A stretch of DNA of 20,000 nucleotides from Moniliella sp. 'wahieum' (taxonomy: Eukaryota). Positions within the stretch are counted from its first letter, which is position 1. Each line of letters begins with the position of its first letter. The position numbers and the translations under genes are program-made. The notes below the pieces were generated by a model. That model did no database searches, had not been told where the DNA came from, and saw only the letters and a list, made by a program, of their open reading frames with translations. Shown here one piece after another: positions 1-20,000 of this stretch. The stretch spans positions 1,299,583-1,319,582 of the forward strand of contig RSEE01000002.1 of the NCBI GenBank assembly GCA_003971905.1, given 5' to 3'.

Positions 1-70
1 CGGTGGAGGGGGATCTTCATGCTTTCCCACTTGATGCAGTATCGTTCTCCCAAATGGAACGGAAGGGGAA

Positions 71-1113
71 TTGTCTCCCGAGCACACACTTTTACTGGGC
101 GGGGAAAGGGTGCAAAGCTACTCTATCGGCTCCATTAATGGGCAGGCACGAATTGCATATGTGTCGCGATCTGACGTACGGCAATTGAACGTCATTCGCC
201 TCGGGTGGGCCAAAAGGGCTTTCCTTTCCTGGCATGCTTTGGCCCGAGGTGGCTTTCAACCATGTTGTGCGGTCCCTGCCCTTGGACCAGACGGGATCGG
301 ATGAGGGAAAGCCCACAGATCGGATCCCGCGCGTCCCCGAGTCCAATTTTTCCAGCCCGGACGCTTGGTGCTTATTGATGGTAGGACGAACACAACCCAC
401 CCGTCAGTTACTCCCCAAAGCTCATCCTGACATTTTAGGACCCCTCCCGTTCCGTGACAGCACTGATGAACGGATCATATCAACCATACGGAAACTCTGG
501 AAGAAATCAACATCGAAATTGAAGTGTGGGAGCGATGATACAATGCCAGGCACGCCTTCGAAATGCGACTGCCTCCCCCCTGTACATCAACAGCTGCACT
601 CGGGAAAGGTGAATCGCGTCCGACGCTGGGGGTGTATTCTCTTCAATCATTGGGGTACAACGAGCTCCGCATAGTTTACCGAGACTACTGCATTGTGGTT
701 CATCTTTCCGGCTGTGTGGCTCGTCCCGAGTCCGCATTCAAGTGGGAGGCACTCCAGATGAGGTAGCCTTTTTGCCCCCCTACATCATTGGCTTCCATTA
801 CAACGCTTTCAACGACCGTCCAGCGGTAACAGAGATCCACCATGCGGTGACGGGGTTCCTTTTGTATGCCGGCCAGCTCTTTCCGGCCAATGAGCGACTG
901 GTTTCCGGAGAAGTGAGCCCCCTTCCCAGCGGCATGTTCCAAGAGGATCAAACCCCTGACGAGGATGTGCAAGTGCCTCCTGTTCTGCTTGCCTCCCGAC
1001 TCTCATTCAACCGTCCTACTTTCGAGTGCTCACGCCTGCTCACATTGCCTCGCTGCTGGATTGATCGACTGTGTGGCCACACCCTCATTCAACCTTTCTT
1101 GGATGCTGTTTAG
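71..1113 (+). CDS. possible hypothetical protein (frameshifted, likely 5'-partial)
   Basis: Successive + strand frames give globular-looking peptides (SYSIGSINGQARIAYVSRSDVRQLNVIRLGW; LGVYSLQSLGYNELRIVYRDYCIVVHL; RVRIQVGGTPDEVAFLPPYIIGFHYNAF...HAVTGFLLYAGQLFP). Possible intron 381-438 (GTAGGA...CTGAC...TTTTAG). No family recognised. Confidence 0.25.
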
Positions 1114-1503
1114 TGTGCCTTCACCAGTCGGCATTGTAAACCCAGTCGGTTGCCATGCAAGGCTGAGGAGCTCGGATTGAATTCGGATTTTTGTTCTGCA
1201 TTCACCACAGGTAGCAGCCATAGGGATATGGATGATGAGAGAGCACACAGTTCCTTTCAAAACACCACGGTCACGGTCATAGGCATGATGCATCCCTGGT
1301 CAGAACGCCTTCAGCGCAACGTTGTATATTTCGAGAGGCATTTTTCATGCCATCCGCGACGCACCACTGGGCAGCTAGCTAGCTCCACGCTGTACTCCAT
1401 TCCAGCCTTGGCCACACGCGGCTGGAGGCGAGAAGGCGCCCAGCGCGGCTGGTTCCGGTTCCTGCCGGGGCCAACGGAATTCGATTCGGCAGGCCCGCAG
1501 GCC

Positions 1504-1593
1504 ATGCATGACGTCATGCATCATGGCTTGACGGTCATGCGACCAGTCACCGGTCACCGGTCACCCGCCCTACATGATGCATGACCGTCACCC
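1504..1593. repeat. nested palindrome / inverted-repeat cluster upstream of the patatin gene
   Basis: Perfect 18-bp palindrome ATGCATGACGTCATGCAT (1504-1521) centred on TGACGTCA; 12-bp inverted repeat TGACGGTCATGC (1529-1540) / GCATGACCGTCA (1579-1590); tandem GTCACCG units lie between the arms. Confidence 0.8.
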
Positions 1594-1797
1594 GCCTGGT
1601 TCTCCAGCGTCGTCGGCTGTCCCAGGTGAAAGCGCCTCTGAGATCTGACCGACGTTCGATCCCGCTTGAGCGATTGGCCGGTGGACAGCCGAGCGCTGAC
1701 GTCGGCGTGTGTTCTTCTCCCTGTGTGGACGCCTGCGGCCTCCACCCCATCAACCCCACCGTGCCCCGCGCCCCCCTCGCCCCCATCGCCTACCCCA

Positions 1798-4750
1798 ATG
1801 GCGGCGTCTCGTCTCGTCCGCGCCCGCGGATTCGCACCCACAGCAGCGCCACTCTCCTCGCCACCCTCCCCTGGATGTCTCCCCGCCCACCTACACCTAC
1901 TCCAACCGCCTCTACAAGGCCGGCGAGCTCCTCGATCCACTCCTCACTGCCACCTACGACGAGCCCGACAAGGTCCTGCTTTTGCCGAGGCGCTCAAGTA
2001 CGACGACCCCGCGTACGGTCTTGGCCAACACGACCCTAGCCCACCCACCTTGCTCGAAGACGCTGCCAGATACGCGGCTGAGGACAGGTCCGATGCTGCC
2101 GCTACGTCAAGCTTGTTGGCCCTGGAAGAGGAGCCTTCCCTACGCCGACGCACATCGCCTCGTACTTCCAGTCCAAGCGGTGGTAGTAAGCCGGGCCCGC
2201 GGCAGATCTTTGGCTTCCACCCGCCAGCAACAAGAAGAACAGCGACATGTTTTGTCTGCCGCTTCCGATTTTGCCCCCATCATGCAGCAGCTCCCCGACG
2301 GTAAGCGTAGCCATCGTCCTGCCAGATTGCAGGGCACCGACACAGGCCAAAGGGCCGGCCAACTCTACGCTTTGCTGCGTTGGCCTTTGTTGGCACTCGT
2401 CTTTGCCTGGATTGCGGTCTTGTTTTACGCCTATGTATTGACACGCCAAGCTGTTAATCTTGGCGAGTATCTATTGACGTGGCGTGGTCCCAAGCGTAAA
2501 CTCAGGGCCAAGCTGCGCCGGGCAAAGTCTGGGGCGAGTGATTTCCATTGCTCGTGAGATGGGACCAGCTTCTCGGCCTGGCTCGTGGAGGGAAAAGGGA
2601 CCTAGTGGGCTGTACGACTGGCTTTTGATCAAGAAGGTGACTCGCAGCCTGCGCTGTCCGTGAACGTGGCGATATCAACAATATCCTGGGTGTACTGGAC
2701 CTTTGTCTCCGCTCCAACTTTGCCGGCGTCGAAGGCTTCCGTCTGTACAGCGAGCCTACTTTGGCACCAAGCGCTTGATCGAGGATTACGTCGACGAAGT
2801 CGAGAGATCTCTGCGCTTTGTCGAGCATGCCGGACCGAACCTGATCTCACTTGAAAGCAAGCGCTCGTTTTACCGCGCGGTGCGGAAACGATTGGGTACC
2901 TCGGCTCTGTGCCTTTCGGGCGGAGCAAGTTTCGCCTACTACCACTTTGGCGTTGCTCGTGCGTTGCTCGATGCCGCGCTGCTACCCAAGGTGGTCACCG
3001 GTACTTCGGCCGGAGGCTTGGTGGCGCTTTGATCTGCACACGCCATGACCACGAGCTGGACCGTCTCCTCGTCCCCGAGCTGGCGGACCACATTACAGCC
3101 TGCGAGGAAAGCATCTTCACGTGGGGTCCACGTCTGTGGAAAGAGGGCTGCCGCTTTGACGCTCGTCTGTTTGCCGAAAGGCCCAATTTTTTACCTTGGG
3201 ATCACTCACCTTCCTCGAAGCATACCAGCGAACGGGAAAGATGCTCAACATCAGTGTCATTCCCTCGGATCGTAACAGCCCCGTTAAGCTCCTCAATTAC
3301 CACACTGCGCCAGACTGTGTGTTGGAGTGCCCTCTTGGCTTCAGCCGCGGTGCCTGGTGTGGTATGTCTGCCTCCGCTTTTACCTTTTCTTTTTTTACCC
3401 TTCAACGCAGCCGATACTGACCTTTGCGTACGTGCTTTGGAAGCTTCAACCGATTTGCCTCATGCAAAAGTCTCGTGCAGGCGATTTGAGTCCCATGAAC
3501 TGGGGCCATAGATTCAAGGATGGCTCGTTGCGCATGGACATTCCCCTTGCTGAGCTTCAATCGATGGGAGTCAACTATCCGATCGTGTCCCAAGCCAACC
3601 CCACGTACACCTGTTCTTCTTTGCGCCTCGGGGCATGCCTGGCCGACCTGTCGCCCATCGTAAGGGTCGAGGATGGCGGGGTGGCTTCCTCCTCGCTGCG
3701 CTGGAACATTTTCTAAAACTTCAGCTGAGTTTGTCCTTCCAGTTTCTTAAGGACCTTGACATTCTCCCTCAGGTGCGGGGCAAGACTGGAGCTCTGCCTT
3801 CTCCAGTCGTTTGGAGGGACCGTGACCATCTGGCCCAAGACGCGCGTATGGGACTGGCCTCGGATTCTGACTGACCCGGACCGGGCCGAGATGCTGCGTC
3901 TCTTGTCGGTTGGACAGAGTGTCACGTTCCCCAAGTTGGTACGTTGGGTTTCCTGTGGTTTGTCTTGCGGGCGCTGACTTGATTGTATCCCTCGTTCAAG
4001 ACATGATTGAGAACCGTATGCGCATCGAGCGAGCCGTGGAGAACATTCGTCGCACCGTGCACCACGAACTCAAGCGCGCCCGCGCCATCTCGAGTGGTCA
4101 CAACCTTGCCGTCGAAGCAGGGATTGAGCGCGCCGTGGTTTCCGGCATTGGAAGGGCTTTGGCCATGTACCAAAATCACGAACCTTTGACTGATACCGAT
4201 GGCGAGTTGGACGGTTCGGACCCGGCTCATGGCTCACGCCATGTCGCAGGCCGATCCCTTCGGTATTCATCGGTCGTGTTCAATGGCCGCCCCAGCTCGT
4301 CAGGCCGAGGCCACTCGTCTCCCCTGGCTGCCCGCCGGACTTGACTGAACCCAGCCACCCCGCAATGTCGCCGCCCAAATCCCGCTCTCACGCATCCGAC
4401 GTGCGGCGGCTGCCTCGGACCACGAGTCTACTGGCGACGAACACTACGTCTCGGCTGCGGATCCCGAGGAGGTCAAGGAGAGAAACGAGCACGACTCCGA
4501 CCACGACCTCGACCCCGACCCGGAGCACATGGAAGACGAGGCTCCTTTGACGGCTGCCTTACTGGCCCAACCGCATCATGACGCTCAGCCGCCATCGCGG
4601 ACCCCCGTGCTTGCCAGTGCCGACCTCACCCTCACCCTGCCCTACATCACTCCGTTTGCCAGCCGAGGCACCATCAGCCAGGACCGCAGCGTCCCCACCC
4701 CGCCTTGGCTGACCGAAGACGAGTCGGATTCGGATGGTTCGACAGCCTAA
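1798..4750 (+). CDS. patatin-like phospholipase / triacylglycerol lipase (TGL3/TGL4/TGL5-like, DUF3336 + patatin); frameshifted in this assembly, start uncertain
   Basis: Joining frames gives LSAASDFAP, a TM segment (LLRWPLLALVFAWIAVLFYAYVLTRQ), YDWLLIKKV...NFAGVEGFRLYSE.YFGTK, oxyanion motif ALCLSGGASFAYYHFGV (~2903-2953), nucleophile GTSAG (3000-3014), LTFLEAYQRTGKMLNISV, WSALLASAAVPG, catalytic FKDGSLRMDIP, and PKL.MIENR. Introns 3362-3443 (GTATGT..CTGAC..AAG) and 3939-4000 (GTACGT..GCTGAC..CAAG). Stop TAA at 4748-4750. Confidence 0.9.
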
Positions 4751-5322
4751 CTTATCTCTCTTTTTCCTTTCTTTTTCTTTTCCTGTTCCTGTTCTGTTCC
4801 TGTTCCCTTTCAGCCTCCCGTGCTGTTCGCTTCCTTTGCCAAGCCAATGGCGTGTGACGCTTGACGGGCGTTTCTCCCCCCTTTCTCCTGACCGCACCTG
4901 TCCACCCAGGTGCTTAGGACAACGCAGTCCTTCACTTCGTCTCCTGTCTCATTCGTTTCATGGGAACCAGCTCCCTACGGGACGCCTTGAACCCCCCCCC
5001 CCCTCCCCCAGTTCTGTTTGACGTTTAGCAACACGCCTGAAATTCACGATTTTGATTCAATGCGTTGGTTGGTTTGCAGTAGAATGCGCACCCACAGCCT
5101 GCAGCACAAGCAGGGCCGGGGCAAACGGAAGCGGAAGGTGGTACTGGTGCTGAGAGGCTGCAGAGGTGTTGGGGGCATGGTGTTACGGGTGCAGAGTATC
5201 GAAAGAGATCATGGATCGGATCATCGGGCGGCAGAAATGGGTGCGTGTGGGTGGAACCCAAAAAAACACTTGGGAGAAAACATCGGTCGGTACGAATGCG
5301 AGCCGGACTCATATCTCAGATC

Positions 5323-6387
5323 TCAGAGCCCTGCGGGGGCCGGATGGGTCTGGCGCCAATGTTCGGCAATTTGAGAGCGGGTGGCCACCCAGACGCCCTC
5401 ATGTTTCTGGATGTAATCCAGAAACGCAACCAGGCCCGGGAACCGGCCAGGGCGCCCAATCACACGGCAGTGCAGGCCAATGCTCATCATCTTTGGCTCC
5501 CCTTCTCGCCCTCGGCATAGAGCGTGTCAAACGCGTTCTTGAGGTACTCGTAAAAGGGCGTAGCACCACTGAACCCAGGCGCCTGCGCAAATTTCATGTC
5601 ATTGTTGTCCAACGTGTAGGAATCACCAACAGCGGCGGCGACTTTTCCGTCCGCGAGGTGAGGGGCTTTTGACCCAGTAGGGTAGGTCCTCGTCATCTGG
5701 GAAAAGAAAGTAAGGGTGAGTTAGGATCTGGTTTGTTCTGGAGTAGGGACTGCGGGGGGACAACGAGGAAGAGGGAACGAGGACGTACAGGCATCACTGT
5801 CGTAGTACTTGTCTAGCAAACCGAGTTGACGGTACTTTTCATACACGATGCGACGTGTCTGGAGCGACTGACGGCCAGTGTACCATCCCAGCGGCACCGT
5901 TCCCGCGAAGAAGCTTTGGAGAGAGCGGCAATGGTAAGGTCGACATGTTCCCGCTCTTCCTGTTCGGGCGTTTGCCAATAGTCAATCCAGCGGTACGAAT
6001 GCGAGCCCACCTCACACCCGGCATCTTCCATCGCATCCACCACGGCCGGGTTCAACTCGACTGCGCGTCCGATGGCCCAGGAGGTAAACACCAAACTGCG
6101 TTCTTTGAACAGGTTGAGGATGCGCCAAAAGCCACGGTGGGCACCGTACTCGTACCCACTCTCGACGCACAAGTTACGGCCGTCGCGCGACGCGCCCGTA
6201 GCGCCCGACTCGGACAGGAACGCCTCGCTGTGCTCGTCGCCATTGAGCACCGTGTGCTCGCCGCCTTCCTCGTAGTGAGCACAAACGAGTGCACCCTTGG
6301 CGCCGCCGGGCACTGGGCGTTGGGCAGGTGCGGGCCGTAGCCGACCATGTCGCGCGTGGCGTGGTCGAGAAGCGCGGGGGCAGACAT
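5323..6387 (-). CDS. puuE: polysaccharide deacetylase (CE4) family protein of the PuuE/SpCda1 subfamily, probable allantoinase
   Basis: MSAPALLDHATRDMVGYG...YEEGGE...ESGYEYGAHRGFWRILNLF...AVELNP...SHSYRWIDY...GWYTGR...DSDAY|DEDLPYW...YTLDNNDMKF...AFDTLYAEG...MMSIGLHCRVIGRPGRF...WVATRSQIAEHW. Intron 5697-5788 (GTACGT..CTAAC..CAG) restores DAYDEDLPYW. Stop TGA at 5323-5325. Confidence 0.88.
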
Positions 6388-6436
6388 GGATGTGGATGTG
6401 GGGTGGGGGCAACGGTGGAGGCGAGGGAAGAGAGGG

Positions 6437-6460
6437 TGGAGGTGGAGGTGGAGGTGGAGG
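6437..6460. repeat. (GGAGGT)n microsatellite in the 5' region of the puuE-like gene
   Basis: Direct tandem hexamers visible in the sequence. Confidence 0.75.
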
Positions 6461-6971
6461 GGTGGGGGTGGGGAAGGAGGGCAAGGCAGAAGGCACAGGG
6501 GGCCGTCAGGACAGCCTGCCTGGCCCACGGTACTCTTAAGCTGCATCCAGCAGCTTCGTATCGCCTGCCCATTGGATCGGTGCAAGCAGCGGCGTGAGTC
6601 AGTGATAACGACGCGCCCACTGCATCGGCAGGGGGGCAGCGCAACGTTCGCTCGCATCGCCCAGCGCTTGCGCGGAAGCGTTCCGCGCGCCACAGCTAGG
6701 GTTGGCTGTGTCCCTCGGGTCCCTGCCTGCGTCCCCGTGCCCACAAGTGGTTCAAGTGTTGCTTCCTCGAGATCTTCTGGGATCTGATCATCGCAAAGCT
6801 TCAAGCTTCACTTCAAGCTTCAGGGCAACGCCCCAGGCCTCAGGCTGAGGCCCCACCCGGCCCGGCCCGGGCGCACCCGAGCGGGACCGAGCTTGGGCAC
6901 CTTGCCGGAGGTCCGTCTCCAGGTGGGCTGGCGTCTGCAACGATGCTCCCGACTGCTCCCGACTGCGCCAG

Positions 6972-6994
6972 ATGGATGGATGGATGGATGGATG
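6972..6994. repeat. (GATG)n microsatellite
   Basis: gatggatggatggatggatggatgg. Confidence 0.8.
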
Positions 6995-7180
6995 GGATGT
7001 GGGGCAAACCATAGGCTTTTGATGGCTACAAGTTAACCACGCCTCTGCCTCCGCTGGGAACTCTTTTCTGCGGTTGGGGCGTCCCCTCCCTGTGGAAGAG
7101 AGAGGTGGCACGCCAACCTTCCTAGGCTTTTGCCGTGCGCTTCCGCATGCCCTGGCGCGTAGTCGACGTGCGCGATACAT

Positions 7181-8397
7181 GCCCGGCCACCAATCCACAT
7201 CGTACCTGCAGTGGTCGTAGGCGATGAGCTTGGTAAGCGCCGTGCGGGTCGGTCCGTCCCAACTGGTGTACGTGGGGCCGATGGAACTGGTGACGATGAG
7301 CGAGGATGCAGGCACATTCGAGCTAAACGGCATCATCGACGCCGGCGCGGTTGCTGTCCCATGTGGAATACGCCAATTAACACAGTCTTTTCAGCCAACT
7401 CAACGCGCAAGTGGTTGGTCGCCCCTCGCGCTCGTCGCCCGCGCGACGGCGCGACGATGCGTTGATAAGCGATAAAGCGCGGCGCGATTCTTCCCTGACC
7501 TCGCCCCCCCGTGCGTGCCGGCCTACTGCTCGTTCCGACTGATCTCTCAAAAATCCCAAGCGCGCCCCGGCCGACGAGACGAAACCACTCTCGCGGTCAG
7601 AGAAAAGTATGCAACCCAACGCTCGCCGCCGCAAGGGAAGAGGATTGCTGGGTACTGGAACTGTAGTGGTTGGCCGCCGCCACGGCAGCTGCGGCTGCTT
7701 CTCGGGCCCGGCACGGGCACCGCCTGTGCCAGGAAAGGTAGGCGCAGAGAGAGCGTCGAAGGCTGGAAAGCAAGTCTGTCGCTGGGTACGGGTACGGGTG
7801 TGGGTACGGGTGGGACTCATCGGCCAGCAGCGGCGTCTCCGCTTGGCTGTATACTGGTGGCAAGGGTCAGCTCTACCAAGCCACCTCAAACAAAACATGT
7901 AATAGCCTAATAGGAGGTGGCAAGAAAAGAGGAAGGAGGAAGAGGAAGGAGGAAGGAGGAAGGAGAAGGAGGAAGGAGGAAGGAGGAGGAGGAAGGAGGA
8001 GGGAGGAAGGAGGAGGGAGGGGTAGCACTCCCATCAGGGCCCACTTCGGGCCCAACAATCTGCACTCAGTTGGGAACTCTTCAAAGGAACTTCCGATGGC
8101 CAAGCACCCCATCTCTGGTTTGGGACGGTGATGCGACCGTCCTCAGCGGCTAGCGCGGCGGCGCAGGTCACCCGAGTCAGGAGCGTTGGTAGAAGAAGAT
8201 GGGTGTTGGCCCGTCCGGTCAGTTGGAGAAGTCAGTGTTGAAGCACAAATGATGAGCGACGAGGACTAGGCCAGCGAGTAGAACGGTCCTGGGGGAGGGA
8301 ATAGGACGAGGGCGGGAGAACGGAAAAGAGAAAGTGTGGAGCCGAGCGCAAGAAAAAAAAGCGCACATGGCGCTTGGTACTCCACGAGCGGAGCCAT
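7181..8397 (-). pseudogene. DCAF7: truncated, degenerate DCAF7/WDR68 (yeast YPL247C, plant TTG1/AN11) WD40-protein gene
   Basis: ATG 8397, intron 8289-8366, reading MAPLVEYQAP*PFYSLA*S (cf. DCAF7 YEAPWTVYAMNWS); LAIGSSFEEF-N*VQIVG (cf. LALGSFVEEYNNKVQLVG); after an acceptor at 7854, LLADESHPYP..PYPATDL (cf. DHPYPTTKL); then LIVTSSIGPTYTSWD..TALTKLIAYDHCRYDVDW (cf. TSSIDTTCTIW..KTQLIAHDKEVYDIAF). I could not find the downstream SVGADGS/FDLR/HSTIIYE blades. Confidence 0.8.
7922..8021. repeat. purine-rich (GGA/GAA)n low-complexity tract
   Basis: About 100 nt made almost only of G and A on + (polypyrimidine on -), inside the probable second intron of the DCAF7 relic. Confidence 0.85.
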
Positions 8398-8429
8398 GAA
8401 GGCCGTCGGGGGAGGTCCTTTGGTTGTTA

Positions 8430-9990
8430 CGGGTCACTGCGGGCTGGTTCGTCTACACAATCCATCTACTCCGTCGCACCTAAACCGAACATGCTTCTTT
8501 CGATCAGGGCGACCAAGGTCGAGTCCCTCTCGTACTGCCACTGAGGAATCCGTGCGTGAGCTTTGAGTCCCGACTGATTTTTGTTCTACTCTAAGTATTT
8601 GGGCTTTGGTCTTGTGCACAAGAAGTGAGCTCGAAGTTGAGCAGCCGGATCTGGACGTCAGTTTCCTGATCTGGGCGTCTCGTTTTCGTCGTGAGATCCT
8701 GAGTCCCCTCTTGCCTTTTACCTTTTTGCAGAGGGCAGAGAACCAGCCATTATTTTTCGCCTTTTTCGTGAGTGGCCATACCTGTTCCTAGGGAACCTTT
8801 CCCTACTTGATTTGTGCTCCTTTAAGAGCCATTCGCATCTATTCCTTCCTCTTTCTGCATAGTACGTTGCGTCCATAAAGTCTCTGTCTGTATAGCCTTT
8901 TTTCTATGTTTTCCCCTAGCGGGTCATTTGGTCACAATGCATCCTTTACGAATCCATCCTTGACCCACCAGAGACAACACCCGTGCTATTCCCTAGCTCA
9001 CCAGCAGTCCCACCGACGCGCTGCAGGGACTACCTCTTGGTCCTCCCGAACCCCTCCGTCCAGGCATCTATTGCCGTCGATCTCCCTCCCACTTTCAATC
9101 TCCTCTGTGCGAGTCCCGCGGCGATCCTACAAGAGCTGATTGTTCTGAGGCAGGCCTGTCCGACCCTGTTTTTTCAGCGTCAACCTTCCATCCAACCTTG
9201 CAAGGCTCTGCGTCTACATGCACGCTAGTCCTGCTTTCTGGTGCATACACCTCCTTGCCCCGCGAGCCAACGCCCAATTGAGAGGCCTCACCTCGTCTCC
9301 ATCAGCTCGTTCGAGTCCGCTAATAGCGTCCAAGCTCTCGAAAAACCGTGAGTGGACTCTCCTCTAATGGAAAGCACCCCTAAACCGTGGGTTGGGCTTC
9401 AATTCGGGGCCCGCAACATGACATTGGGCGCGTGGCTGCTGCTGGTGCTGCTGGTGCTGCTGGTGCTGCTGGTGCTGCTGGTGCTGCTGGTGCTGCTGGT
9501 GCTACTGATGCTGCTGGTGCTGCTGTGCTGGCTCTGGTTCAGCACCAGCAAACAGAGGGGGGTGTTGGGACACTAGTGCAGTGAGCAAGGATGAGCCAGA
9601 CTCTCGCTTTCCTCTCACTCTCTTGCACTCCCTCCTCCCTCTCCGGTACTCTGTACTATCGCTCGCTGGCAATCAATACTCAAAAACCCTATCTGGGCCT
9701 ATGACTAGGACTATTGACCCAGGTCATATTGATGTTGACCTCCTGCTTTTGATTGCCTGTTCGCTTCGGATTGGGATCTGGTCGCTGACCGGTCCCCGGT
9801 CCCATCAGGAACCAGGGGGTGGAAGGACGTGGATCGGGAGGACAGGGGTAGGAAATTGCCCAGGCGCTTTTCCCAAGGTGCCGCGGCTGTGACGGTGACT
9901 GGTTCCCGGTTCCTGCGCAGCGCTTTGCTGACTGCGTTGGGCTTATCAGGACGAACAGGTGGCAGACGGGAGGTGGATCCAGCCATGCGG
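8430..9990 (-). pseudogene. possible degenerate coding relic (unidentified gene or transposon)
   Basis: Minus-strand peptide-like text interrupted by TAG/TGA/TAA, e.g. GQ*S*S*AQ at 9699-9713, where TAG>CAG gives QQSQSQAQ. Contains an (APA)n-coding minisatellite. No domain recognised. Confidence 0.3.
9435..9525. repeat. 9-bp minisatellite (GCTGCTGGT)n, about 9-10 copies
   Basis: Tandem GCTGCTGGT with one variant unit GCTACTGAT (9501-9509) carrying two G>A changes. Confidence 0.9.
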
Positions 9991-10671
9991 CATGCTCGAC
10001 CACCGACCACTCGATCACTCTGGGGCGTCGATGATTCATGATTGGGGGTGATGCGACGGTGCCGCTGGGAGGGCTGGGCAAGGCCGATCAGGGCAGGCGG
10101 CAGGGTGCATGTGCGGCCGTGCGTTCGACAGCCAGGGCCGGCCGGCGCGAAGCGCTGCCAAGCCACCGCCTTGCACATGCAGCCCAGGGTGCACAGGCGC
10201 GCCCTGGCGCACCACAGCACACCAAAGCACACAGCACGCACGCCGCAGCCGCGCCAGCCGGCCGGAGGGACCGAGGATTTGGGTGTGATGCAAGCGACGT
10301 GGGACGTGTGACTGGTGTCGCAGCCAGCCGGGCGCTGCCGCGGCCAAACACCAGACACCAGCACCCCCTCTGAGTAAGCGCAGACCCAGCAGCCCGCCTG
10401 TGTCGCCCTCGGGCCCCACGCGCAGCCACACGCTGGCCCCCCACCCACACTGTCCCACTGCCCCCGCTCCCAAATCCGATTTGGGGTATATTCCTCCCAG
10501 CGCCCCCCACCGCCGATCCTTCAAGCTTCACCCTTCCCTCCCTCACCGCCAACGCCCAGCCGGCACACCATCGCCGCCTTCCCCATCCGTCGGTCCCCTC
10601 CTCCCCCTCCGCCACCAGCCCCCCCCCTCCTTCCTCCTTGGCACGCCAGCGGAACAGCCGCCCCCACCGCC

Positions 10672-12115
10672 ATGAACGCGTCGCCCTCAGCCCCGTCCCT
10701 GTTGGAATCTCCGATGCACCTCCTGCCCACCCGCTCGGCCTCAGTCAAACACCCATCCTTCCGCGCCTTCATCCCAGCCAGGTCTGGCGCCGCCCACGCC
10801 TCCGCCTCTGCCTCGACAATCCACTTTCCGAGTCGTCAGGCCATGCTCGTTCCCGTACTCGGTCTCTCTCTCGTCCCCAGCGCACCCCGCGCCCCTTCTC
10901 GCAACTCCACGGGTCGTTTGTCGCGCCCGCCTCCCGGCTGGCTTAGCGCTAGCTCCTCAACCCCCGCACTCACTGCGTCGCCTCCCACATCACCCCATCG
11001 GCACCTTGGCACCACCTGCCCCGTCCCCCTTCTGGATGTGCCCATTACGCTCACCTTGGACGCGTGTCCGCTGTCTCCCTCCCCGGCGCCTTGCCCCATC
11101 TGCCCATCTTGCGCACCAGCCGTGCCCACTCCCTCCTCCCACCCCCTTGCCCAGTCTCCAAACCTCGCCCGATGTCATCTCGGGTCGCAGAGCCCACACG
11201 GACCAAGTCGATGTTCAGATCCCATCTCTCCTCTGCGCCCGGTGCTGCCCTTCCCCCTCCCCAGCCCATCCCTCCCCCGGCTCACACAGTGGACTCACTC
11301 TGCCCTGATTGAGCTGCGGGACATTTTCAACCTCGAGTCCTCCCCGTCCACATGGGCCGTGCAGCAGCTCCTCTTCCTATCCAAACAGAAGGAGACTGCC
11401 CTCAGCCCAGCTGCCATCCTCTCCCCACGTACCAACCAGGCCCAAGCGCTGGAACCATCAAAGCCCCCGTCCCAAGCCGCGCCGGGTCATTCCCGTCCCG
11501 AGTTTGGCCTGCCTACCCCAACGCAGTTGGAGGCGAGCTTCTTCTGGCATCCCTCCTTGTCACAGCGATGGCAGGCGCGGGTACGTCAAGCCGACGCGAT
11601 TTCGTCCGTGCTGCCTCGGGTGCTGTTGCTTCAGAGCAGCTTCCTGTTGCTTGGGGCAGTATGTGCATTTGGTTCGGCGCCACTTGGGTGCGCACCTCGC
11701 ATCTCGTTTCCACCCTCGTTGCCGCTGGCATGGACGGCTGTTCGCGCTTGGTCCGCGCCCACGTGCTGGTCCAACTGGTTTCCACCGCCTATGCGGCCGC
11801 AGAGCTGGCGTCCAGGCGCACTATGGCGACTCGCACTCCGTTCGTTCCGTCGGCTCCTGGGAGGCGCAGGCGACCTGGGTCCCAGCTGCCATCGTCCTCG
11901 CCCTGCCCGCCTTGGTGTTCCTCGCTTGGGCCCAGTTTCATCCCGCTCGTCAACTCGCCGCGTTGGCCGTCCAGTCCGCTCGCAGCGCCGCCCGGCCCAG
12001 CCCGTGGCCGCAGCGGCGGCTGTCACGGTCGCGGTCCCCACCCCGCGCTCCACCACCCCTCGTTCGCTACGCCACCACCCCCGGACCCAGTACTAGTATC
12101 TGCATGTCTATGTAA
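10672..12115 (+). CDS. hypothetical protein with Ser/Pro-rich N-terminus and possible C-terminal transmembrane helix; frameshifted, structure uncertain
   Basis: ATG in CCGCCATG context at 10672; long open frame; helical segments ALIELRDIFNLESSPSTWAVQQLLFL, RAHVLVQLVSTAYAAAELA, and hydrophobic WVPAAIVLALPALVFLAWAQF in shifted frames; followed by more AT-rich 3'UTR-like sequence. Confidence 0.45.
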
Positions 12116-13719
12116 TCTCCTATACCCATTCATCCATTGCATCCTCTTCATTTGCACAATGTTTGCTCGGCTACAGCAGTCGCTTCCAACCGGCTCAGGC
12201 TTCTGCGTTGTTTCTCGCCCGGAATAGTCCAGATGAGGTAGCCAGTTGATCCTCGTCGCTTCCCATGCATTTCGCCTTCACACTCGGCCTTGCGTCCAGT
12301 CCGAGTCCGAGTCCGAGTCAGACTCAAAGGGTGTGAACGTGGACGAGGGAGGGATGGGATTAGGTTGGTTGGCGGCGAGCGCGACTGTAACTAGTACCCC
12401 CTATAGCCATAATGCTTCGAACTAGGCGATTCAGGGATTTCGACCGAACCTGATGTGCAACCTCGTTAGACGCTGCCTGTCTCGACAGCAAAAACTACTC
12501 GCGGCCCTCCCACGTTCACGCCAGTGTGCCTTGTACTTGGGATCTGAACCGCGTTCAGTTCTCCGTCATTCTTGTCCGCGATGGGCAGGGAAGGTCTCCG
12601 CCTGGAAGCCAGCAACCCCCTCACAATACTCCAAACGAACAAACGGGTAGATGCAATGGGAAGCCACGTGTGCTTGGGCGGGCACCGGGCAGAGGAGTCC
12701 CGTTCCATTCTTTGCGAAGGGGAAACGGTTCTTCCTTGCAGTGGGAATCCTGCGGATAAAAGAAATAGGAACCGTGGGGGGGGGGGGTGAGCTCCCCCCC
12801 CTCCTTGCGGATTCTTGCACACGGTACTGATGGTGCGTCTCGGTCCGTGCTGCGCTTACAAAAGGTGCAGCGACACAGAATGGCTGTAGCCACGGACGGA
12901 CGATGCTCTGATCCAATTGAGAGTGAGAGCGGATGAAGACCATTGTGGTCTGCTTGGATATGGTGTTGGACGCTGCAGTTGCTGTGGCACAGGAAAAGAA
13001 GGCAGAGGAAATATGGGGTTGCAGAGCAATGTCGGAGAGGTCTCTTCAAGTCTCAAGTCTGTTGCTTGTCAAATTGAAAAGGCCTAGAGCAAGATCTCCG
13101 TTGATACATCCCAGCCCGCGTGGCATATACAAGGCCGATGAGCACTGAGTATTGAGCACTGGACTCAACAGGCCAAACAGACTGCAACCTTCTGGCAGCA
13201 GACGTTTCGGCAAGAAGGGTGGGGGGGGGACAAGCGAAGACTAATGGTACAGAGAGGGCCAACACGACAGCATCGAGAGACAAGGTCGGAAGAGACCAGT
13301 GATAGCGCCATTCCTTCGTGAGGAAGAAGCCAGAGCACAACTGAAGAGCACGTATGGAGAGCTGCATTATGAAGCAAAACGCACAGAACAGAAAGCGCGC
13401 GAGATGCGCAAAGACAGAAGTTGGGAGTGGGTGCGAGGCCAGCGGTTGGTGGTTGTGGGGGGGGCGACACAGAATCGCAACACTTCTGAAACATTATATG
13501 CCGAGTAAGGCGTAAGGCCTAAGGAGATACATACCCAGGTTTCGATACTGTGTGCGCTATATAATCTGCGAGCGTGAGAAGCGTTCGGCAGATCCCGGCA
13601 GTCGAAGTGGCGAAGAATGCGCTGGGTTAGGCTCGATGAGAAAAGTCCGACACATGACCTGCCTGCATGACCCTCATCGACATCATGCATCAACTATGGC
13701 TGAGAGAGAGCAAGCCGCT

Positions 13720-13754
13720 AACCCGTCAACCTGTCAACCTGTCAACCTGTCAAT
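13720..13754. repeat. 9-bp tandem repeat (AACCTGTC-type), about 4 copies
   Basis: aacccgtcaacctgtcaacctgtcaacctgtcaatc. Confidence 0.8.
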
Positions 13755-14286
13755 CGGCCATTGGAAGGCCGTTACCGGTTACCGGATCATCCATAGTATT
13801 AACGCTCCACAGCCCAGGAAGATTGTCAGTTTATACGGGTTTACACTTAGTATTAGTATACACTGATGCACTGCGAGCTGGCCGGGTGGAAAAGTTGAGT
13901 ACGCTGTCAGAGCGCTGCGTGCTGCGAACTGAGACGTATACTGAGTACAGAGGCTTATTGTCTCACAGAGCGGGCATTGTGCATTGCATCAGGTGTTTCG
14001 TGCCATATGCATAATAGGGACGAAAATGGCTGCGTTTGCGAGGCTGCTGTTGCAGCTAGGTTTTGGTGGGAACACTCAATACCTTAACTCTCAGCTGAGA
14101 TCGATGCTGCCGGTGAGAAGGGAGGCTTTGGCACGAGGTGGGGCCTGGGGACCGATCAGAAGATCATCCGTGCTGAGACGTCGAGGTTGAGACGGCCTGA
14201 TATGGATGTACGGGTGCGGGAGGGGGGGGCATAGTGAAGGGGGGGGGGGGGCAGCATGGGCTCATCCAGTGCTTTGGTACGAATGG

Positions 14287-14330
14287 CCAATGCAGGCCGC
14301 ATTGGCGCTGCATTATTGGATTTGCATTGG
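14287..14330. promoter_or_regulatory. cluster of four CCAAT boxes upstream of ERG5
   Basis: CCAAT 14287-14291; ATTGG at 14301, 14315 and 14326; 270-315 bp before the ERG5 ATG. Confidence 0.4.
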
Positions 14331-14600
14331 ATTTGTATTGCCGCATTGCAGGGCAGTCTACCAGTCGCACACCCCGCAGGCACCGGGCGGTGAGGCCGTA
14401 CGGCCCAGATGGCGTCAGGCGGGCACCCTGCATGGCGCCAGTGTGCATTACCCCATTTATCTGCGCGGTGCGCCGCCGGCACTGCGCCGCTGTTGCCAGC
14501 GGGTCTCTGCCGCCGCTTCAGGCTCCAGGCTTCCAGGCCAGCTGCTTTTCTTGGCTTCCTGCGCCAGCTCCTCTTCCCACCACCACCTGATCCTCCCATC

Positions 14601-16269
14601 ATGTCCTTTGCCGCCAACGCCTCGGCGACCGCCAACGTGGGCCCTTAGCCGCGCCTCTCTCGGTGCTCGCCACCCTGCCAATATTGGTGTCTCGGTGGTC
14701 GCGCTGTTTGCTACCTTGCTCATCTTTGAGCAGGTCAACTACCGCAACAAGAAGGGCAACCTCCCGGTGCTCCGTGGACCATCCCCATCATCGGCCGTTT
14801 TCTTGATTCTCTCCACCCCACCCTCGAGAACTACAAGAAAGGATGGGCCCAGGGACCCTTTCCGTCACCTCCGTCTTCCACATCTTCATTGTCCTTGCCT
14901 CCAACAACTACTTTGCGCGCAAGATCCTGACGAGCCCCACCTTTGCTGAGCCCTGCCTCGTCGCGTCCGCCAAGCAAGTCCTGTGCCCCGACAACTGGTG
15001 CGTCTCATCTCTCCCCCCATCCTCCCTCGTTGATTCCTGCCCCCTTTCCTAACTTGACATTTTATCCCAGGGTGTTCCTCGCGGCAAGGCCCATGTTGAT
15101 TACCGCAAGGGCCTCAACACGCTCTTTACCCGTCGTTCTCTCGCCATCTACCTGACCATCCAGGAACGCATCTACTCCAAGTACTTTGACAATGGCTCTC
15201 CAACCCTTCGCCCGATGCGCAGCCGATGATGTTCCCGTTCCGTGACCTGAACATGGAGACGTCCCTGCGCGTCTTTTGTGCGTGAGTATCTGCCGCAGGA
15301 GGCGGCCGACCAGATCAGTTCCGAGTTTTGGCTCATCACGGTCGCTCTTGAATTGGTCAACTTCCCTATCCCTCTCCCCGGTACCAAGGTATGGAATGCA
15401 ATTCAGGCCCGCAAGCGCATGATGAAGTGGCTCATGTCGGCTGTCGCTCAAAGCAAGGAGGCCATGACGGCCGGCGAGAGAGGTGACCTGCCTGACCGAT
15501 GCTTGGATTAAGAACATGATCGAGGCGCGCCGTGACACGGAGGGCGAGTCGGAAGAACTTAGCCGTGCTTCTCGTCTCGCCTTGGTGCGCGAGTTTGACG
15601 ACCGTGAGATTGCCATGACGGTGCTTTCGTTCCTGTTTGCGTCGCAGGATGCCATGTCCTCGGCTCTGATCTACCTCTTCCAGCACATGGCGGACCATCC
15701 TGAGCTTCTGCAGAAGGTGCGTGAGGAGCAGTACCGTCTGCGTGGCGACGACATCGATGCACCCATCACTACGACCTGTTGGAGGAGATGGACTACACGC
15801 GCTGGGTCGTTAAGAGAGCATGCGCGTCGCTCCGCCCGTGATCATGGTCCCTTACCTGGCCAAGAAGCCGTTCCCCATCTCCGACTCGTACACTGCTCCC
15901 AAAGGCTCCATGGTCATTCCCTCCTTCTGGGACTCGCTCCATGACGAAGAAGTCTACCCCAACGCCGATAAGATCGTCCCTGAGCGCTGGGACCCTGCTA
16001 AGGGGGGCGACAGCCCCGAAATGACCCGCAACTACCTCGTCTTTGGCGCCGGCGTGCACAACTGCATTGGCCAGCAGTATGCCATCATGCACCTCACTGC
16101 GTCCTGGGCGCTGCGTCGGTCAAGATGAACTGGCACACCAGGTCACCCCCGAGTCGGAAAAGGTCAAGATCATTGCCACCATTTCCCCAAAGACGACTGT
16201 TTGCTCAAATTCACCAAGCGCCCGATCCCGCCGCCCGGTACCGCCCCCGAGGTGGCCGCTCAGCCATGA
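14601..16269 (+). CDS. ERG5: sterol C-22 desaturase, cytochrome P450 CYP61; frameshifted in this assembly
   Basis: N-terminal anchor [68 protein letters not shown] (intron 14998-15070, GTGCGT..CTAAC..CAG); [18 protein letters not shown]-helix [33 protein letters not shown] (ExxR); PERW; heme motif [25 protein letters not shown]. Stop TGA at 16267-16269. Confidence 0.95.
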
Positions 16270-16774
16270 ACGAACTTGCCTTGCAAACCCCTCTCCCCTC
16301 TCTCTTTTTCCCTCCCTAACCCATCCATCTGTCTCTTCCTTTCTTTCCGGAGCGCCCTTCCGCGTGCTCATGTCTCGCCGCGGACTCTCCTGGCTCTCAT
16401 ACATGCCATGCCCTTGCCCTTGCCTCTTGTCCTGCTGATCGCCCCTATCATGGAATCCATACCAAGCAACGTTGTGGACTAGCGTGTTTTCTCCCCGGTG
16501 CGGGCCTATCTCATCGCGACCGCGGATTTGTTCGCGAAATAGACGGTGGAATCCATAAGGGATCGGGAAAGGGACGGGGGTGGTTGTCGAGCAAGGAAGG
16601 ACGCAATGAGCGCTAGGCTAGTACGGTAGGTAATTAGCAAGAGCAAAGACGATTGGGCCGGTCGTGCCGGCGCCGCATGGCGTCTTGGGCCTATCTGTCT
16701 GCTACCTACATACTTACTACATACCCCGGCAGCGCCACAACTGCGAGCCAGTCAAGGAGAGACGCAGACCAGAA

Positions 16775-16808
<34 letters not shown>
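16775..16808. repeat. (GCAGAC)5 microsatellite
   Basis: Five perfect GCAGAC hexamers between the convergent ERG5 and kinase 3' ends. Confidence 0.85.
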
Positions 16809-17016
16809 CAGCGGCAGTGGTAGGCAATGCAATGGGGCTGCGTTGGTTGGTATGGGGCAAGACGAACAGAACTGGATCAAAACAGATGCCGAGGCACAAA
16901 CAATTTGGTAACTCCACCTTCTGCCGCACCTACACACACCCAGACCCACACCCACACCCACATCCTCACCCCGATGCACACCCCCTCCCCGGCACTGGGT
17001 CGCGCCTCGCCTGCGC

Positions 17017-19957
17017 TCACAACAACCCGTCCCGCCGGCCGCACGGAACAGCTTGGCCAGCGCACGGTTGCGCCCTCGGCACCCTGACCCGGGGCGAGGT
17101 GGGTGGTGGTGGTGGTTGGGCCGACGTGCGGCGGGGACACGACATCGGCGACCGAGGTGGCTGGGTGGGGCTTAGTGGCCTGCGCAGCGCGCACACCACG
17201 GGTCGACCATTGGCGGGCGGAGGCGCGGCCATGGAAGAGGAAGCACAGGATGCGTGGGATGCGTGGGAAGTGTGGGGAAGTGTGGGATGCGTAGGAGGCG
17301 CAGGAGGCACGGGAAGCACGATGGGATTCGCTCGGGAGCGAACGGACGCTGGAGCCAGTGGGGTGGTGGGACTGGGACGGGGTCGAACAAAGATTTCGCG
17401 AGGTAACTCGCGTCCAAAGCGGGTTGCGTGCGCGACTTCCCCCTGCTCTTGGCGGGGTTGGGGCCCGAGGCAGTGTGGAGCGAGCGCGGACGCAGCTCCG
17501 AAATCGGATGCAGGTTCCGGTTCACAGCCGCCCTCGGCCGTGCGCGAACGCGGCGGTGGCGTTGGAATGGGAATGGGACGAGTCGAGCGACCGACGAACA
17601 GTGGGACCAGCAGGCGCCGAGGCGGCCACGCGAGGAATAGATCGAGGCGCCATCGTCGGCATTAGAGAACAGGGACGTTGTCCACGAGCCGGTTCCGCCC
17701 GCGCCCTGCGCACGGGGGGGACACCGGCTCCCATTCCATTCCCACTGCCACTGCCACTGCCACTCGCCCCGCTCAACAAGGAGCCACGCAAACTGGTCGC
17801 CGTACTGGCCGTGCTGGGCCGAACCCGAAACCACTGAGCCAATCGACAGCGGATCCAAGCGAAGCTTGGTCTGCGTTCAGGGACAGATTGGAACGACCAT
17901 CCTGCCCTCGGCCGTGCCCACGGGCCCGCGGGCAAATGGGCACCCAGAACGCGGGCGGCCTTGTCGGGGAATGACCGGGGTACACCGACGCATCTCTCGC
18001 TCGCATTTCGCCTGGCAGAGGCGCGATCCAGTGCGGTGATGGGCCACGCGACGAGGCGGGTGACGGTGACAGGTGGGGGGAAGGCGACGGCGCAGAGGGG
18101 GCCAGCCCGAGACCGAGGCCGAGGCTCAGGCTCGCTTCGGCCTCAGCCTCGCCCTGGGCCAGACACGCTGCACCAGGACCGGGATGGACCATGTCGCTCG
18201 AGTTGCGTCGCGAAGCGGAAACGTGAGCTTTGTGCGCCGACGCGGCCCGTCGGTTGCCGCGCTTGCGTCGGCGGCCAGAAGATGCTTGCGACAAGACACT
18301 CTCCCGTTCTCCGTTGGGTAACGCCGCATCCCCAGACGCGCCTCCGTCCACTTGGTTCGCGCGCAACCCCACCTCCTCCGCTTCGTCATCCGACACGGCC
18401 GCCGAATACGCCGCACGCGAACGTCGCGTACCGGTGTGGCCAGCTCCGCGTTCGGCTTGCCGCACGGCAGGGTTGGAGCTGCCGCGGGCGGACGGGAGCG
18501 GGACCGCGGCGGGCGCGAATGCGAATGCGAGCGGGAACGGTGGGGATCCGCGCAGAGGGGCAGGGTGATGCCCATCGCCGCGCCACGAGATAGGCTGCGG
18601 TCGGAATCGGACAAGGCGAGGAGGGTGGGGAGCAAGGCGGTGCGCGCCCAGAGCGCAATTTGCCTAGGCGTCGCCCGTCGGTCCGGGTTGGGATGCAGAA
18701 TGTGATGGGCAAGGAAGGAGGCGGCAGGGTGGGGCAAGCTGTCGAATGCGAGCACGAGAAACTCGATGGGGTCCGACTCGAAGCACGCATACGAGGGACA
18801 CGTTTGGCGCGTGCCAGGCGAAAGGGTGCCGATGGAACAAGAGATTGAGTAGCACAATGCCCAACGCCCACGTGTCCGCTTGCATCGGGTCGTACACATG
18901 ACCGTCGTCTATGCACTCGGGCGCCAAGTACGCGTCGGCAGTGCATCCGCCATCATCGCACGTCGAGTCGGTAGTAGCATGGTGCAGTCCCATGAGCTGA
19001 GAATCGCCCTCGGTTCCGTCTCCTGCGCTTCGGATGCCGTCGAGGCCCGGTGGGTACGACGGTCATGGCCACGAGGTTGTGCGGCTGGATGTCTCGGTGG
19101 GCCAAGCCCCAGTCGTGCAAGACTTGCACCACGTCGCACAATTGCGCAAATAAGTCGATCACGACGCGGAGACGAGGCGGAGAAAAGAGGAGCGGGCCCT
19201 CGGTCACCGCTAGCCAGGCCAACGCACCGAGGTTTTCCAGATGGGGATCGGGATCGGGAGGCGCGGCGGGCGCAGCGGGCAGAGCCGCAACAGCCAAAGA
19301 TGTAAAAGCAGCGGACATCGTCTCTGCTGGGCGAGTTTCACTGAGCTCGAGCAAGTAAAACAGATCATGCCCAGGAACGAGTCATTGAGAACAAAGAGAT
19401 GGTGGGGCGTATCGAGCAGGGCATAGCGAGTGACCAGGTTGGGATGGATAGGGAGCGAGAGATGGAAGTGAGCGTCGGACAACTCGTCGGCTAAGAGCGC
19501 GGGGAGAGGTAGTATTTGGACAAGCACGTGAGCAGCAACACGGCGTCCTGATCCGTGTCCACTGCCGCCGGCTCCAGCGTGCGAGGCAAGGGCGCGCCGG
19601 CAACCTGGCGAACAAGGTAGATGCTCGTGTACACGCCCTGGCCCAGGCTCTTGACGACCGCCACCGTCGGGCCAGCCCGGGCGTGTCGGGGCGGACAGCA
19701 AGCAGACGCACGGGGTGGGAGCGATGGGTCTCGTTCGGGCCCAGTCGGTCGCCGGGGAGCAGCGGGGGGGCGTCGTCACTCGGCGTGCCAGAATCCAGGC
19801 TGCGTGCGGGGGGGACGCGTGGGCTGCTGGGCGCCGAGGGGGGCGGGCGGGCGGTGTCGGTCAGGGGGCAGGCTGCAGCGGGGGGGCGGGGTGTGGGGGC
19901 GAGTGTGTCGGGCGGCGGGCGGGGGACGGGAGGGACGACGCAGGTGGGGCGGCACAT
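17017..19957 (-). CDS. Ran1/Pat1-like (SKS1/VHS1-related) Ser/Thr kinase-fold protein with degenerate catalytic motifs and a long Ser/Pro-rich C-tail; frameshifted, both ends approximate
   Basis: Joining frames gives KSLGQGVYTSIYLVRQV; LLLTCLSK; HLSLPIHPNLVT; DLFYLLE; LFAQLCDVVQVLHDWGLAHRDIQPHN; YLAPEC; YDPMQADTWALGIVLLNLLFHRHPF; HPNPDRRAT; basic motif GRRRKRG in the tail. Confidence 0.8.
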
Positions 19958-20000
19958 AGCGCGACGCGGGCGGGGGCGGGGGCGGGGGGGCTGGCAGGGC

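What the first reader, a model, noticed from the sequence alone, without database searches (positions are those of the whole stretch)
17017..19957. Candidate fungal pseudokinase: Ran1/Pat1-like kinase missing the beta3 Lys, catalytic-loop Lys and DFG
Seen: kinase subdomains I-XI are all present and in order, but (i) the usual (Y/V)AIKCL reads LLLTCLSK (ACG/Thr at 19527-19529); (ii) the alphaC Glu position reads Asp (LSDAHFH); (iii) HRDIKPEN reads HRDIQPHN (19076-19099); (iv) the DFG position reads GLH (18982-18990) within LMGLHHATTDSTCDDGGCTADAYLAPEC, which lines up without gaps against the expected LxDFGLxTT...Y..PEC. These are in-frame multi-codon substitutions, so they are not the indel errors seen elsewhere. 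Known: the beta3 Lys and DFG Asp are needed for ATP/Mg binding, and their loss defines pseudokinases. Inference: retention of the structural residues with no nonsense codons in the domain suggests a maintained, catalytically dead paralogue acting as a scaffold or decoy in nutrient or sexual-development signalling.
Basis: partly seen in the sequence, partly recalled or inferred. Interest (0 to 1): 0.72.

Follow-up and report, generated by a model that had tools for sequence, protein, structure and literature searches.

The report
Dead kinase copies kept in fungus
A smut-related fungus keeps several copies of a signalling kinase that have lost the residues needed for catalysis but still hold their fold and docking tails, so they most likely act as non-enzymatic scaffolds or competitors beside their working sister kinases.

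Summary
All four substitutions (beta3 K>T, alphaC E>D, catalytic-loop K>Q, DFG>GLH) lie at the stated coordinates and recur in a second copy, C50, whose indels fall elsewhere. Six of the window's seven kinase-domain frameshifts are private to it, so they are probably long-read errors; the shared one fits the error rate but is unchecked against reads. The gene belongs to a five-copy dead clade (C2/C50, C14/C19, C44) beside eight DFG-keeping paralogue copies. dN/dS is 0.33 (0.16-0.67) between C2 and C50 and 0.16-0.23 among the other dead copies. Losses cluster in the ATP and catalytic half; the lower C-lobe, tail motifs and C-terminus are kept. It is a RAN-family gene, but not the Ran1/Pat1/Sks1 orthologue; those are separate genes. 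The four ERG5 copies found all flank a dead copy, and the Malassezia vespertilionis homologue also neighbours ERG5. The N-terminal YVPPHLR motif also ends eIF3a here and resembles the DDX3/Ded1 motif, a lead to translation control. Best reading: a maintained, probably ATP-blind scaffold or competitor. No expression, binding or activity data. Earlier scan notes showed no similar finding.

The parts
17017..20000 (-). Whole pseudokinase gene, about 1000 codons, no intron seen; the likely ATG lies about 3 nt beyond the contig end (present in C50 at L003:6347)
19938..19958 (-). N-terminal YVPPHLR motif; also in C14, C19 and C44 (broken by indels in C50); same 7-mer ends eIF3a copies of this genome; outside relatives have YRPPHLR
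18620..19753 (-). Protein-kinase domain (Pfam PF00069), split over three frames by seven one-base breaks
19629..19646 (-). Gly-rich loop LGQGVY, first two glycines kept
19527..19535 (-). beta3 A-x-K replaced by L-L-T (Ala>Leu, Lys>Thr), shared by all five dead copies
19501..19504 (-). C-run holding the one frame break shared by the C2 and C50 copies; error or real lesion unresolved
19474..19476 (-). alphaC Glu position reads Asp (Glu in C14/C19, Asp in C44)
19076..19099 (-). Catalytic loop HRDIQPHN: Asp and Asn kept, Lys>Gln (C14, C19, C44 read HRNVTLQN, no catalytic Asp)
18979..18996 (-). xDFG region reads LMGLHH: Thr>Met, DFG>GLH (DLS in C14/C19, ELS in C44)
18913..18945 (-). Activation segment ending YLAPEC; Gly-Ser lost; lacks the intron that splits the Glu codon in 8 of 8 DFG-keeping copies
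18859..18876 (-). alphaF D-x-W-x-x-G, kept
18564..18587 (-). Post-kinase motif RGAAMGIT, shared with own paralogues and Tilletiaria P0013
18247..18276 (-). Basic tail motif GRRRKRGNRR; Asn shared with own paralogues, Ala in 49 of 63 outside cases
17634..17657 (-). Tail motif DDGASIYS, also in C50; similar motif in P0013 and P0059
17397..17417 (-). Tail motif LDASYLA, present in all five dead copies and in a variant form in 7 of 8 DFG-keeping copies
17017..17060 (-). C-terminal basic-hydrophobic motif LAKLFRA and stop; dead copies C50, C14, C19 and C44 share a GR[RK][DE]G[LC]L end
14698..16270 (+). Neighbour ERG5 (sterol 22-desaturase, P450), tail-to-tail; synteny marker and frameshift control, not part of the mechanism

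Best explanation
The gene encodes a maintained pseudokinase that arose by duplication of a long RAN-family Ser/Thr kinase in a smut-related fungus. Shown: loss of the beta3 Lys, alphaC Glu, catalytic-loop Lys and DFG Asp, purifying selection, and retention of the lower C-lobe and tail motifs. Inferred: it cannot transfer phosphate and probably binds ATP poorly, because beta3 Ala>Leu and xDFG Thr>Met put larger side chains at pocket-lining positions. It still folds as a kinase. It would use the tail motifs it shares with its active paralogues to dock at the same partners or places, and so scaffold or damp that pathway. The N-terminal YVPPHLR motif points to the translation-initiation machinery as one such place.
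For: Substitutions shared by two copies with different indels. Five dead copies form one clade, 100/100. dN/dS: C2/C50 kinase domain 0.33 (0.16-0.67; 18 synonymous and 18 non-synonymous differences in 366 codons), first 160 tail codons 0.14, C14/C19 0.16, C14/C44 0.23; C14 against C50 is saturated at synonymous sites (pS 0.77) with pN 0.26. C14 has a 903-codon open frame over the whole domain. Conserved columns kept: 35 of 65 before the APE Glu against 20 of 24 from it on (Fisher p 0.014); C14 36 of 65 against 22 of 24 (p 0.001); active C62 63 of 64 and 22 of 24. C-terminal motif and stop conserved in all three dead lineages. AlphaFold2 of the C14 domain with an alignment gives pLDDT 90 and CAMK-group kinase matches. 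The YVPPHLR-type pattern has 16 genome hits against 5 for the control; 7 of the 16 are in this family and 3 end eIF3a copies (2 confirmed by Pfam).
Against: One frame break is shared by both copies of the window's locus and could not be checked against reads. No expression data. The fold model is of the paralogue C14, was driven by an alignment of active kinases, and failed without it (pLDDT 37). Pocket occlusion is read from alignment columns, not measured; PMC4718504 warns that nucleotide binding cannot be predicted reliably from sequence. The dead copies' short N-termini lack other N-terminal blocks of the active forms (one search hits, read by eye), so partners may differ. Placement inside the genome's own family is weak: one side of a branch in 3 of 5 trees (55/77, 85/72, 60/99), not in 2. 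The subfamily did not group with the ascomycete clade I take for Ksp1 (p-AU 0.005), which weakens the translation link.
Confidence: 0.6

Rival explanations
1. A maintained pseudokinase with a new role of its own, no longer tied to the partners of its active paralogues.
For: Very long stem branch, 1.4 to 3.0 changes per column depending on model. Clade-specific changes fixed in the dead copies: shortened N-terminus, YRPP>YVPP, own C-terminal extension, new sequence ahead of beta1.
Against: The tail motifs of the active family are kept in order.
Confidence: 0.2
2. The clade was functional, but the window's locus (C2/C50) is a recent pseudogene broken by the shared frameshift.
For: One break is shared by both copies. 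C2/C50 has the highest dN/dS of the five haplotype pairs (0.33 against 0.07-0.28).
Against: dN/dS stays below 1 downstream of the break (tail 0.14, upper bound 0.39). About 0.32 shared one-base losses are expected in this domain from the measured homopolymer error rate. The DFG-keeping pair C9b/C38 also shares a C-run break. ERG5 carries 10 breaks in each of C2 and C50.
Confidence: 0.12
3. An atypical active enzyme using displaced catalytic residues (WNK- or CASK-like) or another transfer reaction.
For: The window's copy keeps the HRD Asp, the catalytic-loop Asn and both G-loop glycines. Known exceptions exist (PMC4718504, passages).
Against: No Lys at the third G-loop position, which reads Thr or Ser (WNK rule recalled). 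The beta3 Lys that CASK keeps is lost. The dead lineages lost different residues (A: DFG Asp; B: HRD Asp), so no alternative active site is conserved.
Confidence: 0.05
4. The motif changes are sequencing or assembly artefacts.
For: The assembly is error-rich: 58 of 63 indels between the two copies shift the frame.
Against: Identical multi-base substitutions in two copies, and beta3 L-L-T in five copies on five contigs. None is an A-to-G change, so A-to-I editing could not restore them (read from the codons).
Confidence: 0.02

Closest known systems
Fungal Other/RAN kinases (S. pombe Ran1/Pat1, S. cerevisiae Sks1, Vhs1, Ksp1; A. nidulans An-Ran1, An-Ksp1; PMC3591445, passages)
   Same: Nearest named kinase family; the Malassezia Sks1-like protein P0158 turns up among the hits.
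   Different: Belongs to a separate long subfamily. Best hits are 33-41% identical, unnamed proteins of Tilletiaria, Ustilago, Malassezia and Tilletia. It lacks the catalytic residues these keep.
Pseudokinases with an occluded pocket, such as VRK3, ROR2, BIR2 (PMC4718504, passages)
   Same: Loss of beta3 Lys and DFG Asp; larger side chains at pocket positions; fold retained.
   Different: Unrelated kinase group; occlusion here is inferred; active sister genes sit in the same genome.
BubR1/Mad3, recurrent dead paralogues of Bub1 (PMC3591445, passage)
   Same: Duplication followed by loss of catalysis in one copy while short motifs are kept.
   Different: Here dead and active copies both keep the tail motifs; no clean division of motifs was found.
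Poxviral MLKL decoy; FAM20A (PMC13519141, passages and section 4.4)
   Same: A dead kinase fold that inhibits or activates the pathway of its active relative.
   Different: No partner is shown here; cellular and multi-copy, not viral.
DDX3X 38-44 YIPPHLR and Ded1 21-27 motif (PMC11251518, PMC7343385, passages)
   Same: Near-identical 7-mer in a low-complexity N-terminus. In those helicases it is needed for association with eIF4A, eIF4F and ribosomes.
   Different: Here it sits on a pseudokinase and binding is untested. The DDX3X peptide did not bind eIF4E directly. That Ded1 21-27 reads YVPPHLR is recalled; the passages name only Y21, R27 and G28.

Membership tests
Pseudokinase (sequence definition) | Eukaryotic protein-kinase domain | tested here: met
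   PF00069 above cut-off for C50 (47.2 bits) and C14 (59.1); window pieces 16.5 and 30.1 bits, below the 31.7 cut-off because split; fold of C14
Pseudokinase (sequence definition) | Lacks one or more of beta3 Lys, HRD Asp, DFG Asp | tested here: met
   Window and C50 lack Lys and DFG Asp; C14/C19 lack Lys and HRD Asp; C44 lacks Lys and HRD Asp and reads Glu at DFG
Pseudokinase (functional) | No phosphotransfer activity | not testable with these tools
   needs an assay
Pseudokinase (functional) | Expressed, intact protein rather than pseudogene | tested here: inconclusive
   dN/dS below 1 and conserved termini; one shared break unresolved; no reads to lay
Non-nucleotide-binding pseudokinase | No ATP or cation binding | not testable with these tools
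   Ala>Leu, Thr>Met and Val>Ile suggest it; model coordinates could not be measured
Ran1/Pat1/Sks1/Vhs1 orthologues | Groups with Sks1-type kinases | tested here: not met
   p-AU 0.003; separate Sks1-type genes at C7, C86, C87, C54; AVKCL and HRDLKPEN found in 4 of 4 loci read, DFG in 3 of 4
Ksp1 orthologues | Groups with ascomycete Ksp1 | tested here: inconclusive
   Grouping with five ascomycete-type proteins rejected (p-AU 0.005), but their identity as Ksp1 is recalled from a motif and the outgroups are long branches
Long RAN-family subfamily of basidiomycetes (unnamed; P0013 type) | Nested in that clade, shares its tail motifs | tested here: met
   Inside the clade at 100/100 and in its smut-fungus branch at 98/93; tail motifs
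WNK- or CASK-type atypical kinases | Relocated Lys (WNK) or retained beta3 Lys (CASK) | tested here: not met
   Thr/Ser at the third G-loop position; Thr at beta3; WNK position recalled

The most novel reading that the evidence does not exclude
The dead clade is a natural substrate sink or decoy for its own active paralogues. It keeps their docking tails, its YRPPHLR has become the eIF3a/DDX3-type YVPPHLR at the very N-terminus, and it competes at the translation-initiation machinery to set the output of a kinase family that grew to eight copies. A 2026 review (PMC13519141, section 4.4) says no pseudokinase substrate sink or dead-paralogue poisoning case is known.
Probability: 0.15. Interest if true: 0.78.

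Novelty: new member of a known kind. Interest (0 to 1): 0.47.

Why it matters
Pseudokinases born by duplication are a known kind, but I found no description of this one in the paper searches run, and no public protein closer than about 42% identity. One genome holds a graded series: intact copies (C62, C17, C33, C9b, C38), single-residue variants (C9a/C18 Asn>Ser, C6 Lys>Thr) and dead copies with complementary losses. That is a compact system for asking how a kinase becomes a pseudokinase, and whether a dead paralogue can act as a decoy, which a recent review lists as an open case.

Tried and rejected
No sequencing run was listed for 12000-20000, so no reads were laid; this says nothing on expression. 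No related loci were confirmed in metagenome contigs, so synteny outside G000 rests on consecutive Malassezia vespertilionis accessions and a fused gene model. The single-sequence fold failed (pLDDT 37). The search for longer homologues covered only 2380-5000 residues and was uninformative. The Atlas gave only generic kinases. Complex prediction of dead with active paralogue was not available, so there is no verdict. The eIF4A-type pattern found only two broken loci that look like eIF4AIII by eye, so peptide binding was not modelled. Rejected: that DFG aligns to S-W-G across a frameshift (C50 reads LKLMGLHH). Rejected: that only dead copies keep the tail motifs (a first strict pattern suggested so; looser patterns found them in 7 of 8 active copies). 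Rejected: rescue by RNA editing. The C2/C50 dN/dS was discarded because part of C2 was out of register, and redone. The Malassezia test was void (names did not match) and was redone: neither placement is rejected (p 0.40 with own paralogues, 0.086 with Malassezia). Retrocopy against in-place intron loss cannot be decided from one intron; the ERG5 neighbourhood favours in-place loss.

Full report
Observation. The window is the last 20 kb of contig C2 of G000 (69.5 Mb, 223 contigs). A kinase gene runs on the minus strand from the contig end to a TGA at 17017-17019. The four substitutions are at the reported places: Thr 19527-19529, alphaC Asp 19474-19476, HRDIQPHN 19076-19099, GLH 18982-18990. 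They lie in three different frames, so the first question was whether anything here can be trusted.

Errors against real changes. A second copy lies on C50 at 95% identity. Between the two, 58 of 63 indels shift the frame and 37 of the 58 lie in homopolymers. ERG5 next door has 10 breaks in each of C2 and C50. This is the pattern of an unpolished long-read assembly (inference). Six kinase-domain breaks are private to the window. With each copy's gaps covered by the other, everything from alphaC to the basic tail motif falls in one stop-free frame; further downstream the motifs change frame twice more, which I did not resolve. One break, in the C-run at 19501-19504, is shared. About 0.32 shared losses are expected from the measured run-length error, and the DFG-keeping pair C9b/C38 shares one too. 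It is probably an error, but no reads could be laid. The four substitutions are identical in both copies, and C50 reads LKLMGLHH in one frame from HRD to APE.

The family in this genome. Searches found 13 copies (lower bound). Eight keep DFG: C62/C17, C33, C9b/C38, C9a/C18 (catalytic Asn>Ser) and C6 (catalytic Lys>Thr; beta3 unreadable). Five are dead: C2/C50, C14/C19 and C44 (no partner found). C14 has a 903-codon open frame covering the domain; C44 shows six breaks and one stop in my read-through and may be decaying or badly called. All five read L-L-T at beta3. Four read Met before the DFG position (C44 unreadable) and all five Leu at the Phe. Beyond that the lineages differ: C2/C50 lost the DFG Asp and kept HRD; C14/C19 kept the Asp (DLS) and read HRN. 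Five pairs have dS 0.06-0.08, as for two haplotypes or subgenomes; C14/C44, C62/C33 and C9a/C6 have dS 0.9-1.3, an older round of duplication.

Selection. With my own Nei-Gojobori script and codon bootstrap, dN/dS is 0.33 (0.16-0.67) for the C2/C50 domain, 0.14 (0-0.39) for 160 tail codons, 0.16 for C14/C19 and 0.23 for C14/C44. Active pairs give 0.07, 0.26 and 0.28. C14 against C50 is saturated at synonymous sites while 26% of non-synonymous sites differ. Residual base errors would push these ratios up. Of 89 columns at least 90% conserved in 86 outside homologues, the window's gene keeps 35 of 65 before the APE Glu and 20 of 24 from it on (p 0.014); C14 keeps 36 of 65 and 22 of 24 (p 0.001). 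I dropped 14 of the first 100 hits before this count: nine fragments or other subfamilies (P0004-P0012), four partial domains and P0057, which reads NFG. Among all 159 hits a few other single variants exist (P0057, P0101, P0102, P0116, P0149), none close to this clade.

Relatives and origin. The best of 1.84 billion representatives are 33-41% identical; two word-based searches found nothing over 46%. Named top hits are single proteins of Tilletiaria, Ustilago, Violaceomyces, Tilletia and Malassezia, which places the organism among smut-related fungi. The dead copies form one clade (100/100) on a long stem inside this long RAN-family subfamily. They are not Sks1/Ran1 orthologues (p-AU 0.003; separate genes). 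Whether they arose within this genome's own expansion is likely but not shown. Three of five trees join them weakly to the own paralogues, two do not, and neither placement is rejected. The tail helps: R-K-R-G-N-R is in all five dead copies and five active ones, while outside proteins have Ala in 49 of 63 cases and Asn in one. The four ERG5 copies found each flank a dead copy. In Malassezia vespertilionis the active homologue and ERG5 have consecutive accessions and were once fused in one model, in head-to-tail order. The dead gene may thus hold the ancestral site; this rests on one outside genome. All eight DFG-keeping copies have an intron in the APE Glu codon; the four dead copies readable there lack it.

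Anatomy and mechanism. The protein is a short proline-rich N-terminus with YVPPHLR, a kinase fold, and a long low-complexity tail with conserved motifs ending in a basic-hydrophobic C-terminus. AlphaFold2 on C14 with a 62-row alignment gives pLDDT 90 and matches SIK3, CHK1 and other CAMK-group kinases; the alignment of active kinases favours that outcome. By established kinase chemistry, loss of the beta3 Lys, alphaC Glu, catalytic Lys and metal-binding Asp should abolish transfer. Ala>Leu (Ala in 85 of 86) and Thr/Ser>Met suggest a filled pocket (inferred). What selection keeps is the fold, the lower C-lobe and the motifs shared with the active kinases. I therefore commit to a non-catalytic docking role in the same pathway, as scaffold or competitor (0.6).

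A lead on place of action. The Y-x-PPHLR pattern has 16 hits in the genome against 5 for its control; 7 are in this family. Exact YVPPHLR occurs in four dead copies and at the end of three near-identical genes, two of them confirmed as eIF3a by Pfam. Twelve of 28 outside relatives carry YRPPHLR. In DDX3X the like motif is needed for co-purification with eIF4F and ribosomes but does not bind eIF4E directly (PMC11251518). Ded1 residues 21-27 contribute to eIF4A binding (PMC7343385). Yeast Ksp1, a RAN-family kinase, controls phosphorylation of eIF4G and Pbp1 (PMC6781900), but Ksp1 orthology was not supported here. This is a hypothesis.

Literature seen. Passages: PMC4718504, PMC11251518, PMC7343385, PMC6781900, PMC3591445. 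Passages and all of section 4.4: PMC13519141. Others only as search listings. Five searches for fungal or RAN-type pseudokinases listed no description of this family; the library lacks most subscription papers, and kinome-wide pseudokinase surveys with supplementary tables that I did not see could list relatives. Earlier scan notes held nothing on this sequence.

Verdict. A real pseudokinase clade under purifying selection, new as a family member, of a known kind. Interest 0.47; 0.78 if it proves a decoy for its own paralogues.

Noticed in passing
G000 whole; C9a/C18, C6, C62/C17, C33, C9b/C38: The genome shows layered duplication: pairs at dS 0.06-0.08, an older layer at dS 0.9-1.3 and saturated older splits; four ERG5 copies, at least three eIF3a copies, 13 copies of one kinase that appears single in the relatives named.
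   Followed up: partly
L045:4457-6595 (C9a), L041 (C18), L046 (C6): DFG-keeping paralogues carry single catalytic-loop changes: Asn>Ser in both C9a and C18, Lys>Thr in C6; possible early stages of a second loss of activity.
   Followed up: partly
L042 (C44:396299-398899): Fifth dead copy without a haplotype partner or adjacent ERG5 hit, with more breaks and one apparent stop; may be decaying.
   Followed up: partly
P0102, P0101, P0057, P0116, P0149: Independent degenerate members of the same subfamily elsewhere (Auriscalpium HRN/DLD, Artomyces HRN, Roridomyces NFG): repeated loss of catalysis in this family.
   Followed up: no
P0160 (PKI84783): A public Malassezia vespertilionis 'Erg5p' model of 1259 aa is a fusion of this kinase gene with ERG5; likely an annotation error.
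   Followed up: partly
window 14698-16270 (+), about 1700-4750 (+), 5816-6505 (-): Other genes of the window: ERG5 P450, a patatin/DUF3336 lipase and a polysaccharide deacetylase; ERG5 has 10 frame breaks and the lipase is split over several frames.
   Followed up: partly
L048:311-2367, L046:1316-1948, L047:1282-2256, L051:7854-9846: Active copies C62 and C6 flank an alpha/beta hydrolase (DNA similarity extends this to C17, C9a, C18); C9b/C38 flank glucose-6-phosphate dehydrogenase.
   Followed up: no
window 10378-12224 (+): Long GC-rich, proline-rich open frames without a Pfam match; not identified.
   Followed up: no
window 16777-16806 and 17744-17761: Short hexamer tandem arrays downstream of and inside the gene; a neighbouring array differs in length between the two copies.
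   Followed up: no
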